Shown here piece by piece: positions 1 to 64,000 of a stretch of DNA of 64,000 nucleotides. The translations under genes and the position numbers were made by a program. The notes below the pieces were generated by a model. That model saw nothing but the letters and a program-made list of their open reading frames with translations, had not been told where the DNA came from and did not search any database. Each line of letters starts with the position of its first letter. The first letter of the stretch is position 1. Origin of the DNA: Candidatus Kapaibacterium sp. (GTDB lineage: Bacteria; Bacteroidota; Ignavibacteria; Kapaibacteriales; NICIL-2); assembly GCA_025055755.1 (NCBI GenBank), contig JANWWF010000005.1, positions 5,585-69,584 on the forward strand, read 5' to 3'.

Positions 1-633
1 GCTGATGCGCTGCGCCTGTTCGAAATGTTCCTGGGACCTCTGGAAGCGACCAAGCCATGGTCGAGTCAAGGAATTGAAGGCATCAAGCGATTTCTCGATC
101 GTCTCTGGCGCATGTACACAGAGCCTAATGGCTCGCTGTCGCGAGCAATTGTGGATGTACCTCTTACTCGCGATCAAGCACGCCTTCTTCATCGCACTAT
201 CAAGAAGGTACAGGAAGATATCGAGGCTCTGTCGTTCAACACCGCAATCGCCCAGATGATGATTTTCGTCAATGAGTTTTCCCGACTCCCCGAGCGCCCA
301 CGCGAGGCAATGGAAAAATTTGTGTTGCTGCTTGCACCTTTTGCGCCGCACATTGCTGAGGAGCTGTGGCAACTTCTCGGACATCCCAACTCATTGGCAT
401 ACGAACCATTCCCTACCTGGGATGAGGAACTCATTCACGACGAGGTGGTAGAAATCGTTCTGCAAGTCAATAGCAAAGTGCGCGCAAAAATTCACGTGCC
501 TGCTGATTGCAACATCGACCAACTCAAGCAGTATGCATTGGACAGCGAAGACATTCAGCGCTTTATTAGCGGGAAAACGATTAAAAACGTCATTGTTGTA
601 CCGGGCAAGCTCGTCAACATTGTAGTTGAATAA
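1..633 (+). CDS. leuS: Leucine--tRNA ligase, C-terminal part (5' truncated by window edge)
   Basis: Frame open from base 1: ADALRLFEMFLGP...W...GI.RFL.RLW, FNTAIAQMM, VQVNSKVR, VPGKLVNIVV; anticodon-binding and C-terminal domains of bacterial LeuRS. Confidence 0.96.
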   Translation, partial: ADALRLFEMFLGPLEATKPWSSQGIEGIKRFLDRLWRMYTEPNGSLSRAIVDVPLTRDQARLLHRTIKKVQEDIEALSFNTAIAQMMIFVNEFSRLPERPREAMEKFVLLLAPFAPHIAEELWQLLGHPNSLAYEPFPTWDEELIHDEVVEIVLQVNSKVRAKIHVPADCNIDQLKQYALDSEDIQRFISGKTIKNVIVVPGKLVNIVVE

Positions 634-701
634 TCGGTTCTCCTGTTTTTCTCCCGACAAAAAGAGCAGCACCCGGCTCACTATACAAACCGTTGCCCGC
701 T

Positions 702-2051
702 TTAATCAGCAAGCGGCTGCCATCCTTTCGTGTCGAGATACTTGGTATCAAACTGACCAGCTAAGAAGTCAGGATTGTCCATCATTGCACGGTGGAAGGG
801 AATTGTGGTGTGAATACCTTCGACGATAAACTCATCAAGTGCACGCCGCATTTTGGCTATTGCTTCTGCACGTGTCGGAGCAAAGGTAATGAGCTTAGCA
901 ATCAACGAGTCGTAGTAGGGTGGTATAGTGTAGCCTTGGTAAATATGAGAATCCACGCGGACGCCATGGCCGCCGGGGAAATGGAGGGAAGTTATTTGCC
1001 CAGGCGATGGCCGCCAGTCTTTCATTGGATCTTCAGCATTGATTCGGCATTCAATCGCATGCATGATGGGCTCGTGCTCTCGTAACGACAATCGCTCGCC
1101 CATTGCAACAAGAAGTTGCTCCTTGATGAGATCAATACCGAGCGATTGCTCCGTAACTGGATGCTCCACCTGAATGCGGGTGTTCATCTCCATAAAGTAA
1201 AAGTTCCGGTACTTGTCCACCAGAAACTCGATTGTTCCCGCTCCTACATACCCGACTGCGGCTGCGCCGCGCTTTGCTGCTTCGCCCATGCGTGCCCGTA
1301 GTTCTGGTGTCATAATTGGCGAAGGGGCTTCCTCAATGAGCTTCTGATGTCGCCGCTGAATGGAGCATTCACGCTCGTTGAGGTGTATTACATTGCCATG
1401 CATGTCCCCAAACACCTGGAACTCGATGTGGCGTGGTTCTTCGAGGAACTTCTCCAGATACACATCCGGATTGCCAAATGCTGCATCTGCCTCGTTGCGT
1501 GCTGTGATGAATGCTTGCTCGAGCTCCGCTTCAGACTCTACATAGCGCATTCCCTTGCCACCGCCTCCAGCGACCGCTTTGAGCATGATAGGATAACCAA
1601 TGTCTCGCGCCAACGCCGCTGCTTCTTTGTAACTGGAAACTACGCCTTCACTCCCTGGAATAACTGGCACCCCTGCAGCACGCATTGTCTCCTTCGCAAC
1701 GGATTTATTCCCCATCGCCGCGATTTGCTCAGGAGTCGGACCGATGAATGTAATACCATGGTCACGGCAAATCTCGGCAAAAATTTCATTTTCCGCCAGA
1801 AAACCATAACCCGGATGAATAGCATCGGCATTAGTGACTTCTGCTGCTGCAATGATGTGAGGAATTTTCAGGTATGACTCTTTGCTTGGACCCGGACCAA
1901 TACAGACCGCCTCGTCGGCAAAGCGCACGTGGAGGGAGGTTTCATCCGCTTTCGAATACACCGCAACGGTTTTGATCCCCAGTTCCTTACATGCGCGGAT
2001 GACCCGAAGGGCTATCTCACCACGGTTAGCAATGAGTACTTTGCGGAACAT
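702..2051 (-). CDS. accC: Acetyl-CoA carboxylase, biotin carboxylase subunit
   Basis: [61 protein letters not shown]; start set at ATG 2051. Confidence 0.97.
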
Positions 2052-2104
2052 CGTTTCTCTTCTGTAGTGGGACAGAGCACACAAACACGCTCTCTGCGTG
2101 CGGA

Positions 2105-2599
2105 TTAGTCGAGAGCAATTTCGAACAGCGGTTGATTGTATTCAACCGGCTGTCCATTTTCCACTAACACCTTGACCACTGTTCCCGCTACGTCGCTTTC
2201 AATCTCATTCATCAGCTTCATGGCTTCGACAATGCAAAGAGTCTGCCCTGGCACCACATGGTCCCCCACTTTGACAAATGGCTCTGCATCTGGTGCTGGA
2301 GCACGGTAGAATGTCCCCACAATCGGGGAGAGAATTTGGTGAACTTTTTGACTACTTACTGCTGGCGGTGGTGTTTCTGCTGAGGGGGCGTCACTGCTTT
2401 GGGAAGGTACTGGTTGTGCAGGAGGTATTGGCGGACTAAATCCTGAGGGAAGCACAATCGGTACCGGAGAAGGAGCAGAGACGCTATTCCCACTATGGCG
2501 AGCAAGACGCACTGTTACTCCCTCTTCTTCGATGGTCAATTCCGTAAGCGTCGATTCATCGAAAAGCTTGACTAATCGACGGAGATAATTCAGATCCAT
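2105..2599 (-). CDS. accB: Acetyl-CoA carboxylase biotin carboxyl carrier protein
   Basis: [11 protein letters not shown] and EAMKLMNEI biotinylation motif, Pro/Ala linker; directly upstream of accC; start at ATG 2599. Confidence 0.97.
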
Positions 2600-2643
2600 C
2601 GTTCTGGGTTCGATCGTGAAACCATATGCAAGATACAACGAGA

Positions 2644-3207
2644 CTATTCCTTGACACGCTCGACGTATTCTCCGGTCCGCGTATCCACTTTGATTACGTC
2701 CCCGGTATTGACAAACAGGGGCACATCAATTGTTGCCCCCGTTTCCAACCGCGCTGGCTTCAGGACATTCGATGTCGTATCGCCCTTGAATCCAGGCTCG
2801 GTGTACTCAACACGCAGCTGAACATGTGGTGGTAATTCAACCGAGAGAACCGTATCTCCCTCGAACATCAACTCAACATCCTGTCCCTCCTTCAAAAAGC
2901 GAGCAGCATCCCCTACAACCGTACTATCAACGGGGATTTGCTCGTAGGTCTCCTGCTCCATAAACACGTACACTTCACCATCGCGATAGAGAAACTGGTA
3001 GGGACGGCGCTCAACACGCACGAGATCAATTTCTTCCCCCGAGCGGAAACGATTTTCCACAAGCCGCCCACTTTTGACGACGCGCATTTTTACTTGGTAA
3101 AATGCACGCAAATTGCCCGGTGTGCGATGCTCGGCTTCAAGAACCTGACACAACTCGCCGTTGAAACGAATAAACACACCCGGTCGAAGATCTGAGGTTG
3201 TTGCCAT
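2644..3207 (-). CDS. efp: Elongation factor P (tip motif TPGNLR)
   Basis: 187 aa; [36 protein letters not shown]-terminal signature; conserved efp-accB-accC cluster. Confidence 0.97.
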
Positions 3208-3244
3208 GGTCTTTACTGTGTGATTGAACGAACATCGTCATCGT

Positions 3245-3270
3245 AAAAAACGCGGCAACGATGCGCCGCG
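3245..3270 (-). terminator. Intrinsic terminator downstream of tRNA-Cys
   Basis: Minus strand CGCGGC-gcatcgtt-GCCGCG followed by TTTTTT. Confidence 0.65.
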
Positions 3271-3285
3271 TACATTTTGCATGCG

Positions 3286-3356
3286 AGGTCCCGGGCGGAA
3301 TCGAACCGCCGTACGAGGTTTTGCAGACCTCTGCATAGCCACTATGCTACGGGACC
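3286..3356 (-). tRNA. tRNA-Cys(GCA), CCA not encoded
   Basis: Minus strand cloverleaf: GGTCCCG acceptor, GCAT/ATGC D-stem, GAGGT-CT GCA AA-ACCTC anticodon arm, GGCGG-TTCGATT-CCGCC T-arm, U73 discriminator. Confidence 0.96.
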
Positions 3357-3363
3357 ACTGCTG

Positions 3364-3371
3364 CAAAAATA
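3364..3371 (-). promoter_or_regulatory. Bacteroidota-type -7 promoter box (TATTTTTG) for tRNA-Cys
   Basis: TAnnTTTG consensus ending 7 nt upstream of the tRNA 5' end. Confidence 0.55.
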
Positions 3372-3404
3372 CAGCATCGCTTTTTTCGTGCTTGGTAGAG
3401 GCGA

Positions 3405-4460
3405 CTATTGGAGCAAGCCGTTTTCTTCTTCGCCTACCGATACAAATTCTTGGTCCACATAAGGGCAGGCAACATAATGCGTCGCACTATGCGGTTGCAG
3501 CTCGGGGGTAAAGTGCGCGCACTCAGCGCGGGCAATCGGGCAGCGTGTACGGAAACTACAGCCACTTGGCTTGTTGATAGGAGTCGGGATATCGCCTTCA
3601 AGTATAATGCGCTTTTTCCCCCGCTTTCGTGGATCGCTCACTGGTACTGCACTAATGAGGGCTTGTGTATAGGGATGCTTAGGCGTAAAATACACCTCAT
3701 CGCGTGTCCCAATTTCCACGATGTTCCCCAAGTACATGACAGCAATACGGTGCGAGATATGGTACACCACCGACAGATCATGGGCTATAAAAAGGTAGGC
3801 AATACCAAACTCTTCCCGCAGGTCTTCCATCAAATTGATGACTTGGGCTTGGACGGAAACATCCAGTGCTGATACTGGCTCATCACAAATGATAAGCTCC
3901 GGATTGGTTGCCAGTGCTCGCGCGATACCTATGCGCTGACGCTGCCCACCAGAAAACTCGTGAGGATAACGCTCGGCATACTCGGGCTGCAAGCCAACCT
4001 TTTCCAGTAGCCATTCGACGCGCTCGTTCCGCTCGCGGATGCTCATCTGAGGCTGATGCAAGTCGAGCGGCTCTCGAACAATCTCTCGCACCGAGAGACG
4101 TGCATTGAGCGAAGAATAGGGGTCCTGAAAAATCATTGCAATCCGCTTCCGGTATGGCCTCATCTGTTTGGTAGAAAGGGAAAGGAGGTTCACTGGTGCC
4201 CCCTCGGGGGGATAATACAGCACTTCCCCTTTGAGCCGTACATCAGGGGCAACATGGCGCAGCACATTGATCAGTGCTCGTCCTACAGTGGTTTTACCGC
4301 AACCTGACTCTCCTACAAGCCCAAGGGTTTCTCCCCGCGCAATCGCGAAGGAAACGCCATCAACTGCCTTGACGTCTGCAACGCGTCGTTGGAGAACCCC
4401 TGCATAGACCGGGAAATACACGTGTAAATCTTTTACTTCCAACAGTGGCGAGGAGCTCAT
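3405..4460 (-). CDS. oppF: Oligopeptide ABC transporter ATP-binding protein (OppF/AppF-like)
   Basis: Walker [32 protein letters not shown]-terminal GCSFRTRC...C...HYVAC oligopeptide-transporter domain. Confidence 0.92.
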
Positions 4461-5515
4461 AGCGACATTGTTTCTTGCAATGGTTGACCGTCAAGAATAC
4501 GAGGAGTAGAAAGGGTCGTTTCAACCAAATGGCATCGAACAAAATGATTTGGGGTAATTTCCACCAGCGGTGGCTCTACCGTAAAGCACCGTTCGATTGC
4601 CACAGAGCAGCGCGTGCAGAACTTGCAGCCTTTCGGCAAATTCATGATGCTTGGGACATTCCCAGGAATGGCAACAAGCCGCTTGCCACGATATTCCGGG
4701 ATCTCAGGGCGTGGAATAGACGCAAGCAACCCTTTGGTGTATGGGTGCAGCGGATTACCGAATAATTCGAACACATCGGCGATTTCCTGTATCTTTCCCC
4801 CATACATCACTATCACACGATGGCACATTTCAGCAACTACCGCCAAGTTATGGGTAATGAGAATGATCGCAGCATCACCGCGTTGCTGCTTGAGTTCTAG
4901 CATCAGTTCAAGAATTTGGGCTTGGATAGTAACATCCAGCGCCGTCGTTGGTTCATCGGCAATAAGGATACTTGGATTGCATGCCAATGCAATTGCTATC
5001 ATTACGCGCTGGCGCATGCCACCTGAAAACTGGTGAGGATAGTCGTCAAGCCGCTTTTCGGCATCGGGGATCCCCACACGTGTCAAGAGGTCTGCAGCGC
5101 GGTATCGCGCATCTTCTGGGCTTATCCCTTCGTGCGCTTGAAGCACTTCGGCAATCTGCATACCGATAGTGAACACCGGATTGAGCGACGTCATCGGCTC
5201 TTGGAAAATCATTGCGATCTCTTTTCCCCGAATTCGATACATGTCCGTGTAGTCAAGCCTGACTAGGTCGGTACCTTTGTAGAGTATCTGCCCCCCTACG
5301 ATACGCCCCGGAGGATCAGGGATGAGCTTCATGATCGAAAGTGCTGTAACAGACTTCCCCGAACCAGATTCTCCCACAATACCAAGTACTTCGCCCGGGT
5401 AGACTTCGAAGCTAACTCCATCAACTGCTTTTGCCCAGCTTCCTTCGATGTTAAAATAGGTCCGGAGGTCTCGAACTTCAAGAAGAGGCTGCTGTGTTGT
5501 GTTACCGTTTGTCAT
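4457..5515 (-). CDS. oppD: Oligopeptide ABC transporter ATP-binding protein (OppD/AppD-like)
   Basis: [38 protein letters not shown]; 4-nt overlap with oppF; start at ATG 5515. Confidence 0.92.
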
Positions 5516-5540
5516 AGCTCTGTCACCTGCATACCACAAG

Positions 5541-6710
5541 TTACCGCAAGCGGCTAAACGTCTTTGGATCGAATGCTTCGCGAATTGCCTCGCCAATAAA
5601 CACTACCAGCATAAGCGTCACAAACAAGGCACCCAGCGGCACCAGCACCAGCCACCAGTAGCCATTGGTAAGGTTATCCATACCAATGCTCACCATCTCT
5701 CCCCAACTGGGCGTCGGCGGAGCAAGTCCAAAGCCCAAAAAGTCCAAACTAACTAAGGCTCCAATATCGCCAACAATCGCGAAGGGGAAAAAGGTGATAA
5801 TCGGTACCAGCGAGTTCGGGAGAATATGCTTGAGAAGAATTTTTGGCGTCGGCACACCAATTGAGATTGCTGCTGCGGTGTAATCCCGAGCTTTCTCCCG
5901 ATAAAACTGCGCTCGCATCTGCTGCGCAATGCCAAGCCAAGAAAAGATAACCAACATCAACACCAGCACAAAGAAATTGGGGCGGACAATCGAGACTACG
6001 ATAATGATCAAAAACAGGAAGGGAAGCGAGCCCCAAATTTCCATAAAGCGCTGCATGAGCAAATCAAACCAGCGACCAAAGTACCCCATCAATGCCCCAA
6101 GAGGCACACCAATAAGGTACGACAGCGTCGCCACCAAAAGCGCAAAGGAAAACGAAATCTGGAATCCATACGCCATGCGCGCGAACACATCGCGCCCTCG
6201 ATCGTCGGTACCGAATAAACGCAGCTCTCCAAATTCAGTGCGGGACAGAGGCGGCATAAATGGCTCATTCCCCTCGACGGAAATGTCCTCGATAGGACCA
6301 AATGGATATAGCGGCATAATCACGTAATTGCCCTTGCCCTCCTGTTCATACTGGCGCTTGAGTGCGCGATAGTTGCATTCGCTTTTATTGCCCACCTGTC
6401 CCAGCTCTTCTCCCGAAATAAATGGCGTTCCGGCCAGCTGTCCCACAATCGGCAAATCGAGCAAATCGCGCACTGCAGGAAAATATGTTTTGCCATTGTA
6501 GTGGACTACCAAAGCACGGTTGTTGACTAACAGGGGCAAAAAGAATGATACTCCATACGCACCGAGCAAAATCAGCAGCGAATAGTAGCCACGCTTAAGC
6601 GAGCGGAATTTGCGCCACCGTCGCTGCTGGATGGAGAGGACTTCCTCACCACCTGCACCGTTTGCACTAACAGAAGGAGAGAGCGTTTCAACCTGTGCCA
6701 TCGAACTCAT
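5541..6710 (-). CDS. Peptide ABC transporter permease (OppC/YejE-like)
   Basis: RRWRKFRSLKRGYYSL N-terminus typical of YejE, FGTDDRGRDVFARMAYG, EAA-type loop ARDYTAAAISIG, LDFLGFGL..PTPSWG; start uncertain (6716/6710/6701). Confidence 0.9.
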   Translation of the reverse strand: MSSMAQVETLSPSVSANGAGGEEVLSIQQRRWRKFRSLKRGYYSLLILLGAYGVSFFLPLLVNNRALVVHYNGKTYFPAVRDLLDLPIVGQLAGTPFISGEELGQVGNKSECNYRALKRQYEQEGKGNYVIMPLYPFGPIEDISVEGNEPFMPPLSRTEFGELRLFGTDDRGRDVFARMAYGFQISFSFALLVATLSYLIGVPLGALMGYFGRWFDLLMQRFMEIWGSLPFLFLIIIVVSIVRPNFFVLVLMLVIFSWLGIAQQMRAQFYREKARDYTAAAISIGVPTPKILLKHILPNSLVPIITFFPFAIVGDIGALVSLDFLGFGLAPPTPSWGEMVSIGMDNLTNGYWWLVLVPLGALFVTLMLVVFIGEAIREAFDPKTFSRLR

Positions 6711-6727
6711 CTTCAACAGTGGACACG

Positions 6728-7963
6728 CTACTTGAATCGAATACGCGGATCGACGATCGCCAGCGCAAGGTCGGAGAGAATCGAACCAATCAGGGTGATA
6801 ACCACGCTTATCACGGTGAAAGCAAACACAATTGGATAGTCCCGAGCGACCAATGCTTCAAACGATAACTGCCCAATACCCTGAATATCGAAGACGCGCT
6901 CGATTAGGTACGAGCCTGCAAAGAACACTCCAATCACATAGCCAATATTCGCTGTAATGGGGATGATTGAGTTACGCATTGCATGGAGCCAAATAACACG
7001 TTGCTCGCGGATACCCTTTGCAAAAGCAGTGCGAATGTAATCGCTCGAAAGAGTATCCAGCAGTGAGTTTTTCATAAGCATTGTTAAGACCGCAAAGCTG
7101 CCGGCAGTATAGGCAATTGTTGGCAGAACAAAGTGGTATGCCCGGTCCCAAATTTTCTCCCATAGGTTCATTTCTGCATAGAGAGGATCTTCAAAGCCGC
7201 CGAGCGGGAATATCGGGAAGAAGCGGTCGGTCGCCAGCAGTACCAGTAGCACTGCTCCAATTGCCCACCCAGGGATGGAGTAGGTCATAAACACCGCACT
7301 TGAAGTCGCAAAGTCAAACGGTGTGTTGTGCCGCAATGCTTTCTGAACGCCTAAGTAGATGCTGATTGCGTAGCTTAGGACAAAACTGATGATACCAAAT
7401 TGAATCGAAACAGGCAAGCGCTCGGCGATAAGATCGAGAACCGGCTTGCGAAATCGGTATGAACGACCAAAGTCTCCTGTCAGGATACCACTGAAGGCTT
7501 CCCGATAGACCCGATAGCGCTCTTGTCCTGTCTCTTCGTCCACTTCACGGCGCCATTTCCAATCTCCTACCGGCTTAGCCGGATCATCGGCATTTCGCAG
7601 AACATACTTGTCGCCTTCTTTCACGAGCACCAAGCGCTCTTTCTCACCAACTAAGCGTGGCACACCCGGTTGAATACGGTATGATTTCGCCTCCCGTTTC
7701 ATGACCCCCAGCCAGATGAGATAGCGCTGCCAGATTGGTTTGTCAAACCCGTAAAATCGCTTTAGTTCTTCGATTGCGTCTTTCGGGAGGGCTTGTTCAC
7801 CGACCAAGCCAGCTCCTGCTGCCTCGCCACCGCGCTTGAGTGCTTGAATTTGCTGCTCAAGCGGTCCCCCCGGAGCAAGCTGGACAATCAAAAACACTAC
7901 AAATGTGCTCCCAAGGAAGGTTGGTATTGTGAGCAATATCCGCCGGATAAAGTACTCGACCAT
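6728..7963 (-). CDS. Peptide ABC transporter permease (OppB/YejB-like) with ~70-aa insertion
   Basis: YFIRRILLTIPT, APGGPLEQ, GDFGRS, DYIRTAFAKG, HAMRNS, RDYPIV, DPRIRF. Confidence 0.92.
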   Translation of the reverse strand: MVEYFIRRILLTIPTFLGSTFVVFLIVQLAPGGPLEQQIQALKRGGEAAGAGLVGEQALPKDAIEELKRFYGFDKPIWQRYLIWLGVMKREAKSYRIQPGVPRLVGEKERLVLVKEGDKYVLRNADDPAKPVGDWKWRREVDEETGQERYRVYREAFSGILTGDFGRSYRFRKPVLDLIAERLPVSIQFGIISFVLSYAISIYLGVQKALRHNTPFDFATSSAVFMTYSIPGWAIGAVLLVLLATDRFFPIFPLGGFEDPLYAEMNLWEKIWDRAYHFVLPTIAYTAGSFAVLTMLMKNSLLDTLSSDYIRTAFAKGIREQRVIWLHAMRNSIIPITANIGYVIGVFFAGSYLIERVFDIQGIGQLSFEALVARDYPIVFAFTVISVVITLIGSILSDLALAIVDPRIRFK

Positions 7964-7991
7964 TGCTTGGTTGGTCTAAGAAGTGGAACTA

Positions 7992-9971
7992 TCAAAACTC
8001 AAATGCATAGCGCCGATCACGTTCGGCAAGTTCTTTCCAGTACCGCACTTCTTGAATACCTTTCGGTCCACCGAGGTCCTGTTTTGCATTGACAGCGCGG
8101 CGAAGACGCTCCGCTTTCTCCGGATCGTACCACCAGGACGCAGCAATCGTTGCATACACATAGCTAAGCTGCGTGTACCGAGGCAGGACATACTCAGGGA
8201 TGCCAAACTTATCCCAGTATGCGATGCGAATACCGCGAGGATTCCACGAATAGACATTGAACCACATATTCGCGCATAGGCTGTCAATGGCACGAATAAT
8301 ACGCACTTGATCGCGGAATGCATACGCAGTGTCGTAAGCCGCTATCAGAGCATCAATCTCTTTGCTTTTGACGCCTTGAATATTGTTGTTGTCCGTTTTA
8401 TCAGCAAGATCAGAGCGCAGCGAGGTCTCAGGATTGGGAATAAGCAACCCTGAATACCCAAAGTAAAAAATGCTGAAATTGCGCGCATCAATGTTCTTGA
8501 TAAGCGTCGTCCAATCTTCGTACTTAAGCTGTAGGTCAATCCCTGCTTTGCGGAGTTCCTGCTGGTACGGAGTGATGTAGCGTGCAGCAGGGGGCTGAAT
8601 AGACATCTCGATACGGAAGGGCTGACCATTTTTCACGCGTATTCCCTCTTCATTGCGTTTATTCCAACCGGCTTCATCCAGCAAGCGATTAGCAAGCTCC
8701 GGATTGAAGCGAACTTTGGGATTGTTAGGATTCGCGTACACTTGCCCCGGATACTGCGTGTCATACGGCTCGTATTCCCCAAACAACAGTTTTTGCACAA
8801 TCTGCTCACGCGGGAAAAGGTACGCAAATGCTTTGCGGACGCGGATATCGTTAAACGGCGGACGACGCATGTTGAAAGCAATTCCACCTGTTCCCATAGG
8901 ACCATCAGTAAATACGCGAGCACGACGTATCCATCCAAGGCGAATAGCATCGCTGGTCGTGTCGCCGAGCCATTTGAGCGTTGTCGCCATGGTATAGCGG
9001 AAAACATCAGCTTTCCCCTGCTTGAAGCGCTCATACTCGACGATGGGATTATCGGTAACAATTTCGTAGACGATCCGATCAAAGTTCCCTACATAACGCA
9101 TCATCGGATAATCTTTCGCCCAGTAATCCTCACGTCGCGTAAGGACATAGCGCTTGCCTAACTTGACATCCTGTTCCAAAATAATGTACTCTCCCGTACC
9201 CGATGGCATGTTATAGTTGTACCGGTCAAGAAATTCATCTCCTGTCAGGGCTCCAATTTCCGCAGCACAGAGAATTTGCATCGAGACTGCAAAGTAGAGA
9301 AAGTTTCGGAAGCTTTTGTTTTTGCACCGCACTCGGACGAGGTATTTACTGAGCACTTCAGGTTCTTCGAACTTGCTGTACACCACTTGTAGAGCCGGTT
9401 CCAGAATGCTCTCATCCATCAGCAAGCGCCACGTGGCACGAACATCTTCGGCAGTAACTGGGAGCCCATTTGAAAATCGAGCGTTCGGGTCAATGCGGAA
9501 GGTAAAGGTCATCTTGTCTTCGCTGATTTTCCAATGTGAGGCAAGTGCGGGAATGTACTCGCGCGTGACTGGATGTGTAGAAAGCAATGACTCGTACACA
9601 AAGCTGTTGATTTCGCTGTTGTACACCGTGTTGCTATTCTGTCCAACCGGACGAAACGTCGGCGGAAATTGATTCGCGATAATGCGAATTTCACCGCCTG
9701 TCCGTGCGCGAGGATCTCCGAAGTATTTCATCTCCTCGACGCTCGGCACGTAGGTCGTAAAGCCAAGTTTCTCTGCAATAAGCTCAAAGCCTGCTCCTCC
9801 GAGAGAGTCCGGCACCGACGGATCGGCCCCAGGGGGAACGTTATACTTTTTCCACAAATAGGTCTTACCCGACATGCTTTGCGGTGTAATTGCCCGCTTT
9901 TGCGAGTGGCACCCAAAAAATCCTGCAACAATTACCGCTATCGCAACCAGGACCAACCTTTTCACGTACAT
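7992..9971 (-). CDS. Peptide ABC transporter substrate-binding lipoprotein (family 5, YejA/AppA-like)
   Basis: Lipobox FFGC; YESLL...PALASHW.ISEDK.TFTF.IDPNARFSNG.PVTAEDV family-5 signature; first gene of the operon. Confidence 0.9.
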   Translation of the reverse strand: MYVKRLVLVAIAVIVAGFFGCHSQKRAITPQSMSGKTYLWKKYNVPPGADPSVPDSLGGAGFELIAEKLGFTTYVPSVEEMKYFGDPRARTGGEIRIIANQFPPTFRPVGQNSNTVYNSEINSFVYESLLSTHPVTREYIPALASHWKISEDKMTFTFRIDPNARFSNGLPVTAEDVRATWRLLMDESILEPALQVVYSKFEEPEVLSKYLVRVRCKNKSFRNFLYFAVSMQILCAAEIGALTGDEFLDRYNYNMPSGTGEYIILEQDVKLGKRYVLTRREDYWAKDYPMMRYVGNFDRIVYEIVTDNPIVEYERFKQGKADVFRYTMATTLKWLGDTTSDAIRLGWIRRARVFTDGPMGTGGIAFNMRRPPFNDIRVRKAFAYLFPREQIVQKLLFGEYEPYDTQYPGQVYANPNNPKVRFNPELANRLLDEAGWNKRNEEGIRVKNGQPFRIEMSIQPPAARYITPYQQELRKAGIDLQLKYEDWTTLIKNIDARNFSIFYFGYSGLLIPNPETSLRSDLADKTDNNNIQGVKSKEIDALIAAYDTAYAFRDQVRIIRAIDSLCANMWFNVYSWNPRGIRIAYWDKFGIPEYVLPRYTQLSYVYATIAASWWYDPEKAERLRRAVNAKQDLGGPKGIQEVRYWKELAERDRRYAFEF

Positions 9972-10140
9972 GGTTGTTCAACGTCTGTACACAAGTGCTG
10001 TGAAAATAGGAAACGATACATAAATCTGCATTCCCGTCACGCAGTTTTTGTGCATGCATAGGGATAAGGTATCCGACCGCATCTAATTTCGTATCGCAGC
10101 ATCCAATTACTTGTTGTTGAATTATCCTGTTGCTACGCGT

Positions 10141-11106
10141 ATGATTACTTACGACCCTTCGACCGTTCCTCATGCACAGATGCATGGTATTTTGCTGAGC
10201 GGTGTTGCTCCCCGCCCCATTGCATTTGTCGCCTCACGCTCAGCACAGGGAGATATCAACTTAGCACCATTTAGCTTTTTCAATGCATTTGCATCGAAAC
10301 CGCCTGTCGTTGCAATTGGTCCAGCAGTAAGTGTGCGAAGTGGGAAGGTAAAAGATACATGGCGGAACATTCTCGAGACTGGAGAATGCACCATCAGCGT
10401 GGTCACCTATGGGATGCTTCATCAAATGAACCTTGCAGCAGCTGAATACCCCCATGGCACAGACGAATTTGTCAAGGCAGGTCTAACCAAGGTACCTGCT
10501 GAAACAGTTGACGTGCCGTACGTAGGCGAATCACCGTTTGTTATGGAGTGTCGCCTGGTGCAGAATATCGAACTTTTCCGCGAGGAAGGTGGCAATGGGA
10601 ACATCATGCTACTCCGGGTGCATCGTATCCATGTCAAGGAGTCAGTCCTCACGGAGGGAAAAATTGATCCGCGCAAAATGGACTTAGTTGCGCGCATGGG
10701 ATATCACTGGTATGCACGCGTAACTCCTGATGTATGCTTTGAACTTCCCCAGCCTGGTGAAAAACTGGGCATTGGTGTGGACGCATTGCCGGAGCCTATT
10801 CGCACCTCCCCAATACTCACCGGTAACGACTTAGGGCAGCTTGCAAGCGTGGTTACACTGCCGACACCCGACCCCCAATGGCGAGAGCCGCGCTCTCATG
10901 CTGATTCGGTCGAACATGAGCTTATCGCAGGTAACCCCCGTGGTGCTCTCGATGCAGCGATCCGGAACAACTCAGCCTCTGTTTGGATGTTGCACCGCAT
11001 AGCTCATGCTTTCTTGGAAAAGGGCGATACCGTCGGTGCATGGCAAACGCTATATATTGCCCACCCTGAAGTTGTACCGCAACTTCTCACGAACGCAGTC
11101 GTATAA
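10141..11106 (+). CDS. Flavin reductase (DIM6/NTAB) family protein with C-terminal extension
   Basis: VAPRPIAFVAS, NLAPFSFFN, KDTWRNILETGECTIS, VGESPFVMECR, VARMG..WY; start likely ATG 10141. Confidence 0.85.
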   Translation: MITYDPSTVPHAQMHGILLSGVAPRPIAFVASRSAQGDINLAPFSFFNAFASKPPVVAIGPAVSVRSGKVKDTWRNILETGECTISVVTYGMLHQMNLAAAEYPHGTDEFVKAGLTKVPAETVDVPYVGESPFVMECRLVQNIELFREEGGNGNIMLLRVHRIHVKESVLTEGKIDPRKMDLVARMGYHWYARVTPDVCFELPQPGEKLGIGVDALPEPIRTSPILTGNDLGQLASVVTLPTPDPQWREPRSHADSVEHELIAGNPRGALDAAIRNNSASVWMLHRIAHAFLEKGDTVGAWQTLYIAHPEVVPQLLTNAVV

Positions 11107-11136
11107 TTGCCATGCTCTCATCCTCTATGCACAGTC

Positions 11137-11832
11137 ATGGCGCTTTCTCGCACTCAAGTATTTGGCCTGCTCCTGATAGGGGCAGGGGTGCTTCTCCTCC
11201 TTGATGCATTGGGCATCTTCCCCGGGGAAGAATTGCTTTCCCGGTGGTGGCCCCTTGTAGTGATAGCGCTTGGCATTCGACTGGCAGTTCGAAGACCAGA
11301 GAAGTTGACTACAGGACTTGCGGTGATTGCCCTTGGTTGCTTACTTCTTGCCAGCACTATTATTCCAGGTTTCGACCTATGGACAGCAGCAGTTCCCGTA
11401 CTGCTGATTGTCATTGGTATCGGGATTCTTCTTCGCCCCATCCGACCCCAGAAAGAGGGAAATACTCCAAGCGCATTTACTCGCCGATCGCTATCGAGCG
11501 ACGACGAGCTGGTGAACCTGGCTGTTGTATTTGGCAGTTTCGAGCAGATAGTCACCAGCAGCCACTTCCGTGGCGGTACAGTGCAAGCTTATTTTGGAAG
11601 CGCGACACTCGACCTGCGCCCTTCCACGATGGCAACAACAGAGGCATCACTGGAAGTGGATGTAGTGTTTGGCAGCATTCAACTGCTCCTTCCCCCTTCG
11701 TGGAATGTGCTCATTGAGGGCACACCACTATTTGGCAGCATCGAACATAGAGCTACACAAAGTTCCTCCCCAACTGCCTGTATCCTTCGCGTGCAGGCAA
11801 ATGTCGTTTTTGGTAGCATTGAAATTCGGTGA
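11137..11832 (+). CDS. LiaF-like membrane protein (N-terminal 4-TM domain plus DUF2154-like C-terminal domain)
   Basis: GLLLIGAGVLLLL...WWPLVVIALG TM block; C-terminal repeats AVVFGS, AYFGS..LDL, VVFGSI.L..P..WNV, VVFGSIEI. Confidence 0.8.
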   Translation: MALSRTQVFGLLLIGAGVLLLLDALGIFPGEELLSRWWPLVVIALGIRLAVRRPEKLTTGLAVIALGCLLLASTIIPGFDLWTAAVPVLLIVIGIGILLRPIRPQKEGNTPSAFTRRSLSSDDELVNLAVVFGSFEQIVTSSHFRGGTVQAYFGSATLDLRPSTMATTEASLEVDVVFGSIQLLLPPSWNVLIEGTPLFGSIEHRATQSSSPTACILRVQANVVFGSIEIR

Positions 11833-11887
11833 ATCAAATTGGGGGATTTACCGTTTCTGCACAGAGAATACTCGCTCCTGATGCATC

Positions 11888-12463
11888 ATGGCACAAGACT
11901 ACAGTGGGCTTAGCGACAGTGAACTGTATAGCCTGCTTTCCCAACCTGACCACCGGGAGGCTGCATTCGGTGAGCTATACCGGCGCTATAGCCATCGCGT
12001 GTTTGTGTACTGCCGGAAAATTCTTGGCAATTCCCATGATGCCGACGATGCATTCCAGGAGACATTCATCAAATTGCTCGGGAGTGCAAGTCCTAAGCGG
12101 CAAATGACCAATTTCCCGGCATTCCTTCTAACAATCGCGCGGAATACATGTAGAGACATGCTTGCTGTGCGGCATCGAGAACACGTCGAGCTCATCGAGG
12201 AACTCCACGGTGTAGCTTGCGATTTCAGCGTTGAGCAGAATGAAATCAATCAGCTTATCACGATGGCGCTTGATCTCCTCCCCTTCGAGTGGCGCGAAGC
12301 AATCGTTCTCCAGCTTTATGCTAACATGAGCTACAGCGAAATTGCCGAGGCAATGGGCGTTCCGGTCACCACCGTGCGGAATTGGATCTGTCGTGGCAAG
12401 CAACGCTTGCGCGAAATTCTTCAGCCTTACTTTGACGAACGAGATGTTCGATCGGCGCAATAA
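11888..12463 (+). CDS. ECF sigma-70 factor
   Basis: AFGELYRRY, DADDAFQETFIK (region 2), WREAIVL...MSYSEIAEAMGVPVTTVRNWICRGKQRL (region 4). Confidence 0.92.
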   Translation: MAQDYSGLSDSELYSLLSQPDHREAAFGELYRRYSHRVFVYCRKILGNSHDADDAFQETFIKLLGSASPKRQMTNFPAFLLTIARNTCRDMLAVRHREHVELIEELHGVACDFSVEQNEINQLITMALDLLPFEWREAIVLQLYANMSYSEIAEAMGVPVTTVRNWICRGKQRLREILQPYFDERDVRSAQ

Positions 12464-12468
12464 CTGCA

Positions 12469-13680
12469 ATGGAACAGTGGTCGTACCAAATGATGATTGA
12501 CCTCTATCTCGACGGTGAGCTGCCCGTCGAGCAACGGAGTATGCTCTTTAGTGCCTTAGCCACAAATGAAGAGCTCCAGCAGCACTTCCATCAGGCTCTC
12601 CTGATACGACTTGCTGCGCTGCAGGAAGCCCAGCATCTTATGCCATCTCCTGCTCTGACTGCTCGCATTATGAGTGCAGCACAGATGCCGCCACCACCAA
12701 CCTCTTTCTTTGCACGAGTATGGCGCTCGAGAATTACTCGCAGCATCCTTGCCGTTGGCAGCGCATTTGTATGCGGGATCGCGGTGGGTAGTTTTCTTGC
12801 TCCAACAACAACGACACTTTCCCCTTCGCGCAATGCTCAGTTTACTACAGCCCAACTGAGCAAAGATGCCGCGGCGATTACTGATGTTCAGACCTCGGAG
12901 ACGACCGCAAGCGCTATTTTCAGAGAGAACCCTCGCTTTCCTGTTCCAATGCCAACTTCTTCACCTTCGCCAAGTGTGCACAGCAGCGACAATAATCCTC
13001 CCGAAAGTGTAGCAATCGTACCTGTTGCCACCCGCACAAGTACTGTTGCTCTGGTTCACACGGACACTCCCACCTTGCCCACTTTCCATGGAGTGCCTCG
13101 CATACCCTCTGTTTCTTCTATGCCGCTGACGATAGCTCTTCCTCCTGTGCCTTGGTCTCAAAAGGAATCAGAGCTAATTATCAGCATGCGGCGGACAAGC
13201 ATGCTAGCATTCCGTCAGCCTCATCTGCTTGCTCCCGTTAGCTCCTCACCAGTAGCAAACACTATCGTCGCTGTTGAATTCCGTGAGCGGAATGTGAGCC
13301 TATGTGCTCAAGCTGGCTATGAACAATTTCCACTCCTTACGGCAAAAGAGGAAGGATCAATGCAGGGCGCGGCTACGCCTATCAGACAATACTTTCCACA
13401 ACAGCAAATGTGGTGGATTGGTGCAGGCTTGCGAGCATATCTGCCAGTGGATACTGCTGAATCACTGCCACTTCCTTTTCGGCCCTTTGCAGGAATAATG
13501 CTTGGCACCAGTGCATCGGGGGTGCTTGGACGGGGCGAAGTAGGGATACTGTGGGAAGTACTTCCATCGGTGGGGATTCAATTTCTGCTGGAAGGAATGG
13601 TGCATTCGCATACAGTCGGTTCTCAGTGGGAACACGCAGAAAAGCTAAGCGGAAGTATTGGTGTTGCTTTCCGTTTCTAA
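12469..13680 (+). CDS. Putative anti-sigma factor: N-terminal ASD-like domain, single TM, long P/S/T linker, C-terminal beta-barrel-like domain
   Basis: YLDGELPVEQR N-terminus; hydrophobic ILAVGSAFVCGIAVGSFLA; amphipathic strands ending GSIGVAFRF; 5 nt after ECF stop. Confidence 0.7.
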   Translation: MEQWSYQMMIDLYLDGELPVEQRSMLFSALATNEELQQHFHQALLIRLAALQEAQHLMPSPALTARIMSAAQMPPPPTSFFARVWRSRITRSILAVGSAFVCGIAVGSFLAPTTTTLSPSRNAQFTTAQLSKDAAAITDVQTSETTASAIFRENPRFPVPMPTSSPSPSVHSSDNNPPESVAIVPVATRTSTVALVHTDTPTLPTFHGVPRIPSVSSMPLTIALPPVPWSQKESELIISMRRTSMLAFRQPHLLAPVSSSPVANTIVAVEFRERNVSLCAQAGYEQFPLLTAKEEGSMQGAATPIRQYFPQQQMWWIGAGLRAYLPVDTAESLPLPFRPFAGIMLGTSASGVLGRGEVGILWEVLPSVGIQFLLEGMVHSHTVGSQWEHAEKLSGSIGVAFRF

Positions 13681-15288
13681 GGAACTCGCTGGATGATGTG
13701 GCTCCACAAAGATCACTGATTCTCGGAGCATCTCGACCGCTCCGACACGCCGTCCTTTCGGCTTGCGAAGGTACTTCCGCTGGGTCCATGATACTGGCAC
13801 ATAGCGTGCATTCCGCGCTCCTGAGTAGTAGGCAACAATCGCTGCTGCCGATTCAATGACAGGCATTGGAGGAAGCGTCCGTCCCGCTACGGGTATGAGC
13901 CCGTGTGCTCCCTCCACACCGCGTGCATGGAGCCACACGTCGTGAGGGCGAGCCACTCGATAGGTGAGTTCTTCGTTGCTACGAGCATCTTTGCCAACCA
14001 GGAGCACGTAGCCCATCGGTAGAGGAAATTCCCGGAATCGCGTGCTTCCTTGTACTGGCAGTTTTATTGCTGGATGTTGCCTCGGAGGATAAAGGCGTTG
14101 CTCGAGAGTGTTGGCTTCACCGCTGGATTGTATGGTGTCAAGCTGTGCAAGAGCATCGCGCAATATCTGCTCTCGCTCTGAAAGCTGCACCAGTCGATCT
14201 TGTGCAATCTTGGCGGCTCGCCGAATCTTGCGAGCACGAGCAAAGAACTTTTCGGCATTCTCCAACACTGTCAAAGATGGATCAAGGGTGATATCCACGG
14301 AATGCCCATCCCAACCCTGACAGCTAAGTGTGTGGATACCGCGCTGATGTCGCTGGGGATGTGCAATAAGGAGATGCCCCCATTGCTCAAGCTGGTCAGC
14401 CTCAGGTGCAGAAACAACATCCTGCTGCAGAGCAGCTTTTGCGTGCTCTATTCGCTGTAACTCTCCCTGGATGCGACGATGAAGCTGCGTCCTTGCACGC
14501 TCGAGCGCCCACGCGCGATAGCGCAAGCGAACGATATGGTACACTCCTTGTTCCACACTCTTGAGATGTTCCACTTCCCCTTCTGCCTCAAAAACGGGAG
14601 CAAGGAGAAAGAGCTGCTCTGTACCTTGCCGAACAAGAACAGGGGTTGGCTGCTCAATTAGGTGTTGGCGATACTGATAAGCTTGGTCAATAATACGCTG
14701 CCGTTCTGCCAGGGCGATGCTGCCCCACAAGAGAGAAGGCTCCAGCCCCTGCTGATGACAAAAGTGTACCGCATAGGGGGAAGCAAGCAGTATTCTGCTA
14801 CGGCTAAGCACCTGGCTAAGCGGAGAGTCGTCGCGATAGTCAAGGGGATCAGGAAGGGGTGATTCAGGTAGCTCCCACCGCTGAGGTACTGATTCTGTCC
14901 CAACCGCTGTCACAACTTGGCAGGAGAAAGGGTCTCGTACAACGCAGAAAAGCCGAGTTCCTGGAATTGCGATAAAGACAAGCTCCACATCCCCAAGAGC
15001 AAAAGTGACAATACGATTTGCAGGAGCAATGCGAATGCCCCGCACTGGCATGTACTGAAGTTGTGGCAATATGGGCTCACGAATGCGCGGGGGATTGGCA
15101 CGGTGAATGTAGATTCCTCGAATCGGCTGTGCTGGCTGGAGCACTACAACACGTCTTCCGGCGGCACTTTCGATAGCAACACAGAGCTCGCCCTCTTGTG
15201 TGCGGTAGCATTGCTCGATAGCTGCACCGTCAAGGTGGCGATGCAGCTCCTCAATCAAAGCAGCAAGGGTCAGCCAATGGTTAATCAT
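13645..15288 (-). CDS. rqcH: NFACT/RqcH (FbpA-like) ribosome quality-control protein
   Basis: ITLDPSLTVLENAEKFFARARK coiled coil; NFACT-R domain VGKDARSNEELT...DVWLHARGVEGAH...AAYYS...TQRKYLRKPKG. Confidence 0.85.
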   Translation of the reverse strand: MINHWLTLAALIEELHRHLDGAAIEQCYRTQEGELCVAIESAAGRRVVVLQPAQPIRGIYIHRANPPRIREPILPQLQYMPVRGIRIAPANRIVTFALGDVELVFIAIPGTRLFCVVRDPFSCQVVTAVGTESVPQRWELPESPLPDPLDYRDDSPLSQVLSRSRILLASPYAVHFCHQQGLEPSLLWGSIALAERQRIIDQAYQYRQHLIEQPTPVLVRQGTEQLFLLAPVFEAEGEVEHLKSVEQGVYHIVRLRYRAWALERARTQLHRRIQGELQRIEHAKAALQQDVVSAPEADQLEQWGHLLIAHPQRHQRGIHTLSCQGWDGHSVDITLDPSLTVLENAEKFFARARKIRRAAKIAQDRLVQLSEREQILRDALAQLDTIQSSGEANTLEQRLYPPRQHPAIKLPVQGSTRFREFPLPMGYVLLVGKDARSNEELTYRVARPHDVWLHARGVEGAHGLIPVAGRTLPPMPVIESAAAIVAYYSGARNARYVPVSWTQRKYLRKPKGRRVGAVEMLRESVIFVEPHHPASSLETESNTNTSA

Positions 15289-18107
15289 CGTCTTCTGCGC
15301 TCAGGAAGAGTAGGCAAGGTTTCCTGCACTGGTGGACACGAAACAGTTGCCAGAAAACGACGCATTTCCGCCGCAATAGTAGCATCTGGCTCCAGTTTCA
15401 GCATTGCTTCCAACCTGCAACGAAACTTGGAGCCGCAGAGTGCACGATAGCACTGTAAACGTAAAGGGGGAGGAAGTGCGATGATTGCACGCTCAAGCTG
15501 TTGCCACTGGGCGGGGAAATCCTGCTGGGTCGAATCGAGCATCGTCATGCACAATGCAATGGAGCGGCGTCCTGCATCGGTTGGACAATTACGGAGAAGC
15601 TCGGCTACAGTAGCTGGTGTCCACGCATTACTTTCGCGTAATCCCAGTACCGCACTGGTCCGAACAATTGCAGCAGTGTCGCGCAACAGTCGCACGATTA
15701 GATCCCGTGCACCAGCCCCCTCAAGGGCTGCAAGAGCATAGGCAGCCCGCGCCCGTACCCACGAATGGCTATCCTGCAGAAGCTGCACAAGAACAGCACT
15801 GAGCGTGCGGAACTTCCCTTCTCCAGCCTGTTGTGCTGCCGCTGCTCGAATCCGCCAATCGCTATGGCGGAAAAAAACGCGAAGCGAATCTGCAAGTACT
15901 GCGATACGACACTTGCCTATTGACCACAGGCACATGAGGACCGTTGCCGTTCGGGGGGAATGGAGAGAGTCTCGCACAAGAGCTATTACTGCTGCTGAAT
16001 CCCGTTGGTACAAGCGCGGAATAATGTCCTCAAGTGCGAGTCGCTCTCGTGGGAATGGTGTTCCCAGCCTTGCAGCTATAAGTGGCAGTGCTGCTATTCC
16101 ACGCTCAACAATCGCGGCGCGGGCAGGTGCAACATAATGCTGGTACTTCTGCGGTGCTGTGCTTGCCAGCACAAACAAGCTATCAAGAGACGTGGGTAAT
16201 TGCAGCATTGGTTTTTGTTCAGAAGTAGCTTGGGCAACAGTAGCTGTATCAACTCCATCGAATGTAATCCCAAACGTGGCTTTGTATGTTGTCACGTCGT
16301 TTCCTAGAGGCAATGCATAGCGATCATTGCCGCTGGCATCAACAAAAACGCCCAGCATCGGTAATCCTCGTCGCAAATCGGAAAAGCCGCGAGTATTGCC
16401 ATCATTACGCGTGATGTAGGCGTCATCTCCCTGGCGATCAACGAAGATACTCAGCGCATTTGCATTTCCTCCACCCAGAGACAGGGACTCGACCGAGTAT
16501 GCATCATCCCCTTTCTCATCGAGCAAGAACCCAACACCGACATCATGTCCGCACCCTTGCGACACTCCTCGAGCAAAGTAAAGGTCATTGCCACTGTGGT
16601 CCCACAGCATACCATGAGCGAAGTGAATACCTGCACCTTGTGCATACTGGTAGGCAATGTAACGATCCTCGCCATCATGATCATCAAGAATTCCTATGCC
16701 GAACCAGTAGGCAGTCCCCTGTCCATAGATGTCACTTGTGTACACATCGTTGCCCTTTCGATCGCGAAGCAATGCGATACCACCACTGGCAATAGGCCGG
16801 TAGCCAAGCGCAGCGCCTTGCGTAAAGGCAAGATAGTGTGCATCGTAGCGCAGGACATCCACAAAGGGACTGGAAGTGGTGTAGATGTCATTTCCGCCTT
16901 CATCGAGAAGGATTGCTACAGCCTGTGTACCTGCAAATGCTTGTCCATGAGCAGAGACAGTATAGTGATCGTTGCCCTCCCCATCCCACAAAAGCCCAAC
17001 ACCAAAAACGGCTGCTGCCTGTGAGCACACGGCACCGATGTACGTATCATTACCTGCTTCATCGCGAAGAATACCAAAACCCCACAGACCAGCACCGAGG
17101 GAGAAATTACCTGCCCGATAGAGATCATCACCTGAACGGTCATAAAGAATCCCGCAACCAGCTACTCCTGCTCCCAGGGTGTAATCGGAGCCTAGGTAAA
17201 GATCATTGCCCGCAAGGTCTATTACGATGTGCACACCTCGCTCAAATGCCCGCTGTTTGGAGCTTTCCAGGTGATATGTGTCGTTGCCGCCCACGTCGAA
17301 GATGAAAAGGAAATCTCCTCGATATACATCATCGTATGGACCACCAATAGCACAGCGCCCAAACGGGGTATCCCACACAATTGTTCGAATGCTATCTCGG
17401 AGAAGCTCCCATGCCTGCTGGGTACGACGAAGACGGTCAGCAATCTGCGCATACAGACTAACGGCATAACTGAGCAGTGTTGAGACATCGGTGGCACGGG
17501 CGCGATCGAAAAACAAGCGTGCAATCGAGTCCGCTCGTAGCTCGGCAGCTTTAATCTGATATGGATCAGCCTCTTCATCCTCCTTCGAGAGAAGCCACAG
17601 CGTATCGCTATGCGGGAAAAGGACTGGATCAGTCCGCAAAAAGCGGCGTACACGCTCGGTTGCTTGAAGAAAAGCAGCAATCGGATACAAGTACTGCTGC
17701 ACAATACTCTGGTACACCAGCGACGTTCGTAGCAACTGTTCGCTTGATGCATCCGCAGGATAGTATCCCCATTGTGCCGAAGGAAGAGAAAGGTTTATGG
17801 TTCGATGCCCTGCCTCACGAAGGAGGCGCTCGAGTGCATGGCCAGTTGCTCCAGTACATGCACTATCGCCAAGATTACCCAGTCGCACCCCGTATTCGAC
17901 TAACGCAAGGGGATCGGTAAACACGCGCTCGACCATCTCCAACCGATAGGGGTCGCGAGGGCTCAAATCACTCGGAAGGGTCAGATCGCTCCAGCGCATG
18001 CTTACCTGCTGGAGAGCACGCTCTATGGGAATGCGAACGCTGCTTGATTGCGCGAATGCTTCGCACAGCAGAACAAGTCCAAGACACCACCGGCCGATAC
18101 ACTTCAT
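15285..18107 (-). CDS. Secreted ~940-aa protein with 12 DxxG(N/D/E)DxY repeats and C-terminal HEAT repeats
   Basis: Signal peptide MKCIGRWCLGLVLLCEAFAQ; repeats e.g. DVGGNDTY, DLAGNDLY, DEAGNDTY; HEAT-like DWRIRAAAA, SWVRARAAYAL; ATGA overlaps at both ends. Confidence 0.75.
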   Translation of the reverse strand: MKCIGRWCLGLVLLCEAFAQSSSVRIPIERALQQVSMRWSDLTLPSDLSPRDPYRLEMVERVFTDPLALVEYGVRLGNLGDSACTGATGHALERLLREAGHRTINLSLPSAQWGYYPADASSEQLLRTSLVYQSIVQQYLYPIAAFLQATERVRRFLRTDPVLFPHSDTLWLLSKEDEEADPYQIKAAELRADSIARLFFDRARATDVSTLLSYAVSLYAQIADRLRRTQQAWELLRDSIRTIVWDTPFGRCAIGGPYDDVYRGDFLFIFDVGGNDTYHLESSKQRAFERGVHIVIDLAGNDLYLGSDYTLGAGVAGCGILYDRSGDDLYRAGNFSLGAGLWGFGILRDEAGNDTYIGAVCSQAAAVFGVGLLWDGEGNDHYTVSAHGQAFAGTQAVAILLDEGGNDIYTTSSPFVDVLRYDAHYLAFTQGAALGYRPIASGGIALLRDRKGNDVYTSDIYGQGTAYWFGIGILDDHDGEDRYIAYQYAQGAGIHFAHGMLWDHSGNDLYFARGVSQGCGHDVGVGFLLDEKGDDAYSVESLSLGGGNANALSIFVDRQGDDAYITRNDGNTRGFSDLRRGLPMLGVFVDASGNDRYALPLGNDVTTYKATFGITFDGVDTATVAQATSEQKPMLQLPTSLDSLFVLASTAPQKYQHYVAPARAAIVERGIAALPLIAARLGTPFPRERLALEDIIPRLYQRDSAAVIALVRDSLHSPRTATVLMCLWSIGKCRIAVLADSLRVFFRHSDWRIRAAAAQQAGEGKFRTLSAVLVQLLQDSHSWVRARAAYALAALEGAGARDLIVRLLRDTAAIVRTSAVLGLRESNAWTPATVAELLRNCPTDAGRRSIALCMTMLDSTQQDFPAQWQQLERAIIALPPPLRLQCYRALCGSKFRCRLEAMLKLEPDATIAAEMRRFLATVSCPPVQETLPTLPERRRR

Positions 18108-19246
18108 GCTGATCCAGCGCCTTGTTGTGGCAAAAGCACAATATGCATATCCTCTCCACTGCGTCCCATAGCATGGATGCGCCAGCAAGGAGCATCTTCC
18201 AGCGAGCTCACAGAAAATGCACTAAACGCATGCATACCATTACCCACAATAATGGGAGCAACAAATAGATGGAGCTCATCAATGAGGCGTTGCTCTGCGA
18301 ATGAGGAAAGAACCTGCTGTCCTCCTTCTACCAAGATGGAGGTGATAGTGTACTCTTGTGCCAGAAGTCTGAGGGCATCAGGAAGAGAAAGCCTTCCCTT
18401 TGCATCGAGTGGCACTGCGACAATACTCACACCATTGCGGCGGAGCATCTCTGCTTTTGCCGAGCGGCTTGCTTGCTCTCCAGTGCATACAATCGTGGAC
18501 GTGCGGTGCTCATCGCACAGTAGGCGCACTGTGGGATCAAGGCGCAGCGCTGTATCCAACACAATGCGGCGAGGCATACGTCCACGCACCAAGCGTGGTC
18601 CTAAATGAGGATTATCTTTTTCCACTGTCCCCCGACCAACAAGGACTGCGTCAATCTCAGCGCGAAGTGCATGGACGCGACGCCGTGATTCCTCCCCCGT
18701 AATCCATTGAGATTGTCCTGTAGCAGTTGCAAGACAGCCATCAAGCGAGGTAGCAACCTTTGCCACTACATAGGGAGAACCAGTGGTGACATGCTTAATG
18801 AAAAAGCGGTTGAGCCAACGGCATTCATGCTCGCGGACTCCAACGACAACCTCGATACCTATCGAGCGTAAGCGTTCAATGCCACCACTTGCGAGGGGAT
18901 TAGGGTCCGGCATACCAATGACAACACGGCTAATGCCACGTGTTGGGTCAATCGTCCCGTCACTTCGGCGTTTTGTTGCGAGGATAGCATCGGTGCAGGG
19001 GGGCTGTTTTCCCCAATGGATGCATGGTTCAAGGGTCACAACTAACGTTGCTCCATCAAGAGATTCGGTAGCACTTTCGATTGCATGGACTTCGGCATGC
19101 AAGCCACCAAAGTGATCATGCCATCCCTCTGCTATGATACGGCCATCTCGCACGATAACACATCCCACGCGGGGGTTAGGACTAACCTTTCCTGTTCCGC
19201 GCAGTGCAAGCTCAAGTGCACGCCCCATCGCTTCATAGTCGGTCAT
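18104..19246 (-). CDS. ribD: Bifunctional riboflavin deaminase/reductase
   Basis: SPNPRVGCV, HAEVHA, TLEPC.H.GKQPPC, KVATSLDG, WITGEESR, LVEGG; start ATG 19246 overlaps upstream TGA. Confidence 0.96.
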   Translation of the reverse strand: MTDYEAMGRALELALRGTGKVSPNPRVGCVIVRDGRIIAEGWHDHFGGLHAEVHAIESATESLDGATLVVTLEPCIHWGKQPPCTDAILATKRRSDGTIDPTRGISRVVIGMPDPNPLASGGIERLRSIGIEVVVGVREHECRWLNRFFIKHVTTGSPYVVAKVATSLDGCLATATGQSQWITGEESRRRVHALRAEIDAVLVGRGTVEKDNPHLGPRLVRGRMPRRIVLDTALRLDPTVRLLCDEHRTSTIVCTGEQASRSAKAEMLRRNGVSIVAVPLDAKGRLSLPDALRLLAQEYTITSILVEGGQQVLSSFAEQRLIDELHLFVAPIIVGNGMHAFSAFSVSSLEDAPCWRIHAMGRSGEDMHIVLLPQQGAGSA

Positions 19247-20088
19247 TGCCGTCCACCTTTCCACTCGAACGATATACGGGCGGTGTAGGGATAGGGCTTA
19301 GCAACTAAGGAAAGAACTGCTGTATAGCGACCCGGGGGAAGTGGATTGCCTTCATCATCAGTGCCCGGCCACTCGAAGGTAAAGCGCTTGATTTCCCCCC
19401 GCTTTGGCTGGACTGCCGAAATTTCTTGCAGAAAATCCATGCCTGTATTGCTGCTAAAGCGTAACCTCCCCTGCTCATCAAATATTTGCACGCGCAATCG
19501 CTCACTGGTAGGATGGTAGTCCTCTCCGTACCCTCGGTGACGCACCGCGAGCAAAGCAAACGTCACACTCGAATCCGTCTGGGCATCAATAAATGGAGCG
19601 ACGGTAATAAAAGGGCGGGTAGAATCATCCGGTAGCGCAAGGACAGTATCGAATGCTGTTTGGTAGCGCTTGCCATCCATCATGATGATGTCGAAGCGGC
19701 AGTGGACCGTATCAAGTGGAACTCCCAGTGGATTCGACCACCGGGCAAATGCTTCCGTGATGATTGTATCACGTTTTTCCTGAAATCCTGTTGTTGCATT
19801 GACAACCGGCAAAGAAAGAGTAGTGTCGTAGTGGGCTCTTCCTCGAATCGCAAGAGTAGCATCAATCGCTGTAATCCCGAAGACAAAATGGTGGAGGGGC
19901 GAAGTTGTATCTCGGAGTGTGCGGAATTGGATTTCAACATTCAAGCCACCATTCCGAAATTCAACAAAGCGGACAGGGGCTACTGGCGGAGGAGGAACCT
20001 CAGGCTGACCTGACAATACGCCACTTGCCCCGCGACAACCTATCAACACACAAACACCGGTAAGCACTCCAACCCAACCGAAACGCAT
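19243..20088 (-). CDS. Lipoprotein with C-terminal BsuPI/FlgD-like Ig domain
   Basis: Lipobox LIGC; IFDEQGRLRFS...FLQE...FTFEWPGTDDEGNPLPPGRYTA pattern. Confidence 0.65.
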   Translation of the reverse strand: MRFGWVGVLTGVCVLIGCRGASGVLSGQPEVPPPPVAPVRFVEFRNGGLNVEIQFRTLRDTTSPLHHFVFGITAIDATLAIRGRAHYDTTLSLPVVNATTGFQEKRDTIITEAFARWSNPLGVPLDTVHCRFDIIMMDGKRYQTAFDTVLALPDDSTRPFITVAPFIDAQTDSSVTFALLAVRHRGYGEDYHPTSERLRVQIFDEQGRLRFSSNTGMDFLQEISAVQPKRGEIKRFTFEWPGTDDEGNPLPPGRYTAVLSLVAKPYPYTARISFEWKGGRQ

Positions 20089-20121
20089 AGGTAATTGCAG
20101 GAGAATACAAAACAGTACCTC

Positions 20122-20159
20122 AAAAATGCAACGGGGAGCACGTTTCTGCCCCCCGCTGC
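20122..20159 (-). terminator. Intrinsic terminator after rplY
   Basis: Minus strand GCAGCGGGGGG...CTCCCCGTTGC GC-rich stem followed by ATTTTT. Confidence 0.6.
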
Positions 20160-20182
20160 GTAGAGTGCAGTAACGATGTTTA

Positions 20183-20812
20183 CTACTCTTCCGCCTTCTT
20201 GCCTTTTTGCGCTACCAGCTCAGGCTCCGTTGCTTGGGAAGGAGCAGGGGTCTCCTCTGCCAGTCGTTTGCTGACAACTGCCGCAATAGCGACATCAGGT
20301 GCGTGTTTGAATGTCACACCGGGGAGAGAGAGGTCACTGATGTGGACCGACTGTCCAATGCGTAAGTGCGAAACATCCACATCAATATGTTCAGGCAAAT
20401 CGGCAGGCTTACATACTACGGTGAGCTTATGCATCAACTGCTCAAGCATACCTCCCTGTTGGTGCACTCCTACGGGCGTTCCCACCAGACGAACTGGCAC
20501 TTCAAATTCTGCCGCACGATCGGCACTAATCCCGTAAAGGTCAAAGTGCACTATTGCATCCGTGACCGGATCGAAAGCCACATCCTTGAGGATACATTCG
20601 TAACTGCCTTCGTGTCCCTCAATCATAAGCCGCACAACGTGTGACTCTCGCGTATAGACCAGCGGACGCAGTGCAATAGGACGGACAGCAATGGGAAGAG
20701 GCTGCTGCCCAGACGAGTAGAAAATACCCGGCACAAGCCCACTCCGCCGAATTCGCTTCGATGCTTGCTTTCCGGTCGGTCGGAGCGTCGCATTCAATAC
20801 AAGTTCGCTCAT
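20183..20812 (-). CDS. rplY: 50S ribosomal protein bL25 (long CTC form)
   Basis: KRIRRSGLVPGIFY, ILKDVAFDPVTDAIVHFDL, PEHIDVDVSHLRIGQSVHISDL. Confidence 0.95.
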   Translation of the reverse strand: MSELVLNATLRPTGKQASKRIRRSGLVPGIFYSSGQQPLPIAVRPIALRPLVYTRESHVVRLMIEGHEGSYECILKDVAFDPVTDAIVHFDLYGISADRAAEFEVPVRLVGTPVGVHQQGGMLEQLMHKLTVVCKPADLPEHIDVDVSHLRIGQSVHISDLSLPGVTFKHAPDVAIAAVVSKRLAEETPAPSQATEPELVAQKGKKAEE

Positions 20813-20842
20813 CGTTTACGGAAAAAATGTGACACAACAACA

Positions 20843-21835
20843 CTACCGCACAATGTCAAACAGTGACGAGATGGACTGATTCCGATGGGTACGAAGAATC
20901 GCTTCTGCAAGCATTTCCGCTACCGACACCACACGAATTTTCGAGGAGCTGCGGCGCAGGGGGATCGTATCGGTCACATACACACGCTCAATATCGGGGC
21001 ATTCTTCAATCGCATCCATTGCACGCCCAGAGAAAACCGCATGCGTGCAAGCACCAATTATCGTTCGTGCTCCGTAGGCTTTAAGAGTACGTGCACAGCT
21101 GACAAATGTACCGCCAGTGTCAATGAGATCATCAACAATGACAACATCTTTTCCCTCGACATCGCCGATAACGGTCATCACTTCGCTAACGTTTGGAGCC
21201 GGGCGCCGCTTGTCAACCAGAACTAAGTCGGCATGCAAATGCTTAGCATACGCGCGTGCGGTTTTCGCTCCCCCCACATCAGGCGATGCCACAGCAAGAT
21301 TATCGAGCTGCTCTTGCTCCAGTGCCGGTAGTAACACACGCGATGCATAGAGATGGTCCAAGGGAATGTCAAAAAATCCTTGGAGCTGTGGAGTGTGCAG
21401 ATCAATCGTGATGACACGATCGGCACCAGCAACTGTCAGCAAATTTGCGACAAGCTTTGCAGTAATCGACACTCGCGGCTGATCCTTGCGATCTTGCCGC
21501 GCATAACCGAAATAGGGAATTACCGCCGTAATCCGCGATGCCGAGGCACGCCGTGCAGCATCTATCAAAATAAGGAGCTCCATTAAGTTATCCGAGGGCG
21601 CATAGGTAGATTGCACAATAAACAAATCCACCCCCCGGATGTTTTCTTCATACTTGACCCAAATCTCGCCGTCACTGAAGTTACGAATGGTCACTCCTGC
21701 AAGATCAAGTCCCGCAGCATGTGCGACCTTCTCGGCAAGGGCTGGGTGTGACCGACCAGTAACTATCTTGATTTCGGCAGGAATAATGCCCTCCCGCAGA
21801 GGATGGACTTCGACAAGAGGTGTTGACTCAATCAT
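20843..21835 (-). CDS. prs: Ribose-phosphate pyrophosphokinase
   Basis: FSDGEI, PYFGYARQDRK, IDLH..QLQGFFDIP, VSPDVGG, VDDLIDTGGT; start set at ATG 21835 because the longer ORF runs through tRNA-Gln. Confidence 0.95.
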   Translation of the reverse strand: MIESTPLVEVHPLREGIIPAEIKIVTGRSHPALAEKVAHAAGLDLAGVTIRNFSDGEIWVKYEENIRGVDLFIVQSTYAPSDNLMELLILIDAARRASASRITAVIPYFGYARQDRKDQPRVSITAKLVANLLTVAGADRVITIDLHTPQLQGFFDIPLDHLYASRVLLPALEQEQLDNLAVASPDVGGAKTARAYAKHLHADLVLVDKRRPAPNVSEVMTVIGDVEGKDVVIVDDLIDTGGTFVSCARTLKAYGARTIIGACTHAVFSGRAMDAIEECPDIERVYVTDTIPLRRSSSKIRVVSVAEMLAEAILRTHRNQSISSLFDIVR

Positions 21836-21887
21836 TGACAACCACTGTGGGCGAACCACACCCGCTGGCACAGCCAGCATATACGTG

Positions 21888-21959
21888 CTGGGGCGGCTGG
21901 ATTCGAACCAACGAATGGCGGATCCAAAGTCCGCTGCCTTGCCACTTGGCGACGCCCCA
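21888..21959 (-). tRNA. tRNA-Gln(TTG), CCA not encoded
   Basis: Minus strand TGGGGCG/CGCCCCA acceptor (U1-A72), GCGGA-CT TTG GA-TCCGC anticodon arm, GGTTCGAATCC T-loop; classical tRNA-Gln-prs-rplY order. Confidence 0.96.
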
Positions 21960-21986
21960 AGCCTTTTGCTGATTGATTTCGGATTG

Positions 21987-21994
21987 CAAATATA
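21987..21994 (-). promoter_or_regulatory. Bacteroidota-type -7 box (TATATTTG) for tRNA-Gln-prs-rplY
   Basis: TAnnTTTG consensus ~27 nt upstream of the tRNA. Confidence 0.55.
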
Positions 21995-22036
21995 CGGCAC
22001 TCGTCGTGCATTCGCAGCTGCCACAAAGTGGCTCCA

Positions 22037-22891
22037 TCAGGGTGCATCATGCAGCATTGCTGCCAAAAATGCCTTGTACTGCGCAAGAAGCAATGGATAC
22101 TGCTCTAACGCTCTAAGATGGCGCTCGATGGTCTCATCATCCCCACGCACCAATGGACCTGTTCGCTGCACTGGCTGTCCCTGCAAAAGCGCAGAGGTTG
22201 CACTCTCTACCGTTGCCCGCAAAATGGGAGGAAGAAATACTGCCGGAGGAATTCCTGCTGCCTCAGCTGCTTGCACAGCTGCCGCAATTGCATGCGTAGT
22301 CACATTCGATGCAAGAACGGCAGCTACATGGTACAGCGCCTTCCGCTCGGCATTCATGCTCCCCAAGCGGTAGGGAATTCCTCCAGTTGCGACAACCAGT
22401 CGCTCGGTCCTGTCAAATGCGCGATAGTCACCCTCAATCCCCCATACTGCACCGTAAATCCACCCCGGATGTGGCTCTGGTACAACAGTGAATGGGTGGG
22501 CAGCAGCGATCAATGCCCCAAACTGTTGGACAGGCTCAAGTACCTGCGCAAGGAGGGAACCGGCAAGGTGAATGACTACCTTCCCCTCGAGTTGGCCAGC
22601 AAATTGCCGGGCGCATTCTTCAGCCACAGGAATAATTGCACGATCGGGCACTGCAATTATCACAACGGGCGGGAGTACCGCAATCTCTTTGAGGCTTCCT
22701 ACCAATGCTGCACCTTGGAGCACAGAGCGTAGAAAGGCACGGCGAGCTGGCGATCGCGTTACAACCCATGCAAGGTATGGCTCTAATGCGCGAGCAAGTG
22801 CACCACCAAGGCGACCGCCCCCTACAATCCCAACACGAAACGGAAGGTGCGTTCCAGAGGGAATCTGCTGAAAATTTTCCATCGAAGCCAC
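22037..22891 (-). CDS. Rossmann-like/DUF2520 family oxidoreductase
   Basis: VGIVGGGRLG, IIAVPDRAI, HLAGS, HPF, KALYHVAAVLASN, TGPLVRGDDETIERHL. Confidence 0.85.
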   Translation of the reverse strand: MASMENFQQIPSGTHLPFRVGIVGGGRLGGALARALEPYLAWVVTRSPARRAFLRSVLQGAALVGSLKEIAVLPPVVIIAVPDRAIIPVAEECARQFAGQLEGKVVIHLAGSLLAQVLEPVQQFGALIAAAHPFTVVPEPHPGWIYGAVWGIEGDYRAFDRTERLVVATGGIPYRLGSMNAERKALYHVAAVLASNVTTHAIAAAVQAAEAAGIPPAVFLPPILRATVESATSALLQGQPVQRTGPLVRGDDETIERHLRALEQYPLLLAQYKAFLAAMLHDAP

Positions 22892-22897
22892 CGATGC

Positions 22898-24355
22898 CTA
22901 CTCCTCGTGTGGGACAATGTCGTAGCCATCGGTGCGGTCACGGACAATGTACCCTTCGGCAGCAATCTGTTGACGCAGAGCATCAGCACGAGCAAAGTCT
23001 CGCTGTAAACGTGCACGCCAGCGTTCCTCTGCCAGTTGCCGGATGCGTTCGGGGATTACCACCGGCGGACGCTCACCAATCTGCCACACACCAATGATTC
23101 GATTGAGGCGCTCAAAGAAATCTACCAATGCACGCTGGGAATTTTTCTCAAGCGTGGCTGCCGGATGCTCCCCAAGAAAAGTAAACAGCGCCGCCAATGC
23201 CTTCGGAGTGTGGAGATTGTCTGCAAGATGCCCAAACACAGCGTGCTCGAGAGCTTCTACATCGCATGCTTGCCGCCCGCTGTGTTCAAACAGCTGATAG
23301 ATGTACTCCTGGACACGGCGCCGTGCGCGTCGTGCTGCTGCGACCCCTTCAAAAGTGAAGTTATACACCGATTGGTAATGGGCGCTGAGAATTGCGTAGC
23401 GAACATCAAGCGGATCAAGTCCCCGTTCTATCAGGTCGCTCAAGGTGTAGAAATTGCCTAAGGACTTGCTCATCTTTTCTCCCTCGACTTCCAGAAACTC
23501 GTTATGCACCCAATAGCGTGCCGTTATGCATCCGTAGCCAGCAGCGCTTTGAGCAATTTCGTCCTCGTGGTGAGGGAAGCGCAAATCCACTCCACCGGTG
23601 TGAATGTCGAACGGCAAGCCTAGTAGTTCATGTCCCATCGCTGAGCATTCGATATGCCATCCCGGACGACCAGGTAACAACTGTCCTCCCAGCTCGAGGA
23701 CCCACCATGGTTCTCCCTCTTTCCGGGCTTTCCACAGCACAAAATCAGAAACTTCGTCTCGCTCATACTGATCGGCATCAATGCGTGCGCCGGCAATGAA
23801 GCGCTCCAAATCCACTGTGAACAAGACGCCGTAGGGATGTTGCTGCTCTATCCAGCGCGATAGATCGAAGTACACACTTCCGCCTGCAACATACGCATAG
23901 CCATTCTGCCAAATCAGCCGTATCAATTCCATCATTGCGGGAATGTAGTCGGTTGCGCGTGGCATAGCGAAAAAATCGTCCCGGCGAATGCCGATGGCTT
24001 CGATGTCTCGTAAAAAGACCTGCTCATAGTAGCGAGTGAGCCGACGAAGATTTTCCTGCGGATCGTCCGTTTGCGGTCCCATAGCTTCTGCATTCCAGGC
24101 AGGACTCCCCGGCTGACTATCGCGAATTGTTTTGTCGTCAATGTCAGTGATGTTCATTACCCACTGAACGTGGTACCCCCCAATGACACGCAAGACACGC
24201 TGCAACAAATCGGCACAGAGAAATGCCCGAAGATTACCAATGTGCACGTGGTTATACACCGTCGGTCCACACGAGTACATGCGCACCCGACCTGCCTCGA
24301 TTGGCTCGAAACGCTCAATTTGCCGCGACAGAGTGTTGTAGAGGTGAATTTCCAT
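22898..24355 (-). CDS. cysS: Cysteine--tRNA ligase
   Basis: CGPTVY, HIGN, NITDIDDK, GRPGWHIECS, DIHTGGVDLRFPHHEDE, KMSKSLGN. Confidence 0.97.
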   Translation of the reverse strand: MEIHLYNTLSRQIERFEPIEAGRVRMYSCGPTVYNHVHIGNLRAFLCADLLQRVLRVIGGYHVQWVMNITDIDDKTIRDSQPGSPAWNAEAMGPQTDDPQENLRRLTRYYEQVFLRDIEAIGIRRDDFFAMPRATDYIPAMMELIRLIWQNGYAYVAGGSVYFDLSRWIEQQHPYGVLFTVDLERFIAGARIDADQYERDEVSDFVLWKARKEGEPWWVLELGGQLLPGRPGWHIECSAMGHELLGLPFDIHTGGVDLRFPHHEDEIAQSAAGYGCITARYWVHNEFLEVEGEKMSKSLGNFYTLSDLIERGLDPLDVRYAILSAHYQSVYNFTFEGVAAARRARRRVQEYIYQLFEHSGRQACDVEALEHAVFGHLADNLHTPKALAALFTFLGEHPAATLEKNSQRALVDFFERLNRIIGVWQIGERPPVVIPERIRQLAEERWRARLQRDFARADALRQQIAAEGYIVRDRTDGYDIVPHEE

Positions 24356-24360
24356 CGTTT

Positions 24361-26526
24361 CTACACCACGGTTGCTGGACCAACATAGCGAAAATCAATT
24401 TGCCGACGACCAATATGTACTTGGTCAATGCAAACACGGACACGACTGCCCAGCTGAAACTCCGTTCCGGTGTATCGCCCAACGAGGGCATAGCGCTCTT
24501 CATCAAACACATAGCGGTCGCGTGGCAGCCATCGAACAGGGCATAATCCTTCGGCATAGATGTCGTCGCACATAACGAAGATGCCATACTCAGTTACACC
24601 GGTTATAGTGCCATTGAACTCGGCACCTTCATAGTTACGGGCAAGAAGGACTTGGGCAACCTTTTGGGAGGAACGTTCTGCTTCGACCGCATGCCGTTCG
24701 CGTTCAGAGCAGTGGTCTGCAACTGGATCGAGCAGATCACGAAGATGGGCAATACGCTCCGGCGACGGTTTGCCGCAAGAATATTCCTTGAGCAAACGGT
24801 GCACCACTATGTCGGGATAGCGACGAATCGGCGAGGTAAAGTGTGTGTAATCGGTAAAGCCCAAGCCATAGTGACCAATATTGTCTGCCGAATAGTGTGC
24901 CTTTGCCATCGAGCGAAGCAGCACCATGTTTACCACTGCAGCCTCCGGACGGTCCGCTACCTGCGCCAAGATACGGTTTATCTCTCGTGCCGTAAGAGTT
25001 GTCCGATGGTGGGGTATTTCTACTCCCAAGGAGCGAACAAATGCAACTGCCATTTGAAGCTTTTCTCTGTCTGGCTCATCATGAACTCGATAGAGAAAAG
25101 GCAATCCTCCACGAATGCGCCAACGATGGCTTAAGGCTTTGACATGCTCAGTAACACAGCGGTTTGCCGCCAGCATGCATTCTTCAACGAGCCGTGTTGC
25201 ACGCGTTGATCCTTTCAGGTATGCTCGCTTTGGTTGCAAGTCTTCTCCAAGTTCAAAACGCAGCTCGAATGTGGAAAAATCAATCCCTCCCTCCTCAAAC
25301 CGGCGTCGGCGGAGTTGTTGCGCAAGTCTATCGAGTGCCGCAAGCAATGCATAGTGCTCGCCGTCCCCTTGTTCAAGAATTGCATCAACCTCCTCGTAGG
25401 TGAAACGGCGTGTGCTGCAGATGATGCTTTCGGTAATCTGGTAGCTAACTCGCTCGCCGGACGGGGAAAACTCCATAAGCACAGAGTAGGTGAGTCTATC
25501 CTTGCCGGGCACAAGGGAACATACGTCTGTCGAAAGGAGATTGGGCAACATCGGGACAACACCATCCACCAAGTAAACACTCGTGCCCCGTTCAAGTGCT
25601 TCGCGATCAAGTGGGGTATCGGGAAGCACATACGCACTTACATCTGCAATGTGCACGCCCAGTAATACATTGCCATTGGGCAACTGGTGCAGCGAGAGAG
25701 CATCGTCGAAATCTTTTGCATCGGGTGGATCAATCGTGATCACCTCCCACGTCCGGTAGTCGCGGCGATCCCCCACCGTGAGAGGAGACTTGACCATTGC
25801 CTGTGCCACAGCAACAGCCACAGGAGGAAACGAGCGTGGCAGCTGAAATTCCCGATAAACGCTTTCGAACTCCGAGTGCACCGCCCCGGCTCGTCCAATG
25901 ACCTCGACGATTTCAACCTCGGGGTTGTGCTGGGGAGCGGTCCACTGAATAAGCCGTGCCAGCACTTTGTCTCCTACTTGTGCCCCGTGTAATCGGTCAG
26001 GTGCAACCAAGAAATCGAAGGGATAGACCTCTTCATCGGGAACGACGAAAAAGAAACTCCCCACCGCCTCGAGCGTACCTGCAATTGGCGCTGCACTTCG
26101 CTCAATAATTCGGACCACTTCCCCGCGGGGACGCTTGCCTGCCGAGGTTGGCAGAAGGCGTACTTCGACAATATCTCCATGGAGCGCTGTCGCTGCATGC
26201 CGCCGCCGGACTGCTATGCGAGGGAGAGTGGGATTGCCAGTTTCTACGTATGCAGCACCGTCAGGCTCGACAACAAAGCGGCCGCGGTAGAAGACATCCT
26301 CGGTGCCCGCCAGAGCGAAGCGCCGTCGCCGAGTACGGATAAGAATTCCTTCCTCGACTAAATCCAGCACCGTCTCTCGGAGAAGCTCATACTCTTCGGA
26401 CTCGGCACTGACGCCAAAGGCAATGGCAACATCGTGCATCCGGAGCGGCTCCCCCCGCTCGACAAAGAACTGAAGTACCTTAGTCCGAAGGGCTGTACGG
26501 TCATTCATCCCCAATGCAGCTATCAA
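24361..26526 (-). CDS. rnr: Ribonuclease R
   Basis: N-terminal HTH and cold-shock domains, RNB catalytic TIDPPDAKDFDDA, YTHFTSPIRRYPD, S1 domain; start TTG 26526 or ATG 26508. Confidence 0.95.
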   Translation of the reverse strand: MIAALGMNDRTALRTKVLQFFVERGEPLRMHDVAIAFGVSAESEEYELLRETVLDLVEEGILIRTRRRRFALAGTEDVFYRGRFVVEPDGAAYVETGNPTLPRIAVRRRHAATALHGDIVEVRLLPTSAGKRPRGEVVRIIERSAAPIAGTLEAVGSFFFVVPDEEVYPFDFLVAPDRLHGAQVGDKVLARLIQWTAPQHNPEVEIVEVIGRAGAVHSEFESVYREFQLPRSFPPVAVAVAQAMVKSPLTVGDRRDYRTWEVITIDPPDAKDFDDALSLHQLPNGNVLLGVHIADVSAYVLPDTPLDREALERGTSVYLVDGVVPMLPNLLSTDVCSLVPGKDRLTYSVLMEFSPSGERVSYQITESIICSTRRFTYEEVDAILEQGDGEHYALLAALDRLAQQLRRRRFEEGGIDFSTFELRFELGEDLQPKRAYLKGSTRATRLVEECMLAANRCVTEHVKALSHRWRIRGGLPFLYRVHDEPDREKLQMAVAFVRSLGVEIPHHRTTLTAREINRILAQVADRPEAAVVNMVLLRSMAKAHYSADNIGHYGLGFTDYTHFTSPIRRYPDIVVHRLLKEYSCGKPSPERIAHLRDLLDPVADHCSERERHAVEAERSSQKVAQVLLARNYEGAEFNGTITGVTEYGIFVMCDDIYAEGLCPVRWLPRDRYVFDEERYALVGRYTGTEFQLGSRVRVCIDQVHIGRRQIDFRYVGPATVV

Positions 26527-28640
26527 CTGTAGAGGACCACAGTATTAGTGCGGCGGAGAGCTTGCTGGAGTGCTACGCTAGCGTGTTCAATAGCGCTGTC
26601 CGCAGTATCGGCATCACCGATTTCCACAACACCTGCACTAATGGTAAGCACTACCGATCGCCCTCCTACGGTGTGGGGAGTACCAGCAATTGTGCGGCGC
26701 AGTTTTTCTATCATCAAGTGTGCACTCGGAAGTGCCAATCCTGGCAGGAGAATCCCCAGCATGGAGCCTTCCAGCCGTCCAACAACATGGTAAGGTTTCA
26801 TCAGCGGACGTATCGTTCTCACCACTTGCTCGAGAAAATACTCGTAGGTGTGCTGCTGTTGCTCCAATGCTTTGTAGCGATCCAGTTGGACAATCGCAAC
26901 CGCCAGAGGCTGCCCACTATCGTGGGCACGTTCGATTTCTTCTGCTAAGCGCTGCCGAAATGCTGCTGCATTATACGTCTCTGTATGCTGATCCATCATG
27001 GACTGATGCTGCACTTGCTCATTGAGCAGGAGCTGTGCAATCAGCACGCCCGCATGCTCGCCAATAATTTCTAACGCCGCAATGTCTTGCTGAGAGATAC
27101 GGCTACTGGTGGATTCAACAAATAGCGCCCCGTAGTTATCTGTTGGTGTCCGTAGCGGCACCGCAACAAAGTATCCATCGTCGCTTGAGACCTCCTGCGT
27201 AGCATAGCGCTTTTGTAATCCTTGGCAATGGAAGCAATGAGCAATTTTTCCTTCCTGCAGTGTGCTTGCAATGACCGTCCCCTCAGTTTCAATAGGTGTG
27301 CCCACCGGTGGCATACTCTGTCCGACCACTGCAGCGAGTGTCCATTGCATTGCTGCTGGATCGAAGAGGACAACGCCTGCACCTCGGGCTTCAACCAGCG
27401 TCGTCGCTGCGTTTACCAGTGCCTGGGCAATATCCTGGATACTACAGTCCGACTGTTGGAGTAAGCGGCGGAAATGCACTATCGTCTCCAGCGTCCGCGC
27501 ATTCTGCTGCAAGTCATACTTAGCTGTATAACTTTGAATGAGCATGGAAATCAAGCGGCTGCATTGACCGAGAGTACCGACCGTCTGTTCGTCGTATGCG
27601 TCATTTTGGTCAGAATCCACTGCCAGCACTGCAACCACTGTTTTGTGCAAGTACACTGGCACGGCAGCAAATGAACGTGTCCCCGTCGCCTGAAAATAGT
27701 AAGGCAGCAGATCACACTCTGCACTCTGCTGAATGTCACACACAATCTGCGCTTGACCGCTACGAACGATATGGGAAAGGATGTCATCGCCAAGAGGGAA
27801 CTTACGTTGATTGCGGATTGAATCGCTTATATCCGAGACAACAGCATCCAGGACTAATTCACCGCGATCAGGATTGTACCAGAAAAACGTTGCCGTGCGT
27901 GCGTTCATCACTGAACGCAGTACCTGCATAATGCCCTTGATAATGTGCGCAAATTCTCGGCGCGGCTCTTGAGCGTCATCCTCAAACGCAACATCCACCA
28001 ACGAAGAAATAGAAAGCGGAATCGGGCGAATACGAGGATGAATCTGTTCTTCCGTTTGCTCGCCAACATTTCCGTTGGTTTCCTTCTGGAGATGATCCCC
28101 CCCTTTCCCCACTGGTGCTTCCTGTTCTTGATGAGCTCTCCGAACTACTCGAAACGAAGAAGTCTCATCACCCTGTTCCTGCAGTGGGGAGTCGAGGTTT
28201 CCTTGCCTCGATGAACCTGTTTTGGTATATGATTTGGCATATCCGTGCTCAGTATGCACTCGTGGTTGGCTGGTTCCATTCCGCTTTAGGGGTGGTGGTA
28301 GTGGGGAACTTTCCTGGTGTTCCTCGCTAAAGGTTGAAGCAAAATCATCGAAGACAATACGAGTGGTGCCATCATCGCTGCTGCGTACACGCTTGGTCAA
28401 CTCAACCGGTGCCGAAACCGAGGGACGAGACCATGCAATCTTCTCTCGCATGCGAGATTGCACGTTGATTACTAAGAATACCCCTGAAAGCAATACAACG
28501 CACGCCCCAATAAGTCGGATGGGCACTTCTTCGAGGAACACTGCAACAAACAGTCCAACGACGATGCTAAGAATATAGACGGCATCGGTGGGCGTCAGGT
28601 AGCGGGTCCATTCCAATACACTGCCCGTGCGTGCGCTCAT
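26523..28640 (-). CDS. Membrane-anchored GAF-GAF protein with degenerate GGDEF domain
   Basis: Two N-terminal TM segments; two GAF domains (RSFAAVPV, YFVAVPL..YGALFV); GGDEF fold (RLAEEIERA..PLAVAIVQLD, LTISAGV) with signature replaced by EGSML; TATATTTG box at 28704-28711 favours ATG 28640. Confidence 0.75.
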   Translation of the reverse strand: MSARTGSVLEWTRYLTPTDAVYILSIVVGLFVAVFLEEVPIRLIGACVVLLSGVFLVINVQSRMREKIAWSRPSVSAPVELTKRVRSSDDGTTRIVFDDFASTFSEEHQESSPLPPPLKRNGTSQPRVHTEHGYAKSYTKTGSSRQGNLDSPLQEQGDETSSFRVVRRAHQEQEAPVGKGGDHLQKETNGNVGEQTEEQIHPRIRPIPLSISSLVDVAFEDDAQEPRREFAHIIKGIMQVLRSVMNARTATFFWYNPDRGELVLDAVVSDISDSIRNQRKFPLGDDILSHIVRSGQAQIVCDIQQSAECDLLPYYFQATGTRSFAAVPVYLHKTVVAVLAVDSDQNDAYDEQTVGTLGQCSRLISMLIQSYTAKYDLQQNARTLETIVHFRRLLQQSDCSIQDIAQALVNAATTLVEARGAGVVLFDPAAMQWTLAAVVGQSMPPVGTPIETEGTVIASTLQEGKIAHCFHCQGLQKRYATQEVSSDDGYFVAVPLRTPTDNYGALFVESTSSRISQQDIAALEIIGEHAGVLIAQLLLNEQVQHQSMMDQHTETYNAAAFRQRLAEEIERAHDSGQPLAVAIVQLDRYKALEQQQHTYEYFLEQVVRTIRPLMKPYHVVGRLEGSMLGILLPGLALPSAHLMIEKLRRTIAGTPHTVGGRSVVLTISAGVVEIGDADTADSAIEHASVALQQALRRTNTVVLYS

Positions 28641-28742
28641 GCGCGTGCATTTTTCCTGTGTGATGGAAACGATAGCCGCGACGGTCGCTTGCGTGCTGCG
28701 GCGCAAATATACAGTGCTTTTGTCAAGGATGTACACACTGCT

Positions 28743-29774
28743 TTAGCGGTCAGCCGAGAGCATTGCGGCAGCAGTAACAGCAAAGGTATACACCGTTTTT
28801 TTCCTCTGCCGAACGCGGTGGATGCTATTAGCAGACTGCCGCGCTTCAGCAACCAAGTCGTACTCGATCATATTCTGCCGCCGAAGCATCAGACCATACC
28901 GCTGCGAGAAAATTCCGCTGGCAGTGCCTCGCACCTTCCCTTGGCGAATGACCACCCCTGCTCTCTTCGCCTGTGGCTGTAAGCCAATAGCACCATCCAG
29001 TGATGCCCGGATGTGCAACAGAGAGTCGCCTGCCCGGCGCTCCACGCCATGGAGGACATATGTCGCCGTTGCCCGGGCAGTAAACAACGGGGGAAACTCT
29101 TGCTCAACAGTCCGCGACCAGCGCAAAGTTGAATCGAGCGGCTCGGAGGGAAGCACCAAGAACTGTTGTACGACGACATTCCCAAAGAGCTCGCGTTTGA
29201 TCTGTTCATCGACAATCTGTCGTTGCTGCACATCGAGAGAATCTACTGTGCGGCCGAGTAGCCGCCGGACAATTCCAGCAACTCCGCTGATTTCCTCGAT
29301 AGTGCCTTTGGAAGAGACCATCACTTGGATTTCTTCCCCAATGGCGGCGGCGAGCATCTCAAACTGTGGATCGCGCTGCGTCGTAGAATCCGTCGAGCTG
29401 TAGCGCACGATAGATGGCCTTGTTGAATCAGTCTCCCAGTACCGCTGCACAAGCCGTATCGAGTCGTAGCGGAAGCGCATTTGGATTATCCCCGCGGGGG
29501 TCACTCGCTCAATGCGCTCGGTAAAGAAAAGCTCTGTCCGCACACGGAGATGTACCGAATCCGTGTCGAGAGTGTCTTCCTGCTGAGCCACACAGTAAAG
29601 CACCATTGGCGGTGGCGAATACCGCAAGCTGAGTCCTTTACCACCGGGACGCATCGGCTCTATTGGGACCTTCGACGTTGTAGTGTCAATGGCCACTTGC
29701 TCTGCCCGGTCGGACTGTTGCGTGCATCCGCTCAATGCCCCGACAATAGCAAACACCATCAACAATCGTCGCAC
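28743..29774 (-). CDS. Hypothetical lipoprotein, DUF6263-like
   Basis: GTG start, lipobox LSGC; beta-rich; RYDSI...YSSTD...AAIG..IQVMVSSKGTIEEISG pattern. Confidence 0.6.
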   Translation of the reverse strand: MRRLLMVFAIVGALSGCTQQSDRAEQVAIDTTTSKVPIEPMRPGGKGLSLRYSPPPMVLYCVAQQEDTLDTDSVHLRVRTELFFTERIERVTPAGIIQMRFRYDSIRLVQRYWETDSTRPSIVRYSSTDSTTQRDPQFEMLAAAIGEEIQVMVSSKGTIEEISGVAGIVRRLLGRTVDSLDVQQRQIVDEQIKRELFGNVVVQQFLVLPSEPLDSTLRWSRTVEQEFPPLFTARATATYVLHGVERRAGDSLLHIRASLDGAIGLQPQAKRAGVVIRQGKVRGTASGIFSQRYGLMLRRQNMIEYDLVAEARQSANSIHRVRQRKKTVYTFAVTAAAMLSADR

Positions 29775-29787
29775 ACACAGCCTCGCA

Positions 29788-30759
29788 TTAGTAATCGAAC
29801 TGTCCCCGCAATTTCCAAACGTAACGGGAGCGAATTTGCTGGGTAAAAATTTCGTTGCGGACTCTGCATTGGACATCCGCCGCAAGGTCAGTCGTTGCCA
29901 TTTCCACAAATCCCGCTTTATGAAGCTCGACAGTATGGGCGCAACGTCCCTGTCCCCCGATAATCTCAACGAAGCGTTGGATATTGTACAGTTTGACTCG
30001 CTCTAAAGTTGGGCGGAGGCTATCGCTTTCGGTTCGAAGCACGAACACAGGTCCACGCTGTTCGACTATCCGCGTGCGGGCACGTGGATCGCGTAGCTCG
30101 ATGCCATCGGCTAAAATCACAAATGGCTTCTGCCAAAGCGAATCAATTGCCACTCGTCCATTGGGCAATGCTCCTTTCTGGGGGTCAGCATAGTGGGCCA
30201 ACACTGGCAGACTAATGTTTCGCAGCCAAATAAACTGCTGCAGGGAATCAAAGCCAGAAACGTTCCCCGCGCCCTCCATGACATACGAGCGCAGCCAATC
30301 GAGCATTTCACCTTCGACCGCCGCAACATCCCAGTACGGCGAATAGGTCATCTGGAATTGCCGGTTAACTGGCACCACTGCCGCTACAAAATCGGGGAAC
30401 TGCAACGGCATCTGGTCGCCCGGATTATAGCGGAGCGTATTTCCCCCACTGGAGAAGCTATACCGCAGGGAATCTATCGTTACCTGTACACTTGTTCGCC
30501 CATCACGCGGCGACTCCATCGCTTCCAAGGAAAGATAGTAGGTCAACACCCGTTGGTACTCTAACGTAGAGCTATCGCTATAAATGCGGCGAACTGTCGT
30601 CGTGTCGGTCCACTCATAGGAAAAAAGTCGTCCCACTGGAAAGCGAAGGAAAAGCGCAACAGTCTCCTTGGGCTTTTCCGGTGGCTTTTCTCCGCGGACA
30701 CCTTCCTGCGCAATCGCTGCGCTACTGAGCGCTACTAACAAAAGCACCAACAATCGCAT
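29788..30759 (-). CDS. Hypothetical secreted protein, DUF6263-like paralog
   Basis: Signal peptide MRLLVLLLVALSSAAIAQ; TIDSLRY...YNPGD...VNRQFQMTYSPYWDVAAVEG parallels the downstream gene. Confidence 0.6.
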   Translation of the reverse strand: MRLLVLLLVALSSAAIAQEGVRGEKPPEKPKETVALFLRFPVGRLFSYEWTDTTTVRRIYSDSSTLEYQRVLTYYLSLEAMESPRDGRTSVQVTIDSLRYSFSSGGNTLRYNPGDQMPLQFPDFVAAVVPVNRQFQMTYSPYWDVAAVEGEMLDWLRSYVMEGAGNVSGFDSLQQFIWLRNISLPVLAHYADPQKGALPNGRVAIDSLWQKPFVILADGIELRDPRARTRIVEQRGPVFVLRTESDSLRPTLERVKLYNIQRFVEIIGGQGRCAHTVELHKAGFVEMATTDLAADVQCRVRNEIFTQQIRSRYVWKLRGQFDY

Positions 30760-30813
30760 CGAACAACGACACCATACACCACACTGGCTGCAAATATGCA
30801 TGCCGACGCCTTG

Positions 30814-31356
30814 TTATTGTTCCCTTTGCCATGCGCTAAACAGCGCCCATGCTGCCAGCGTCATACCGTCCCAGATTGTCCCGTCGGCTATGCGAGCGGT
30901 GAGTTCGTCCCTACTGAGAACCAGCGGCAGCGTTTCCTCTACCGGATCGTTGGCTCTGGTGCAGGCACTCAAATCCCGTGCGACAAAGACGGTGCAGCGT
31001 TCGTCGGTAACACCGTTCATCGGATTGAATTCGCCGATTTGTTCAATGGTAGCTGCACCGTACCCTGCTTCTTCCTGCAATTCACGCAGCGCTTGCTGGA
31101 TCGGGAGACTTCCTTCAGCTACACCGCCGCCGGGAAATTCAATGCTCTCCCGTTGCCATAGGTAGCGGAATTGCCGCACCAGCACAAATCGCCCATCGGC
31201 AGTAATCGGTATCACCATAACCGAGCCGCGGGTGTGAACGTAGTAGTACGGCTGCTGGCTTCCGTCCCGGATGGTGTAGTAGTCCAGCCAATACTCCCAG
31301 TAGGGGTTGGCGGCAAGCTGCTGGCGGACAGCAGGACGCAAAGGATAAAGTTCCAC
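30814..31356 (-). CDS. NUDIX hydrolase (ADP-ribose pyrophosphatase-like)
   Basis: LVRQFRY, Nudix box EFPGGGVAEG....QALRELQEEAG. Confidence 0.88.
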   Translation of the reverse strand: MELYPLRPAVRQQLAANPYWEYWLDYYTIRDGSQQPYYYVHTRGSVMVIPITADGRFVLVRQFRYLWQRESIEFPGGGVAEGSLPIQQALRELQEEAGYGAATIEQIGEFNPMNGVTDERCTVFVARDLSACTRANDPVEETLPLVLSRDELTARIADGTIWDGMTLAAWALFSAWQREQ

Positions 31357-31361
31357 GGTGA

Positions 31362-31781
31362 TTAGCCCACCAGTTCCGATTCGGCAAAGAAAAAGGCAAT
31401 CTCTACCCGTGCATTTTCGGGAGAATCCGACCCATGGATGGCGTTTTCTCCCTTAGAGCGCCCAAAGCGCTTGCGAATTGTTCCTTCGGCTGCTTCAGCC
31501 GGATCAGTCGCACCGATAAGCGCACGGAAATCGGCAACAGCATTGTCCTTTTCGAGCACCATTGGCACAACTGGTCCACTACTCATAAAGCGCACTAACT
31601 CAGCGTAGAAGGGGCGTTCGCGGTGGACGGCGTAGAATGCTCCAGCTTGTTCAGCACTCAGCCGTACAAGCTTCATCGCGCGGATACGAAAGCCCGCCTG
31701 TTGAATTTGGGCAATTATCTCACCGACTACGCCAGCCGCAACTGCATCAGGCTTGATGATCGCAAGAGTACGTTCAGGCAT
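31362..31781 (-). CDS. ndk: Nucleoside diphosphate kinase
   Basis: [35 protein letters not shown] catalytic His. Confidence 0.97.
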
Positions 31782-31785
31782 TGGT

Positions 31786-32829
31786 TTATTTCGGTTCGTT
31801 GGACTTACGAGACGAGGTTTTAGAGGATGTGGACGTTGTCGAGGATTTTGTTGCAGACTTTGTCGCTGTTTTCGCTGCAGCTTTTGTGGTCGTTTTCTTT
31901 GCTGGAGATTTGGCAGGTACTGTTTTGGCAGCCTCTTGCAATCGCTCTGCGACTGCGCGCCCGATATGGGCCGGAGACTCAACTACTGTCACACCTGCTG
32001 CATGGAGCGCTGCAACTTTTGCCTCGGCAGTTCCTTTGCCCCCGCTGATGATCGCTCCCGCATGCCCCATTCTACGTCCTGGGGGAGCAGTCCGCCCCGC
32101 GATGTACGCAATGACAGGCTTCCGCACATGAGCTGCAATGTATTCAGCGGCTTCTTCTTCGGCAGTTCCACCGATTTCGCCGATCAGCACAATTGCTTCC
32201 GTCTGAGAATCGGCATTGAATAGCTCCAGTGCATCCACAAAGCGCGTACCCACAATCGGATCGCCCCCGATACCGACACAGGTGCTTTGCCCAATACCCA
32301 AGCTGGTCAATTGCCACACTGCTTCGTAGGTCAGCGTTCCCGAGCGGGAAACAATCCCCACTGGTCCCGGTGTTGCGATAAAGCCAGGCATGATGCCAAT
32401 CTTGCACTCCCCAGGCGTGAGCAATCCCGGGCAGTTCGGTCCAACCAACCGCGAGCGTGAGCCGCGGAGCGCTGCCCACACCAAGCGCATGTCGCGGACG
32501 GGTATGCCCTCAGTGATCGCGACAATGAGGGGAACTTCCGCTTCGATTGCCTCCAGGATTGCATCGGCAGCCATGGGCGCAGGAACGAATATGCATGTCG
32601 CGTTCGCGCCCGTTGCTGCTACTGCCTCGCGGACCGTGTTGAACACAGGCACCTCGTAGGCAAAGGAATCTGCCCCCTTTCCCTGGTAAGAGGTTCCGCC
32701 TTTGCCGGGAGTAACTCCCCCCACAACGCGCGTTCCATACGCAATCATCTGGGCAGTGTGGAAGGTACCTTCCGAGCCAGTGATGCCCTGCACGATAAGC
32801 CGAGTTTGACTGTTACAGAGAATGCTCAT
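31786..32829 (-). CDS. sucD: Succinate--CoA ligase alpha subunit with 48-aa basic C-terminal tail
   Basis: [59 protein letters not shown]. Confidence 0.96.
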
Positions 32830-32953
32830 AACCGCATGCACGCAGTACAACTTTTTCAACAGGCTGCAAAGTTACGGCATTCGCCTATGCGATGAGAATC
32901 CAATCACTGCCAGCACGGTGTTATCAAGTCGAAAAACATCTCCTGCTCTGCGC

Positions 32954-32989
32954 AAAAAAGACGTGGCGCTGCTTTCTGCGCAGCGCCAC
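32954..32989 (-). terminator. Intrinsic terminator after the T9SS-cargo gene
   Basis: Minus strand GTGGCGCTGC-(7 nt)-GCAGCGCCAC perfect 10-bp stem then GTCTTTTTT. Confidence 0.7.
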
Positions 32990-33051
32990 CACCTGGATTG
33001 CACGGAGTGCTACTGCCCTCTACCACAACTTACTTGGACAAAGCAGATGCC

Positions 33052-34521
33052 TTACCGCTCAATAAGGACGGGCACAATCATACTGCGCGTCCCACGCTGT
33101 AGGCGCACAAAGTAGACGCCCCTGGCCACCGCCGGAATCGGTACTACATGCTCGCCGGCTGCTTTCCAGCCCTCGCAGAGCACCGCACAGCGACTGCCCC
33201 GAAGGTCGTACAGCTCCAGCGTGACATTTGTAGCTTCGTCAACAAAGAACCGGATGACTCCCTGCTCGACCGTCGGTGGGCTTTCCACCGAAGGTGTAGA
33301 AGTCACACTAACGGTTGTCGTGTCAAGCCGCCATGCAGCAATGTAGTTGACCCGCAGGTTGTTACTTCCAACTGTCGTAAAACCACCGCCAACGTACAAC
33401 CGCGATTGGTCTCTGCCAAATGCCGTCACTCTGCCACTGGTCCCAGACTCCAATGTATCCCATCGGGCAGTGGCAAAATCGTACACCGCAAGGTTACGGG
33501 CAGGAATTGTTCCCGCCGTGTCAAAACTGCCTCCGACGTACAACCGCTTCCCATCGGTATGCAGAGCAAACACCGCGTAGTACTTCACCGGGGACCGTGC
33601 CGTATCGCGCCATACGCCGCCGGCAAGCTCGCTCCACTGGTGTGTGCGGAGATTGTACACCGCAAGCGCACGAATACGCCCATGCTCACCCAGCGTCTCA
33701 AACTCTCCTCCCACAATCAGGCTATCGCCCACGCGGACAATAGCAGAAGGGGCTGCAACCACATCATCGGTCACTAAAAACCGCGCGCCGGGCACACTAT
33801 CCCATCGCTGAGTGCGAACATCATAGCGTGCCATCCCCTGTGCCGGGATACCGTCAACATGCGTGAAAAAGCCGATGACATAGAGGCTGCTATCTACCTT
33901 GAGCACCTTGCTAATTCCACCGCTTCTTACAACAGTATCTCTTCGTTCTTCGAAATTGCCGAGTGCCTGCCATGTGCGCGTTCGCAGATTGTACACTGCC
34001 ATTCCCGACATCGGAATGCCGTTGATGCTCCGGAAAGTCCCGCCAACGTAGAGCCGCTCCCCATCCAAATACAGATCAAAGACAGCGCCGCCCCATCCTG
34101 CAGCGCGGACGCTATCGGTTAGGCATTCCCACTGCTGCGTGCGGAGATTCCAAATTGCTAACCTGTCACATGGCGCCGTTCCTACACGCTCGAAACTACC
34201 ACCAACAAAAAGGAGAGTATCGCTCCCTTGTACTGCCAATCGCAAAGTTTGAACATTTGAGTTGACCGAGCCTCCGACATCATACCACCGCCGGTCTGCC
34301 CAGCTCCAGCGGGCAATCATCGATGCTGATACATTCCCCGCCCGTGTGAACACACCGCCAACGTACACATCGTTCCCTACCGGCACAATTGCCTCGATGG
34401 TCGGAACGGGGGAATACAGTCCATTCCCCAGCGCCTCCCACCGCGTCGTCTGAGCATGAGCAAAAGACGCAAGCACAAGCACCATGCTAAAACGAACACT
34501 CCAGAGCACATCGCTTTTCAT
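33052..34521 (-). CDS. T9SS-secreted 7-bladed beta-propeller (Rax2/kelch-like repeats) protein
   Basis: Signal peptide (..ASFAHAQ); 7 repeats L(Y/F/I)V(G/I)GxF...(A/L)xW/Y; CTD LELYDLRG...GVYFVRL; ATGA overlap with upstream gene. Confidence 0.8.
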   Translation of the reverse strand: MKSDVLWSVRFSMVLVLASFAHAQTTRWEALGNGLYSPVPTIEAIVPVGNDVYVGGVFTRAGNVSASMIARWSWADRRWYDVGGSVNSNVQTLRLAVQGSDTLLFVGGSFERVGTAPCDRLAIWNLRTQQWECLTDSVRAAGWGGAVFDLYLDGERLYVGGTFRSINGIPMSGMAVYNLRTRTWQALGNFEERRDTVVRSGGISKVLKVDSSLYVIGFFTHVDGIPAQGMARYDVRTQRWDSVPGARFLVTDDVVAAPSAIVRVGDSLIVGGEFETLGEHGRIRALAVYNLRTHQWSELAGGVWRDTARSPVKYYAVFALHTDGKRLYVGGSFDTAGTIPARNLAVYDFATARWDTLESGTSGRVTAFGRDQSRLYVGGGFTTVGSNNLRVNYIAAWRLDTTTVSVTSTPSVESPPTVEQGVIRFFVDEATNVTLELYDLRGSRCAVLCEGWKAAGEHVVPIPAVARGVYFVRLQRGTRSMIVPVLIER

Positions 34522-36308
34522 TGCTTCACCGTTCGAGATGGTGGCACATCCAGGGCATAGTACACCACGCTGGTCTTCCACGGTCCTTGGTAAAGTCCGG
34601 CAACAGACTTTCTCGCAGCATCCCAGACGATGTTAACAAGTTGCTGCTTCTTGTACTCGCGGGGCAGTTGCCATTCTCCCTTCAGCGTTTTCGTCTGCAG
34701 GTCATACTGCTGCACCACCCAAAAGCCGTAGTCATTATCACGCAGTGGGTGGCCCTGTTGCTTGATTTTCCAGAGCACCCACACATGCGCAGGGGTCAAA
34801 ATCACTCGCTTTATCTCCGCACCAGCAGAATCGAGAAGGTATTCTATCTCCTCCGCTGTCGGAGTTGTTTGCTTTTCCTCACGCTGCGCTGTGTCGAGCA
34901 TCGCTTTATTCCAGTAGTGACGCAGCGGTATTCGATCTCCATCGCTAAATTCAATTTCTATCCCCAGCCACTGCGCCCACGCACACCGCTCTCTTTCCGT
35001 ATCGCAACCAAGAATGTTTGAATCGTGTTCGAGAGAAAATCCGATTCCGTACTTTTTTCGGAGCTTGCTAAGAGAGCCGTAAGTATCCCCGAGAAAGCCA
35101 CCGCTCTCGAAACTGAATACACCAAAAAGTGGCGAAATGGTATAATACTCATCGGCAAAGGGATTGTCGTATGGATTGGCTGGAATTGTATCACCAGCTT
35201 CTATTCGCCCGCGGAAAAAGGGAAGGCAGAATTTGTCTTTGCTCGCGATAACTAATCCCTCTGAAGGTGAGAAGAATGCATTCCTATCCTGCACACATTC
35301 TCTACAATAGCTGGGTATGTACAAGTTGTCAATTTCAATGGAAGAAATAGGTGAGCACTGTGGCAATTGGTATCCGAGCAAATGATAGCTTTTCCATATC
35401 CCTGTAGCACTTGAGTCACGGCTCGGCCAGCGGCGGTATGATTGAACATAGTAGCTGACCTGAATAGTCCACAATACCGACTCATCATCAAATTGCGGGC
35501 GCAGTAGGGCACTGTGTAAGTACGGTTCTATATCCTTGTACGCCGAATCAGAAAGGAACCATGACAGCGCCCGGCTAACTACTTTGAACGGTCGTAAACA
35601 GCAAATCAGCTTCCCTGACAGTGCTTCATAAACGCAAACACTAAGATTAGTGCCATCCCACAAAGCCAACCATTTCCCACACGGCGAAATTACCGGATGC
35701 CATAGAAGACCTACCCCCGTTGTGCTGTCATCTTCCAATTCTACGACCTGGCTTATACGAGCATAGGGCCACTTGCCTTCCTGAATCCCTACCGACTGTG
35801 CATAAACTTGTGACTCAAAATTCGGCAAGAGCGGTTGGGAAGAAGCCGATAGCGAATCAAGGAAACGCTGTAGCAACGGACCTGTTGGAACACGCTCAAC
35901 GTGACTCCACCACCATAGTGCACCGGTGGAATCCCAAATTGTGAGTACCGGAAGATCTGAGCTTCTCAGCCCAACTGCTCGCAGCACAGCACCTGTTGAG
36001 TCAATGTACAAAGGGACGTTCCACCCCAGCGAACGCAGGTACGCAATCTCGCTATAGTAGCGCCTTATGCCTACAATCGCGGTTATAGATCCACTAAACT
36101 TTTGCTGCCTCAATTGCTCGATGAGCACTCCAATAAGCGCATCTCCTGCAGGAAATAGCCGCGGACGAGGCACGATAAACATTGCATGGAATCGTGCTCG
36201 CTCTGGTTGCTTTTGCAGGTAATTGCGGAAAAATTCGGACCTGACCCCCAGCTTAGAGCTTTGGGCTGCTACGGAGTAGCATAGGATGAACAACACTACT
36301 GCTGTCAT
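34518..36308 (-). CDS. Secreted hypothetical protein: thioredoxin-like domain lacking CxxC plus probable beta-propeller
   Basis: Signal peptide MTAVVLFILCYSVAAQ; VPLYIDSTGAVLRAVGL..DLPVLTIWDSTG redoxin-like; PVISPCGKWLALWD propeller-like blade. Confidence 0.6.
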   Translation of the reverse strand: MTAVVLFILCYSVAAQSSKLGVRSEFFRNYLQKQPERARFHAMFIVPRPRLFPAGDALIGVLIEQLRQQKFSGSITAIVGIRRYYSEIAYLRSLGWNVPLYIDSTGAVLRAVGLRSSDLPVLTIWDSTGALWWWSHVERVPTGPLLQRFLDSLSASSQPLLPNFESQVYAQSVGIQEGKWPYARISQVVELEDDSTTGVGLLWHPVISPCGKWLALWDGTNLSVCVYEALSGKLICCLRPFKVVSRALSWFLSDSAYKDIEPYLHSALLRPQFDDESVLWTIQVSYYVQSYRRWPSRDSSATGIWKSYHLLGYQLPQCSPISSIEIDNLYIPSYCRECVQDRNAFFSPSEGLVIASKDKFCLPFFRGRIEAGDTIPANPYDNPFADEYYTISPLFGVFSFESGGFLGDTYGSLSKLRKKYGIGFSLEHDSNILGCDTERERCAWAQWLGIEIEFSDGDRIPLRHYWNKAMLDTAQREEKQTTPTAEEIEYLLDSAGAEIKRVILTPAHVWVLWKIKQQGHPLRDNDYGFWVVQQYDLQTKTLKGEWQLPREYKKQQLVNIVWDAARKSVAGLYQGPWKTSVVYYALDVPPSRTVKQ

Positions 36309-36351
36309 TCTTGACCTATGTTTTTTCTTAAAACTATAACAAAAAGCAACC

Positions 36352-36654
36352 CTATGGTAAGTCAACGTACGCCTCGGTACCATCCGCGTTAGTCCCAAGT
36401 AAATGGCACGGAGATTGGAAGGTCAACTGTTCATCGTCGTACAACTGTAAATCATCAGGAAATTGGGGATTGGAGGGATAGACATTGCGAATGATAATCG
36501 CGCAGGGAGTTCGTGAGGGTCGTTCACAAATTACCGTTCCATCAGGACGGCATATTCCCTTCTTTCCGTAGAGGATGACTATCGGTATTCCATACGCCTC
36601 CGTGGCAGTTCCCAGAAGCATCACCACGAACAGTGATAAGACAGCCTTCCACAT
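36352..36654 (-). CDS. Small secreted 4-Cys protein (100 aa)
   Basis: Clear signal peptide MWKAVLSLFVVMLLGTATEAYG; mature part with 4 Cys; fills an otherwise empty gap, co-oriented with downstream genes. Confidence 0.65.
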   Translation of the reverse strand: MWKAVLSLFVVMLLGTATEAYGIPIVILYGKKGICRPDGTVICERPSRTPCAIIIRNVYPSNPQFPDDLQLYDDEQLTFQSPCHLLGTNADGTEAYVDLP

Positions 36655-36688
36655 AGCAATCACCTGAGTGGAACAACACCTTCCTTTT

Positions 36689-36805
36689 CGCTCTCCCCTG
36701 CAGGCGCGGCTGGTAATACAGCGCTGCAGTAGTGCCCTGGAAAGCGCCGCACACCTCTTCCCACTCACCACCACACCGTTGTATTACCACTGCAGGGAAG
36801 GAGCG
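36689..36805. other. Long imperfect inverted repeat / rod-like RNA hairpin
   Basis: TGGTAATACA(36711-20)/TGTATTACCA(36780-89) and CCCTGCAG/CTGCAGGG arms; further G-U pairing only on the minus strand. Confidence 0.6.
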
Positions 36806-36831
36806 GCAGCGCGAACCTGCACAACGCATGT

Positions 36832-36865
36832 AAAAAAAATTAACTCGCAGTAAAATCGAGATTAA
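36832..36865 (-). terminator. Probable intrinsic terminator after the NlpC/P60 gene
   Basis: TTAA-CTCG...CGAG-A-TTAA stem followed on minus strand by a run of T. Confidence 0.45.
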
Positions 36866-36923
36866 ACTTCATCATTCTGTCACACAAGCTTTGCCGCAGC
36901 GAGAACTATCCCCCTTCCTCCGT

Positions 36924-37676
36924 TCACCGCAACTCAGAACGCAGGGCAAGGTGCTGGAGGTCCCCAAGCGTCAAGCGGCGCCCGCCCAAGAAACGGGTGC
37001 GGTAGTACGTGCTCTCCAACGAGGAAATCGTCACCCCATAGCGCGAGCTGGCATGCGCAAAGAGATTATCGCCCAAATAGATGCCCACATGCGACACCCA
37101 CGCATGGCGACGGGTGTGGAAAAATACCAAATCGCCAAACTGGAGCTGGTCGGCTCGTTCGATAGGTTGCCCATACGCAAATTGCTCCTGTGCAGTACGC
37201 GGCAACAATGCCCCCGTGCACGTCCGAAAAAGCGCTTGCATAAATGCCGAGCAGTCGATTCCTTCTTCCGTCGTTCCCCCGAAGCGATAGGGACGTCCCA
37301 GCCACTCCATGACAAATTCCATCACTTTGCGGGGGGAAAGTCCCGAGGGAAGTTCTTCTCCCTCCAGAAATGCCATCCAGAGTGTTCGAATAGTGGCAAT
37401 ATCCACAGGGACATCGTCTTCGCGAGCGACTTCGTCAGCGTCATCACCATCGAGCACTTCCGGTTCACCACTGCGCAAGCCCGCCAGTTGCTGGAGCGAT
37501 GGAGAAGCCTGCGTTGCCAGAAGATTCATCGCCAGGCGCTTGCCTTCTTGCGTGCGGCAAAGCCGTCCACTAATGCGCCGCTTCGGGCTTTTCTTTTTTC
37601 CTGCCGCAAGCACTGGTTCTACTACCCCCATTCCAAAGAGCATTGCCACGACAATACAGAGCACAAACGGACGCAT
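36924..37676 (-). CDS. NlpC/P60 (C40) peptidoglycan endopeptidase, secreted
   Basis: WLGRPYRFGG, GIDCSAF (Cys), GDLVFF, SHVGIY (His), FAHAS; signal peptide from ATG 37676. Confidence 0.92.
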   Translation of the reverse strand: MRPFVLCIVVAMLFGMGVVEPVLAAGKKKSPKRRISGRLCRTQEGKRLAMNLLATQASPSLQQLAGLRSGEPEVLDGDDADEVAREDDVPVDIATIRTLWMAFLEGEELPSGLSPRKVMEFVMEWLGRPYRFGGTTEEGIDCSAFMQALFRTCTGALLPRTAQEQFAYGQPIERADQLQFGDLVFFHTRRHAWVSHVGIYLGDNLFAHASSRYGVTISSLESTYYRTRFLGGRRLTLGDLQHLALRSELR

Positions 37677-37819
37677 GCAAGTCCTCCAACCACATAGTTC
37701 AACATTCCACTGTTCTTGGTCGCGACCGGCATCGAACAGCTCGGTCACGTGTTACCGGCCCACCGCGCCACCACTTTCCAGGCGCTACGGCAGCCGTAAC
37801 AACAGGGGCTGGTGCGTTT

Positions 37820-39511
37820 CTACCTTCGTTTGCGCACCCGTTCGAGCACCAGCCGATCGAGAGGATCAAGCCTCATCCCCTCGACGAACGGATGCACCAG
37901 ACGCACAAGGCGTCCATGGTAGAGGAACACCCACGGCGCATCGTCCACGACTATCCGCTCCATTTCCCGATAACGCTTCCGCTGCACGGCAGTATCGCCT
38001 GTTGCAATAGCGGAGCGGTAGAGAGCATCGGCACGGTCGTTGCGATATCGAGTCGTGTTCGGTCCGTTGGGTGCAAGGTTGCTACTGACAAAGAGCGCAA
38101 GGAAATTTTCTGCATCCGGGTAATCGGCCACCCAGCTTGTTCGCCACAGGGCAAGCTCGCCTGCGCGCACCATCGCCAGCAGGCGAGGGAACTCCACCTG
38201 CTGGAGCTCGACGCGGACACCGATTTCCGCCCACTGCTGCTGCACTACCTCAGCAACGGAAAGGCTACGGACGCTCGTACCCAACACAAGGCGCAGTGAT
38301 GGCAACCCTTTGCCCTCCGGAAAGCCTGCCTCTGCCAGCAGACGACGCGCCCGATCGGGGTCGTAGCGGTAGCACTCCGTCTGCTCTATTCGGAATGCAG
38401 GTGGCAGCACACCATGTGCAGGCACCGCTGTTCCGCGCAATACATAACGCACAATTCGCTCGCGATCGATTGCATAGTTGAGTGCCTGCCGTACCAAGCG
38501 CGAGTGTGCCAGCACACTGGTTTTGCCTGCCGCAAGCGTCGTATCGAGCAGAATGCCGTAGTACTCCGTGCTGAGCGCGGGAGCTGTCAGCAGCCGAAAG
38601 CGTCCGCGGTAGGCAGGACAGAGTGTGCCATCAAGCTGCAACACTACTGCCGCGAACGCTGGGTCCAGACTTGTCAAAAGATCAAGGTGGCCACGCCGAA
38701 ATTCTGCGAACTCTGTCCGCTGGTCCCGAATGAACGAAATTTGAACGGCGCGAAGATACGGAAGGCGCCCCCCATTTTCATCACGCCGCCAGTATCGGTC
38801 ATTGCGGAGCAGTACCAGCTCGCGATCCTGTTTCCACCAGCCGATGCGGAAGGGACCTGTCCCCACCGGATGTTCGCCGAACCGATCGCCGTAGTACTCG
38901 ACTGCTTCGCGGGGAACAATCCACGCATACGGCATGGCAAGCAGCGAAAGAAACGGTGCAAACGGATGCGAGAGCACAAACTCCACCGTTGTGTCGTCCA
39001 GAACGCGGATGCCTCGGCAATGTCCAGGGTTGTCGCCGCGGCGAGTTGCATCATGGAATTCCCGCGCTCCCTCAAGCCGGTCGAGAAAGACCCATAGCCC
39101 CGGCGACCGCGTCCGCGCATCGAGAATCCGCTCGATCGAGTAGCGCACATCCTCTGCCGTGCAGCGGCGACTCCGCTGCGAGCCAAAGCAGGGGTCTTCG
39201 TGAAACCAAACATCTTTTCGGAGAACAAAGCGCCATCGCCGAAGGGTGGAATCAACGCTCCACCGCACCGCAAGTGCAGGGGTAGGGCGAAGCAAGGAAT
39301 CAAACTCTACCAGCCCATTGAATAGCTGCGTTCCTGCCCAAATGGCGGCTTGATAACTTGCCTGTGCGGGGTCGAGCGAGGCAATGCCGCTGGGCTCGTT
39401 GTAGCGGAGCGTTTCTGCTTCGTTCAGCTTCGCATGCTCACCACATCCCTGCACCAGCAGCGCCAGCAATAGGAGCGCCCCCACTGTAGCGCCCGCGTGA
39501 TGCCGGTGCAC
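37820..39511 (-). CDS. Orphan ABC transporter substrate-binding lipoprotein (family 5)
   Basis: Lipobox LVQGC; SLDPA, LFNGLV, TAEDVRYSIER, PVGTGPF, VRQALNYAIDR, W.ADYPDAENFL. Confidence 0.88.
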   Translation of the reverse strand: MHRHHAGATVGALLLLALLVQGCGEHAKLNEAETLRYNEPSGIASLDPAQASYQAAIWAGTQLFNGLVEFDSLLRPTPALAVRWSVDSTLRRWRFVLRKDVWFHEDPCFGSQRSRRCTAEDVRYSIERILDARTRSPGLWVFLDRLEGAREFHDATRRGDNPGHCRGIRVLDDTTVEFVLSHPFAPFLSLLAMPYAWIVPREAVEYYGDRFGEHPVGTGPFRIGWWKQDRELVLLRNDRYWRRDENGGRLPYLRAVQISFIRDQRTEFAEFRRGHLDLLTSLDPAFAAVVLQLDGTLCPAYRGRFRLLTAPALSTEYYGILLDTTLAAGKTSVLAHSRLVRQALNYAIDRERIVRYVLRGTAVPAHGVLPPAFRIEQTECYRYDPDRARRLLAEAGFPEGKGLPSLRLVLGTSVRSLSVAEVVQQQWAEIGVRVELQQVEFPRLLAMVRAGELALWRTSWVADYPDAENFLALFVSSNLAPNGPNTTRYRNDRADALYRSAIATGDTAVQRKRYREMERIVVDDAPWVFLYHGRLVRLVHPFVEGMRLDPLDRLVLERVRKRR

Positions 39512-39516
39512 GATTT

Positions 39517-41121
39517 TTAGAGCACGGCTGTCATTTTCATCACGTCGCGCACCTCCGGTTCGACGTAATCGGCAAACTGCTCAAAGTTCTGTTCGAATAG
39601 CCCTACCAGGTAGCGTGCTTTGTCGTCGTAGGCATTCTGGTCTGCCCAGGTTGCTCGCGGATTGAGTATCTCGTCAGGGACGCCGTCACAATGGGTCGGG
39701 ATAGAAAGACCAAAGAATGGCTCTGTGACAAATTCCACATCGTCGAGTTTCCCCGTCAGTGCTGCCCGTAGCAAGGCGCGGGTATAGGCAATTTTCATGC
39801 GACTCCCGACGCCATACGGTCCACCGCTCCAGCCTGTATTGACAAGCCACACTTTTGTACCGTGCTTGAGCATCCGCTCCCGCAGCATGTTCGCATAGAC
39901 AGACGGGTGATGCACCATGAAGGGAGCACCAAAGCAGGTTGAGAAAGTTGCCGTTGGCTCTTTGACCCCTGCCTCTGTCCCAGCAACACGCGCGGTATAG
40001 CCCGACAGAAAATGGTACATCGCCTGTTCGGGAGTCAACCGCGCAATTGGAGGCATCACGCCAAAGGAGTCGCAGGTGAGGAAAAAAATGTTCGAAGGAT
40101 GCCCAGCGCGGTTTTCCGGGACGATGTTCGGCAAGCGGTCGCGCTTGTACGAGGCACGGGTGTTCTCGGTGATGCTTTGGTCGGCAAGATCAATGCGCCG
40201 AGTTTCGGGATCATAAACGACATTTTCCAGGATGGTCCCAAAGGTGCGGGTCATTTGGTAGATAAGCGGTTCCGCTTCGGCACTCAAGTTGATGACCTTT
40301 GCGTAGCAACCGCCCTCGAAGTTGAAAATGCCGTCGTCACTCCAGCCGTGTTCATCATCGCCGACAAGGGGGCGTTCCGGGTCGGTGGAAAGGGTTGTCT
40401 TCCCTGTTCCCGAGAGCCCAAAGAACAACGCCACATCCCCATCTGCTCCGACATTTGCGGAACAGTGCATCGAAAATACTCCCCTCAGGGGCAGAAGATA
40501 GTTGAGGATCGTGAAAACGGACTTTTTGATCTCTCCTCCATAGTGTGTACCGCCAATGAGCACCAAGCGCTGCTCAAAGCTGAGCACAATGAACTTATGC
40601 GATGCAGTGCCGTCAATCTCCGGCTGGGCATGGAAATTCGGCACGTGGACGATCGTAAAATCTGGTGTAAAGGAGCGGAGCTCTTCATCGGTGGGATCAA
40701 TGAACATGTTCTTGGCAAATAGGCTGTGCCATGCATGTTCGGTGATAACGCGCACACCATAGCGATAGCGCTCGTCCGCACCGACCCAGGAGTCTTGCAC
40801 GTAAACGTCGCGTCCTTGCAGATAAGCAAACACTCGTCGTTTGAGCCGTTCAAATGCCTCGGCAGGAAAAGGACGGTTGACCTTCCCCCACCAAATGTGC
40901 TCTTTGGTGGATGTTTCCTCGACGATGAACTTATCGTTGGCGCTGCGCCCTGTGTTGGGAGCAGTCATGCAGAGCAATGCTCCATGCTCAGAAATTTCTG
41001 CCTCCCCTAAGATCACTGCATGCTCGTAGAGTTCAGCGGTCGAGCAATTGCGGTTGATTTCACCCACGCCAATGATACCGAGCGCAGCAAGTTCTGAGCG
41101 GAGAGCGTCGGTTGCAATCAT
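39517..41121 (-). CDS. pckA: Phosphoenolpyruvate carboxykinase (ATP)
   Basis: [61 protein letters not shown]. Confidence 0.97.
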
Positions 41122-41204
41122 GGGGCTGTCGAATAACGGTGAAACAGGTTTGAGTACAAACTTACAGCATATTTGCAGCGCCCAACTGCAGTGGTTAGAG
41201 TGCA

Positions 41205-42263
41205 ATGGCTTCCACATCCTCACGCAAAGAGCAGCACGTGCGCCTCTGTGCCGAGAGTGACGTCCGATTTCGGCAGAAAACCACCGGGCTGGAGCAATAC
41301 GACCTGGACTACTGCGCGCTGCCAGAACTGGATTTCGATGACGTGGACACGACCACCTACTTTCTCGGCAAGCGTTTGCGATTGCCCCTGCTTGTTTCTT
41401 CGATGACAGGCGGCTACGATGGCGCTGTTGAAATTAACGCAGCGCTTGCACGCATCTGCCAGAAGTGGGGCATTGCCCTTGGCGTGGGATCAATGCGGCA
41501 AGCATTAGAGCCGGATGCTCACGAGCGCAGCTTTGCAATTGCCAGGGAACTTGCTCCTGATGCTCCACTTGTTGCAAACATCGGAGCAACCCAGCTGGTG
41601 CAAGGGGTTCGCCCTGCAGATGTAGAGCGGCTTGTGCGGCTCATTGGTGCCGATGCGCTTGCAGTCCATCTCAACCCGCTGCAGGAATTGCTCCAGCCCG
41701 AAGGAACCCCCCGTTTCCGCGGCGTACTGGCAGCGATCGAGGAGCTTGTGCATACTGTCTCAGTGCCCGTCATCGTCAAGGAAGTTGGCGCTGGCATTTC
41801 CAGACGCGTTGCCCAGAGTCTTCTCCACGTTGGAGTCCGAATCATTGATGTGGCAGGAGCAGGGGGAACCAGCTGGGCTGGGGTGGAGCTTCTCCGCGCA
41901 ACTGACGATGTCGCCTCCCATCCCCTGGCACCACTGTGGGAGTGTGGCATTCCAACAGCAGAATGCATCACCGAAGTCGCAACACTTCGCTCGCATTACA
42001 CCTTCACCCTCATTGGTTCAGGGGGCATTGCTACAGGCTTCGACGCAGCCAAAGCAATCGCACTGGGAGCAGATCTGGTCGGCAGCGCACGTCCGTTGCT
42101 CCAAGCATTGTGGCGCGGCGGGCAAGAAGAATTGGAGCGTGTACTCACCAACTGGGAACTTCAGCTCCGTGCAGCAATGTTCGTCACAGGCTCGGCAACA
42201 ATTGCGCAATTGCAGCGGGTTACTCTCCGCCGTCGTTCAGCGAATTTGTCTTTCACCAAGTGA
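41205..42263 (+). CDS. fni: Type 2 isopentenyl-diphosphate delta-isomerase (FMN-dependent)
   Basis: [42 protein letters not shown]. Confidence 0.95.
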
Positions 42264-43234
42264 TGACCTCATCCTACATTGAACAAATCGAGCAAAGCAT
42301 TTTTTCAGCGATTGCCTCTGCCCAGCTTCCGCCAGCGCTGGCAGAACCCGTCACTTACGCTCTTACCAGCGGTGGAAAGCGTTTACGCCCGTTGATAACC
42401 GTTCTTGCGGCTCAAGCAAGTGGGGCTTCCGTCGAGTCTGCCATCCCTGTCGCAACAGCAATTGAGATTTTGCACAATTTTACTCTGGTCCATGATGACA
42501 TCATGGACCGCTCTCCTCTGCGTCGGGGCAAACAAACCGTGTACACCCGCTGGGATGAAGCGACCGCTATTCTGGCAGGTGACACGATGATGGGGATAGC
42601 CTACAACATTCTCTCGTCAGCCTATACAGCTCCGGTTTGCCAGTCCATAGTCCAGGAATTTTCGTCTGCGTTTGTCGAGGTGTGCATTGGACAAGCAGAG
42701 GACTTAGCATTCCGCACTAAACCAGATGTCACAATGGAAGAATACCTGGGGATGATTTCGCGGAAAACAGCACGCCTGTTTGCAACTGCTGCTGTGTGCG
42801 GCGGCATTGTCGCCCATGCGTCAGCCGCAGTGCTCGATGCATTCCGTCAATTTGGCACATCGCTGGGAATTGCATTCCAGGTACAGGATGACATGCTCGA
42901 TCTGTTTGGCGAACCGGAATTTGGAAAGCAGCGCGGTCAAGACCTTCGCGAGGGCAAAAAAACCTTTCCGGTCCTTGCTGCAACTGCAGCTGTTGGGAAA
43001 GAGTTTAATGGCGTTCTGCGGCACTACCTCGATGGACAGCCATTGACTGACGAGGTACAAATCGAACAGATGGCGCAGCTCTGCACGCAATGCGGCGTAA
43101 TCGAAAAAGCGCGAACGTTGACTGACCAGCATCTTGACCGTGCCATTGCAGCGTTGACCGATGCTCTCTCACCTTCGCCAGCACGCCAGGAATTAATTGC
43201 AATTGCAAATCGTACCCGTAACCGTCGCTTGTAG
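42263..43234 (+). CDS. idsA: Short-chain polyprenyl (geranylgeranyl/farnesyl) diphosphate synthase
   Basis: GGKRLRP, NFTLVHDDIMD..LRRG (FARM), KTA, FQVQDD..D (SARM); TGATG overlap with fni. Confidence 0.88.
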   Translation: MTSSYIEQIEQSIFSAIASAQLPPALAEPVTYALTSGGKRLRPLITVLAAQASGASVESAIPVATAIEILHNFTLVHDDIMDRSPLRRGKQTVYTRWDEATAILAGDTMMGIAYNILSSAYTAPVCQSIVQEFSSAFVEVCIGQAEDLAFRTKPDVTMEEYLGMISRKTARLFATAAVCGGIVAHASAAVLDAFRQFGTSLGIAFQVQDDMLDLFGEPEFGKQRGQDLREGKKTFPVLAATAAVGKEFNGVLRHYLDGQPLTDEVQIEQMAQLCTQCGVIEKARTLTDQHLDRAIAALTDALSPSPARQELIAIANRTRNRRL

Positions 43235-43345
43235 AGCAAAGCACAGGGTGCTGCCCCCTGGTTGGAGGAGAGGAGGAGCACCGACCTACTATACAGCAGA
43301 TTCCCTCGATACGTCCCCGCCAACGGCAGGAATGAAAAAAACATT

Positions 43346-43373
43346 GCGGCACGGAGGTGTTTCTCCGTGCCGC
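43346..43373. terminator. Bidirectional terminator between convergent idsA and ECF sigma
   Basis: Perfect 11-bp stem GCGGCACGGAG/CTCCGTGCCGC, flanked by an A-run on the left and TCTTTT on the right. Confidence 0.7.
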
Positions 43374-43399
43374 TCTTTTCGACTCTCGCTATGCTACGC

Positions 43400-43993
43400 T
43401 TAGTTCTCGCTCACCACTTCGAGCTCGCTTCCGAGAGAAGCGTTGTTGACCATCTCGTAAAGGTGGCCAAGCTTTTTCCGTAGGTGGAGCACCGCATAGC
43501 GCTTACGCGCCAGGAGCGTGTTGATGTTGACTCCGGTTTGCTCGCTCATCTCGCGGAACGATACACCTTCGAATTCATTCTTCTCGAATACCCATCGCTG
43601 CTCAGGGGGAAGTTCTGCCAGTCCTTTTTGGACTTCTTCCCAGATGGTCTTCCGCACCAACTCAGTATCCGGTGAATAGCTCTCATCACCGATGATATTC
43701 TCAAACGACTCAACGCCATCCTCAATTTGAGAGGGGGTAAGCATATCAGAGAATGCATCGGCTTTCTTTTTTCGGTACGAGTCAATGATGCGATTGCGAA
43801 CAGCGGTGTACACCCACGATGCAACGTTTTCGATCGGCTTATCTACTGTTTGCGCAGCAGCGAGCACGTTGGCAAAAACGTCATGGAGAATATCTTCTGC
43901 CTCCTCCTGCGTCTTGACCCGCTGGCGGATAAAGCTAAGCAGTTTCTTCCGATCGTTTCGGTAGAGCTGTTCCAGCTGCATCTTCAAATCCAT
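43400..43993 (-). CDS. Orphan ECF sigma-70 factor
   Basis: EAEDILHDVF, SWVYTAVRNRIIDSYRKK, LPPEQRWVF..NEFEGVSFREMSEQTGVNINTLLARKRYAV. Confidence 0.9.
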   Translation of the reverse strand: MDLKMQLEQLYRNDRKKLLSFIRQRVKTQEEAEDILHDVFANVLAAAQTVDKPIENVASWVYTAVRNRIIDSYRKKKADAFSDMLTPSQIEDGVESFENIIGDESYSPDTELVRKTIWEEVQKGLAELPPEQRWVFEKNEFEGVSFREMSEQTGVNINTLLARKRYAVLHLRKKLGHLYEMVNNASLGSELEVVSEN

Positions 43994-44238
43994 AATCTGC
44001 TCCTTTCGAATAGTAGTGGCACTTCCTACCATGCGCTCATCATCAGCGCAAAACGGTAACCAATCAATCATGCCACGTGCTCACAAGAATTAGTGAAACT
44101 TCCGTCTGCAATAACACATCGGCACTTGTTCGAGTTTCTTGGGGGCAAGAAACTGCCATGCCACTGTTGGCGGTCAGTCAATTAGACTGATTTGCTGGAC
44201 AATAGTTGACAAAAATGCGACAAAAAGTATCGTTTTTG

Positions 44239-45906
44239 TTACTGCGGTGGCATCATTGGGATACGAATGCCGAAACGCCGGGCATTCTGCTGAGCTTTTT
44301 CGTACCCTGCGTCCGCGTGACGCAGGATGCCCGTCAGGGGATCGTAAGTCAGTACCCGCTCCAGCCGACGCGCTGCTTCTGGAGTTCCGTCGGCAACGAT
44401 GACCATCCCTGCATGGAGAGACAGCCCCATCCCTACTCCGCCACCATGGTGGAAGGACACCCATGTGGCCCCACCAATTGCATTGAGGGCAAAGTTGAAA
44501 TACACCCAATCGGCAATTGCATCCGACCCATCGAGCATCGCCTCGGTCTCTCGATATGGCGAAGCAACAGAACCACAATCCAAGTGGTCACGCCCAATCA
44601 CAATCGGTGCCCGCACCCGACCTTCGCGCACCAATTCGTTGAACAGGAGCCCTGCTTTAACCCGTTCTCCATACCCCAGCCAACAGATGCGCGCCGGAAG
44701 ACCCTGGTAGCGGATGTATTGCTGAGCACTCCGTAGCCACCGGTGCAGGTGCTCATCGGCAGGGAACAAGTCCATGATTGCTTGGTCCGTTACGCGGATG
44801 TCCTCCGGGTCGCCGCTGAGAGCAACCCAACGGAATGGACCACGCCCGTCACAGAACTGAGGACGGATAAATTCTGGCACAAACCCCGGAATATCGAACG
44901 CATTCTCCACACCACCATGCTCTTTGGCAACGCCGCGGATGTTGTTTCCATAGTCGAAAACTATTGCGCCCCGCTCGCGGAATGTTAGCAGGGCACGCAC
45001 ATGCTCCGCTATGGAAGCATAGGCACGGCGAAGATATTCGCCAGGGTCACTCCGACGGAGTTCATCGGCTTCCTTCTTTGTCAATCCAGCTGGATAGTAA
45101 CCGTTTAGGGGATCGTGTGCAGCCGTTTGGTCGGTTACCACGTCAGGAGTGATACCGCGGCGAACAAGCTCCGGATGCACTTCCGCCGCATTTCCTACCA
45201 GTCCAATCGAGATAGGCTTTCCTGCTGCCTTGTGCTCGGCAATCGTCGCGAGCGCCTGATCGAGGTCATGCATCTTGTGCTGGCAGTATCCATCCCGAAT
45301 ACGCCGATCGATGCGTTCTTCGTCCACTTCCACGCAGAGAATTGCTGCCCCTGCAATTGTTGCCGCCAGCGGTTGCGCTCCTCCCATGCCTCCCATGCCT
45401 GCAGTCAGGACAAAGCGTCCGTGGAGCGTCCCGCCGAAATACTTCCGACCACATTCGGCAAATGTTTCGTAGGTCCCCTGGACAATTCCCTGCGTGCCGA
45501 TGTATATCCAGCTGCCTGCGGTCATTTGCCCATACATGGTCAACCCGAGTGCCTCAAGGCGGCGGAATTCGTCCCAGGTTGCCCACTTTGGCACAAGGTT
45601 GGCATTCGCAATGATCACGCGCGGCGCATCTGGATAGGTGCGGACAACCCCTACTGGTTTGCCCGATTGTACCAGCAGGGTTTCGTCCTCCTCCATTGTC
45701 CGCAGCGTCTCCAGTATAGCCTCAAAGCATTCCCAATTACGGGCTGCCTTTCCGCTTCCTCCATAGACGATAAGCTCGTCGGGTTTTTCTGCGTTTTCTG
45801 GGTCGAGATTGTTCTGTATCATACGGTACGCTGCTTCGAGCTGCCAGTTTTTACACGTCAGCTGGGTACCCCGGGGGGCTCGAATAATGCGCACTGGTGT
45901 TGTCAT
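44239..45906 (-). CDS. hutU: Urocanate hydratase
   Basis: [70 protein letters not shown]. Confidence 0.97.
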
Positions 45907-46259
45907 GCTTCGTCCTCCGTGTCTGGTGAATGCGTTGTTTTCTCTTGTTCAACTTTCTGAGCAAGCTCTCGGAGCAGCTGCCAAGTGTAAATACCGGTGT
46001 TGTGTCCATCCGCCCAGCGCGCACGGACGCCATAATTGCCCACTGGCTCAAGAGCCACAAGCTCGTTCATTCCTGCTGCATATTGCTGCAGTGGAAGCAT
46101 CACGGTTGTACCAAACACCTGCTCACCCTGACAATACGCACACGGACAGGAATGGCGGAGCAATTCGAGCGGGATTGCTGCGCTGAAGCCATCTCCCCAC
46201 TCGATGCGGAGCGTCATTTGGTCAAGTCGTTCGATTCTCGTCGGACGGAGAGCATCCAT
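45903..46259 (-). CDS. DUF971 / GBBH-like N-terminal domain protein
   Basis: [33 protein letters not shown]. Confidence 0.88.
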
Positions 46260-46331
46260 TGTTCTGGCACCTGCTGCAGTGCAAAAATCGTAAATTCACC
46301 TCCCAAGTGATGCGGACAATTCTTCTGCACC

Positions 46332-46757
46332 ATGACCATCATTCAGCGCACGATCACAATCGAGCCGCACCAGCGCGGTATTCACTGCATCACCGGACTG
46401 ATTGAAAAACAGCTTCCCGAACTTGCGCAGTTCCGCTGTGGGACCGCACACCTCTTTCTCCAGCATACAAGCGCTGCTCTTGCCCTGGGCGAAAACACCG
46501 ACCCCGACGTGCGCGCAGACCTGAACGAGCATCTTGAGCGATTGGTCCCGGATGACCTTCGCCTCTACCGTCATGCTCTGGAAGGTGCCGATGATGCATC
46601 TTCGCACATCAAAAGTGCACTGATCGGTGTGAGCCTTCTCCTTCCTGTTCAGAACGGACGCTTTGCCCTCGGGCGATGGCAAGGAATCTACCTCTGTGAA
46701 TTCCGCGACCACGCACCTCCGCGGACAATCGTTGCCACCGTCATGGGGCAAACGTAA
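46332..46757 (+). CDS. yjbQ: YjbQ/UPF0047 family protein
   Basis: HTSAAL..GENTDPDVR, HALEGADD..SHIKSAL, LGRWQGIYLCEF. Confidence 0.92.
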   Translation: MTIIQRTITIEPHQRGIHCITGLIEKQLPELAQFRCGTAHLFLQHTSAALALGENTDPDVRADLNEHLERLVPDDLRLYRHALEGADDASSHIKSALIGVSLLLPVQNGRFALGRWQGIYLCEFRDHAPPRTIVATVMGQT

Positions 46758-47491
46758 TGAAAGTAGCGAAGGCGTTAGCACCGTTTCGCGCCCTTGGGCT
46801 AGCACTTCTGAGCCTTTTTGCACCCTGGCGCTGCCGGATATGCTATGCAATCCTGCCAGACGATGCTGACAATCACTACCTCTGCCCCGCCTGCCGCAAT
46901 CAGCAACAAGCTGCACCACCGCCAGCTGCCTTGCTTTCTCGTGCTGCTCAGACGGCAGCTCCGGACGAGTGCGCTCTTTCCCTGGTCATGGCATGCTGGA
47001 GTGCAGACCCCCGCCTGCGGCCAGGATTATTCGACCTTATCCGCGCACTCAAGTACTACGGCTACTGGCGAATTGGCGTGGAGCTGGGCACGGAGGTAGG
47101 ACGCTGCGTCATGCAACTTTCGCCCGTCCGCTATGACGCCATTGTTCCCGTTCCAATCCATCCTGCTCGTCGGCGCGAGCGGGGATACAATCAAGCAGAA
47201 GCAATCGCCGAAGGAGTCGCTCAAGTGCTGGGCTGCCCGATCTGGTCCACCGTACTTCGCCGAACACGGCACACCCCAAGCCAGACACAACTTTCTGCCT
47301 CCGAGCGCATAACAAATCTCCGCAATGCCTTTGGAGCAGGGAAAAAGGCTGCTGCTCTCCGCGATGCAACAATTCTCATCGTGGACGACGTCTTTACCAC
47401 TGGTGCAACGCTGCACAGTGTCGCAACAGCAGCACGGCGCTATGGTGCTGCTCGCGTGGATGCAGCAACGATTATCGTAACACAACCATAA
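46757..47491 (+). CDS. comF: ComF family protein (Zn-finger plus phosphoribosyltransferase fold)
   Basis: CRIC..CPAC, LKYYG, VPVPIH..RRRERGYNQA, QTQLSASERITNL, IVDDVFTTGAT. Confidence 0.88.
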   Translation: MKVAKALAPFRALGLALLSLFAPWRCRICYAILPDDADNHYLCPACRNQQQAAPPPAALLSRAAQTAAPDECALSLVMACWSADPRLRPGLFDLIRALKYYGYWRIGVELGTEVGRCVMQLSPVRYDAIVPVPIHPARRRERGYNQAEAIAEGVAQVLGCPIWSTVLRRTRHTPSQTQLSASERITNLRNAFGAGKKAAALRDATILIVDDVFTTGATLHSVATAARRYGAARVDAATIIVTQP

Positions 47492-47505
47492 ACTTCTTCC
47501 CTGCC

Positions 47506-48915
47506 ATGGCACACCAACTGCGATGGATACTTACGCTGCTTGTCGTAGCTGAGTGCAGTGCTCAAGTTCTTCTGCCGTATGAGCAATTTGACACCGATGG
47601 AATTCCCCCAGCTGTCTATCGCCAGCGGCGGGAACGACTTGTTAGCGCTCACACTGCTCGCTCACTTATCCTCCTGCTTAGTGCCGATGTTCGAAACCGT
47701 CAAAATGACGTGGACTACGAATACCGCCAGAACTCGAATCTGTTGTACTTGACCGGCTGCACTCAGCCGCGCTGCGCACTGCTGTTGATTCCTGGCGGCA
47801 TCGAGTGGGAAGGGAAGCAAACCACTGAGCTTTTCTTCATCGAACAGCGCAATCCCAGTAGCGAAGTGTGGACAGGAGTAACGATGGGACCAGAGGAAGC
47901 GGAGCGACTACTTCAGCTCTCTCCTGCGCTCGAGTACGCAATGTTGCGCGTCGTTCTCGACTCGCTTCTCCCCACGCGCGACACGCTGTACATTGCTTCT
48001 GGCTTGCCAACTGCCTCGGTTCCGCTCCCCATCATTGGAGGGCGATTGAACGTTGAGCAAATTCTGCGAGACTCGCTGCAGAAGCGATTTCCTCACGTGG
48101 TCATTCGCAGCGGACTCCGCACACTGGCTGCAATGCGCGAAGTCAAGGATGAACACGAGCTACGGCTGCTCCGCAAAGCCATCGAGATTACGCTCGACGC
48201 CTTTGAACAAGTCCTCCGCAACGCCAAGCCTGGTATGCACGAGTACGAAATCGAAGCACTCATGGAATACCACTTCCGTCGGGCTGGTGCTGAAGATGTT
48301 GGGTATCCGAGCATCGTCGGAAGTGGATACAACAGCTGCATTCTCCACTACCAGCACAATCGCCGTCCCACACGCGCTGGCGATATGGTCCTTGCAGACT
48401 GCGGGGCAGAATACCACGGCTACACTGCCGACATTACGCGAACCTTTCCTATCACCGGTCGCTTCACGCCGGAGCAGCGCACACTGTACCTTCTTGTGCT
48501 CGAAGCGCAGGATTCCGCTATTGCTGCTGCGCAAGTCGGTGCTCCTTTCTCTGCAACGCACCGTGCTGCTCAAGCAGTCATTGCTCGGGGCTTGCAACAG
48601 CTTGGGATTATCGAGTCCCCCGCAGATGTCCGCCGCTACTTTCCCCACGGCACCTCACACTACCTGGGCTTGGACGTCCACGACGCTGGCACATACGGAC
48701 CACTCAAAGCAGGGACAGTCATTACTGTCGAACCGGGAATCTACATCCCGCCAGGTAGCCCTTGCGACCAACGGTGGTGGAACATCGGCATTCGCATCGA
48801 GGATGACATTCTTGTCACCGAACGCGGACCAGTAAACCTCTCTGCCCGCCTCCCCCGCCATCCCGATGCAATCGAACAGCTCATGCAGGCAGCTGCAGAT
48901 GCGCTCCGCAAGTAA
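47506..48915 (+). CDS. pepP: Xaa-Pro aminopeptidase (aminopeptidase P), with signal peptide
   Basis: YRQNSNLLYLTG, LADCGAEY.GYTADITRT, HGTSHYLGLDVHD, TVEPGIY, IRIEDD metal ligands. Confidence 0.92.
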   Translation: MAHQLRWILTLLVVAECSAQVLLPYEQFDTDGIPPAVYRQRRERLVSAHTARSLILLLSADVRNRQNDVDYEYRQNSNLLYLTGCTQPRCALLLIPGGIEWEGKQTTELFFIEQRNPSSEVWTGVTMGPEEAERLLQLSPALEYAMLRVVLDSLLPTRDTLYIASGLPTASVPLPIIGGRLNVEQILRDSLQKRFPHVVIRSGLRTLAAMREVKDEHELRLLRKAIEITLDAFEQVLRNAKPGMHEYEIEALMEYHFRRAGAEDVGYPSIVGSGYNSCILHYQHNRRPTRAGDMVLADCGAEYHGYTADITRTFPITGRFTPEQRTLYLLVLEAQDSAIAAAQVGAPFSATHRAAQAVIARGLQQLGIIESPADVRRYFPHGTSHYLGLDVHDAGTYGPLKAGTVITVEPGIYIPPGSPCDQRWWNIGIRIEDDILVTERGPVNLSARLPRHPDAIEQLMQAAADALRK

Positions 48916-48985
48916 ACGAGCAGCTTTTCGAGCACGGAAGGGAGCTACACCACTTCAATCGGTGCAATAAGCCTTGGAGGCAGCG

Positions 48986-50482
48986 CTACTCCTCGGTGGA
49001 ATACTTGCTCATGTCAAGCTCGATTTCCACTGGATACTCGCCAGTAAAGCAGGCAGTGCAGTAGCCAATTCCTTCGTCGTGAGGAACCGCATCAAGCAGC
49101 CCTTGGACCGAGAGGTATGCCAGCGAATCTACTCCCAAGTACTCCCCAATGCTCTCCACAGTGGAATGATGGTTGGCAATCAACTCTTCGCGACTTGGAA
49201 AATCCATGCCGTACTTACACGGATGCGTTATGGGCGGAGAGGTAATGCGTAGATGGACTTCCGCTGGTTTTGCAGCTCGAATAAGCTGCACCAGCTGTCG
49301 CGAGGTTGTTCCCCGCACGATGGAATCATCCACGACGACCACTTTTCGCCCTTCAAGAACTCCCCGCACGGGATTGAACTTCGCTTTCACCTTGAACGCA
49401 CGCTCATCTTGCTCGGGCGCAATAAACGTGCGTCCGACGTAATGGCTTCTAATCAGCCCAATCTCGAAGCGCGTGGGGATGCCATTTTCTTCTGCATTGA
49501 CCTTTGCATATCCAAGCGCTGCAGTGTTACCGCTATCGGGCACTGCAATGACGGTGACTTTATCGAATGTTCCTGCTTCGACAGGATGCTCAAGTGCAAG
49601 ATTTTTCCCCAACTTGCGGCGGACCTTATCCACACTGTGGCCAAAGACAATGCTATCGGGACGAGCAAAATACACGTACTCGAAAATGCAGTGCCGCGCT
49701 TGAGGAGTCACTTCCTCGATTGGATAAGAACGAATCGTCCCTTCTGCAACGGTCTGTGCATCAATGACGACAAGTTCATTGTGCCGCACATCGCGGATGT
49801 ACTCTGCGCCGACAATGTCGAAAGCACACGTTTCGCTGGCAACGATGTATGCATCGCTCCCCTGGCTGGTGCGCAGTCGCCCTATAGCAAGGGGACGAAA
49901 GCCATGGGGATCACGCGCAGCATAGAGCGCAGTATCGGTAAGAATCACCAGCGAATATGCCCCACGTGCCTGGCGGAGAGCAGAACGGATGCGTTCTAAC
50001 TCGCTCGGCTCTTTGCTGCGTGCAATGAGGTGGAGAAATAATTCGCTGTCGGAGGTAGATTGAAAAATTGCTCCTTCTTCCTGAAGGGCACGGCGGAGTG
50101 CGCGAGTGTTAGTCAGATTTCCATTATGCGCCAGCGCTAAATTCCCTGCATGGTAGCGTATAGCAAATGGCTGAATATTCGCATCGGAGTTTCCACCGGT
50201 CGTTGAATAGCGGTTGTGCCCTATTGCAGCAGTACCTTGGAGGTGGTCAGTGAGAATGCGGCTATCGCTGAACACATCAAGCACTAATCCACGCCCCTTA
50301 TGCCACCGGAAGCGAGGGTGTCCGTTTGATTTTTCCGACGGACAGGCAGCTACTATTCCACACGCTTCCTGCCCACGATGCTGCAATGCATGGAGGGCAT
50401 AGTAGCAAATAACCGCTGCCGATGGATGGTTGAATACACCGACGATTCCACAGTTGGGCCGAACACCATCGTTCTGCATCAT
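48986..50482 (-). CDS. purF: Amidophosphoribosyltransferase (Fe-S type)
   Basis: CGIVG, LQHRGQE, GHNRYST, AHNGNL, CIFEYVYFARPDS, VDDSIVRGTT, CKYGMD, CTACFTG. Confidence 0.97.
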   Translation of the reverse strand: MMQNDGVRPNCGIVGVFNHPSAAVICYYALHALQHRGQEACGIVAACPSEKSNGHPRFRWHKGRGLVLDVFSDSRILTDHLQGTAAIGHNRYSTTGGNSDANIQPFAIRYHAGNLALAHNGNLTNTRALRRALQEEGAIFQSTSDSELFLHLIARSKEPSELERIRSALRQARGAYSLVILTDTALYAARDPHGFRPLAIGRLRTSQGSDAYIVASETCAFDIVGAEYIRDVRHNELVVIDAQTVAEGTIRSYPIEEVTPQARHCIFEYVYFARPDSIVFGHSVDKVRRKLGKNLALEHPVEAGTFDKVTVIAVPDSGNTAALGYAKVNAEENGIPTRFEIGLIRSHYVGRTFIAPEQDERAFKVKAKFNPVRGVLEGRKVVVVDDSIVRGTTSRQLVQLIRAAKPAEVHLRITSPPITHPCKYGMDFPSREELIANHHSTVESIGEYLGVDSLAYLSVQGLLDAVPHDEGIGYCTACFTGEYPVEIELDMSKYSTEE

Positions 50483-50543
50483 AAAGGCTTGGGAGGCGTG
50501 TGCCAAGGGAAGATGATTGTGGAAGACAACTACCAGCACAAAA

Positions 50544-51035
50544 TTACTGCACCCGTTCTCCCCGAGACGCTGTTGGCGGTCGAAACTGCAAAAGCCCTTC
50601 GATAAGCTCCCGCTCGCGATCATAGAAACTCGGACGCAAGCGAATCGGGAAGCGACGCCCATATGCGTAAATACGCACACTTCGCAGATAGCGCCAGCCG
50701 CTGCGCTCTCGACGAATGATTATCCGGCGCACTTGGGTCCGTTCCAGCCGATGCTGGCGAAAGCGAGTTGCAAACACAATCGCATCCGGTTCGATGATAA
50801 TCCGCCGCTGAAGGAGCATCGCTGCCGCCAGCGAAAATCCACTTACCACCACAAAGATTGCCAGCAGCCAGAAGATAGGGTCTTCAATTACCACCTCAAT
50901 TTTTCCATCGCTTTGTATTGTCCCTGCAACAATGCTCCGTCCAAATCCATACAAGAGTAGGGCAACTGCATATACTGCGAGCGTGCGCCAGTACAAGTCA
51001 AGTCGGTAGGAGAACACCTGCGAAGCAGTATTCAT
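50544..51035 (-). CDS. Hypothetical membrane protein (2 TM plus PH-like cytoplasmic domain)
   Basis: Two hydrophobic segments then an Arg-rich beta domain; 4-nt overlap with upstream gene. Confidence 0.55.
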   Translation of the reverse strand: MNTASQVFSYRLDLYWRTLAVYAVALLLYGFGRSIVAGTIQSDGKIEVVIEDPIFWLLAIFVVVSGFSLAAAMLLQRRIIIEPDAIVFATRFRQHRLERTQVRRIIIRRERSGWRYLRSVRIYAYGRRFPIRLRPSFYDRERELIEGLLQFRPPTASRGERVQ

Positions 51036-52753
51036 TGCAGCTCCTCAATAGGGATGTAGCGTCGTTCTGTGTGTCCATCAGGCAGCTGTGCTGATGCGGT
51101 ACAGATCATCTGCTGGAGAGTCGCCAGTGCCCTGGCAATCGAGCCAGCCTCTTCAATTGGCACTGTCGTGCACTGCCCATGGTTTTGGTACATCCAACTG
51201 GTAACAATCCGAAGGATTGCCAAGTCTGCAGGTGTGTGATTGTCGCAAGCAGTCAACCTGCCCTCTATGGCAGGAACCAGCGACTGGAGCGACGCGCACC
51301 GACCAACCACCTGCTGAAAAATCAAACGACCGTGGAAAAACACAAACAGCTCTACCGTCGCTGGTTCGTATGCTGTGGGAATAGCAAGCACGATGTTGAA
51401 CCGACTGATAGACGCCGAAGGCACCGGATAGCGATGGGAAAGTTTCTGCAATTCGCGGATGCGATTGCGCAAACGTTGTGCTCGTTCAAACTCCAGTTGT
51501 TCGGCGGCGGCATGCATTTGTTGCTCCAGTAGCGCAATCAGTTCATCAACGTTACCGTGAAGCAGACGCCGAACTCGTTCTACTTCTGCAGCATACTCTT
51601 CCTCTGTTTGGAAAGCAGCACACGGAGCGCCACACCGTCGAAGATGGTAGTAGAAGCACGGCCGCACTGTTGCAGACGGATTCAACGTACCTGCGCATCG
51701 CCGGAGCTGAAACATTTCCTCGATCAAGTCTCGCAGTTCCTCTGCCATTCCCCGATGGGGGAAGGGACCGAAATACTCACTTGTTCCATCGGGATGCATT
51801 GCTAATTCTAGCCGAGGGAATCGTTCATTGGTCAAGCGCAGTAGTGGATAGCGGCGTGTGCGACGATGCAACACATTGAAAGGTGGCTGCAAGAGCTGAA
51901 TGCGTTGGTATTCCAACAGGAGTGCACTCAATTCGGTTGGAGTCTCCTCCCACTCGATATGGCGAACTTGGCGGAGCATTCGTTCGATATGCTGGGCATG
52001 GGCTGCGCTGGGTAGAAAATAGCTCCGGACACGCTCTGCTAAGGATTTTGCTTTGCCGACATAGAGCACTTCCCCGCTTTTGTTGCGCATGGTGTACACT
52101 CCCGGCATATCCGGGAGCGCTGCAAGGTATGGCTCAACTGCATTGAGCACTGCGCGCGGAAGTGTACCGTTTGGCATACGTTGGTGCTGCACAGAGAGCA
52201 ATTCCTCAAGTGTGGAAATCCCTCGTGCTTCTGCTTCCTCGAGTAAGCGCACAAGGATGTGGGCTGTTGCTTCTGCATCCCCAAGTGCACGATGACGGCC
52301 ATGGATTGGTATCCCGAAGTATTCTGCCATTGCGTCAAGGTTTTTCTTCTGCGTTCCTGGAAGAAGCCGGCGTGCTAAGCGCAGCGTACACAAACGAGGA
52401 ACTGTCCCTACGCTGTAGCCACACCGTTGCAGACCACTCTGGACAAAGCGCCAATCAAAGTGCTCATTGTGGGCAACAAATACCGCGCCTGGCAGCGAAA
52501 GTAATTGAGCGACAAGTGGTAGAACCTCGGATTCTTCTGGAGCTGCATAGACATCCGCATTTGTAATGCCTGTCAGCTGCTCGATAAACGGTGGGATAAA
52601 CTGATGTGGATTGATGAGCGAATGAATGCGTTGCCCCAATTCACCGCCCTGAACAACCACGCAGGCAATCTCGATAATCCGATGCTGATGGGGATGGGAG
52701 CCCGTTGTTTCAACGTCCGTGACAATGTACGTAGCGTCCCAGAGCGATTGCAT
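51032..52753 (-). CDS. DEDDh 3'-5' exonuclease fused to UvrC/Cho-like GIY-YIG endonuclease and UVR domain
   Basis: TDVETTG, AHNEHFD, HRALGDA; PGVYTM...LYVGKAKSL.ERVRSYF; 4-Cys region C..C..C..C; AAEQLEFERAQRLRN. Confidence 0.88.
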   Translation of the reverse strand: MQSLWDATYIVTDVETTGSHPHQHRIIEIACVVVQGGELGQRIHSLINPHQFIPPFIEQLTGITNADVYAAPEESEVLPLVAQLLSLPGAVFVAHNEHFDWRFVQSGLQRCGYSVGTVPRLCTLRLARRLLPGTQKKNLDAMAEYFGIPIHGRHRALGDAEATAHILVRLLEEAEARGISTLEELLSVQHQRMPNGTLPRAVLNAVEPYLAALPDMPGVYTMRNKSGEVLYVGKAKSLAERVRSYFLPSAAHAQHIERMLRQVRHIEWEETPTELSALLLEYQRIQLLQPPFNVLHRRTRRYPLLRLTNERFPRLELAMHPDGTSEYFGPFPHRGMAEELRDLIEEMFQLRRCAGTLNPSATVRPCFYYHLRRCGAPCAAFQTEEEYAAEVERVRRLLHGNVDELIALLEQQMHAAAEQLEFERAQRLRNRIRELQKLSHRYPVPSASISRFNIVLAIPTAYEPATVELFVFFHGRLIFQQVVGRCASLQSLVPAIEGRLTACDNHTPADLAILRIVTSWMYQNHGQCTTVPIEEAGSIARALATLQQMICTASAQLPDGHTERRYIPIEELQ

Positions 52754-53088
52754 CAGTTCTTCTGCGTCGTAGTGACCTCCTCAATCCATGCCGCGTAAGC
52801 ATCGGCAACTGCTGAGGCTTTCAGGACAATAAACTCTGGAACTTTATACGGATGAAGTTCCAAGATTCGCTTCTGAAGCTGCTCGATGCAATCCTCTCGC
52901 GTTTTGATGAGCAGTACTGCTTCTGTTTCGCTGGTGATTTTTCCCTCCCACCAATAGTGGGATGTCACGGCTGGGATAACCGTCGAACATGCAATCAAGC
53001 GCTCATTGAGTAACTGTTGCGCCAGGTTGTTTGCCTGCTCTTGTGTGCTTACGGTTGTCAATACAACAGCAATGTTAGAGTGTGGCAT
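52753..53088 (-). CDS. cutA: Divalent-cation tolerance protein CutA
   Basis: LLNERLIAC, SHYWWEGKI, LIKT, LHPYKVPE. Confidence 0.93.
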   Translation of the reverse strand: MPHSNIAVVLTTVSTQEQANNLAQQLLNERLIACSTVIPAVTSHYWWEGKITSETEAVLLIKTREDCIEQLQKRILELHPYKVPEFIVLKASAVADAYAAWIEEVTTTQKN

Positions 53089-53128
53089 AACTTCGCACAG
53101 CACTATCAACTCACGCCAAAATTACACG

Positions 53129-53434
53129 ATGGTGGACCTGCTTCTCCTGTATCTTGAGATGTACATGCTCATCTACGTTAGCGTTCAGCAGTGGCAACGG
53201 TACGGCGCTATTCGATATGCTCTCCTTGCTGCATCTCTGAGTGTGCTTGCGTTTATCCTCCTGTGGGCACTGATCAGTCCTTTGGCACGACTGCTTTATC
53301 CTCTCGAGAAACAGGCACTATTGGTTGGACCCGATACTCTGGGCGTTGTGCTAACAACCGCTGCACACCTTACCTTTGTGCGGTTCTACTTTTTTGCGAC
53401 CTCGCGCCGGCAATCATCACCACTTCAGAACTAA
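53129..53434 (+). CDS. Hypothetical 3-TM membrane protein
   Basis: 101 aa, strongly hydrophobic, fills the gap divergent from cutA. Confidence 0.55.
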   Translation: MVDLLLLYLEMYMLIYVSVQQWQRYGAIRYALLAASLSVLAFILLWALISPLARLLYPLEKQALLVGPDTLGVVLTTAAHLTFVRFYFFATSRRQSSPLQN

Positions 53435-53437
53435 GGT

Positions 53438-53617
53438 ATGAAAAATCTCATTGCGATTGTTGCTGCTGTCGTCTTGGCTTACATGATTGTAAGCATCATG
53501 TGGTGGGTACTGTGGAATATCTGGTGGCTGACGATTTCGCTTGCAAAGTTGATATTGATTGCTCTTGTTGCCTTGCCGCTTTATGTCATCTTGCGGAAAC
53601 GGTTACTGCGCGCATAA
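53438..53617 (+). CDS. Small 59-aa membrane protein (not in the ORF track)
   Basis: MKNLIAIVAAVVLAYMIVSIMWWVLWNIWWLTISLAKLILIALVALPLYVILRKRLLRA; ATG 3 nt after upstream TAA; two TM helices with basic ends. Confidence 0.6.
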   Translation: MKNLIAIVAAVVLAYMIVSIMWWVLWNIWWLTISLAKLILIALVALPLYVILRKRLLRA

Positions 53618-54355
53618 GGTGCGGACCAAAAACCATGCGCCGAATACTGTGACCAATCCACCAAAAAGAATCTCCAGCAGGCGTGATTTAATTCGGAGAG
53701 CAAGGTGCGCACCTAATAGGCTACCAGGAATTGTTCCAAACACCAGCATAAATGCAGTGCTCCAATCGATATGCCCGAGGGCAGCGTGGACAATCGTTCC
53801 TGGAACAGCAAATGCGGCGACACATACCAGGGAAGTCGCTATTGCTTGATGCATTGGCACACCTAACCACCGCACGAATGCAGGTACAAGAAAAGTACCT
53901 CCCCCAATTGCGAGGAATCCCGCGATAAATCCTGCTGTTCCACTCACAATCGCAATACGAAAAGGTGTTGGCTTCCCACCCGGACGATGATCTTTCGGCC
54001 CTTTGCGGAGCATCAACACTGCAACAGTGATAAGCATTGCTGCTGTTGCAGCCATCAGTACCATCCCACTTGTCCAATGCGTGAGGAAAGACCCGGCAAT
54101 AGTCATCGGAACAGCTATAAGAATCGCCTGCTGAGCAAGCTTGCGATCAACAAATCCCCGGCGCCAATACGCTATTGCTCCCGTAATAGCCGATGGGAGC
54201 GCTACCGGCAATGGCGTTGCCAGCGCATATATCGGGGGCATGTTCACAATGACACGCAGCAACGGCGTGCCAATGAGCGCACCACCTATACCGAATAAGC
54301 CGGAAGAAAGTCCTGAAACAACACCGATGGCAAAGAGGAGGAGCGTAGGGAGCAT
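53603..54355 (-). CDS. Sulfite exporter TauE/SafE family membrane protein
   Basis: GLSSGLFGIGGALI, AGFIAGFLAIGGG.FLVP, AIATSL, GSLLGAHLA; TGATG overlap with maf. Confidence 0.88.
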   Translation of the reverse strand: MLPTLLLFAIGVVSGLSSGLFGIGGALIGTPLLRVIVNMPPIYALATPLPVALPSAITGAIAYWRRGFVDRKLAQQAILIAVPMTIAGSFLTHWTSGMVLMAATAAMLITVAVLMLRKGPKDHRPGGKPTPFRIAIVSGTAGFIAGFLAIGGGTFLVPAFVRWLGVPMHQAIATSLVCVAAFAVPGTIVHAALGHIDWSTAFMLVFGTIPGSLLGAHLALRIKSRLLEILFGGLVTVFGAWFLVRTLCAQ

Positions 54356-54960
54356 CACCTGGTGAACACTCGAAGTAACCGCAGCATGCGATAGAGCAAT
54401 GCTATTGGGAGCCCTACCACAGTGTAATAGCATCCCTCGATAGCATCAACAAACGTTGCACCACAGTCATCCTGGATACCGTAGGCACCCGCTTTATCAA
54501 GCGGTGAGCCACTGGCAACGTATGCGGCAATCTCCTCCTCGCTTAGAGAACGGAAAGTCACGTGAGTGATACGACTGTCAACAAGTTGTACCTTTTGCCA
54601 TAAAACGCAGACACCTGTTATCACCGTATGTGTCCGACCACTGAGTAATCGTAACATTCGCACAGCATCATCTCGATCACGTGGTTTATTAAGGACCTGC
54701 CCATCGAGCACAACGGTAGTGTCTGCTCCAATGACAATTGACTCCGGATGCAAGCGACGTACTGCTGCGGCTTTTGCTTGGGCAAGAACTTCAACGTACT
54801 GCCGCGGCATAGTGCGGTCAAAAGCGTCTTCATCCACAGCAGCAGGGATTACTGAAACATCTATCCCAAGCAATGTTATCAGTTGCTGACGGCGAGGAGA
54901 TGCTGATGCCAGGATAACAGGTGCTGGAAGCTGCAGTAACTGTGCGGCACAAGCATTCAT
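54355..54960 (-). CDS. maf: Maf family nucleoside triphosphate pyrophosphatase
   Basis: ILASASPRR, IGADT.V, LNKP, DKAGAYGIQ, YTVVGLP; ATGA overlap with cyclase favours 54960. Confidence 0.93.
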   Translation of the reverse strand: MNACAAQLLQLPAPVILASASPRRQQLITLLGIDVSVIPAAVDEDAFDRTMPRQYVEVLAQAKAAAVRRLHPESIVIGADTTVVLDGQVLNKPRDRDDAVRMLRLLSGRTHTVITGVCVLWQKVQLVDSRITHVTFRSLSEEEIAAYVASGSPLDKAGAYGIQDDCGATFVDAIEGCYYTVVGLPIALLYRMLRLLRVFTR

Positions 54961-55727
54961 TGCTGGATGCATGTGGCGGGATAAAGAACAACTTGAGCGG
55001 GAGAAGCATCGCTTTCAAGCGGAAGAACACTAATCTGCACCAGGTACAGACCGTCGAGGATTGCTGAAGGAATGTAGCACATTTCAGTGATTGTTGCGTG
55101 CAGCCGCGGTGCTTCCGGATAGTTCCAAAAAGCACGATGTGCTCGCAGTGCGCCACCATCCGACTCTGGATCCAGTGAAGGCAAATCAATAAGCACATGC
55201 TCAATACCCTGGAGGCGTAGTAGCTCTGCAGCTTCTACAGTCATGTACGGTGGATTGCTTCCAGACCAATCTCGAGTGCTTTTGGTCTTTTCATTAGGGA
55301 GGGTACGAATGACAGCAGCCGTAATATCAGGATCGTCGAATATTCCCTGGAGCTGGTCTGCGGTGATTGCCAAGCCCTCAGCTGTCTGAACAGGGGTCAC
55401 AGTAATAAGCCGCCCAATCGCAAATACCGTACAGAGACAATCTGCAATCCAATAAGGCTGCGGACTGATATGCCCTACACATTCAGTATGGGTGCCATTC
55501 CCATGAGGATAAAGAAGCACGCGATCGCAGTTGACACTTCCTCCTTGGGCAACCGATCCAATAAAGGTGTCGGTGCAGTATGATGTAATCTCCGGAGCTG
55601 GTAAAAAATAGGCACGCATATTGCTGTTCATATTTCGACAAAGCCGTGATGAAATAGAATAGGGCTGGTCGAATGTTACCGCCCAGCGATGTCCGGAAAT
55701 ACCCTGAAGCACAGCATGCATACGCAT
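54957..55727 (-). CDS. Cyclase family protein (kynurenine formamidase-like)
   Basis: GSVAQGGSVN, PHGNGTHTECVGH, IDLPSLD, HRAFW, ITEM, LESDASP. Confidence 0.82.
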   Translation of the reverse strand: MRMHAVLQGISGHRWAVTFDQPYSISSRLCRNMNSNMRAYFLPAPEITSYCTDTFIGSVAQGGSVNCDRVLLYPHGNGTHTECVGHISPQPYWIADCLCTVFAIGRLITVTPVQTAEGLAITADQLQGIFDDPDITAAVIRTLPNEKTKSTRDWSGSNPPYMTVEAAELLRLQGIEHVLIDLPSLDPESDGGALRAHRAFWNYPEAPRLHATITEMCYIPSAILDGLYLVQISVLPLESDASPAQVVLYPATCIQQ

Positions 55728-55774
55728 AAAGGCATAGATGGCGAAGCAAAATTAGAAGAATGGATAATCGGCGC

Positions 55775-55802
55775 TAAAGTTTTTTTGGCGACTTACCGAT
55801 AC
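55775..55802 (+). promoter_or_regulatory. Sigma-28 (FliA/SigD) promoter of flagellin
   Basis: TAAAGTTT (55775-82) and ACCGATAC (55795-802), i.e. TAAA-N16-aCCGATAc, close to the sigma28 consensus. Confidence 0.75.
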
Positions 55803-55862
55803 ATAGCAACGAGCATCAGCTTACTGCATGCATAGAGCCGCTCAATGCTCACAATGGCATGC

Positions 55863-55902
55863 ATTCATGGATGAACATAACTATACACATACAAGGAGGT
55901 AT
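55863..55902 (+). promoter_or_regulatory. Two CsrA-type sites in the flagellin 5' UTR, the second overlapping the Shine-Dalgarno
   Basis: TTCA-TGGA-TGAA and ATAC-AAGGAG-GTAT mini-hairpins, each presenting ANGGA; both match CANGGANG. Confidence 0.6.
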
Positions 55903-55904
55903 CC

Positions 55905-56837
55905 ATGCCTTCTGCAATAACCAATGGTGCACGGATTCGCACCAACACTGCAGCCGAAAACGCTTATAACGCCCTCGATAGCGCGAATCGAAATATCGCA
56001 TTACGCCAACTTCGTCTTTCTACTGGCAAGCGCATAAATTCTGCAGCGGATGACGTTGCAGGATACATCACCGTCCGATCGTTGGGGGAACGTAATAGCT
56101 CGCTCAAAGCCGCCCTGAATGCAGTGGGAGATGCAATGAATGTAACCAACATAGCCCAGGACGGATTGGACAACATCACTAACCTCATCATGCAGATTAA
56201 GGAAGCAGTGGCTTCTGCTGCATCGGGCGCAATGGGGACGGATGAAAAAATTGCCCTCGCAAAAGCAGCCTACCGCTTTGCACAACAGATTCAAACAATT
56301 GTTGATTCTACTGTCTTTGCAGGACGACAACTTCTCGATGGTACTTTCACAGCAAGTTTCGTTATTGGGTCACGTGCCGATAACACATTAATCACCCTGG
56401 GCATTGATCTTTCCACATTCAATCCAGAGCTCAACATCCCTTCCAATAACTTCGACTTACGTCTGGTGTCCCTCAATTTCGCAGGAGTGACAGGTCTTAG
56501 CTTGGCATCGCTCAACGAAGTTTCCTCCACCGATCTGGGCATCTTTGATTTCTCTGTTATCCAGACAACCTTGACCAGTATCTCGATTGCTCTCGCGAAC
56601 GTCAGTAAGGTTGCTTCGTATTTAGGAGGCATTGCCAACCGGCTTACCTCACAGGAAGATGCTCTAAAGTCACAAATCACCAATTATAACGCCGCCATTT
56701 CTCGGATTGAAGATGCCGATGTTGCAAAGGAACAATTAGAGCTTATTCGTGCACAATTTTTACAACAGGCATCAATATTGTCCTTGTCGCAAGCGAACCA
56801 AACCCCACAAACCTTCCTCCAGCTTCTCCGAGGTTAG
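55905..56837 (+). CDS. fliC: Flagellin (short, 310 aa)
   Basis: RIRTN, RLSTGKRINSAADD, QLLDG; C-terminal LGGIANRL, SRIEDADVAKE, QQASILSLSQANQ. Confidence 0.93.
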   Translation: MPSAITNGARIRTNTAAENAYNALDSANRNIALRQLRLSTGKRINSAADDVAGYITVRSLGERNSSLKAALNAVGDAMNVTNIAQDGLDNITNLIMQIKEAVASAASGAMGTDEKIALAKAAYRFAQQIQTIVDSTVFAGRQLLDGTFTASFVIGSRADNTLITLGIDLSTFNPELNIPSNNFDLRLVSLNFAGVTGLSLASLNEVSSTDLGIFDFSVIQTTLTSISIALANVSKVASYLGGIANRLTSQEDALKSQITNYNAAISRIEDADVAKEQLELIRAQFLQQASILSLSQANQTPQTFLQLLRG

Positions 56838-56870
56838 ACAAGGTTTTCTCTACGGGTACGCACACGCGGG

Positions 56871-56898
56871 AACGCTCGCCTTGATGGTGAGCGTTTCT
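56871..56898 (+). terminator. Probable terminator after fliC
   Basis: AACGCTCGCC-ttgat-GGTGAGCGTT stem (one G-U) followed by a weak T-tract. Confidence 0.5.
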
Positions 56899-56942
56899 GC
56901 TGTTAGGGTAGTTTTGCGGTGCACACCTTCTTGTCGTTCTGC

Positions 56943-58106
56943 ATGAACACACCGTTGAGCATCCTCTTTGTTACGGTTCTATTGGATTTGATAGGGTTTG
57001 GCATTATTCTGCCTGTTCTTCCTTTGTACGCTCGGACCTTAGGCGCCGACGAAGTAACAATCGGTCTTATCGCGTCCAGCTTTTCCCTTATGACCTTGAT
57101 TTGGTCCCCCATCTTTGGACGATGGAGCGACCGTGCTGGCAGACGCCCCATTCTTCTTTCCTGTATCCTTCTCAATGCAGCAGGATATGCTCTTTTTGCA
57201 AATGCAACTTCCCTTAGCCTGCTGATTATCTCACGCATGCTCAATGGCATTGGGGCGGCAAATATTAGCGTCGCCCAAGCATACATCGCCGATATTACCG
57301 CAGGCAGCGATCGAGCACGATCCCTTGGTCTTATTGGCGCAGCATTTGGACTTGGCTTTATCATTGGTCCAGCACTGGGAGGATTCCTCAAAGCACATGG
57401 AGGCATTAGCGCAGTGGGCTATGTACCAGCCGCATTAAGTCTTCTGAATGCAGCAGTTGCGTGGATACGCCTTCCTGAACCTCAGCGAGAACGTGCTGCC
57501 TCTGTGCACCATCATTCATACGCTTCTTCCATAAAAGTAGCATTCGCTGCTCCTGTACGCCGCCAATTGATTGTTCTGAGCTTTGCTTACTGGTTTGCTT
57601 TCGTTATGATGCAAATCACGTTTGTGCTCTTTGCCAATGAGCGCTTCGGCTGGCGAGAGGACACCATCGGAATACTGTTTGCACTCATCGGTGTCATAGG
57701 AGCTGCCATCCAAGGAGGGGCAATCGGACCGCTGGTCCGTCTCATGGGAGAAAAACAGCTCCTCACCGTCGGAATGGTGTTGTTTTCCACTGGTATGCTC
57801 TTGCTGCCATGGATACCAATTGCATCATTGGTCATAGCAATTGTTGCCCTGATGGCAGCAGGGTCAGCGCTCATTAATCCTTCTGTCAATGCTCTTTTAT
57901 CTCGATCTGCTGATTCTGCCTCCCAAGGCGCAGTGCTTGGTATGGCACAATCGGCTGCCTCGTTGGCACGTATTGTTGGCCCTATCGTTGGGATGGGACT
58001 ATACGGCATACGCCATGAAATTCCCTACATTGCAGCAGGGGTCATTGGTATCATTTCGCTTTTTAGTTTGATTTTACCACTTGCTGCAGGGGAATCTTCG
58101 GCATAA
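56943..58106 (+). CDS. MFS transporter, TetA/DHA1-like
   Basis: LDLIGFGIILPVLP, motif A GRWSDRAGRRPIL, AYIAD, GAAFGLGFIIGPALGG; TAGTTTTG box at 56909-56916. Confidence 0.9.
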   Translation: MNTPLSILFVTVLLDLIGFGIILPVLPLYARTLGADEVTIGLIASSFSLMTLIWSPIFGRWSDRAGRRPILLSCILLNAAGYALFANATSLSLLIISRMLNGIGAANISVAQAYIADITAGSDRARSLGLIGAAFGLGFIIGPALGGFLKAHGGISAVGYVPAALSLLNAAVAWIRLPEPQRERAASVHHHSYASSIKVAFAAPVRRQLIVLSFAYWFAFVMMQITFVLFANERFGWREDTIGILFALIGVIGAAIQGGAIGPLVRLMGEKQLLTVGMVLFSTGMLLLPWIPIASLVIAIVALMAAGSALINPSVNALLSRSADSASQGAVLGMAQSAASLARIVGPIVGMGLYGIRHEIPYIAAGVIGIISLFSLILPLAAGESSA

Positions 58107-58156
58107 TCAACGCTTATTTTTGACCATTCGCACTCTTACGGTTTACCCTGGCTGTT

Positions 58157-59533
58157 ATGAAACGACTGATGCCGCTTGGGTGGGTCCTCATTGTGGTAGT
58201 GGGATTAACCAGCTGTTCAACGCTTTCCCTACGACGTCTTGTCACCCGAACAGAGCGGGACGTGTACACCGTTACCCTGCTTGACACCACAACAGTTGTT
58301 GAATACACAAATGCACCTGGAGAACGCGGAGTACTCTATCCATCGAACCGCACCTACCGCACTGACCGCCATCTCAATCAATACGACTCTGTCGTTGAGC
58401 GGTATTATCCCAACTTCATCCGCGTCGGAGTATTTGAAAGCGTCGGGCTTATCGCTACTGGTCCAACCGACCGCGCTATTGCCGGGGGTATCTTTGGTAT
58501 TTACACTGATCCCGACGATGCATTCAGCACCGAAATACAGCCCAGAAGATCGCTATTCACTGGCGGCATTTACCGCTACGGTACTGTGGAATTTCCCTTG
58601 TACTGGTTTGATGAGCCGCCTACATGGTCAATAGGATTTACAACTGCAGAGATCTACCAATTCGAAGCCAGCAACGAGCGTGCAGTTGTTGGTGCATTCC
58701 CCATTTCGATTCGTAAGCGGCACTTTCTTCGAGATGAAATTCCATACCTCAGCATTACTGGTACAGCCACATTCGGTTTTTTCCCATCACAGTATTTACA
58801 TCTTGCAGGGTCATTCGATGCGGGGTCTTTAGGGGGGCTCAATCTCCGTACATACGGTGGTATCGTCATAGGACGCAGCATCGAGCAGAAAAGTATCGTG
58901 CAACCCTACCTGGGTATGGGCGTTTCCCTTCTGGATTTTCTCAATCACCCGCGAGAGCTACAGCGGCAGTGGGAAGAACACGAACACTCGTCATGGAATA
59001 TTGGCTTTGCTCGACTCATGCCATTTCTCCTTATGACCGGTACTGATACAGCCGCCACTAGCCCCAGTATTGGATTGCAGCTTCGCCTTATGCCTACAAC
59101 AATTGCATTCCCCGTTGGTGATCACCAGCTCTGTGTCGGTACCGAGCTTCTTAGTGCCGTGTTTGCATTTCGTCAACAACTTCAAAATGGTACAGGGTTT
59201 GGCTATGGGATTCTCCCTGTTCGTGTAGGCTATTGGATGCCGATTGGGGATGGATGGATAGCTATTGAACCTTACGGAATGTTCTCGTATTTCCCCCACA
59301 CTATGTGGCAGGTTGCTCTTCGTGCCAATTTCAATGCCTTGGAATGGCTCCCTCTTGGAGTGGAGCTGGGATATGTGTCCAGTAGTGGTTTTACTGTCCG
59401 GCGCGGCACAGTGGCAGACATTGTTGGGAATAACATCCTCGCATTCAACGTTGGTTATCTCGGTATTAGTATTGGCATAGCAGAAGAAATCTTCCGTCCG
59501 GCGCAGTTACGATACTATCGCAGACAACACTAA
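58157..59533 (+). CDS. Hypothetical lipoprotein with two tandem beta-barrel-like halves
   Basis: Lipobox LTSC; amphipathic beta-strands; internal similarity between halves; TATTTTTG box at 58115-58122. Confidence 0.6.
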   Translation: MKRLMPLGWVLIVVVGLTSCSTLSLRRLVTRTERDVYTVTLLDTTTVVEYTNAPGERGVLYPSNRTYRTDRHLNQYDSVVERYYPNFIRVGVFESVGLIATGPTDRAIAGGIFGIYTDPDDAFSTEIQPRRSLFTGGIYRYGTVEFPLYWFDEPPTWSIGFTTAEIYQFEASNERAVVGAFPISIRKRHFLRDEIPYLSITGTATFGFFPSQYLHLAGSFDAGSLGGLNLRTYGGIVIGRSIEQKSIVQPYLGMGVSLLDFLNHPRELQRQWEEHEHSSWNIGFARLMPFLLMTGTDTAATSPSIGLQLRLMPTTIAFPVGDHQLCVGTELLSAVFAFRQQLQNGTGFGYGILPVRVGYWMPIGDGWIAIEPYGMFSYFPHTMWQVALRANFNALEWLPLGVELGYVSSSGFTVRRGTVADIVGNNILAFNVGYLGISIGIAEEIFRPAQLRYYRRQH

Positions 59534-60130
59534 ATGGGCATGGTCTTGCTGGGCATCATAGCAATTATCTCGCCTTTTGTCGTTAGCACAATCGGAACGA
59601 ATGACCCATACCGTTTCTGGATTGGAGAATACAGCACACAACCTGTTTATGTCTGGAATCGAGGCACCCTTTCCTCAGTTCAGCGAGACGGAGAGCGCTC
59701 TCTTCGCCTGCATGTTCCAACCCGTGTCGCACTTGCAATCCCCGGTCAGACGAATTTCCGTCTTGCTATGTCTGTCCTCGGTAATGAAGTGCTCGAGGGA
59801 GTTCGCCTTTTTCTGCGAACAACGGAACATGACTACACAATTACGCAGCAGCGTGGCATCGAGCTTCGGCTTGACCGCAATGGTGTGCAAGTTATCGACG
59901 GGTCACGGGTGCTGATCAGTACGGACTCCCTGCGGTACAAACCAGGAACACCTATTCGCATTGCTTACGAGCACGATGGACAGCAATTTCGCATCGCAGT
60001 AGGCTGCACCGTATTTGGACCGTTTCGCACTACGCGTCCTGCAACCACGATGACCCTTGTGGAGCCTTTGGGAGCAGACGGTGCACTTCTTTTCCTGGAG
60101 AACATCGTGGCAGAAGCCGTGCACAATTAG
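59534..60130 (+). CDS. Hypothetical exported protein, possibly a ConA-like/DUF1080-type beta-sandwich
   Basis: N-terminal hydrophobic segment; all-beta pattern; ATG directly after upstream TAA. Confidence 0.5.
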   Translation: MGMVLLGIIAIISPFVVSTIGTNDPYRFWIGEYSTQPVYVWNRGTLSSVQRDGERSLRLHVPTRVALAIPGQTNFRLAMSVLGNEVLEGVRLFLRTTEHDYTITQQRGIELRLDRNGVQVIDGSRVLISTDSLRYKPGTPIRIAYEHDGQQFRIAVGCTVFGPFRTTRPATTMTLVEPLGADGALLFLENIVAEAVHN

Positions 60131-61341
60131 AGCTTCATCACCATTCCCAGGCGTCGGGAAAATTCACGTTCAAAGACTTCACGGTCGTCACTAACGATTC
60201 GAGTGGGCTTCTTACCGTTGCGGAGCTGAGTCAGTGCTGCATCAAGTGCAGCAGGAGAGACAGAAGGCAAAACAGCTACACTCTCCTGTGGAAGATCAGC
60301 TGCTATTGTCGTAGCATACTCCCCCGCGATGATAACAGGTTTTCCCGCGTAAACAGCACGGTGAACAACACTGGTCGGCGTGCTGCACCATGTCGTTGCA
60401 AGTGCAACTACTGCTCCCGATTGGGCAATTGCAGCATCAAGCTCTTCTGCACTGATTTTCTGCTTGATCTGGACGCGATCAGTGAGCTGCCACTGCCCGA
60501 TTGCTGAACGAATTGAGGGAGCAACATCTCCTATAACAACTGCACTAAGCCAGGAATGCATACGAAGAATTTTCAACAACGGACGGAGAATTGCTGCATG
60601 CAACTCCTCTGCAGCAACAACGATTGTGTACTGCTTGTGAGTACCCTCCTGCCAAGTGACGGGGACTTCTCCACAGAGCTGATGAGGAAGAATGCCAATG
60701 TCCTCATGACTCAAAAAATCGGTTCGGCGCAGAATCTGCTCTTTCTGGTGCCGACTGATCACAGTGGTGTAGGCTGCTCTCCGAAGAAGGAGGTCAATCA
60801 CCTGCTGGGGGGAACGACCGTTGTATGACGGTGCTCGATACGGGACAAGCTCCAGTAGCTCTCCAATGTCAACAGCCAGGGGAATATCGAGCCGACGAGC
60901 AATTGCATCTGCCGCTTGCGCACTACTCAACGGTGGAGCAATGCCAAGCACAATGTTTATCGGTTTACCAGAAAAAAACCGCTCTGCCCCTTCCAGGGCA
61001 TGGTCAATCCAATCAGCATAGAAATCCGGTGCAGAAAGGAATGGATAGCGTAACCAATGCCGAAGACGAATTGTTGAAAGCGAGCGTTGCCCGAGGGAAA
61101 ATAGGCGCTTTGAACTTGGTACGACACTGTATCGCTCAATGCCCTTTGCTTCCAATTGCTCAGCCCACCCTTCGTGTCGGGGATCATTGCGGCTCGGTGC
61201 TGCATGCAGGACATGCACTGTCCACCCTCGCTCAGCAAGTAACTGAGCAATGTATGCAGCACGCAGGCTCGCGACACTTCCATAAGGCGGGAAATGGTAC
61301 GTGACAATTAGTACAGAGCGCTCAAGATTTGTCTCATTCAT
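60127..61341 (-). CDS. GT-B (family 4-like) glycosyltransferase, divergent
   Basis: LIVTYHFPP.GSVASLR..YIAQLL.ERGW.VHV, IAPPLSS, C-terminal AGKPVI. Confidence 0.7.
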   Translation of the reverse strand: MNETNLERSVLIVTYHFPPYGSVASLRAAYIAQLLAERGWTVHVLHAAPSRNDPRHEGWAEQLEAKGIERYSVVPSSKRLFSLGQRSLSTIRLRHWLRYPFLSAPDFYADWIDHALEGAERFFSGKPINIVLGIAPPLSSAQAADAIARRLDIPLAVDIGELLELVPYRAPSYNGRSPQQVIDLLLRRAAYTTVISRHQKEQILRRTDFLSHEDIGILPHQLCGEVPVTWQEGTHKQYTIVVAAEELHAAILRPLLKILRMHSWLSAVVIGDVAPSIRSAIGQWQLTDRVQIKQKISAEELDAAIAQSGAVVALATTWCSTPTSVVHRAVYAGKPVIIAGEYATTIAADLPQESVAVLPSVSPAALDAALTQLRNGKKPTRIVSDDREVFEREFSRRLGMVMKL

Positions 61342-61471
61342 TCCGAACGTTGTCAAGGCAAATAATATGAAGCATGCAAACATGCAAATTACGTTCCTTT
61401 CACAGGCAGCGGTGCGCCCTCTTATACTCGTGTAATTTTGTGGCGGTTCCACCATCTTCTGACTGCACACT

Positions 61472-62623
61472 ATGAACGCACAACATGCAGCAGCTACATC
61501 TGCCCCAGAACTAAAAGACCTTGCACAGAGGGAAGAAGACTTCCTTCCAATTCTCGGGACTGACTACATCGAGTTCTATGTAGGCAATGCGCGGCAAGCA
61601 GCGTATTATTACCGCACTGCTTTTGGCTTTCGGCTTACTGCTTACGCTGGGTTAGAGACCGGTGTTCGCGATCGAGCCTCGTATGTGCTCCAACAAGGGA
61701 AAGTCCGTTTTGTGATGACAACTCCATATCATCCGAATAATCCAATTGCTGACCACATTTATACGCATGGCGACGGAGTGAAGGTTCTTGCTCTGTGGGT
61801 TGACGATGCTCGACGTGCTTGGGAAGAAACAACCAAGCGCGGGGCGGTCAGTGTGCAAGAGCCAACAGTGCTTCAGGACGACAACGGAGAGGTTGTCCTT
61901 GCGACAATCAAAACCTATGGCGACACTGTCCACACCTTCGTTGAACGCAAGAACTACCGGGGAGTTTTCATGCCGGGATATGTGCCGGTCAACTCCGACT
62001 ATAATCCACCCCCCATTGGCTTGAAGTATGTTGACCACTGTGTGGGAAATGTCGAGCTTGGGAAGATGAACGAATGGGTAAAGTTTTACGAGGATGTCCT
62101 TGGGTTTAAGCTGCTAATCACCTTCGATGACAAAGACATCTCGACGGAATATTCCGCGCTGATGAGCAAAGTTGTTTCTAATGGCACAGGATACGTCAAA
62201 TTCCCCATCAACGAACCAGCACAAGGGCGCCGGAAATCTCAAATCGAAGAATTCCTCGAGTACTATCATGGTCCGGGCGTGCAGCATATTGCTCTTGCGA
62301 CCGATGATATTGTTTTTACCGTCAGCGAACTGCGCCGACGAGGCGTAGAATTTCTCCGCGTACCTGCGACGTACTACGATGACCTTCTCGACCGCGTTGG
62401 GAAAATTGACGAGGACATTTCTGTGCTCCGCGAACTCAACATCTTGGTTGATAGGGACGACGAAGGGTATCTGCTACAAATCTTTACCAAACCCGTCCAG
62501 GATCGTCCCACGCTCTTTTTCGAGATCATCCAACGCAAAGGCGCACGATCCTTCGGAAAGGGCAATTTCAAAGCACTCTTCGAGGCAATCGAGCGCGAGC
62601 AAGCACTGCGTGGTAACCTCTGA
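61472..62623 (+). CDS. hppD: 4-hydroxyphenylpyruvate dioxygenase
   Basis: DHCVGNV, ALMSKV, KFPINEP, SQIEEFL, GVQHIAL, YLLQIFT, FFEIIQR, FGKGNFKALF. Confidence 0.97.
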   Translation: MNAQHAAATSAPELKDLAQREEDFLPILGTDYIEFYVGNARQAAYYYRTAFGFRLTAYAGLETGVRDRASYVLQQGKVRFVMTTPYHPNNPIADHIYTHGDGVKVLALWVDDARRAWEETTKRGAVSVQEPTVLQDDNGEVVLATIKTYGDTVHTFVERKNYRGVFMPGYVPVNSDYNPPPIGLKYVDHCVGNVELGKMNEWVKFYEDVLGFKLLITFDDKDISTEYSALMSKVVSNGTGYVKFPINEPAQGRRKSQIEEFLEYYHGPGVQHIALATDDIVFTVSELRRRGVEFLRVPATYYDDLLDRVGKIDEDISVLRELNILVDRDDEGYLLQIFTKPVQDRPTLFFEIIQRKGARSFGKGNFKALFEAIEREQALRGNL

Positions 62624-62658
62624 TAGCATTATAGCTCCTTCCATACCAGAAGCCAGTG

Positions 62659-62701
62659 CACCGATAGGCATGCTGGGCAAGGGCATGCCTATCGGTGTTT
62701 T
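62659..62701 (+). terminator. Intrinsic terminator after hppD
   Basis: Perfect 15-bp stem CACCGATAGGCATGC/GCATGCCTATCGGTG followed by TTTT. Confidence 0.75.
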
Positions 62702-62783
62702 GTGTATAACTATCGCCTATTTTTGCGCACCATGCTGCATGCCGCAGCGACAATCCATGTAGTTCCACACCATTGACAGTGCT

Positions 62784-64000
62784 ATGTCTTCTTCAACTCG
62801 AAAAGCTGCTCCCAAATCAGTGTCTGGCACAAACAGCCGCAAATCTCTTCCGCCCCCACCGACAAAAGAAACGATGGGGGCACGTTTCTACGAGTCGGTT
62901 AACAAGTACTTCGACCGGGCTGCTGCCTTTACCAAACATGACAAAGGCATTCTCGAGCAAATCCGCGCATGTAACATGATTCTAGAGGTCAAATTTCCAG
63001 CGCGGATTGGAGGAGAAATAAAAGTCATCACCGCATGGCGGGCAGAACACTCGCACCATAAGCTTCCTTGCAAAGGAGGCATCCGCTACAGTGAAGATGC
63101 CGATGTTTACGAGGTTATGGCACTTGCGGCATTGATGACATACAAATGCGCTGTCGTTAATGTTCCGTTCGGTGGCGGGAAAGGAGCAATCAAGGTTGAT
63201 CCGCGCAAACTAACCGTCGAAGAATTAGAGCGCATAACGCGCCGTTATACGGTGGAGCTTATCCACAAGAACTGCATTGGTGCGTCCATCGATGTTCCAG
63301 CTCCCGACTATGGCTCTGGTCAGCGTGAAATGGCATGGATTGCGGACACGTACATGTCGTACCGTCCCGATGACATCAACGCCTTAGGATGTGTTACCGG
63401 CAAGCCTGTGGGGCAAGGTGGCGTGCGAGGAAGAACAGAAGCAACAGGCCGTGGATTGTATTTCGGTGTCCGAGAGGCACTCAGTGATCCAGAGCTCACC
63501 AAGCGTTTGCGCATTACTCCTGGCTTAGCAGACAAAACAGTCATTGTCCAAGGTTTTGGCAACGTTGGCTATCATGCTGCCCTCTTTCTCCAGGAGGGAG
63601 GCGCCACGATTACTGGCGTGATTGAGTGGGATGGAGCGGTATGGAATCCCAAAGGAATTGACGTCCGGGAGTTGGCTGCCTACCGAAGCGAAACAGGGTC
63701 TATTACCGGTTTCCCCAAAGCGAAAACAATAAAAAACGGCAGCAGCGTTTTGGAATATCCCTGCGATATTCTCGTTCCGGCAGCTCTGGAGTCACAAATT
63801 CACATTGGCAATGCCGAACGCATCCAAGCAAAAATTATCGCCGAAGGTGCCAATGGTCCGGTGACCTCGAATGCGGAGGAAATTCTGCTCAAAAAAGGGG
63901 TGTTTCTGATTCCCGACATGTACCTCAATGCCGGGGGGGTCATCGTCAGTTACTTCGAGTGGTTGAAAAATCTTTCCCACGTCCGCTTTGGCTTGATGGA
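62784..64000 (+). CDS. gdhA: Glu/Leu/Phe/Val dehydrogenase (glutamate dehydrogenase), 3' truncated; not in the ORF track
   Basis: Open frame from ATG 62784: HSHHKLPCKGGIRYS, VPFGGGKG, DVPAPD, VTGKP, EATGRG, QGFGNVG, IAEGANGP, NAGGV.VSYFEWLKN. Confidence 0.95.
   Translation, partial: MSSSTRKAAPKSVSGTNSRKSLPPPPTKETMGARFYESVNKYFDRAAAFTKHDKGILEQIRACNMILEVKFPARIGGEIKVITAWRAEHSHHKLPCKGGIRYSEDADVYEVMALAALMTYKCAVVNVPFGGGKGAIKVDPRKLTVEELERITRRYTVELIHKNCIGASIDVPAPDYGSGQREMAWIADTYMSYRPDDINALGCVTGKPVGQGGVRGRTEATGRGLYFGVREALSDPELTKRLRITPGLADKTVIVQGFGNVGYHAALFLQEGGATITGVIEWDGAVWNPKGIDVRELAAYRSETGSITGFPKAKTIKNGSSVLEYPCDILVPAALESQIHIGNAERIQAKIIAEGANGPVTSNAEEILLKKGVFLIPDMYLNAGGVIVSYFEWLKNLSHVRFGLM

What the first reader, a model, noticed from the sequence alone, without database searches (positions are those of the whole stretch)
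11137..13680. LiaF-like protein, ECF sigma and an anti-sigma that may span the envelope into an outer-membrane barrel
Seen: the gene 5 nt after the ECF sigma has an anti-sigma-like N-terminus (YLDGELPVEQR) without the HxxxCxxC zinc motif. One TM follows, then ~120 aa of Pro/Ser/Thr-rich linker and ~170 aa of amphipathic beta-strands ending in Phe (GSIGVAFRF), as for BAM substrates. Upstream is a LiaF/DUF2154-type membrane protein. Established: LiaF-type proteins usually modulate LiaRS two-component systems; Bacteroides EcfO/Reo is a precedent for an ECF paired with a barrel-containing anti-sigma. Inference: a single-polypeptide trans-envelope sensor of outer-membrane assembly or IM-OM spacing, here combined with a LiaF-like accessory, a pairing I do not know to be described.
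Basis: partly seen in the sequence, partly recalled or inferred. Interest (0 to 1): 0.65.

Follow-up and report, generated by a model that had tools for sequence, protein, structure and literature searches.

The report
Two-membrane anti-sigma factor, Dma-like, Kapabacteria
This hot-spring bacterium has a stress sigma factor whose inhibitor is one protein predicted to reach from the cytoplasm to an outer-membrane barrel; that design was published for gut Bacteroides in 2024, so this is a divergent new version, and the LiaF-like gene next to it is only a genus-specific neighbour.

Summary
Three co-directional genes encode a LiaF-like membrane protein, an ECF sigma factor and, 5 nt later, a 403-aa anti-sigma factor.

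AlphaFold2 gives the anti-sigma factor four parts:
- a four-helix anti-sigma head without zinc ligands;
- one transmembrane helix;
- a disordered Pro/Ser/Thr/Ala-rich tether of about 123 aa;
- a confident 8-stranded barrel whose best PDB matches are OmpA, NspA, OmpX and Ail.

The protein ends in a BAM-type beta-signal (SIGVAFRF).

This architecture is already published as the Dma family of Bacteroidota (PMC10927553). Kapabacteria now sit inside that phylum. This protein shows no detectable sequence similarity to Bacteroidia Dma-type proteins. Its barrel misses Pfam OMP_b-brl_2, and its sigma factor falls in a separate clade.

Outside this genus the LiaF orthologue keeps its flavin-reductase neighbour but never a sigma gene. 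The two paralogous sigma/anti-sigma pairs in this genome also lack a LiaF gene.

New here is a conserved ECF-type promoter (TGAATCA-N15-CGTTTCTGC) that begins at the LiaF stop codon. Its only other conserved copy per genome lies upstream of an operon for an outer-membrane barrel and a BamE-domain lipoprotein, a candidate regulon.

Verdict: a new variant of a known kind, of moderate interest.

The parts
10111..11106 (+). Flavin-reductase-like gene (331 aa). It is the conserved upstream partner of the LiaF-like gene. Context only, not part of the sigma module.
   Evidence: Pfam Flavin_Reduct 1.2e-20. It lies next to and co-directional with the LiaF orthologue in 5 of 5 loci of other genera of the same family, and in all genus loci that extend that far.
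11137..11832 (+). LiaF-like membrane protein (231 aa from ATG 11137; 241 aa from TTG 11107). It has a LiaI-LiaF-type 4-TM region and a weak Toastrack/DUF2154-like C-terminus. It is a genus-specific neighbour, not a conserved partner of the sigma module.
   Evidence: Pfam LiaF-TM 1.8e-16; LiaF-like_C 24.6 bits, below the 29-bit cut-off. NCBIfam LiaF_C_term 21 bits against a cut-off of 57. Adjacency survey.
11830..11860 (+). Predicted ECF-type autoregulatory promoter TGAATCA-N15-CGTTTCTGC. The -35 element begins with the LiaF stop codon TGA, and the -10 element ends 27 nt before the sigma ATG.
   Evidence: Conserved in the alignment of genus loci. Pattern search in 8 genus genomes gave 15 hits, against 0 for the reversed control pattern; every genome has a copy directly upstream of the sigma gene.
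11888..12463 (+). ECF (group 4) sigma-70 factor, 191 aa.
   Evidence: Pfam Sigma70_r2 3.8e-15 and Sigma70_r4_2 1.1e-13. TIGR02937 sigma70-ECF 92.9 bits, above the 42.9-bit cut-off. It forms a supported clade (99/94) with the sigmas of other Kapabacterial barrel-tailed anti-sigma genes.
12469..12693 (+). Anti-sigma domain (residues 1-75): four helices, class-I ASD-like, without the HxxxCxxC zinc ligands.
   Evidence: NCBIfam NF052375 anti-sigma factor 3.3e-7. AF2 helices 6-14, 20-32, 34-57 and 61-71 with pLDDT 83-95. Ten of 13 Foldseek hits are RsiW, MucA or RslA cytoplasmic domains, but the scores are weak (best E 0.15, prob 0.93). phmmer 5.9e-7 to a zinc-type anti-sigma in L047.
12730..12798 (+). 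Single transmembrane helix (residues about 88-110), the inner-membrane anchor.
   Evidence: Highest Kyte-Doolittle window at residues 93-111, score 2.19. AF2 helix 81-110.
12799..13167 (+). Disordered periplasmic tether (residues 111-233), 54% Pro/Ser/Thr/Ala. Its length is conserved but its sequence is not.
   Evidence: pLDDT below 50 over residues 105-231. Length is 112-123 aa in all 14 orthologues. Column identity is 0.30, against 0.74 for the ASD and 0.72 for the barrel.
13168..13680 (+). C-terminal 8-stranded beta-barrel (residues 234-403, plus the stop codon) with the terminal beta-signal S-I-G-V-A-F-R-F.
   Evidence: AF2 gives 8 strands with pLDDT about 80-93. Foldseek PDB top hits are OmpA-TM, NspA, OmpX, Ail, OprF-N, OmpW and designed transmembrane barrels, E 4e-6 to 1e-3, TM-score on target up to 0.69. 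S396, G398, R402 and F403 are invariant in 14 orthologues.
13645..15288 (-). Convergent NFACT/RqcH-like gene whose 3' end overlaps the anti-sigma 3' end by 36 nt. It marks the downstream end of the module.
   Evidence: Pfam NFACT_N 5.4e-26 and NFACT-R_1 9.5e-9. The convergent arrangement is kept in every genus locus.

Best explanation
The locus encodes a two-gene ECF sigma/anti-sigma module. Its anti-sigma factor has the dual-membrane-spanning (Dma-like) design.

Predicted anatomy:
- A cytoplasmic four-helix anti-sigma domain holds the sigma factor.
- One helix anchors the protein in the inner membrane.
- A disordered Pro/Ser/Thr/Ala-rich tether of about 120 residues crosses the periplasm.
- The last 170 residues form an 8-stranded barrel that BAM inserts into the outer membrane through a terminal beta-signal.

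Inferred mechanism, by analogy with Dma1 and RseA:
1. While the barrel is correctly assembled and the tether intact, the sigma factor stays sequestered at the inner membrane.
2. Failure of barrel assembly, or damage or strain to the envelope, exposes the tether to periplasmic proteolysis.
3. An RseP-type site-2 protease (present in the genome) then cuts within the membrane and frees the sigma factor.
4. The free sigma factor transcribes from TGAATCA-N15-CGTTTCTGC promoters.

Two such promoters are predicted: one in front of the sigma gene's own operon (positive feedback) and one upstream of an operon encoding an outer-membrane barrel protein, a BamE-domain lipoprotein, a second lipoprotein and a PIG-L-type deacetylase. 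The output would therefore be outer-membrane maintenance.

The LiaF-like gene upstream belongs to a different conserved unit (flavin reductase plus LiaF-like). It came to lie next to the module only in this genus.

Shown by computation: gene order, domain predictions, fold matches, motif conservation and the synteny survey. Inferred: sigma binding, the two-membrane location, the proteolytic trigger and the regulon.
For: Anti-sigma architecture:
- The gene pair has a 5-nt gap, with ECF domains in the sigma and an anti-sigma NCBIfam hit of 3.3e-7.
- AF2 on 14 orthologues gives a confident helical head, a TM helix, a disordered 105-231 segment and 8 strands at pLDDT 80-93.
- All 37 Foldseek PDB hits at E<=1e-3 are transmembrane beta-barrels; all but a few designed ones are natural outer-membrane proteins, led by OmpA, NspA, OmpX and Ail.
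- A model of the N-terminus alone hits RsiW, MucA and RslA.
- Tether length is held at 112-123 aa while its sequence drifts.
- The beta-signal residues are invariant.
- The genome has four Omp85/BamA-type genes and two M50/RseP-type genes.

Precedent: Dma1 has the same four-part architecture. Full-length Dma1 was found in total membranes and only C-terminal fragments in outer-membrane vesicles (PMC10927553; PMC13088901).

Promoter and regulon:
- The motif is conserved at the LiaF stop codon in the genus.
- There are about 2 hits per genome, against 0 for the reversed control.
- The second site is orthologous in 6 genomes, upstream of the barrel/BamE-like operon.
- Four of 4 core codons at that site have invariant third positions, against a 24% baseline (p about 0.003).

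The family is widespread and paralogous in the order: 36 of 41 genomes have a match, and this genome has 3 pairs.
Against: - Everything structural is prediction. No localisation, binding or expression data exist for this uncultured lineage, and no RNA runs were found.
- Foldseek support for the anti-sigma fold is weak (best E 0.15).
- A sigma/ASD complex could not be modelled with the tools available.
- The barrel is not recognised by any Pfam outer-membrane-protein model.
- The second promoter site lies inside the coding sequence of the Leu/Phe-tRNA-protein transferase gene. It is about 215-290 nt upstream of the barrel gene, so part of its conservation could be due to coding constraint, and the leader would be long.
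- The trigger for sigma release is unknown even for Bacteroides Dma1.
Confidence: 0.75

Rival explanations
1. The LiaF-like protein is a true third component. It would modulate the anti-sigma factor at the inner membrane, making this a three-part LiaF/ECF/trans-envelope sensor.
For: The genes are on the same strand, only 55 nt apart, with no convincing terminator between them. The order LiaF-sigma-anti-sigma is kept in every genus locus that covers it. Toastrack/LiaI-LiaF-TM proteins are proposed membrane-proximal signalling scaffolds and sometimes have operonic sigma factors (PMC11237479).
Against: Outside the genus, 8 of 8 LiaF orthologue loci have no sigma or anti-sigma gene within about 3.5 kb. 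Five of them, all from this family, keep the flavin-reductase neighbour (four also keep the SBP5 gene); two loci from another family have an aminotransferase-like neighbour instead. The two paralogous sigma/anti-sigma pairs in this genome lack LiaF, and the genome has only one LiaF-like gene. A conserved ECF-type promoter starts at the LiaF stop codon, so the sigma operon has its own start. Synteny within a single genus is weak evidence.
Confidence: 0.12
2. The C-terminal domain is a periplasmic beta-rich sensor domain and is not membrane-inserted. The protein would then be an ordinary single-membrane anti-sigma factor with a long linker.
For: No Pfam outer-membrane-protein model matches the domain. 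AlphaFold models from shallow alignments (14 sequences) can be over-confident. The barrel carries an unusually polar, invariant His/Glu-rich hairpin, LLEGMVHSH...WEHAEKLS.
Against: All Foldseek hits at E<=1e-3 are transmembrane barrels, nearly all of them natural outer-membrane proteins. The model has eight long amphipathic strands at pLDDT 80-93. The invariant terminal motif S-x-G-x-x-F-x-F, ending in Phe, matches the BAM beta-signal consensus (established knowledge; residues). The same four-part design was shown experimentally to place its C-terminus in the outer membrane for Dma1.
Confidence: 0.07
3. The polypeptide is a precursor that is always cleaved after export into an independent outer-membrane protein and a short anti-sigma factor. 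The fusion would only couple their synthesis and would not act as a physical tether or sensor.
For: Dma1 itself accumulates free 17-20 kDa C-terminal fragments, and full-length protein disappears in stationary phase. The tether sequence is poorly conserved.
Against: Tether length is held within 112-123 aa in 14 orthologues. The fusion is retained in many paralogues across the order, which suggests selection on the connected form. Full-length Dma1 is detectable in membranes.
Confidence: 0.06

Closest known systems
Dma family: Dma1 (BT_4721)/Das1 (BT_4720) and Dma2/Das2 of Bacteroides thetaiotaomicron, with Reo/EcfO of B. fragilis (PMC10927553; PMC13088901)
   Same: The four-part architecture is the same: N-terminal sigma-binding region, one TM helix, a long disordered tether and a C-terminal 8-stranded barrel. 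The gene sits directly after an ECF sigma gene. Several paralogues occur per genome. The phylum is the same in current taxonomy (Kapaibacteriia/Eximiradiia lies within Bacteroidota). Both have an outer-membrane or lipoprotein-related output: NigD1 lipoprotein for Dma1, and here a predicted barrel/BamE-like lipoprotein operon.
   Different: There is no detectable sequence similarity to four Bacteroidia-type barrel-tailed anti-sigma proteins (hhalign probability 0.4-0.6%). The head here is a 75-aa class-I ASD related to zinc-type anti-sigmas, not the short region of about 45 aa seen in the Bacteroidia proteins. The barrel misses Pfam OMP_b-brl_2, which annotates Dma1. The sigma factor belongs to a separate supported clade, not the clade of sigmas next to PF13568-tailed anti-sigmas. 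The organism is a thermophilic hot-spring lineage, not a gut bacterium.
RseA/sigma-E and RsiW/sigma-W, MucA/AlgU (classical single-membrane ECF anti-sigma factors)
   Same: A cytoplasmic four-helix ASD precedes one TM helix, and the best structural matches of the N-terminus are RsiW, MucA and RslA. Release by regulated proteolysis through an RseP-type protease is likely, and such a protease is present. The promoter is of the -35 GAA(T/A)C / -10 CGT type.
   Different: Those proteins end in a soluble extracytoplasmic domain and sense outer-membrane-protein stress indirectly, through DegS binding OMP C-termini. Here the anti-sigma factor itself carries an outer-membrane barrel with a beta-signal. 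This protein also lacks the zinc ligands of RsiW and RslA.
LiaF of the LiaFSR system (Bacillus subtilis) and LiaI-LiaF-TM/Toastrack proteins (PMC11237479)
   Same: The upstream gene has the LiaI-LiaF-type 4-TM region (Pfam 1.8e-16) and a weak DUF2154/Toastrack-like C-terminus.
   Different: No LiaS/LiaR-type two-component genes lie nearby. Its conserved neighbour is a flavin-reductase-like gene. Its adjacency to the ECF module is limited to one genus.

Membership tests
[quoted passage not shown] | N-terminal cytoplasmic anti-sigma (sigma-binding) region | tested here: met
   NF052375 anti-sigma 3.3e-7. Four-helix head at pLDDT 83-95. Foldseek hits are to RsiW, MucA and RslA, though weak (E>=0.15). 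The gene starts 5 nt after an ECF sigma gene. Physical binding was not tested.
[quoted passage not shown] | Single alpha-helical transmembrane anchor | tested here: met
   Kyte-Doolittle peak of 2.19 at residues 93-111. AF2 helix 81-110.
[quoted passage not shown] | Long intrinsically disordered tether between the TM helix and the barrel | tested here: met
   pLDDT below 50 for residues 105-231. 54% P/S/T/A, and 112-123 aa long in 14 orthologues.
[quoted passage not shown] | [quoted passage not shown] | tested here: met
   Eight strands at pLDDT 80-93. OmpA, NspA, OmpX, Ail and OprF are the top Foldseek hits.
[quoted passage not shown] | Barrel recognised as Pfam OMP_b-brl_2 (PF13568), as Dma1 is annotated | tested here: not met
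   The anti-sigma protein has no Pfam hit at E<=0.1. The four PF13568 matches in this genome lie elsewhere. Orthologues and paralogues are also negative.
[quoted passage not shown] | Cognate sigma factor of the ECF21 group | tested here: inconclusive
   No named ECF21 reference was available. As a proxy I used sigmas encoded directly upstream of PF13568-tailed anti-sigma genes in four other-class genomes. These form their own clade (100/99), separate from the Kapabacterial clade (99/94), and the deep branches are unresolved. Pairwise scores to them are 28-42 bits, against 48-75 bits to other ECFs.
[quoted passage not shown] | Sequence homology to Bacteroidia Dma-type proteins | tested here: not met
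   hhalign of A1 or A5 against A3 gives probability 0.4-0.6% and E 0.1-0.16. The profiles are shallow, so very remote homology is not excluded.
[quoted passage not shown] | Full-length protein physically spans the inner and outer membranes | not testable with these tools
   This needs fractionation or tagging, as was done for Dma1.
[quoted passage not shown] | Occurrence within the phylum Bacteroidota | tested here: met
   Relatives are Candidatus Kapabacteria / 'Chlorobiota bacterium' MAGs. The NCBI taxonomy copy places Kapaibacteriia (=Eximiradiia) in Bacteroidota.
ECF (group 4) sigma-70 factors | Sigma-2 and sigma-4 regions only, about 190 aa | tested here: met
   Sigma70_r2 and r4_2 in 191 aa. 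TIGR02937 scores above its cut-off.
Zinc-binding anti-sigma factors (ZAS, HxxxCxxC) | HxxxCxxC zinc motif in the ASD | tested here: not met
   The protein has LFSALATNEEL where a related short anti-sigma has LFAHLAACEAC. zf-HC2 gives only sub-threshold hits in orthologues.
LiaF (LiaFSR-type) | LiaI-LiaF 4-TM region plus a DUF2154/Toastrack C-terminal domain | tested here: inconclusive
   The TM region is met (61.2 bits, cut-off 27). The C-terminal domain is below cut-off (24.6 against 29 bits in Pfam; 21 against 57 in NCBIfam).
LiaF (LiaFSR-type) | Genomic coupling to a LiaS/LiaR-type two-component system | tested here: not met
   The neighbours are the SBP5 gene, the flavin reductase, the ECF sigma, the anti-sigma, the NFACT gene and a HEAT-repeat protein. 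There is no kinase or response regulator.

The most novel reading that the evidence does not exclude
The Kapabacterial proteins may be an independent invention, or a very ancient sister, of the Dma design, working as self-reporting BAM substrates. On this reading the anti-sigma factor's own barrel must be folded into the outer membrane to keep the tether protected. Any drop in BAM capacity would then leave unassembled sensor molecules that are degraded. That would free a sigma factor which induces a BamE-domain lipoprotein and an outer-membrane (PagL-like) barrel operon. The result would be a one-protein feedback loop measuring outer-membrane assembly. The fixed tether of about 115-123 aa would also report the spacing between the inner and outer membranes.
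Probability: 0.2. Interest if true: 0.65.

Novelty: new variant of a known kind. Interest (0 to 1): 0.35.

Why it matters
[quoted passage not shown] So far they have been studied only in gut Bacteroides, where their signal and mode of release remain unknown.

This locus shows the same design built from sequence-unrelated parts: a classical ASD head, a different ECF clade and a barrel that no Pfam model recognises. It comes from a deep, thermophilic class of the same phylum, where the genes are annotated only as hypothetical proteins.

The tether length is conserved. The predicted promoter has only two conserved targets per genome: the module itself, and an operon for an outer-membrane barrel and a BamE-like lipoprotein. 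That gives a small, directly testable regulon pointing to outer-membrane assembly as the controlled process, and it could help work out what Dma-type sensors detect.

The result also removes a false lead: LiaF is not part of the system.

Tried and rejected
- Pfam and NCBIfam gave no family for the barrel, and PF13568 did not hit it in the genome.
- An exhaustive phmmer search with the barrel alone against 1.84 billion representatives returned 15 proteins at E<=0.001. Eight were strong matches to the protein itself and its genus-level orthologues. Three weaker ones (E 3e-5 to 3e-4) share the architecture, and the rest were weak partial or repeat-type matches. The search found no new context.
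- A sequence-profile search of the PDB with A1 found nothing meaningful.
- The best sigma homologues in 9 genomes of other classes are all paired with short anti-sigma genes or with none recognisable, not with barrel-tailed ones. I therefore dropped them as a route to Dma1 and located Bacteroidia-type barrel-tailed anti-sigmas through PF13568 instead.
- The sigma-70 promoter and terminator consensus scan was no better than shuffled sequence.
- A relaxed motif (TGAATC-N15-17-CGTT) gave 13 genome hits, most inside genes or wrongly oriented. Only the strict extended motif was kept.
- I looked for transcript data to test co-transcription. Only DNA runs from hot-spring metagenomes hold the stretch, and no RNA runs do.
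- A sigma/ASD complex could not be modelled. The tools fold single chains only, and the two genes are in different frames.
- I considered and rejected a frameshift or gene-fusion artefact, because the frame is intact in all orthologues and paralogues.
Full report
**Observation.** Window 11107/11137..11832, 11888..12463 and 12469..13680 are three co-directional ORFs.
- The first matches Pfam LiaF-TM (1.8e-16) and LiaI-LiaF-like_TM1 (6.7e-16). Its match to LiaF-like_C/DUF2154 (24.6 bits) is below the cut-off.
- The second is a 191-aa ECF sigma factor. It has Sigma70_r2 and r4_2, and TIGR02937 scores above its cut-off.
- The third starts 5 nt after the sigma stop and has no Pfam family. It hits NCBIfam NF052375 'anti-sigma factor' at 3.3e-7 over residues 13-157.
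- A convergent NFACT/RqcH-like gene (13645..15288, minus strand) overlaps its 3' end.

**Structure.** I aligned 14 orthologue clusters found among 5.8 billion proteins and predicted the structure with AlphaFold2.
- Helices 6-14, 20-32, 34-57 and 61-71 have pLDDT 83-95.
- A helix spans residues 81-110.
- Residues 105-231 have pLDDT below 50.
- Eight strands run from 234 to 402 with pLDDT about 80-93.

Foldseek against the PDB returned 37 hits at E<=1e-3. All are transmembrane beta-barrels, and all but a few designed ones are natural outer-membrane proteins. They are led by the OmpA transmembrane domain, NspA, OmpX, Ail, OprF-N and OmpW, with TM-score on target up to 0.69.

A separate model of residues 1-112 matched almost only the cytoplasmic domains of RsiW, MucA and RslA in their sigma complexes. 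The statistics are weak (best E 0.15, probability 0.93).

The last eight residues, S-I-G-V-A-F-R-F, fit the BAM beta-signal consensus (established knowledge). S396, G398, R402 and F403 are invariant. The genome has four Omp85/BamA-type genes and two M50/RseP-type protease genes.

Tether length is held at 112-123 aa in all orthologues. Its column identity is 0.30, against 0.74 for the head and 0.72 for the barrel.

**What is known.** This architecture is published. Pardue et al. [quoted passage not shown]
- The family has an N-terminal sigma-binding region, a TM helix, a long disordered region and an eight-stranded C-terminal barrel.
- Full-length Dma1 was found in total membranes, and only C-terminal fragments in outer-membrane vesicles.
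- Its partner is the ECF21 sigma factor Das1, and Reo/EcfO is its B. fragilis orthologue.
- A 2026 paper extends this to Dma2 and restates the four defining parts (PMC13088901).
- Both papers say the family occurs only in Bacteroidota.

The relatives of this window are 'Candidatus Kapabacteria' / 'Chlorobiota bacterium' hot-spring MAGs. The NCBI taxonomy copy now places Kapaibacteriia (=Eximiradiia) inside Bacteroidota. The phylum statement therefore still holds.

**Member or look-alike?** No named Dma1 sequence was available.
- Four ORFs of 426-474 aa have a C-terminal PF13568 match and lie directly after an ECF sigma gene.
- Profile-profile comparison of the Kapabacterial family with these four found nothing. 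This held for the narrow alignment A1 and for the widened A5 with paralogues (hhalign probability 0.4-0.6%).
- Their N-termini are short regions of about 45 aa, unlike the 75-aa classical ASD here.
- The ASD here is instead related to a zinc-type short anti-sigma (phmmer 5.9e-7).
- PF13568 does not hit this barrel or its relatives.
- In a maximum-likelihood tree, the sigmas coupled to Kapabacterial barrel-tailed anti-sigmas form one clade (99/94). The sigmas next to PF13568-tailed anti-sigmas form another (100/99), and the deep branches are unresolved.

So it works like a Dma. Membership by descent is not shown, and either ancient divergence or convergence remains possible.

Within the order the family is common and paralogous. 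Thirty-six of 41 genomes have a match, mostly ORFs of 350-530 aa. This genome has three sigma/anti-sigma pairs, on C92 (this one), C42 and C22. The orthologue group of this particular pair is confined to the genus.

**The LiaF-like gene.** Within the genus, the following block is kept wherever the contig allows:

SBP5 (minus strand) | flavin reductase, LiaF-like, sigma, anti-sigma (plus strand) | NFACT, HEAT protein (minus strand)

Outside the genus the picture is different.
- LiaF orthologues at 1e-24 to 1e-48 are not adjacent to any anti-sigma hit (one search compared).
- In 8 fetched loci there is no sigma or anti-sigma ORF within about 3.5 kb.
- Five of those loci, all from this family, retain the flavin-reductase gene, and four of these also retain the SBP5 gene. 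Two loci from another family have an aminotransferase-like neighbour.
- The C42 and C22 paralogue pairs have no LiaF gene, and the genome has only one LiaF-like gene.

**Promoter and candidate regulon.** The 55-nt gap between LiaF and the sigma gene contains TGAATCA-N15-CGTTTCTGC (11830-11860). Its first three bases are the LiaF stop codon, and it is conserved in the genus alignment.

The pattern TGAATCA-N14-16-CGTTWCTRC has 15 hits in the 8 genus genomes. The reversed control pattern has none.
- One copy per genome is this site.
- The other conserved copy (G000:C114:46989-47019, minus strand) is orthologous in 6 genomes.
- It lies antisense inside the Leu/Phe-tRNA-protein transferase gene, about 215-290 nt upstream of a divergent operon.
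- That operon encodes a 290-aa outer-membrane barrel (PagL 22.9 bits, cut-off 23), a BamE-domain lipoprotein (24.8 bits, cut-off 23.2), a second lipoprotein and a PIG-L deacetylase.
- In the transferase gene, the four codons under the -35 and -10 cores have invariant third positions. The baseline for amino-acid-invariant codons is 24%, so p is about 0.003. The spacer codons vary, even at the protein level.

This supports an autoregulated sigma operon with its own start, separate from LiaF. It also points to a small regulon concerned with the outer membrane. It remains a prediction, because no RNA data exist.

**Mechanism (inferred).**
1. The ASD sequesters the sigma factor at the inner membrane.
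2. The tether crosses the periplasm. About 120 residues is far more than is needed when extended.
3. BAM inserts the barrel into the outer membrane.
4. Loss of barrel assembly, or envelope damage, exposes the tether to proteolysis. RseP-type cleavage then releases the sigma factor.
5. The sigma factor amplifies its own operon and induces the barrel/BamE-like operon.

An invariant His/Glu-rich hairpin (LLEGMVHSH-x5-WEHAEKLS, strands 7-8) lies at the predicted outer end of the barrel. It could be a ligand or metal site, or simply an internal polar network. This was not resolved.

**Verdict.** The trans-envelope reading is supported by prediction and by a published precedent. The LiaF component is not supported. 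This is a sequence-divergent variant of the known Dma design in Kapabacteria. Earlier notes of this scan reached the same reading for related genomes; they are leads, not evidence.

Noticed in passing
window 13585-13650 (anti-sigma residues 373-394): There is an invariant, unusually polar motif LLEGMVHSH-x5-WEHAEKLS across strands 7-8 of the barrel in all 14 orthologues. By strand alternation E375, H379, H381, E388 and K392 would face the barrel lumen near its predicted outer end. It could be a metal or ligand site or a structural salt-bridge network.
   Followed up: partly
G000:C114:43958-47019 (outside the window): The second conserved copy of the ECF-type promoter motif lies antisense inside the Leu/Phe-tRNA-protein transferase gene. 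It points at an operon for a PagL-like outer-membrane barrel (290 aa), a BamE-domain lipoprotein (149 aa), another lipoprotein (196 aa) and a PIG-L deacetylase (297 aa).
   Followed up: partly
G000:C22:4092-6553 and G000:C42:26494-28243 (outside the window): Two paralogous ECF sigma / barrel-tailed anti-sigma pairs lie elsewhere in the same genome. The C22 pair is followed by an overlapping 240-aa lipoprotein gene. The C42 anti-sigma ends in ...GLPLR rather than Phe.
   Followed up: partly
window 13645-13680: The anti-sigma gene and the convergent NFACT/RqcH-like gene overlap by 36 nt at their 3' ends. An overlap of similar kind is kept in the genus loci (for example L013: 7156-7173).
   Followed up: no
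window 10111-11832: The flavin-reductase-like gene (331 aa) matches Pfam only over residues 34-181, so it has a C-terminal extension of about 150 aa with no assigned family. It is the conserved co-directional partner of the LiaF-like gene across the family, a pairing of unknown meaning.
   Followed up: partly
L037 1501-1532 (G003:C2:9533-9564): One genus genome has a third copy of the promoter motif, about 210 nt upstream of a large secreted protein gene. This may be a lineage-specific addition to the regulon.
   Followed up: no
L009 90-662 (G010:C48): In another genus of the family, a 190-aa polytopic membrane protein that looks rhomboid-like by eye (no family search was run) lies directly upstream of a related sigma / barrel-tailed anti-sigma pair. 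An intramembrane protease there would be of interest for anti-sigma processing.
   Followed up: no

What the first reader, a model, noticed from the sequence alone, without database searches (positions are those of the whole stretch)
33052..36654. Self-contained secreted cassette: 4-Cys microprotein, redox-dead thioredoxin/propeller protein and T9SS propeller
Seen: three co-oriented genes, all with signal peptides, between housekeeping-type genes (NlpC/P60 and sucD) and bounded by terminators at ~36832-36865 and 32954-32989. Gene 1 is 100 aa with 4 Cys in the mature part. Gene 2 has a redoxin-like stretch (VPLYIDSTGAV...LPVLTIWDSTG) but PRPRLFPAG where CxxC would sit, then a propeller-like region. 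Gene 3 overlaps gene 2 by ATGA and has 7 propeller repeats plus a T9SS CTD. 34.5-36.7 kb looks AT-richer than its flanks (by eye, not computed). Established: Bacteroidota have loci pairing small secreted proteins (e.g. NVEALA family) with beta-propeller proteins; this peptide has no NVEALA motif. Inference: an undescribed peptide-plus-receptor/chaperone system (signalling, antagonism or adhesion).
Basis: partly seen in the sequence, partly recalled or inferred. Interest (0 to 1): 0.7.

Follow-up and report, generated by a model that had tools for sequence, protein, structure and literature searches.

The report
Cys-loop protein with dead-thioredoxin propeller partner
A hot-spring Kapabacteria genome carries a conserved, fast-evolving three-gene operon whose core is a previously undescribed pair, a small exported disulfide-loop protein and an exported thioredoxin-fold/beta-propeller protein that has lost its catalytic cysteines, followed by a type IX-secreted Kelch propeller; the anatomy is solid, but its function is only inferred.

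Summary
Three co-oriented minus-strand genes lie between NlpC/P60 and sucD. They are g1 (36352-36654, 100 aa), g2 (34518-36308, 596 aa) and g3 (33052-34521, 489 aa, ATGA overlap with g2).

- **Family membership:** g1 and g2 match no Pfam, NCBIfam, PADLOC or PHROG family. An exhaustive HMMER search found a small g2 family of 29 clusters, and the members that carry an organism name are Kapabacteria/Chlorobiota MAGs.
- **g2 structure:** with that alignment AlphaFold gives a confident model (pLDDT 88) of an N-terminal thioredoxin fold packed on a 6-7-bladed beta-propeller.
- **Lost active site:** one clade keeps a true CPRC motif exactly where the window protein has F52-P-A-G55.
- **g1-g2 pairing:** a g1-family gene (invariant C-x6-9-C loop, usually followed by AII/AIV) lies directly upstream of g2 homologues in about 11 of 13 lineages. 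It occurs in tandem-duplicated pairs and as 2- or 4-unit fusions.
- **g3:** the Kelch/T9SS gene follows g2 only in the window clade, although other T9SS cargo genes often neighbour distant homologues.
- **Evolution:** the cassette is inherited vertically at one locus but evolves much faster than its flanks.

My best reading is that g1 is the periplasmic client or ligand of g2, ancestrally through thiol-disulfide exchange and here through binding only. That function is not shown.

The parts
36352..36654 (-). g1: 100-aa exported small protein, founding member of a new 'Cys-loop unit' family
   Evidence: ORF and translation. Homologues lie directly upstream of g2 homologues. Alignment A2 has G30, C43 and C51 invariant. 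No Pfam, NCBIfam or PDB match.
36589..36654 (-). g1 signal-peptide-like N-terminus (MWKAVLSLFVVMLLGTATEAYG)
   Evidence: Read from the sequence. The equivalent hydrophobic N-termini are conserved in homologues. No predictor was run.
36502..36528 (-). g1 conserved disulfide-loop motif C43-ERPSRTP-C51, followed by AIII
   Evidence: Both Cys are invariant in 10 family members. The same C-x6-9-C unit, usually followed by AII/AIV, is repeated 2x or 4x in L013, L022, L024 and L025.
34518..36308 (-). g2: 596-aa exported protein, thioredoxin fold plus beta-propeller, member of a rare family seen so far in Kapabacteria/Chlorobiota MAGs
   Evidence: HMMER against 1.84 billion representatives found 29 clusters. 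AF2 with alignment A1 gave pLDDT 87.8 and pTM 0.87. SNP pattern is 4 synonymous to 1 D/E.
35829..36251 (-). g2 N-terminal thioredoxin-like domain (about residues 20-160)
   Evidence: AF2 secondary structure is beta-alpha-beta-alpha-beta...beta-beta-alpha. Weak AhpC-TSA/Redoxin hits occur in family members. Two-domain Foldseek matches are SOQ1 7djk and NHLRC2 6gc1.
36141..36155 (-). Degenerate active site F52-P-A-G-D56 at the N-cap of helix alpha1, aligned to C-P-R-C-E in other family members
   Evidence: Alignment A1 and motif table. The helix starts at residue 53 in the model.
35922..35951 (-). Conserved cis-Pro-type loop P120-VLTIWDSTG129 of the thioredoxin fold
   Evidence: P120, T123, W125, D126 and G129 are invariant in the 9-sequence alignment A3, including members that lack Cys.
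34539..35771 (-). g2 beta-propeller (about residues 180-590, 6-7 blades)
   Evidence: AF2 strand pattern. Foldseek E 1e-9 to 1e-5 to WD40, YncE, QHNDH-beta, PON1 and NHL propellers, with TM no higher than 0.31 normalised by the query length.
33052..34521 (-). g3: 489-aa seven-repeat Kelch/Rax2-type propeller with T9SS type A C-terminal domain, start overlapping the g2 stop (ATGA)
   Evidence: Pfam Rax2 1.2e-34, Kelch_6 5e-17. Seven LYVGGxF anchors. Orthologues follow g2 in six lineages.
33055..33276 (-). g3 T9SS type A sorting domain (CTD)
   Evidence: TIGR04183 19.8 bits against cutoff 23. Orthologues score 27.5, 22.2 and 19.7. It is the only CTD in the 64-kb window by a custom HMM.
32963..32989 (-). 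Strong intrinsic terminator after g3
   Evidence: 10-bp stem, 8 GC, U-run. -22.5 kcal/mol, z -2.4.
36832..36865 (-). Weak hairpin plus U8 run after NlpC/P60; not a convincing terminator
   Evidence: -5.7 kcal/mol, z +0.78, 161 of 200 shuffles fold as well. Not found by the scan.
34750..36750 (.). Low-GC stretch (0.45-0.52) covering g1 and most of g2
   Evidence: Composition profile. Low GC of g2 is also seen in orthologues, 0.46-0.50 against 0.53-0.55 overall.

Best explanation
This is a vertically inherited, fast-evolving envelope operon, so far seen only in Kapabacteria/Chlorobiota MAGs. Its core is a two-protein module.

**g1** is a Sec-exported small protein. It is built from one 'G-x-G-G ... 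C-x6-9-C' disulfide-loop unit, usually followed by AII/AIV, plus a YPD..LYD tail.

**g2** is a Sec-exported protein in which a thioredoxin fold packs against a 6-7-bladed beta-propeller.

**Proposed mechanism.** g2 binds g1 in the periplasm as its dedicated client or ligand. In the clade that keeps CPRC at the thioredoxin active site, this probably involves thiol-disulfide exchange with the loop cysteines. In the window's clade both catalytic cysteines are replaced (F52-P-A-G55). There g2 would act as a redox-inactive binder or holder of g1, using the still-conserved cis-Pro surface and the propeller.

**g3** is a Kelch propeller with a T9SS type A sorting domain, translationally coupled to g2. 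It is a clade-specific third partner, likely the surface-exposed output.

**Shown:** the gene structures, the folds, the loss of CxxC, family membership, the g1-g2 linkage, the synteny and the evolutionary rates.

**Inferred:** the periplasmic location, the physical g1-g2 interaction, the redox chemistry and any link to T9SS.
For: **g1-g2 linkage.**
- A g1-family gene lies immediately upstream of the g2 homologue in L007, L008-11, L012/L019 (twice), L013, L015/L023, L016, L017, L018, L022/L025 and L024.
- An HMM built on 10 g1 sequences finds new members only next to g2 genes, and nowhere else in the window or the loci.
- The pair is tandemly duplicated as a unit in L019/L012.
- g1 paralogues flank g2 in L015.
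- 2- and 4-unit g1 fusions sit upstream of CPRC-type g2 genes.

**g2 fold.**
- The AF2 model has pLDDT 87.8 and pTM 0.87, with a thioredoxin fold plus a propeller.
- The only two-domain structural matches are SOQ1 and NHLRC2, which are thioredoxin-like plus NHL-propeller proteins.

**Active site.**
- CPRCEG in P0008, P0011, P0013, P0015 and P0030 aligns with window F52-P-A-G-D56.
- The sister clade has A-P-R-L-E, a clean replacement of both Cys.
- cis-Pro loop residues P120, T123, W125 and D126 are invariant even in members without Cys.

**Real, selected genes.**
- g2 SNPs are 4 synonymous to 1 D/E.
- The g1 Cys pair is invariant.

**Operon structure.** The g1-g2 gap is 43 nt, g2 and g3 overlap at ATGA, and a strong terminator follows only after g3.

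**T9SS link.** CTD proteins lie within 1-2 genes of g2 homologues in five separate clades, whereas g3 is the only CTD protein in the 64-kb window.
Against: - No direct evidence of interaction. No complex model could be run (structure jobs exhausted), and there are no transcript or proteome data.
- Two g2 lineages (L014, L021) have no detectable g1-like gene nearby.
- CxxC is confined to one nested clade in a midpoint-rooted NJ tree. An ancestral redox role therefore requires several independent losses and is not proven.
- Thioredoxin/redoxin sequence matches are all sub-threshold.
- Foldseek TM-scores are low (no higher than 0.31 by the query length), so the propeller resemblance is generic.
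- The g2 signal peptide is atypical if the annotated start is right.
- The T9SS association is not universal (L013 and L015 lack it).
Confidence: 0.4

Rival explanations
1. g2 is primarily a cargo-specific periplasmic helper for the neighbouring T9SS cargo (here the Kelch protein g3). It holds or presents the cargo before translocation, and g1 is a regulator or co-factor rather than the client.
For: - g2 and g3 are translationally coupled (ATGA).
- g3 orthologues follow g2 in six lineages.
- Unrelated CTD proteins neighbour g2 homologues in L014, L017, L021 and L012.
- CTD proteins are otherwise rare in the window, 1 in about 55 genes.
Against: - The partner conserved across the family is g1, not any cargo.
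- L013 and L015 have no adjacent CTD gene.
- The cargo types are unrelated (Kelch, BNR/Ycf48-like, unknown).
- No known T9SS component has this architecture.
- To my knowledge, type A CTD cargo are not known to need dedicated chaperones.
Confidence: 0.15
2. g2 is an enzyme whose active site lies on the propeller (a hydrolase, lactonase or lyase acting on an envelope or environmental substrate). g1 is an inhibitor, a activator or an unrelated co-secreted protein.
For: Foldseek hits include enzymatic propellers: PON1 1v04, hydrazine synthase 5c2v, and the amine dehydrogenase heavy and beta subunits 2h3x and 1jju. The latter enclose small Cys-rich subunits.
Against: - These are generic propeller matches, ranked among WD40 scaffolds, with TM no higher than 0.31 by the query length.
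- Among the 32 invariant positions in A3 there is no His, Cys, Glu, Lys or Arg, so no evident metal or catalytic set.
- No enzyme family is matched by sequence.
Confidence: 0.15
3. g2 of the window clade is still redox-active, using a different cysteine pair (C335-R-E-C338 in a propeller loop) that replaced the lost thioredoxin CxxC. g1 remains a thiol-disulfide substrate.
For: A Cys pair at this loop is present only in the window clade: CREC in the window protein, CQQC in P0003, CTDCFC in P0005. That is exactly where the thioredoxin CxxC is missing.
Against: - Spacing is not conserved (C-x4-C in P0004 and in the second L019 copy).
- The loop is the least confident part of the model (pLDDT below 50 at residues 333-341).
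- It is more simply a structural disulfide.
- Its position relative to the thioredoxin surface could not be examined.
Confidence: 0.1
4. The cassette is an antagonism or adhesion locus under diversifying selection. g1 would be a secreted effector or bacteriocin-like protein, and g2 (with or without g3) its immunity protein, receptor or surface display partner.
For: - The cassette genes are the fastest-evolving in the syntenic block: 42-55% identity against 68-91% for the flanks.
- The pair is duplicated and the unit number varies.
- The insertion spot between NlpC/P60 and sucD carries variable extra secreted Cys-rich and CTD proteins.
Against: - It is inherited vertically at one locus, with no mobility genes.
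- There are no toxin, immunity or defence family hits.
- g1 has no recognisable route beyond the periplasm (no CTD).
- Within-species variation in g2 is nearly all synonymous, and g1 is invariant.
Confidence: 0.1

Closest known systems
NHLRC2 / SOQ1 (thioredoxin-like domain + six-bladed NHL beta-propeller; PDB 6gc1, 7djk)
   Same: - An N-terminal thioredoxin-like domain packs directly against a beta-propeller.
- These are the only PDB entries that align over both g2 domains (613-646 columns).
- In NHLRC2 and SOQ1 the redox motif lies at the domain interface (PMC6107167; bioRxiv 10.1101/2021.03.16.435614).
- SOQ1 acts on a small protein, the lipocalin LCNP, in an extracytoplasmic compartment.
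   Different: - No detectable sequence homology, and no NHL repeats.
- The motif is CPRC or absent, not CC(I/V)NC.
[quoted passage not shown] - NHLRC2 homologues have no conserved operon partner (PMC6107167), whereas g2 has a dedicated co-encoded small protein.
- TM-score is only 0.25-0.30.
Periplasmic TlpA/ResA/redoxin-type thiol-disulfide oxidoreductases
   Same: - Secreted thioredoxin fold with a cis-Pro loop.
- CPxC-type motif in one clade of the family (CPRC).
- Weak AhpC-TSA/Redoxin profile hits.
   Different: - All sequence hits are below threshold.
- The window protein has no catalytic Cys.
- It is fused to a 400-residue propeller.
- It is coupled to a specific small Cys-loop protein rather than to cytochrome or copper-protein maturation genes.
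Bacteroidales NVEALA small proteins next to 6-bladed beta-propeller (DUF5128 / BF3164-type) proteins
   Same: A small signal-peptide protein is encoded next to a secreted beta-propeller protein in the FCB group, and its function is also unknown.
   Different: - No NVEALA motif or Pfam hit in g1.
- No DUF5128 or NCBIfam hit in g2.
- g2 has an extra thioredoxin domain.
- Different lineage (Kapabacteria).
Quinohemoprotein amine dehydrogenase / aromatic amine dehydrogenase (propeller subunit enclosing a small Cys-rich subunit; PDB 1jju, 2h3x)
   Same: A small Cys-containing protein is paired with a 7-bladed propeller. The propeller subunits appear among the Foldseek hits.
   Different: - No radical-SAM, protease or flavoprotein maturation genes and no cytochrome subunit nearby.
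- g1 has only 2 invariant Cys and no Trp/quinone signature.
- The structural match is generic.
T9SS type A cargo with Kelch propeller (g3 only)
   Same: Signal peptide, seven Kelch/Rax2-type repeats and a C-terminal TIGR04183-like sorting domain.
   Different: The CTD is divergent (below cutoff in the window copy). The protein is translationally coupled to a non-cargo gene.

Membership tests
NHLRC2/SOQ1 family | Thioredoxin-like domain immediately N-terminal to, and packed against, a beta-propeller | tested here: met
   AF2 model pTM 0.87. Foldseek two-domain alignments to 6gc1 and 7djk.
NHLRC2/SOQ1 family | Conserved CC(I/V)NC motif at the CxxC position (PMC6107167) | tested here: not met
   The window protein has F52-P-A-G55. 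Relatives have CPRC, APRLE and other variants.
NHLRC2/SOQ1 family | Six NHL repeats detectable by sequence | tested here: not met
   No NHL Pfam hit in g2 or in any of the 28 family members at E<=0.1.
NHLRC2/SOQ1 family | C-terminal beta-stranded domain after the propeller | tested here: not met
   The model ends with the last propeller blade at about residue 585 of 596.
TlpA/ResA/redoxin periplasmic oxidoreductases | Thioredoxin fold with cis-Pro loop | tested here: met
   AF2 topology. P120 is invariant.
TlpA/ResA/redoxin periplasmic oxidoreductases | Catalytic CxxC at the N-terminus of helix alpha1 | tested here: not met
   Absent in the window protein (FPAG). Present as CPRC in 5 of the family members aligned.
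TlpA/ResA/redoxin periplasmic oxidoreductases | Significant match to Pfam AhpC-TSA, Redoxin or Thioredoxin_8 | tested here: inconclusive
   Only sub-threshold hits. AhpC-TSA_2 E 0.073 for the window domain. AhpC-TSA best 0.0023 in 4 members and Redoxin 0.0091 in 2.
NVEALA + 6-bladed propeller loci of Bacteroidales | Small protein carries the NVEALA domain | tested here: not met
   No Pfam hit for g1 or for 10 family members at E<=1.
NVEALA + 6-bladed propeller loci of Bacteroidales | Partner matches the DUF5128/BF3164-type 6-bladed propeller models | tested here: not met
   No Pfam or NCBIfam hit for g2 at E<=1. None in family members.
T9SS type A cargo (g3) | C-terminal TIGR04183 / PF18962 sorting domain above cutoff | tested here: inconclusive
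   The window g3 scores 19.8 bits against cutoff 23, with Pfam E 0.074. Orthologue L018 scores 27.5 (pass), L020 22.2 and L019 19.7; L008 has no hit.
T9SS type A cargo (g3) | Actually exported by a T9SS present in the genome | not testable with these tools
   Only 64 kb of the genome is available and no machinery genes were examined. Several clear CTD proteins in related loci imply a T9SS in the lineage.
Kelch-type beta-propeller (g3) | Multiple Kelch repeats above Pfam thresholds | tested here: met
   Rax2 120 bits, Kelch_6 61.6 bits, Kelch_KLHDC2 59.9 bits. Seven repeat anchors.

The most novel reading that the evidence does not exclude
The g1 'Cys-loop unit' (G-x-G-G ... C-x6-9-C, usually followed by AII/AIV; 1, 2 or 4 copies) and the g2 thioredoxin-propeller protein form a new, dedicated substrate-oxidoreductase/adaptor system of the Kapabacteria envelope. 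The propeller docks the repeat unit and the thioredoxin site makes or holds its disulfide. Most lineages, including this one, would then have converted the enzyme into a redox-dead adaptor that couples g1 to T9SS-exported surface propellers.
Probability: 0.15. Interest if true: 0.65.

Novelty: new variant of a known kind. Interest (0 to 1): 0.45.

Why it matters
**What it would define.** If the g1-g2 interaction is real, it defines two new protein families: a repeatable disulfide-loop unit, and a thioredoxin-fold/propeller partner that matches no curated family.

**Why the family is a useful test case.** It offers a natural series running from catalytic (CPRC) to cysteine-free. That makes it a clean system for asking how thioredoxin-fold enzymes turn into non-catalytic binders.

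**Annotation value.** It would also give a first functional handle on a conserved envelope operon in Kapabacteria, an uncultured FCB lineage where these genes are all annotated 'hypothetical'. It may add a cargo-linked accessory module to the T9SS picture.

**If the interaction is not real.** Then this is one more lineage-specific set of secreted hypothetical proteins.

Tried and rejected
- **Word-indexed protein searches.** Searches with g1, g2 and the g2 alignment returned only the query itself. Only the exhaustive HMMER search found the family.
- **Single-sequence AF2 of g2.** It was useless (pLDDT 36) and cost one of the two structure jobs. No model of g1 or of a g1-g2 complex could therefore be made.
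- **The search for related loci.** It worked with 3-4 close sequences.
- **g1 as an orphan Kelch blade.** The idea was that g1 complements g3. It was prompted by a weak PDB-profile hit to designed Kelch proteins. hhalign of the g1 family against the g3 family gave probability 0.07, so I rejected it.
- **g1 as a relative of a g2 segment.** hhalign probability was 1%, so I rejected it.
- **Defence or phage origin.** No PADLOC or PHROG hit for g1 or g2.
- **Recent horizontal acquisition as the cause of low GC.** Rejected, because the cassette is orthologous at the same locus in relatives and g2 is low-GC in all of them.
- **RNA evidence.** No RNA runs hold the region. Only hot-spring DNA metagenomes do.
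- **PDB sequence searches.** Searches with g2, the g2 profile and the g1 profile gave nothing significant.
- **Literature.** A search found no T9SS component with a thioredoxin-plus-propeller architecture.

Full report
**1. What is in the sequence**

On the minus strand, the ORF listing and direct reading give three genes:
- g1: 36352-36654, ATG, 100 aa.
- g2: 34518-36308, ATG, 596 aa. The in-frame alternative starts ATG 36383 and TTG 36398 would overlap the end of g1.
- g3: 33052-34521, 489 aa. Its ATG overlaps the g2 TGA as ATGA.

The g1-g2 gap is 43 nt. Upstream lies an NlpC/P60 gene (36924-37748, PF00877 1.7e-28). Downstream lies sucD (31786-32859, NF004230 2.6e-136), followed by ndk and a NUDIX gene.

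A strong intrinsic terminator follows g3 (32963-32989; 10-bp stem, U-run; -22.5 kcal/mol, z -2.4).

GC falls to 0.45-0.52 across about 34750-36750, against 0.54-0.61 on both sides. The by-eye AT-richness is therefore real.

All three products begin with hydrophobic, signal-peptide-like segments. I judged this by reading them; no predictor was available.

g1 has Cys at 35, 43, 51 and 83.

g3 has seven LYVGGxF repeats, strong Kelch/Rax2 hits and a C-terminal match to the T9SS type A sorting domain that falls just under cutoff (19.8 vs 23 bits).

**2. Source and population data**

The exact g1 protein occurs on six contigs: four NCBI MAGs labelled 'Bacteroidota bacterium' and two Logan assemblies, all from hot-spring metagenomes. 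They are at least 99.3% identical to the window over 5 kb and have the same gene order.

Their few SNPs are informative:
- g2: 4 synonymous changes and 1 conservative D/E change.
- g3: 9 synonymous and 5 non-synonymous changes.
- g1: none.

g2 and g3 are therefore under purifying selection within the species.

Related loci found later are titled Candidatus Kapabacteria or Chlorobiota MAGs, and one family member is from 'Candidatus Kapaibacterium sp.'. The lineage is therefore Kapabacteria. This is inferred from the relatives' labels.

**3. g2 is a thioredoxin fold without cysteines, fused to a beta-propeller**

g2 matches nothing in Pfam or NCBIfam at E<=1 and nothing in PADLOC or PHROGs at E<=0.1. 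PDB sequences give nothing significant. The word-indexed search of 5.8 billion proteins found only the query itself.

The exhaustive HMMER scan of 1.84 billion cluster representatives found 29 family members, mostly full length at 574-642 aa, with 21-47% identity. Every member that carries a name is 'hypothetical protein'.

With their alignment (A1), AlphaFold2 went from pLDDT 36 (single sequence) to pLDDT 87.8 and pTM 0.87. The model has two parts:
- Residues about 20-160 have thioredoxin-fold topology.
- Residues about 180-590 form a beta-propeller of six or seven blades with insertions.

Foldseek against the PDB returns generic propellers, including WDR5, YncE, QHNDH beta, PON1 and hydrazine synthase. 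E-values run from 1e-9 to 1e-5, and TM normalised by the query length is no higher than 0.31. The only matches that span both domains are SOQ1 (7djk, 646 columns) and NHLRC2 (6gc1, 613-617 columns). Both are thioredoxin-like plus NHL-propeller proteins with the redox motif at the domain interface (PMC6107167; bioRxiv 10.1101/2021.03.16.435614).

Sub-threshold AhpC-TSA/Redoxin hits in several members agree with the fold.

The key point is the active site. At the N-cap of helix alpha1, five family members have C-P-R-C-E-G. Their sister clade has A-P-R-L-E. The window protein has F52-P-A-G-D56.

The cis-Pro-type loop (P120, T123, W125, D126, G129) is invariant even in members that lack Cys. This suggests that the surface is still used.

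None of the 32 invariant positions in the nine-sequence alignment is His, Cys, Glu, Lys or Arg. That argues for binding rather than catalysis.

**4. g1 is a real gene and the conserved partner of g2**

Context look-ups of g2 homologues show a small gene directly upstream in nearly every case. Translations show that these genes are homologous to g1.

In a ten-sequence alignment G30, C43 and C51 are invariant. The consensus is a signal peptide, then 'I-x-x-x-G-x-x-G', then a 'C-x6-9-C' loop usually followed by AII/AIV, then 'YPD...LYD(D/N)G'. The closest relatives end in 'EAYVxLP'.

An HMM built from these ten sequences was run on all ORFs of the window and of every locus. It hits only ORFs immediately beside g2-family genes. 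This includes loci not used to build it (L018, L019, L022-L025). Nothing else in roughly 300 kb scored better than E 0.03.

About 11 of 13 distinct g2 lineages have the partner. L014 and L021 do not.

Three further observations point to functional coupling:
- In Ca. Kapabacteria KatS3mg040 (L019) and L012 the pair is tandemly duplicated as a unit: g1a-g2a-g1b-g2b-Kelch-sucD.
- In L015 g1 paralogues flank g2.
- In the CPRC clade the g1 protein contains two units (L013) or four units (L022, L024, L025) of 'YCPxPxxxxCAIV'.

The g1 family has no Pfam hit and no significant PDB-profile hit.

**5. The third gene and the locus**

Orthologues of g3 follow g2 in six lineages of the window clade: the window species, L007, L008, L018, L019 and L020. 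All lie in the same NlpC/P60 ... sucD neighbourhood. The triplet is therefore inherited vertically.

The spot is variable. A DUF429 gene in L008, and Cys-rich secreted and CTD proteins in L012 and L018, are inserted beside the cassette.

In distant clades g3 is absent, but other T9SS cargo genes often lie within one or two genes of g2 (TIGR04183 scores):

| Locus | Neighbouring protein | TIGR04183 bits |
|---|---|---|
| L014 | BNR/Ycf48-like propeller | 34.4 |
| L021 | 358-aa protein | 32.3 |
| L012 | 262-aa protein | 30.1 |
| L017 | 294-aa protein | 16.4 (sub-threshold) |

g3 orthologues score 27.5 (L018, pass), 22.2 (L020) and 19.7 (L019). L008 has no hit.

By a custom CTD HMM, g3 is the only CTD protein in the whole 64-kb window. 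The recurrence therefore looks non-random, but this is a rough inference and the association is not universal (L013 and L015 lack it).

**6. Evolutionary rate and GC**

Between the window species and the L008 species the flanking proteins are 68-91% identical (PEPCK 91, NDK 89, SucD 86, NlpC 79). By contrast g1 is 47%, g2 is 42% and g3 is 55%.

g2 is low-GC in every species (0.46-0.50 against 0.53-0.55 overall).

The cassette is therefore old, syntenic and fast-evolving. It is not a recent insertion.

**7. Interpretation**

I propose that g1 is the dedicated periplasmic client or ligand of g2.

- **In the CPRC clade,** a CPxC-type site facing a partner with an invariant Cys pair suggests thiol-disulfide exchange.
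- **In the window clade,** both catalytic Cys are gone. g2 would be a redox-dead binder that uses the conserved cis-Pro surface and the propeller.
- **g3** is a clade-specific, translationally coupled T9SS output.

This is inference. No interaction, localisation or expression data exist, and I could not model the complex.

Rivals:
- A cargo-specific helper for neighbouring T9SS cargo.
- A propeller enzyme with g1 as a modulator.
- Retained redox activity through the window-clade-specific C335-x-x-C338 loop (pLDDT below 50).
- An antagonism or adhesion locus under diversifying selection.

I tested and rejected the ideas that g1 is a stray Kelch blade (hhalign probability 0.07) or is related to part of g2 (probability 1%).

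**8. Comparison with known systems and verdict**

- **NHLRC2/SOQ1.** The architecture works like these proteins, but g2 fails their defining sequence features. It has no CC(I/V)NC motif, no NHL repeats and no C-terminal domain. Unlike them it has a conserved operon partner (PMC6107167 reports none for NHLRC2 homologues).
- **NVEALA/DUF5128 loci.** It is not a member.
- **T9SS components.** No T9SS component with this architecture turned up in the literature search.

I rate it a new variant of a known kind: a thioredoxin-plus-propeller protein, here with a dedicated Cys-loop partner family and a natural series from catalytic to cysteine-free. Interest is moderate. The anatomy and the coupling are well supported, and the function is open.

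Noticed in passing
window 31786-31940 (3' end of sucD, minus strand); also L018, L019, L020: SucD carries a C-terminal tail of about 50 aa rich in Lys, Ala, Ser and Thr ('...[30 protein letters not shown]...RKSNEPK'). A similar tail is present in the Kapabacteria relatives. This is unusual for succinyl-CoA ligase alpha. It overlaps an upstream extension of the ndk ORF.
   Followed up: partly
window 37467-37500 (inside NlpC/P60): Within 34 bp there are nine substitutions and a 3-nt indel. Seven of the substitutions are synonymous, and the other two adjoin the indel. They separate the window and L001 from the other five otherwise >99% identical contigs. This looks like a small recombination tract or a hypervariable linker.
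   Followed up: no
window 35295-35306 (g2 residues C335-R-E-C338): A Cys pair in a low-confidence propeller loop is present only in the clade that lost the thioredoxin CxxC (CREC, CQQC, CTDCFC; C-x4-C in two others). It could be a structural disulfide or a relocated redox pair.
   Followed up: partly
window 36308-36398: The g2 start is ambiguous. The annotated ATG at 36308 gives a signal peptide with no basic n-region. The in-frame ATG 36383 or TTG 36398 would add 'KKKHRSR' but would overlap the end of g1. One MAG annotation (L003) calls a shorter 554-aa product.
   Followed up: partly
L019 5031-9698 and L012 7634-10307: Tandem duplication of the whole g1-g2 pair (g1a-g2a-g1b-g2b) ahead of the Kelch/CTD gene in Ca. 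Kapabacteria KatS3mg040. The two g2 copies are 35% and 44% identical to the window g2.
   Followed up: yes
L022 1036-1746, L025 1096-1815, L024 up to 1083, L013 4158-4625: g1-family proteins with four (or two) tandem 'G-x-G-G...YCPxPxxxxCAIV' units of about 42 aa each lie upstream of CPRC-type g2 genes. The g1 unit therefore behaves as a repeat module.
   Followed up: partly
L016 2501-4152: Downstream of the g2 homologue is a second g2-like paralogue with a lipoprotein-type signal (LLSAC). It appears split into two or three ORFs, which suggests a frameshift, a pseudogene or an assembly error.
   Followed up: no
L014 about 5650-5760: Where a g1 gene would be expected upstream of the g2 homologue there is instead a 4x tandem 21-nt repeat (translating as 'LPITNYQ') in AT-rich non-coding sequence. 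No g1-like ORF was detected.
   Followed up: no
L012 6041-7584; L018 5365-6871: Pairs of paralogous Cys-rich secreted proteins of about 250 aa ('...CPGGGYEW...DRNCDGVYDW...CDGS.C...'), at least one of them with a clear T9SS CTD, are inserted next to the cassette in some relatives. The NlpC/P60-sucD gap looks like a hot spot for secreted-protein genes.
   Followed up: no
window 33052-34521 (g3): g3 matches phage protein family phrog_5490 (unknown function) at 1.4e-27. It also matches a 'virion structural protein' family weakly. This is presumably shared Kelch-like repeats rather than phage origin.
   Followed up: no

What the first reader, a model, noticed from the sequence alone, without database searches (positions are those of the whole stretch)
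36689..36805. 117-nt rod-like hairpin with minus-strand G-U bias upstream of the microprotein gene
Seen on the minus strand, nested helices CGCTCC/GAGAGCG, CCCTGCAG/CTGCAGGG, a 7-nt bulge, TGGTAATACAACG/CGCTGTATTACCA, GTGGTGGTG/CACTACTGC (G-U pairs) and TGGGAAG/CTTTCCA. The inner helices pair only through G-U on the minus strand, which suggests selection on RNA structure in the sense of the downstream cassette. It ends ~35 nt before ATG 36654 and sits at the edge of the AT-richer segment. I could not match it to SRP, 6S or a riboswitch I know. Inference: an unannotated cis-regulatory leader or sRNA, or alternatively a mobile-element end/MITE remnant marking the insertion.
Basis: partly seen in the sequence, partly recalled or inferred. 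Interest (0 to 1): 0.55.

Follow-up and report, generated by a model that had tools for sequence, protein, structure and literature searches.

The report
Conserved rod-shaped RNA leader, Kapabacteria
The 117-base hairpin is real and belongs to a previously undescribed structured RNA, found in five related hot-spring bacteria just ahead of genes for small secreted proteins; it most likely controls the fate of their messenger RNA, but how is not yet shown.

Summary
Observation confirmed. Window 36689-36805 (minus strand) folds into a ~46-bp rod (-65.5 kcal/mol, z -5.6), and the opposite strand is 16 kcal/mol weaker. It matches no Rfam family, is single-copy in its genome and has no BLASTN relatives.

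The same architecture recurs at 7 places in 5 of the 8 species of this hot-spring Kapabacteria genus: a 16-bp outer stem, a 7-nt 3' bulge, a ~30-bp inner stem and an 11-12-nt loop. Each copy ends 30-39 nt before the start codon of a small signal-peptide, Cys-rich protein gene. These genes fall into two types with no detectable sequence similarity.

Stems co-vary heavily: 95.8% of cells are paired and 25 of 48 pairs have compensatory changes (0 of 500 shuffles reach this). G·U pairs and folding energy favour the sense strand in every copy. Only the loop (GYGCGGC) and the bulge (GCCGCRC) are conserved in sequence. They are exactly complementary, with one co-varying position.

MITE/REP, intrinsic terminator, attC-like site, coding region and thermometer readings were tested and not met. 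The best reading is a new, genus-restricted cis-acting 5'-leader RNA, acting as a stabiliser or RNase III processing element with specific recognition sites. Transcription and mechanism remain untested. Look-ups in earlier scan notes by look-alike sequence found nothing like it on other DNA.

The parts
36689..36805 (-). Whole rod-like hairpin (RNA sense = minus strand), about 46 bp
   Evidence: RNAfold -65.5 kcal/mol, z -5.6. CM R1 hit at 36678-36812, 101.9 bits. Covariation in 7 homologous copies.
36790..36805 (-). P1 outer stem, 5' strand (pyrimidine-rich CGCUCCUUCCCUGCAG)
   Evidence: Helix 1: 16 pairs, 7 with changes on both sides, 94.5% paired.
36689..36703 (-). P1 outer stem, 3' strand (purine-rich CUGCAGGGGAGAGCG, SD-like GGAG inside the helix)
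36704..36710 (-). 7-nt 3' bulge GCCGCGC. Sequence-conserved (GCCGCRC) in all copies and complementary to the apical loop.
   Evidence: Unpaired in every MFE fold. Helix 5: 7 pairs, 100% paired, one co-varying position.
36757..36789 (-). Inner stem (P2-P4), 5' arm
   Evidence: Helices 2-4: 17 of 25 pairs with changes on both sides.
36711..36744 (-). Inner stem (P2-P4), 3' arm
   Evidence: 29-31 inner bp, arms of 35-38 nt in all copies.
36745..36756 (-). Apical loop AGGUGUGCGGCG holding the conserved GUGCGGC (36746-36752)
   Evidence: GYGCGGCG is present in all 7 copies.
36655..36688 (-). Unstructured A-rich linker with Shine-Dalgarno-like GGUGA (36660-36664) before ATG 36654
   Evidence: Sequence reading. 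Linker length is 30-39 nt in all copies, each with an SD-like motif 5-10 nt before the ATG.
36352..36654 (-). Downstream gene: 100-aa signal-peptide, Cys-rich 'type A' microprotein, first gene of the cassette
   Evidence: no Pfam; homologues only in genus.
36825..36842 (-). T-run with -7-box-like TAATTTTT / TACATGCG: candidate promoter region (weak in this genome; exact TACTTTTG box at the equivalent place in G003a)
   Evidence: Sequence reading. TAnnTTTG boxes precede both tRNA genes of the window. Inference only.

Best explanation
The hairpin is a structured RNA made as the 5' leader of the mRNA for the downstream secreted-protein operon, and it acts in cis. It is a new RNA family restricted to part of one genus of hot-spring Kapabacteria.

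Shown: a ~46-bp rod whose pairing, but not its sequence, is conserved. It has sense-strand G.U bias, a fixed 30-39-nt distance to the start codon of whichever small secreted-protein gene follows, and no room for a promoter or terminator in between. The unit that is duplicated is 'upstream ~115-135 nt + rod', placed in front of genes with no detectable similarity.

Inferred mechanism: transcription starts just upstream. In G003a a TACTTTTG -7 box ends 5-6 nt before the rod. The very stable rod (still about -30 to -36 kcal/mol at 65 C) sits at or near the 5' end of the message. There it sets the mRNA's lifetime, either by shielding the 5' end from 5'-end-dependent decay or by serving as an RNase III processing site. 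It also keeps the downstream ribosome-binding site free.

The two sequence-conserved single-stranded patches, the loop GYGCGGC and the bulge GCCGCRC, are specific recognition sites. They either pair with each other between molecules or bind a factor that tunes this step.
For: Structure and significance. Seven copies in 5 of 8 species, found only with a covariance model. BLASTN found none. Covariation: a MAFFT-only alignment gives 17 of 44 pairs compensatory. The CM alignment gives 95.8% paired and 25 of 48 pairs compensatory, with 0 of 500 shuffles reaching this and slid controls at 53% paired or less. Sense strand is 12-24 kcal/mol more stable with 3-10 G.U pairs, against 0-3 in the antisense, in every copy. 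Each copy lies 30-39 nt before the ATG of a signal-peptide, Cys-rich ORF with an SD-like motif. Type A and type B ORFs show no detectable similarity (E = 18). Presence or absence of the rod tracks presence of these genes across the genus. Duplicated module boundaries. Thermal stability. RNase III gene present. Precedents for 5' stem-loop stabilisers (ompA, aprE, vacA, recA) and for RNase III leader processing that stabilises or destabilises: PMC7509114 and PMC5371410.
Against: There is no transcript data, so the TSS, the transcription of the rod and any processing are all untested. The window's own copy has no exact TAnnTTTG box and sits about 18-30 nt after the best candidates. In the G006 group no promoter could be placed, so the rod may not be 5'-terminal there. 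A simple stabiliser needs neither ~46 bp nor conserved loop and bulge sequences. Only about 4 independent lineages exist, so covariation statistics are inflated by relatedness, and the A2 alignment was fitted to the structure. Further metagenomic copies could not be retrieved.
Confidence: 0.55

Rival explanations
1. Sensor hairpin for feedback or signal-dependent control. A protein or small RNA recognises the conserved loop and bulge and switches translation or decay of the operon, in the manner of the rne hp2 stem-loop. The rod is then a scaffold that presents two binding patches.
For: Only the loop and bulge are conserved in sequence while the stems drift. Both contain a GCSGC core, so one dimeric factor could read both. 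Precedent: the rne 5' UTR stem-loop that senses RNase E (PMC7509114).
Against: No candidate binding protein or partner RNA was identified. The bulge motif is not concentrated at other loci. The exact 7-nt complementarity and the U-A / C-G / U.G series are more simply explained by pairing than by a shared protein site.
Confidence: 0.17
2. The rod is, or is processed into, an independent trans-acting small RNA whose loop pairs with targets elsewhere.
For: It is a stable, conserved hairpin with an exposed conserved GC-rich loop. The A-rich single-stranded tract right after the rod could be an endonuclease site that releases it.
Against: No U-tract or other terminator follows it (sequence). It is always 30-39 nt from a start codon in the same orientation. 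It travels with the upstream promoter-like region in front of different genes.
Confidence: 0.12
3. DNA-level element: a recombination or attC-like site, a cruciform operator, or a mobile-element remnant marking the borders of shuffled gene modules.
For: Imperfect palindromes conserved in structure rather than sequence, strand-asymmetric, with extrahelical bases, at the head of gene modules. The order and presence of these modules differ between species at one chromosomal locus downstream of NlpC/P60. In duplex DNA the loop and bulge motifs are the same 7-mer in inverted orientation.
Against: Single copy in its own genome. No RYYYAAC/GTTRRRY cores (sequence). No tyrosine recombinase on the 76-kb contig, none within ~490 kb in the complete genome G006 and none on the G003 contig. 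There are 3-10 G.U pairs per copy that would be A-C mismatches on the other strand. Spacing to the downstream ATG is constant.
Confidence: 0.07
4. 3' end structure of the upstream gene: a U-tract-less terminator or 3' exonuclease barrier for the NlpC/P60 mRNA.
For: It lies 118 nt after the NlpC/P60 stop codon. Stable 3' hairpins protect mRNAs (PMC7509114).
Against: Upstream genes and distances differ between copies (118 nt to ~880 nt; NlpC/P60, the Kelch protein or the 610-aa protein), while the downstream spacing is constant. No U-tract is present. G003 has a separate terminator-like stem upstream of the T-run.
Confidence: 0.05

Closest known systems
5'-terminal stabiliser stem-loops of mRNAs for exported proteins (E. 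coli ompA 5' UTR; B. subtilis aprE leader; H. pylori vacA 5' stem-loop)
   Same: A stem-loop in the 5' leader, upstream of an unpaired ribosome-binding site, ahead of genes for secreted or envelope proteins. These are known to prolong mRNA life (PMC7509114).
   Different: Several times longer (~46 bp), with a sequence-conserved loop and 7-nt bulge that a plain stabiliser does not need. The 5'-terminal position is inferred only from a -7-like box in one lineage. No sequence relationship.
RNase III-processed leader hairpins (E. coli pnp and rnc leaders, phage lambda N leader, T7 early processing signals)
   Same: A long dsRNA rod of 20 bp or more, interrupted by small internal loops or bulges, in a 5' leader. 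Cleavage can stabilise or destabilise the downstream message (PMC5371410). An RNase III gene is present in this genome.
   Different: No cleavage evidence here and no sequence similarity. The loop-bulge complementarity has no counterpart in those leaders (own knowledge).
rne 5' UTR hp2 sensor stem-loop (Rfam rne5 family)
   Same: A conserved leader hairpin whose internal unpaired nucleotides are the recognition feature for feedback control (PMC7509114).
   Different: No Rfam match, a different gene context, and a much longer stem.
Integron attC recombination sites
   Same: Imperfect palindromes of 57-141 nt conserved in structure but not sequence, strand-asymmetric, with extrahelical bases, lying between gene cassettes that vary between strains (own knowledge).
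   Different: No R''/R' core sequences and no integron integrase nearby. A 7-nt bulge instead of single extrahelical bases. G.U-dependent pairing and fixed spacing to the next start codon.
Kissing or loop-receptor RNA pairs (HIV-1 DIS, ColE1 RNA I/II, designed tectoRNA dimers)
   Same: Short GC-rich complementary unpaired segments presented on helices. In tectoRNA a loop and its receptor on one rod drive head-to-tail dimers (own knowledge).
   Different: Here the partner is a bulge about 30 bp down the same rod. No experiment or modelling has been done, and only one co-varying position supports the pairing.

Membership tests
Any Rfam 15 family (SRP, 6S, riboswitches, Chlorobi-1, Bacteroidales-1 etc.) | Covariance-model score at or above gathering threshold, or at least E < 1 | tested here: not met
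   No hit overlapping the hairpin at E <= 10 in window 35500-38000. The gathering scan of the whole window finds only 2 tRNAs. No hit on the G003, G006 or G002 copies at E <= 1.
MITE / REP-like repeat | Many dispersed copies in the genome | tested here: not met
   One copy in the 2.34-Mb genome by BLASTN and by CM. Other genomes hold 1-2 copies, all at the syntenic locus.
Intrinsic (Rho-independent) terminator | GC-rich stem-loop immediately followed by a U-tract | tested here: not met
   The terminator scan finds none in 36200-37200. In all copies the rod is followed by A-rich sequence.
Integron attC site | R'' RYYYAAC and R' GTTRRRY core sites at the base of the stem | tested here: not met
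   The stem base reads CCGCYC.../...GRGRGCGG in all copies, with no GTTRRRY.
Integron attC site | Adjacent integron integrase (tyrosine recombinase) and attI | tested here: not met
   PF00589 hits lie only on other contigs in G000. In G006 the nearest is about 490 kb away, and there is none on G003 contig C9.
5'-terminal mRNA stabiliser stem-loop (ompA/aprE type) | Stem-loop within a few nucleotides of the transcript's 5' end | not testable with these tools
   The TSS is unknown. In G003a TACTTTTG ends 5-6 nt before the rod, and G003b has TACATTCG at the same distance. The window has no exact TAnnTTTG.
5'-terminal mRNA stabiliser stem-loop (ompA/aprE type) | Located upstream of, and not occluding, the ribosome-binding site | tested here: met
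   SD-like motifs lie 5-10 nt before each ATG and 20-30 nt downstream of the rod, unpaired in the folds.
RNase III substrate | About 20 bp or more of near-continuous dsRNA, with the enzyme encoded in the genome | tested here: met
   P1 of 16 bp plus P2-P4 of 29-31 bp. PF14622 hit at 132 bits at G000:C48:37767-38153. Actual cleavage is not testable here.
RNA thermometer (ROSE / fourU) | SD or start codon sequestered in a marginally stable helix that melts on warming | tested here: not met
   The real SD is outside the rod. The rod remains at -30 to -36 kcal/mol at 65 C.
Protein-coding region | One reading frame open and conserved across all copies | tested here: not met
   No frame is stop-free in all 7 copies. 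The substitutions are pair-compensating.

The most novel reading that the evidence does not exclude
The exactly complementary apical loop (GYGCGGC) and 7-nt bulge (GCCGCRC) are separated by about three helical turns of rigid helix, so they cannot meet within one molecule. They would instead make two reciprocal kissing contacts between two leaders lying head-to-tail. This would be a natural 'tectoRNA-like' mRNA dimer, or a hetero-dimer between the type A and type B operon leaders in genomes with two copies. It would couple the stability or translation of the messages at hot-spring temperature.
Probability: 0.15. Interest if true: 0.7.

Novelty: new variant of a known kind. Interest (0 to 1): 0.45.

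Why it matters
Structured 5' leaders are a known way to set mRNA fate. This one is a family with no described relative, in an uncultured thermophilic lineage (Kapabacteria) where almost nothing is known about post-transcriptional control. It heads fast-evolving operons for secreted disulfide-loop proteins of unknown role, and it appears to travel together with its upstream region as a portable expression module. Its design is unusual: a long rod whose only conserved letters are a loop and a bulge that are perfect complements. If the complementarity is functional, it would be a natural example of loop-bulge mediated RNA-RNA assembly and a thermostable expression part. If not, it is one more genus-specific leader motif to add to RNA family databases.

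Tried and rejected
1. Rfam at permissive thresholds, on the window and on three relatives' loci: nothing.
2. BLASTN of the hairpin against its own genome and 60 relatives: only itself. Homologues were found only by synteny plus folding and then by CM.
4. The same pattern on viral contigs: only weak, gapped CM hits.
5. Protein route to more loci. The genome-contig scan with the 620-aa partner returned only the three relatives already known, and gave the organism names.
6. Weak CM hits in G004, G005 and G008, and upstream regions of distant type B homologues: not rods of this type.
7. Terminator, sigma-70 promoter, sigma-54 and ECF-like readings of the flanks: no convincing conserved match (sequence reading). 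TAnnTTTG is not enriched in the window and has no exact match before the window's hairpin.
8. attC/integron, MITE, thermometer and coding readings: rejected (see the membership tests).
9. The bulge motif as a genome-wide operator: 20 sites, not concentrated at any other locus and not checked for coding context; no sign of a regulon.
10. A first genome-wide palindrome scan used too strict a threshold and was polluted by runs of N. It was recalibrated.

Full report
OBSERVATION. There is a 16-bp outer stem with one unpaired C, then a 7-nt 3' bulge GCCGCGC, then a ~30-bp inner stem with a few mismatches and a 2x3 internal loop, and a 12-nt apical loop AGGUGUGCGGCG. The energy is -65.5 kcal/mol, against -45.0 +/- 3.7 for dinucleotide shuffles (z -5.6). 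The complementary strand reaches only -49.0, because several pairs are G.U on the minus strand. The hairpin ends 34 nt before ATG 36654. It sits where the AT-richer cassette (GC 0.44-0.51) meets 0.55-0.61 GC DNA. A genome-wide search for palindrome-seeded rods puts it about 5th by energy. Most of those above it lie at the ends of short contigs, and one is the rRNA spacer stem.

NOT A KNOWN FAMILY, NOT A REPEAT. Rfam 15 gives no match at E <= 10 around the hairpin and only two tRNAs in the whole window at gathering thresholds. The homologous copies in relatives also give nothing. BLASTN finds one copy in the 2.34-Mb genome and none in 60 relatives.

HOMOLOGUES BY SYNTENY. The flanking genes are an NlpC/P60 hydrolase upstream and, downstream, a 100-aa signal-peptide, Cys-rich protein and a 626-aa protein with no Pfam match. 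Searching relatives with these proteins located the syntenic locus in four other species of the genus. Sliding-window folding of those loci showed a rod of the same architecture in each, including the 7-nt 3' bulge. A covariance model built from six copies then recovered seven copies in 5 of the 8 species of the genus. It found none in the other three species, nor in 53 further genomes of the family and order. The weak hits were inspected and rejected. Record titles identify the relatives as hot-spring MAGs: Candidatus Kapabacteria bacterium KatS3mg040, and Chlorobiota isolates SKW43 and J074.

EVIDENCE FOR A SELECTED RNA STRUCTURE. On a plain MAFFT alignment, RNAalifold finds 44 pairs, 17 with compensatory double changes. 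On the CM alignment of all seven copies, 95.8% of cells form standard pairs and 25 of 48 pairs show changes on both sides. None of 500 column shuffles reach the observed values, and sliding the 3' partners by 1-3 columns drops pairing to 29-53%. The caveats are that the alignment is fitted to the model and that only about four independent lineages exist: the window, G003a, G003b and the G006/G002/G001 group. In every copy the sense strand is 12-24 kcal/mol more stable than the antisense and carries 3-10 G.U pairs, against 0-3. This points to RNA, or at least one specific single strand, in the orientation of the downstream genes. No reading frame is open in all copies.

CONTEXT. Every copy ends 30-39 nt before the ATG of a small ORF with a signal peptide and several cysteines, preceded by an SD-like motif. 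Two gene types are served. Type A follows the window, G003a and G006a copies. Type B follows the G003b, G006b, G002 and G001 copies. The two types show no detectable similarity. The rod's presence across the genus tracks the presence of these genes. Distances to the upstream gene vary from 118 to about 880 nt, and the upstream gene differs between copies.

In the two genomes with two copies, the duplicated segment begins right after the upstream stop codon. It covers ~115-135 nt plus the rod and ends within ~8 nt after the rod. In G003 that shared upstream part contains a terminator-like GC stem, a long T-run and TACTTTTG (copy a) or TACATTCG (copy b), ending 5-6 nt before the rod. TAnnTTTG is the FCB-group -7 promoter box (own knowledge), and exact boxes sit just upstream of both tRNA genes of this window. 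The window's own copy has only approximate boxes (TAATTTTT, TACATGCG) 18-30 nt upstream, and no promoter could be placed for the G006 group. Between rod and ATG there is no room for a promoter, and no terminator follows the rod. The rod must therefore be part of the downstream gene's transcript if it is transcribed at all.

THE LOOP-BULGE PUZZLE. The stems drift freely, but two single-stranded patches are conserved in sequence: GYGCGGCG in the apical loop and GCCGCRCC at the bulge. The whole 7-nt bulge is the exact complement of 7 loop nucleotides in all copies. The one variable position changes in step: U-A in four copies, C-G in two, and U.G in the window. Such complementarity arises in 0.04-0.6% of random loop/bulge pairs, or 0.4-3% when the composition is kept. 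The duplex would be worth about -12 to -14 kcal/mol at 37 C and -7 to -9 at 65 C. The two patches are separated by 29-31 bp, with arms of 35-38 nt, or roughly three helical turns. An intramolecular contact therefore seems sterically implausible. The options are intermolecular head-to-tail kissing, pairing in another state, or two sites (GCSGC) for one factor. One co-varying column is only suggestive.

MECHANISM. The best-supported reading is a cis-acting 5' leader. Its length and stability (-30 to -36 kcal/mol at 65 C) suit a thermophile. Its position upstream of a free RBS parallels the 5' stem-loop stabilisers of ompA, aprE, vacA and recA (PMC7509114). A rod of 20 bp or more with bulges is also the classic RNase III substrate. 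The genome encodes RNase III, and RNase III cuts in leaders can either stabilise or destabilise messages (PMC5371410). The conserved loop and bulge imply an added layer of specific recognition. None of these steps is shown. Only the structure, its conservation, its strand and its linkage to the downstream start are shown.

REJECTED ALTERNATIVES.
- MITE/REP: the element is single-copy and syntenic.
- Intrinsic terminator: there is no U-tract.
- attC-like site: there are no core sites, no integrase on the contig, and the nearest in the complete relative genome is ~490 kb away.
- Thermometer: the SD is not sequestered and the rod is far too stable.
- Coding region: no frame is conserved.
- Phage origin: there is no CM match in viral contigs.

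LIMITS. Look-ups in this scan's earlier notes by look-alike sequence found no other window with this element.

VERDICT. This is a real, well-supported new structured-RNA motif of narrow distribution, most likely a leader controlling mRNA fate of secreted-protein operons, with an unusual and unexplained loop-bulge complementarity. Interest is moderate.

Noticed in passing
G000:C48:483235-483358 (minus strand; outside the window): Another rod-like hairpin with strong strand asymmetry (-66.8 vs -48.5 kcal/mol). It ends in GGGAAAAC and lies ~150 nt before a short-chain dehydrogenase-like ORF. It is unrelated in sequence to the family studied here.
   Followed up: no
L052:7423-7758 (-) (G006); also G003:C9:66279-66584 and G002:C116:28230-28562: 'Type B' 111-aa signal-peptide, Cys-rich protein that follows four of the seven hairpins. 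A second protein carrying a type-B-like domain lies ~0.6 kb downstream. Weak homologues occur in another family of the order.
   Followed up: partly
L051, L052 and L053 (G003, G006, G002 loci downstream of the NlpC/P60 gene): Modules of 'hairpin + small secreted protein + partner genes' are arranged in a different order and number in different species at the same chromosomal site. G006 has a tandem duplicate of the microprotein/620-aa pair.
   Followed up: partly
L051:763-900 vs L051:4763-4900 (minus strand): Within G003 the ~135 nt upstream of the two hairpins are ~90% identical, while the hairpins themselves are only ~55-60% identical yet keep pairing. This suggests either gene conversion of the promoter region or much faster, structure-constrained drift of the rod.
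   Followed up: no
L052:3960-3985 and 7955-7980 (approx., minus strand); also the G002 and G001 copies: A near-perfect palindrome (GCGCACACAATTGTGCGC in G006b, variants in the other copies) lies ~45 nt upstream of the rod in the G006-group copies. It may be an operator or a small leader hairpin.
   Followed up: no
window 3364-3371 (-) and 21987-21994 (-): Exact TAnnTTTG boxes lie 8 and 28 nt upstream of the two tRNA genes, consistent with FCB-type promoters in this genome, although the motif is not enriched over chance in the window as a whole.
   Followed up: partly
window 36352-36774 (-): The mechanical 140-aa ORF (GTG 36774) is an in-frame extension running through the hairpin. The likely true start is ATG 36654 with SD-like GGTGA at 36660-36664, giving the 100-aa secreted protein.
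   Followed up: yes
G000:C29:231-354: A very stable rod (-70.7 kcal/mol) lies in the 16S-23S spacer, right after the 16S 3' end (GGATCACCTCCTTTCT) and before a tRNA. It is probably the rRNA processing stem, and it shows that the organism has a canonical anti-SD.
   Followed up: no
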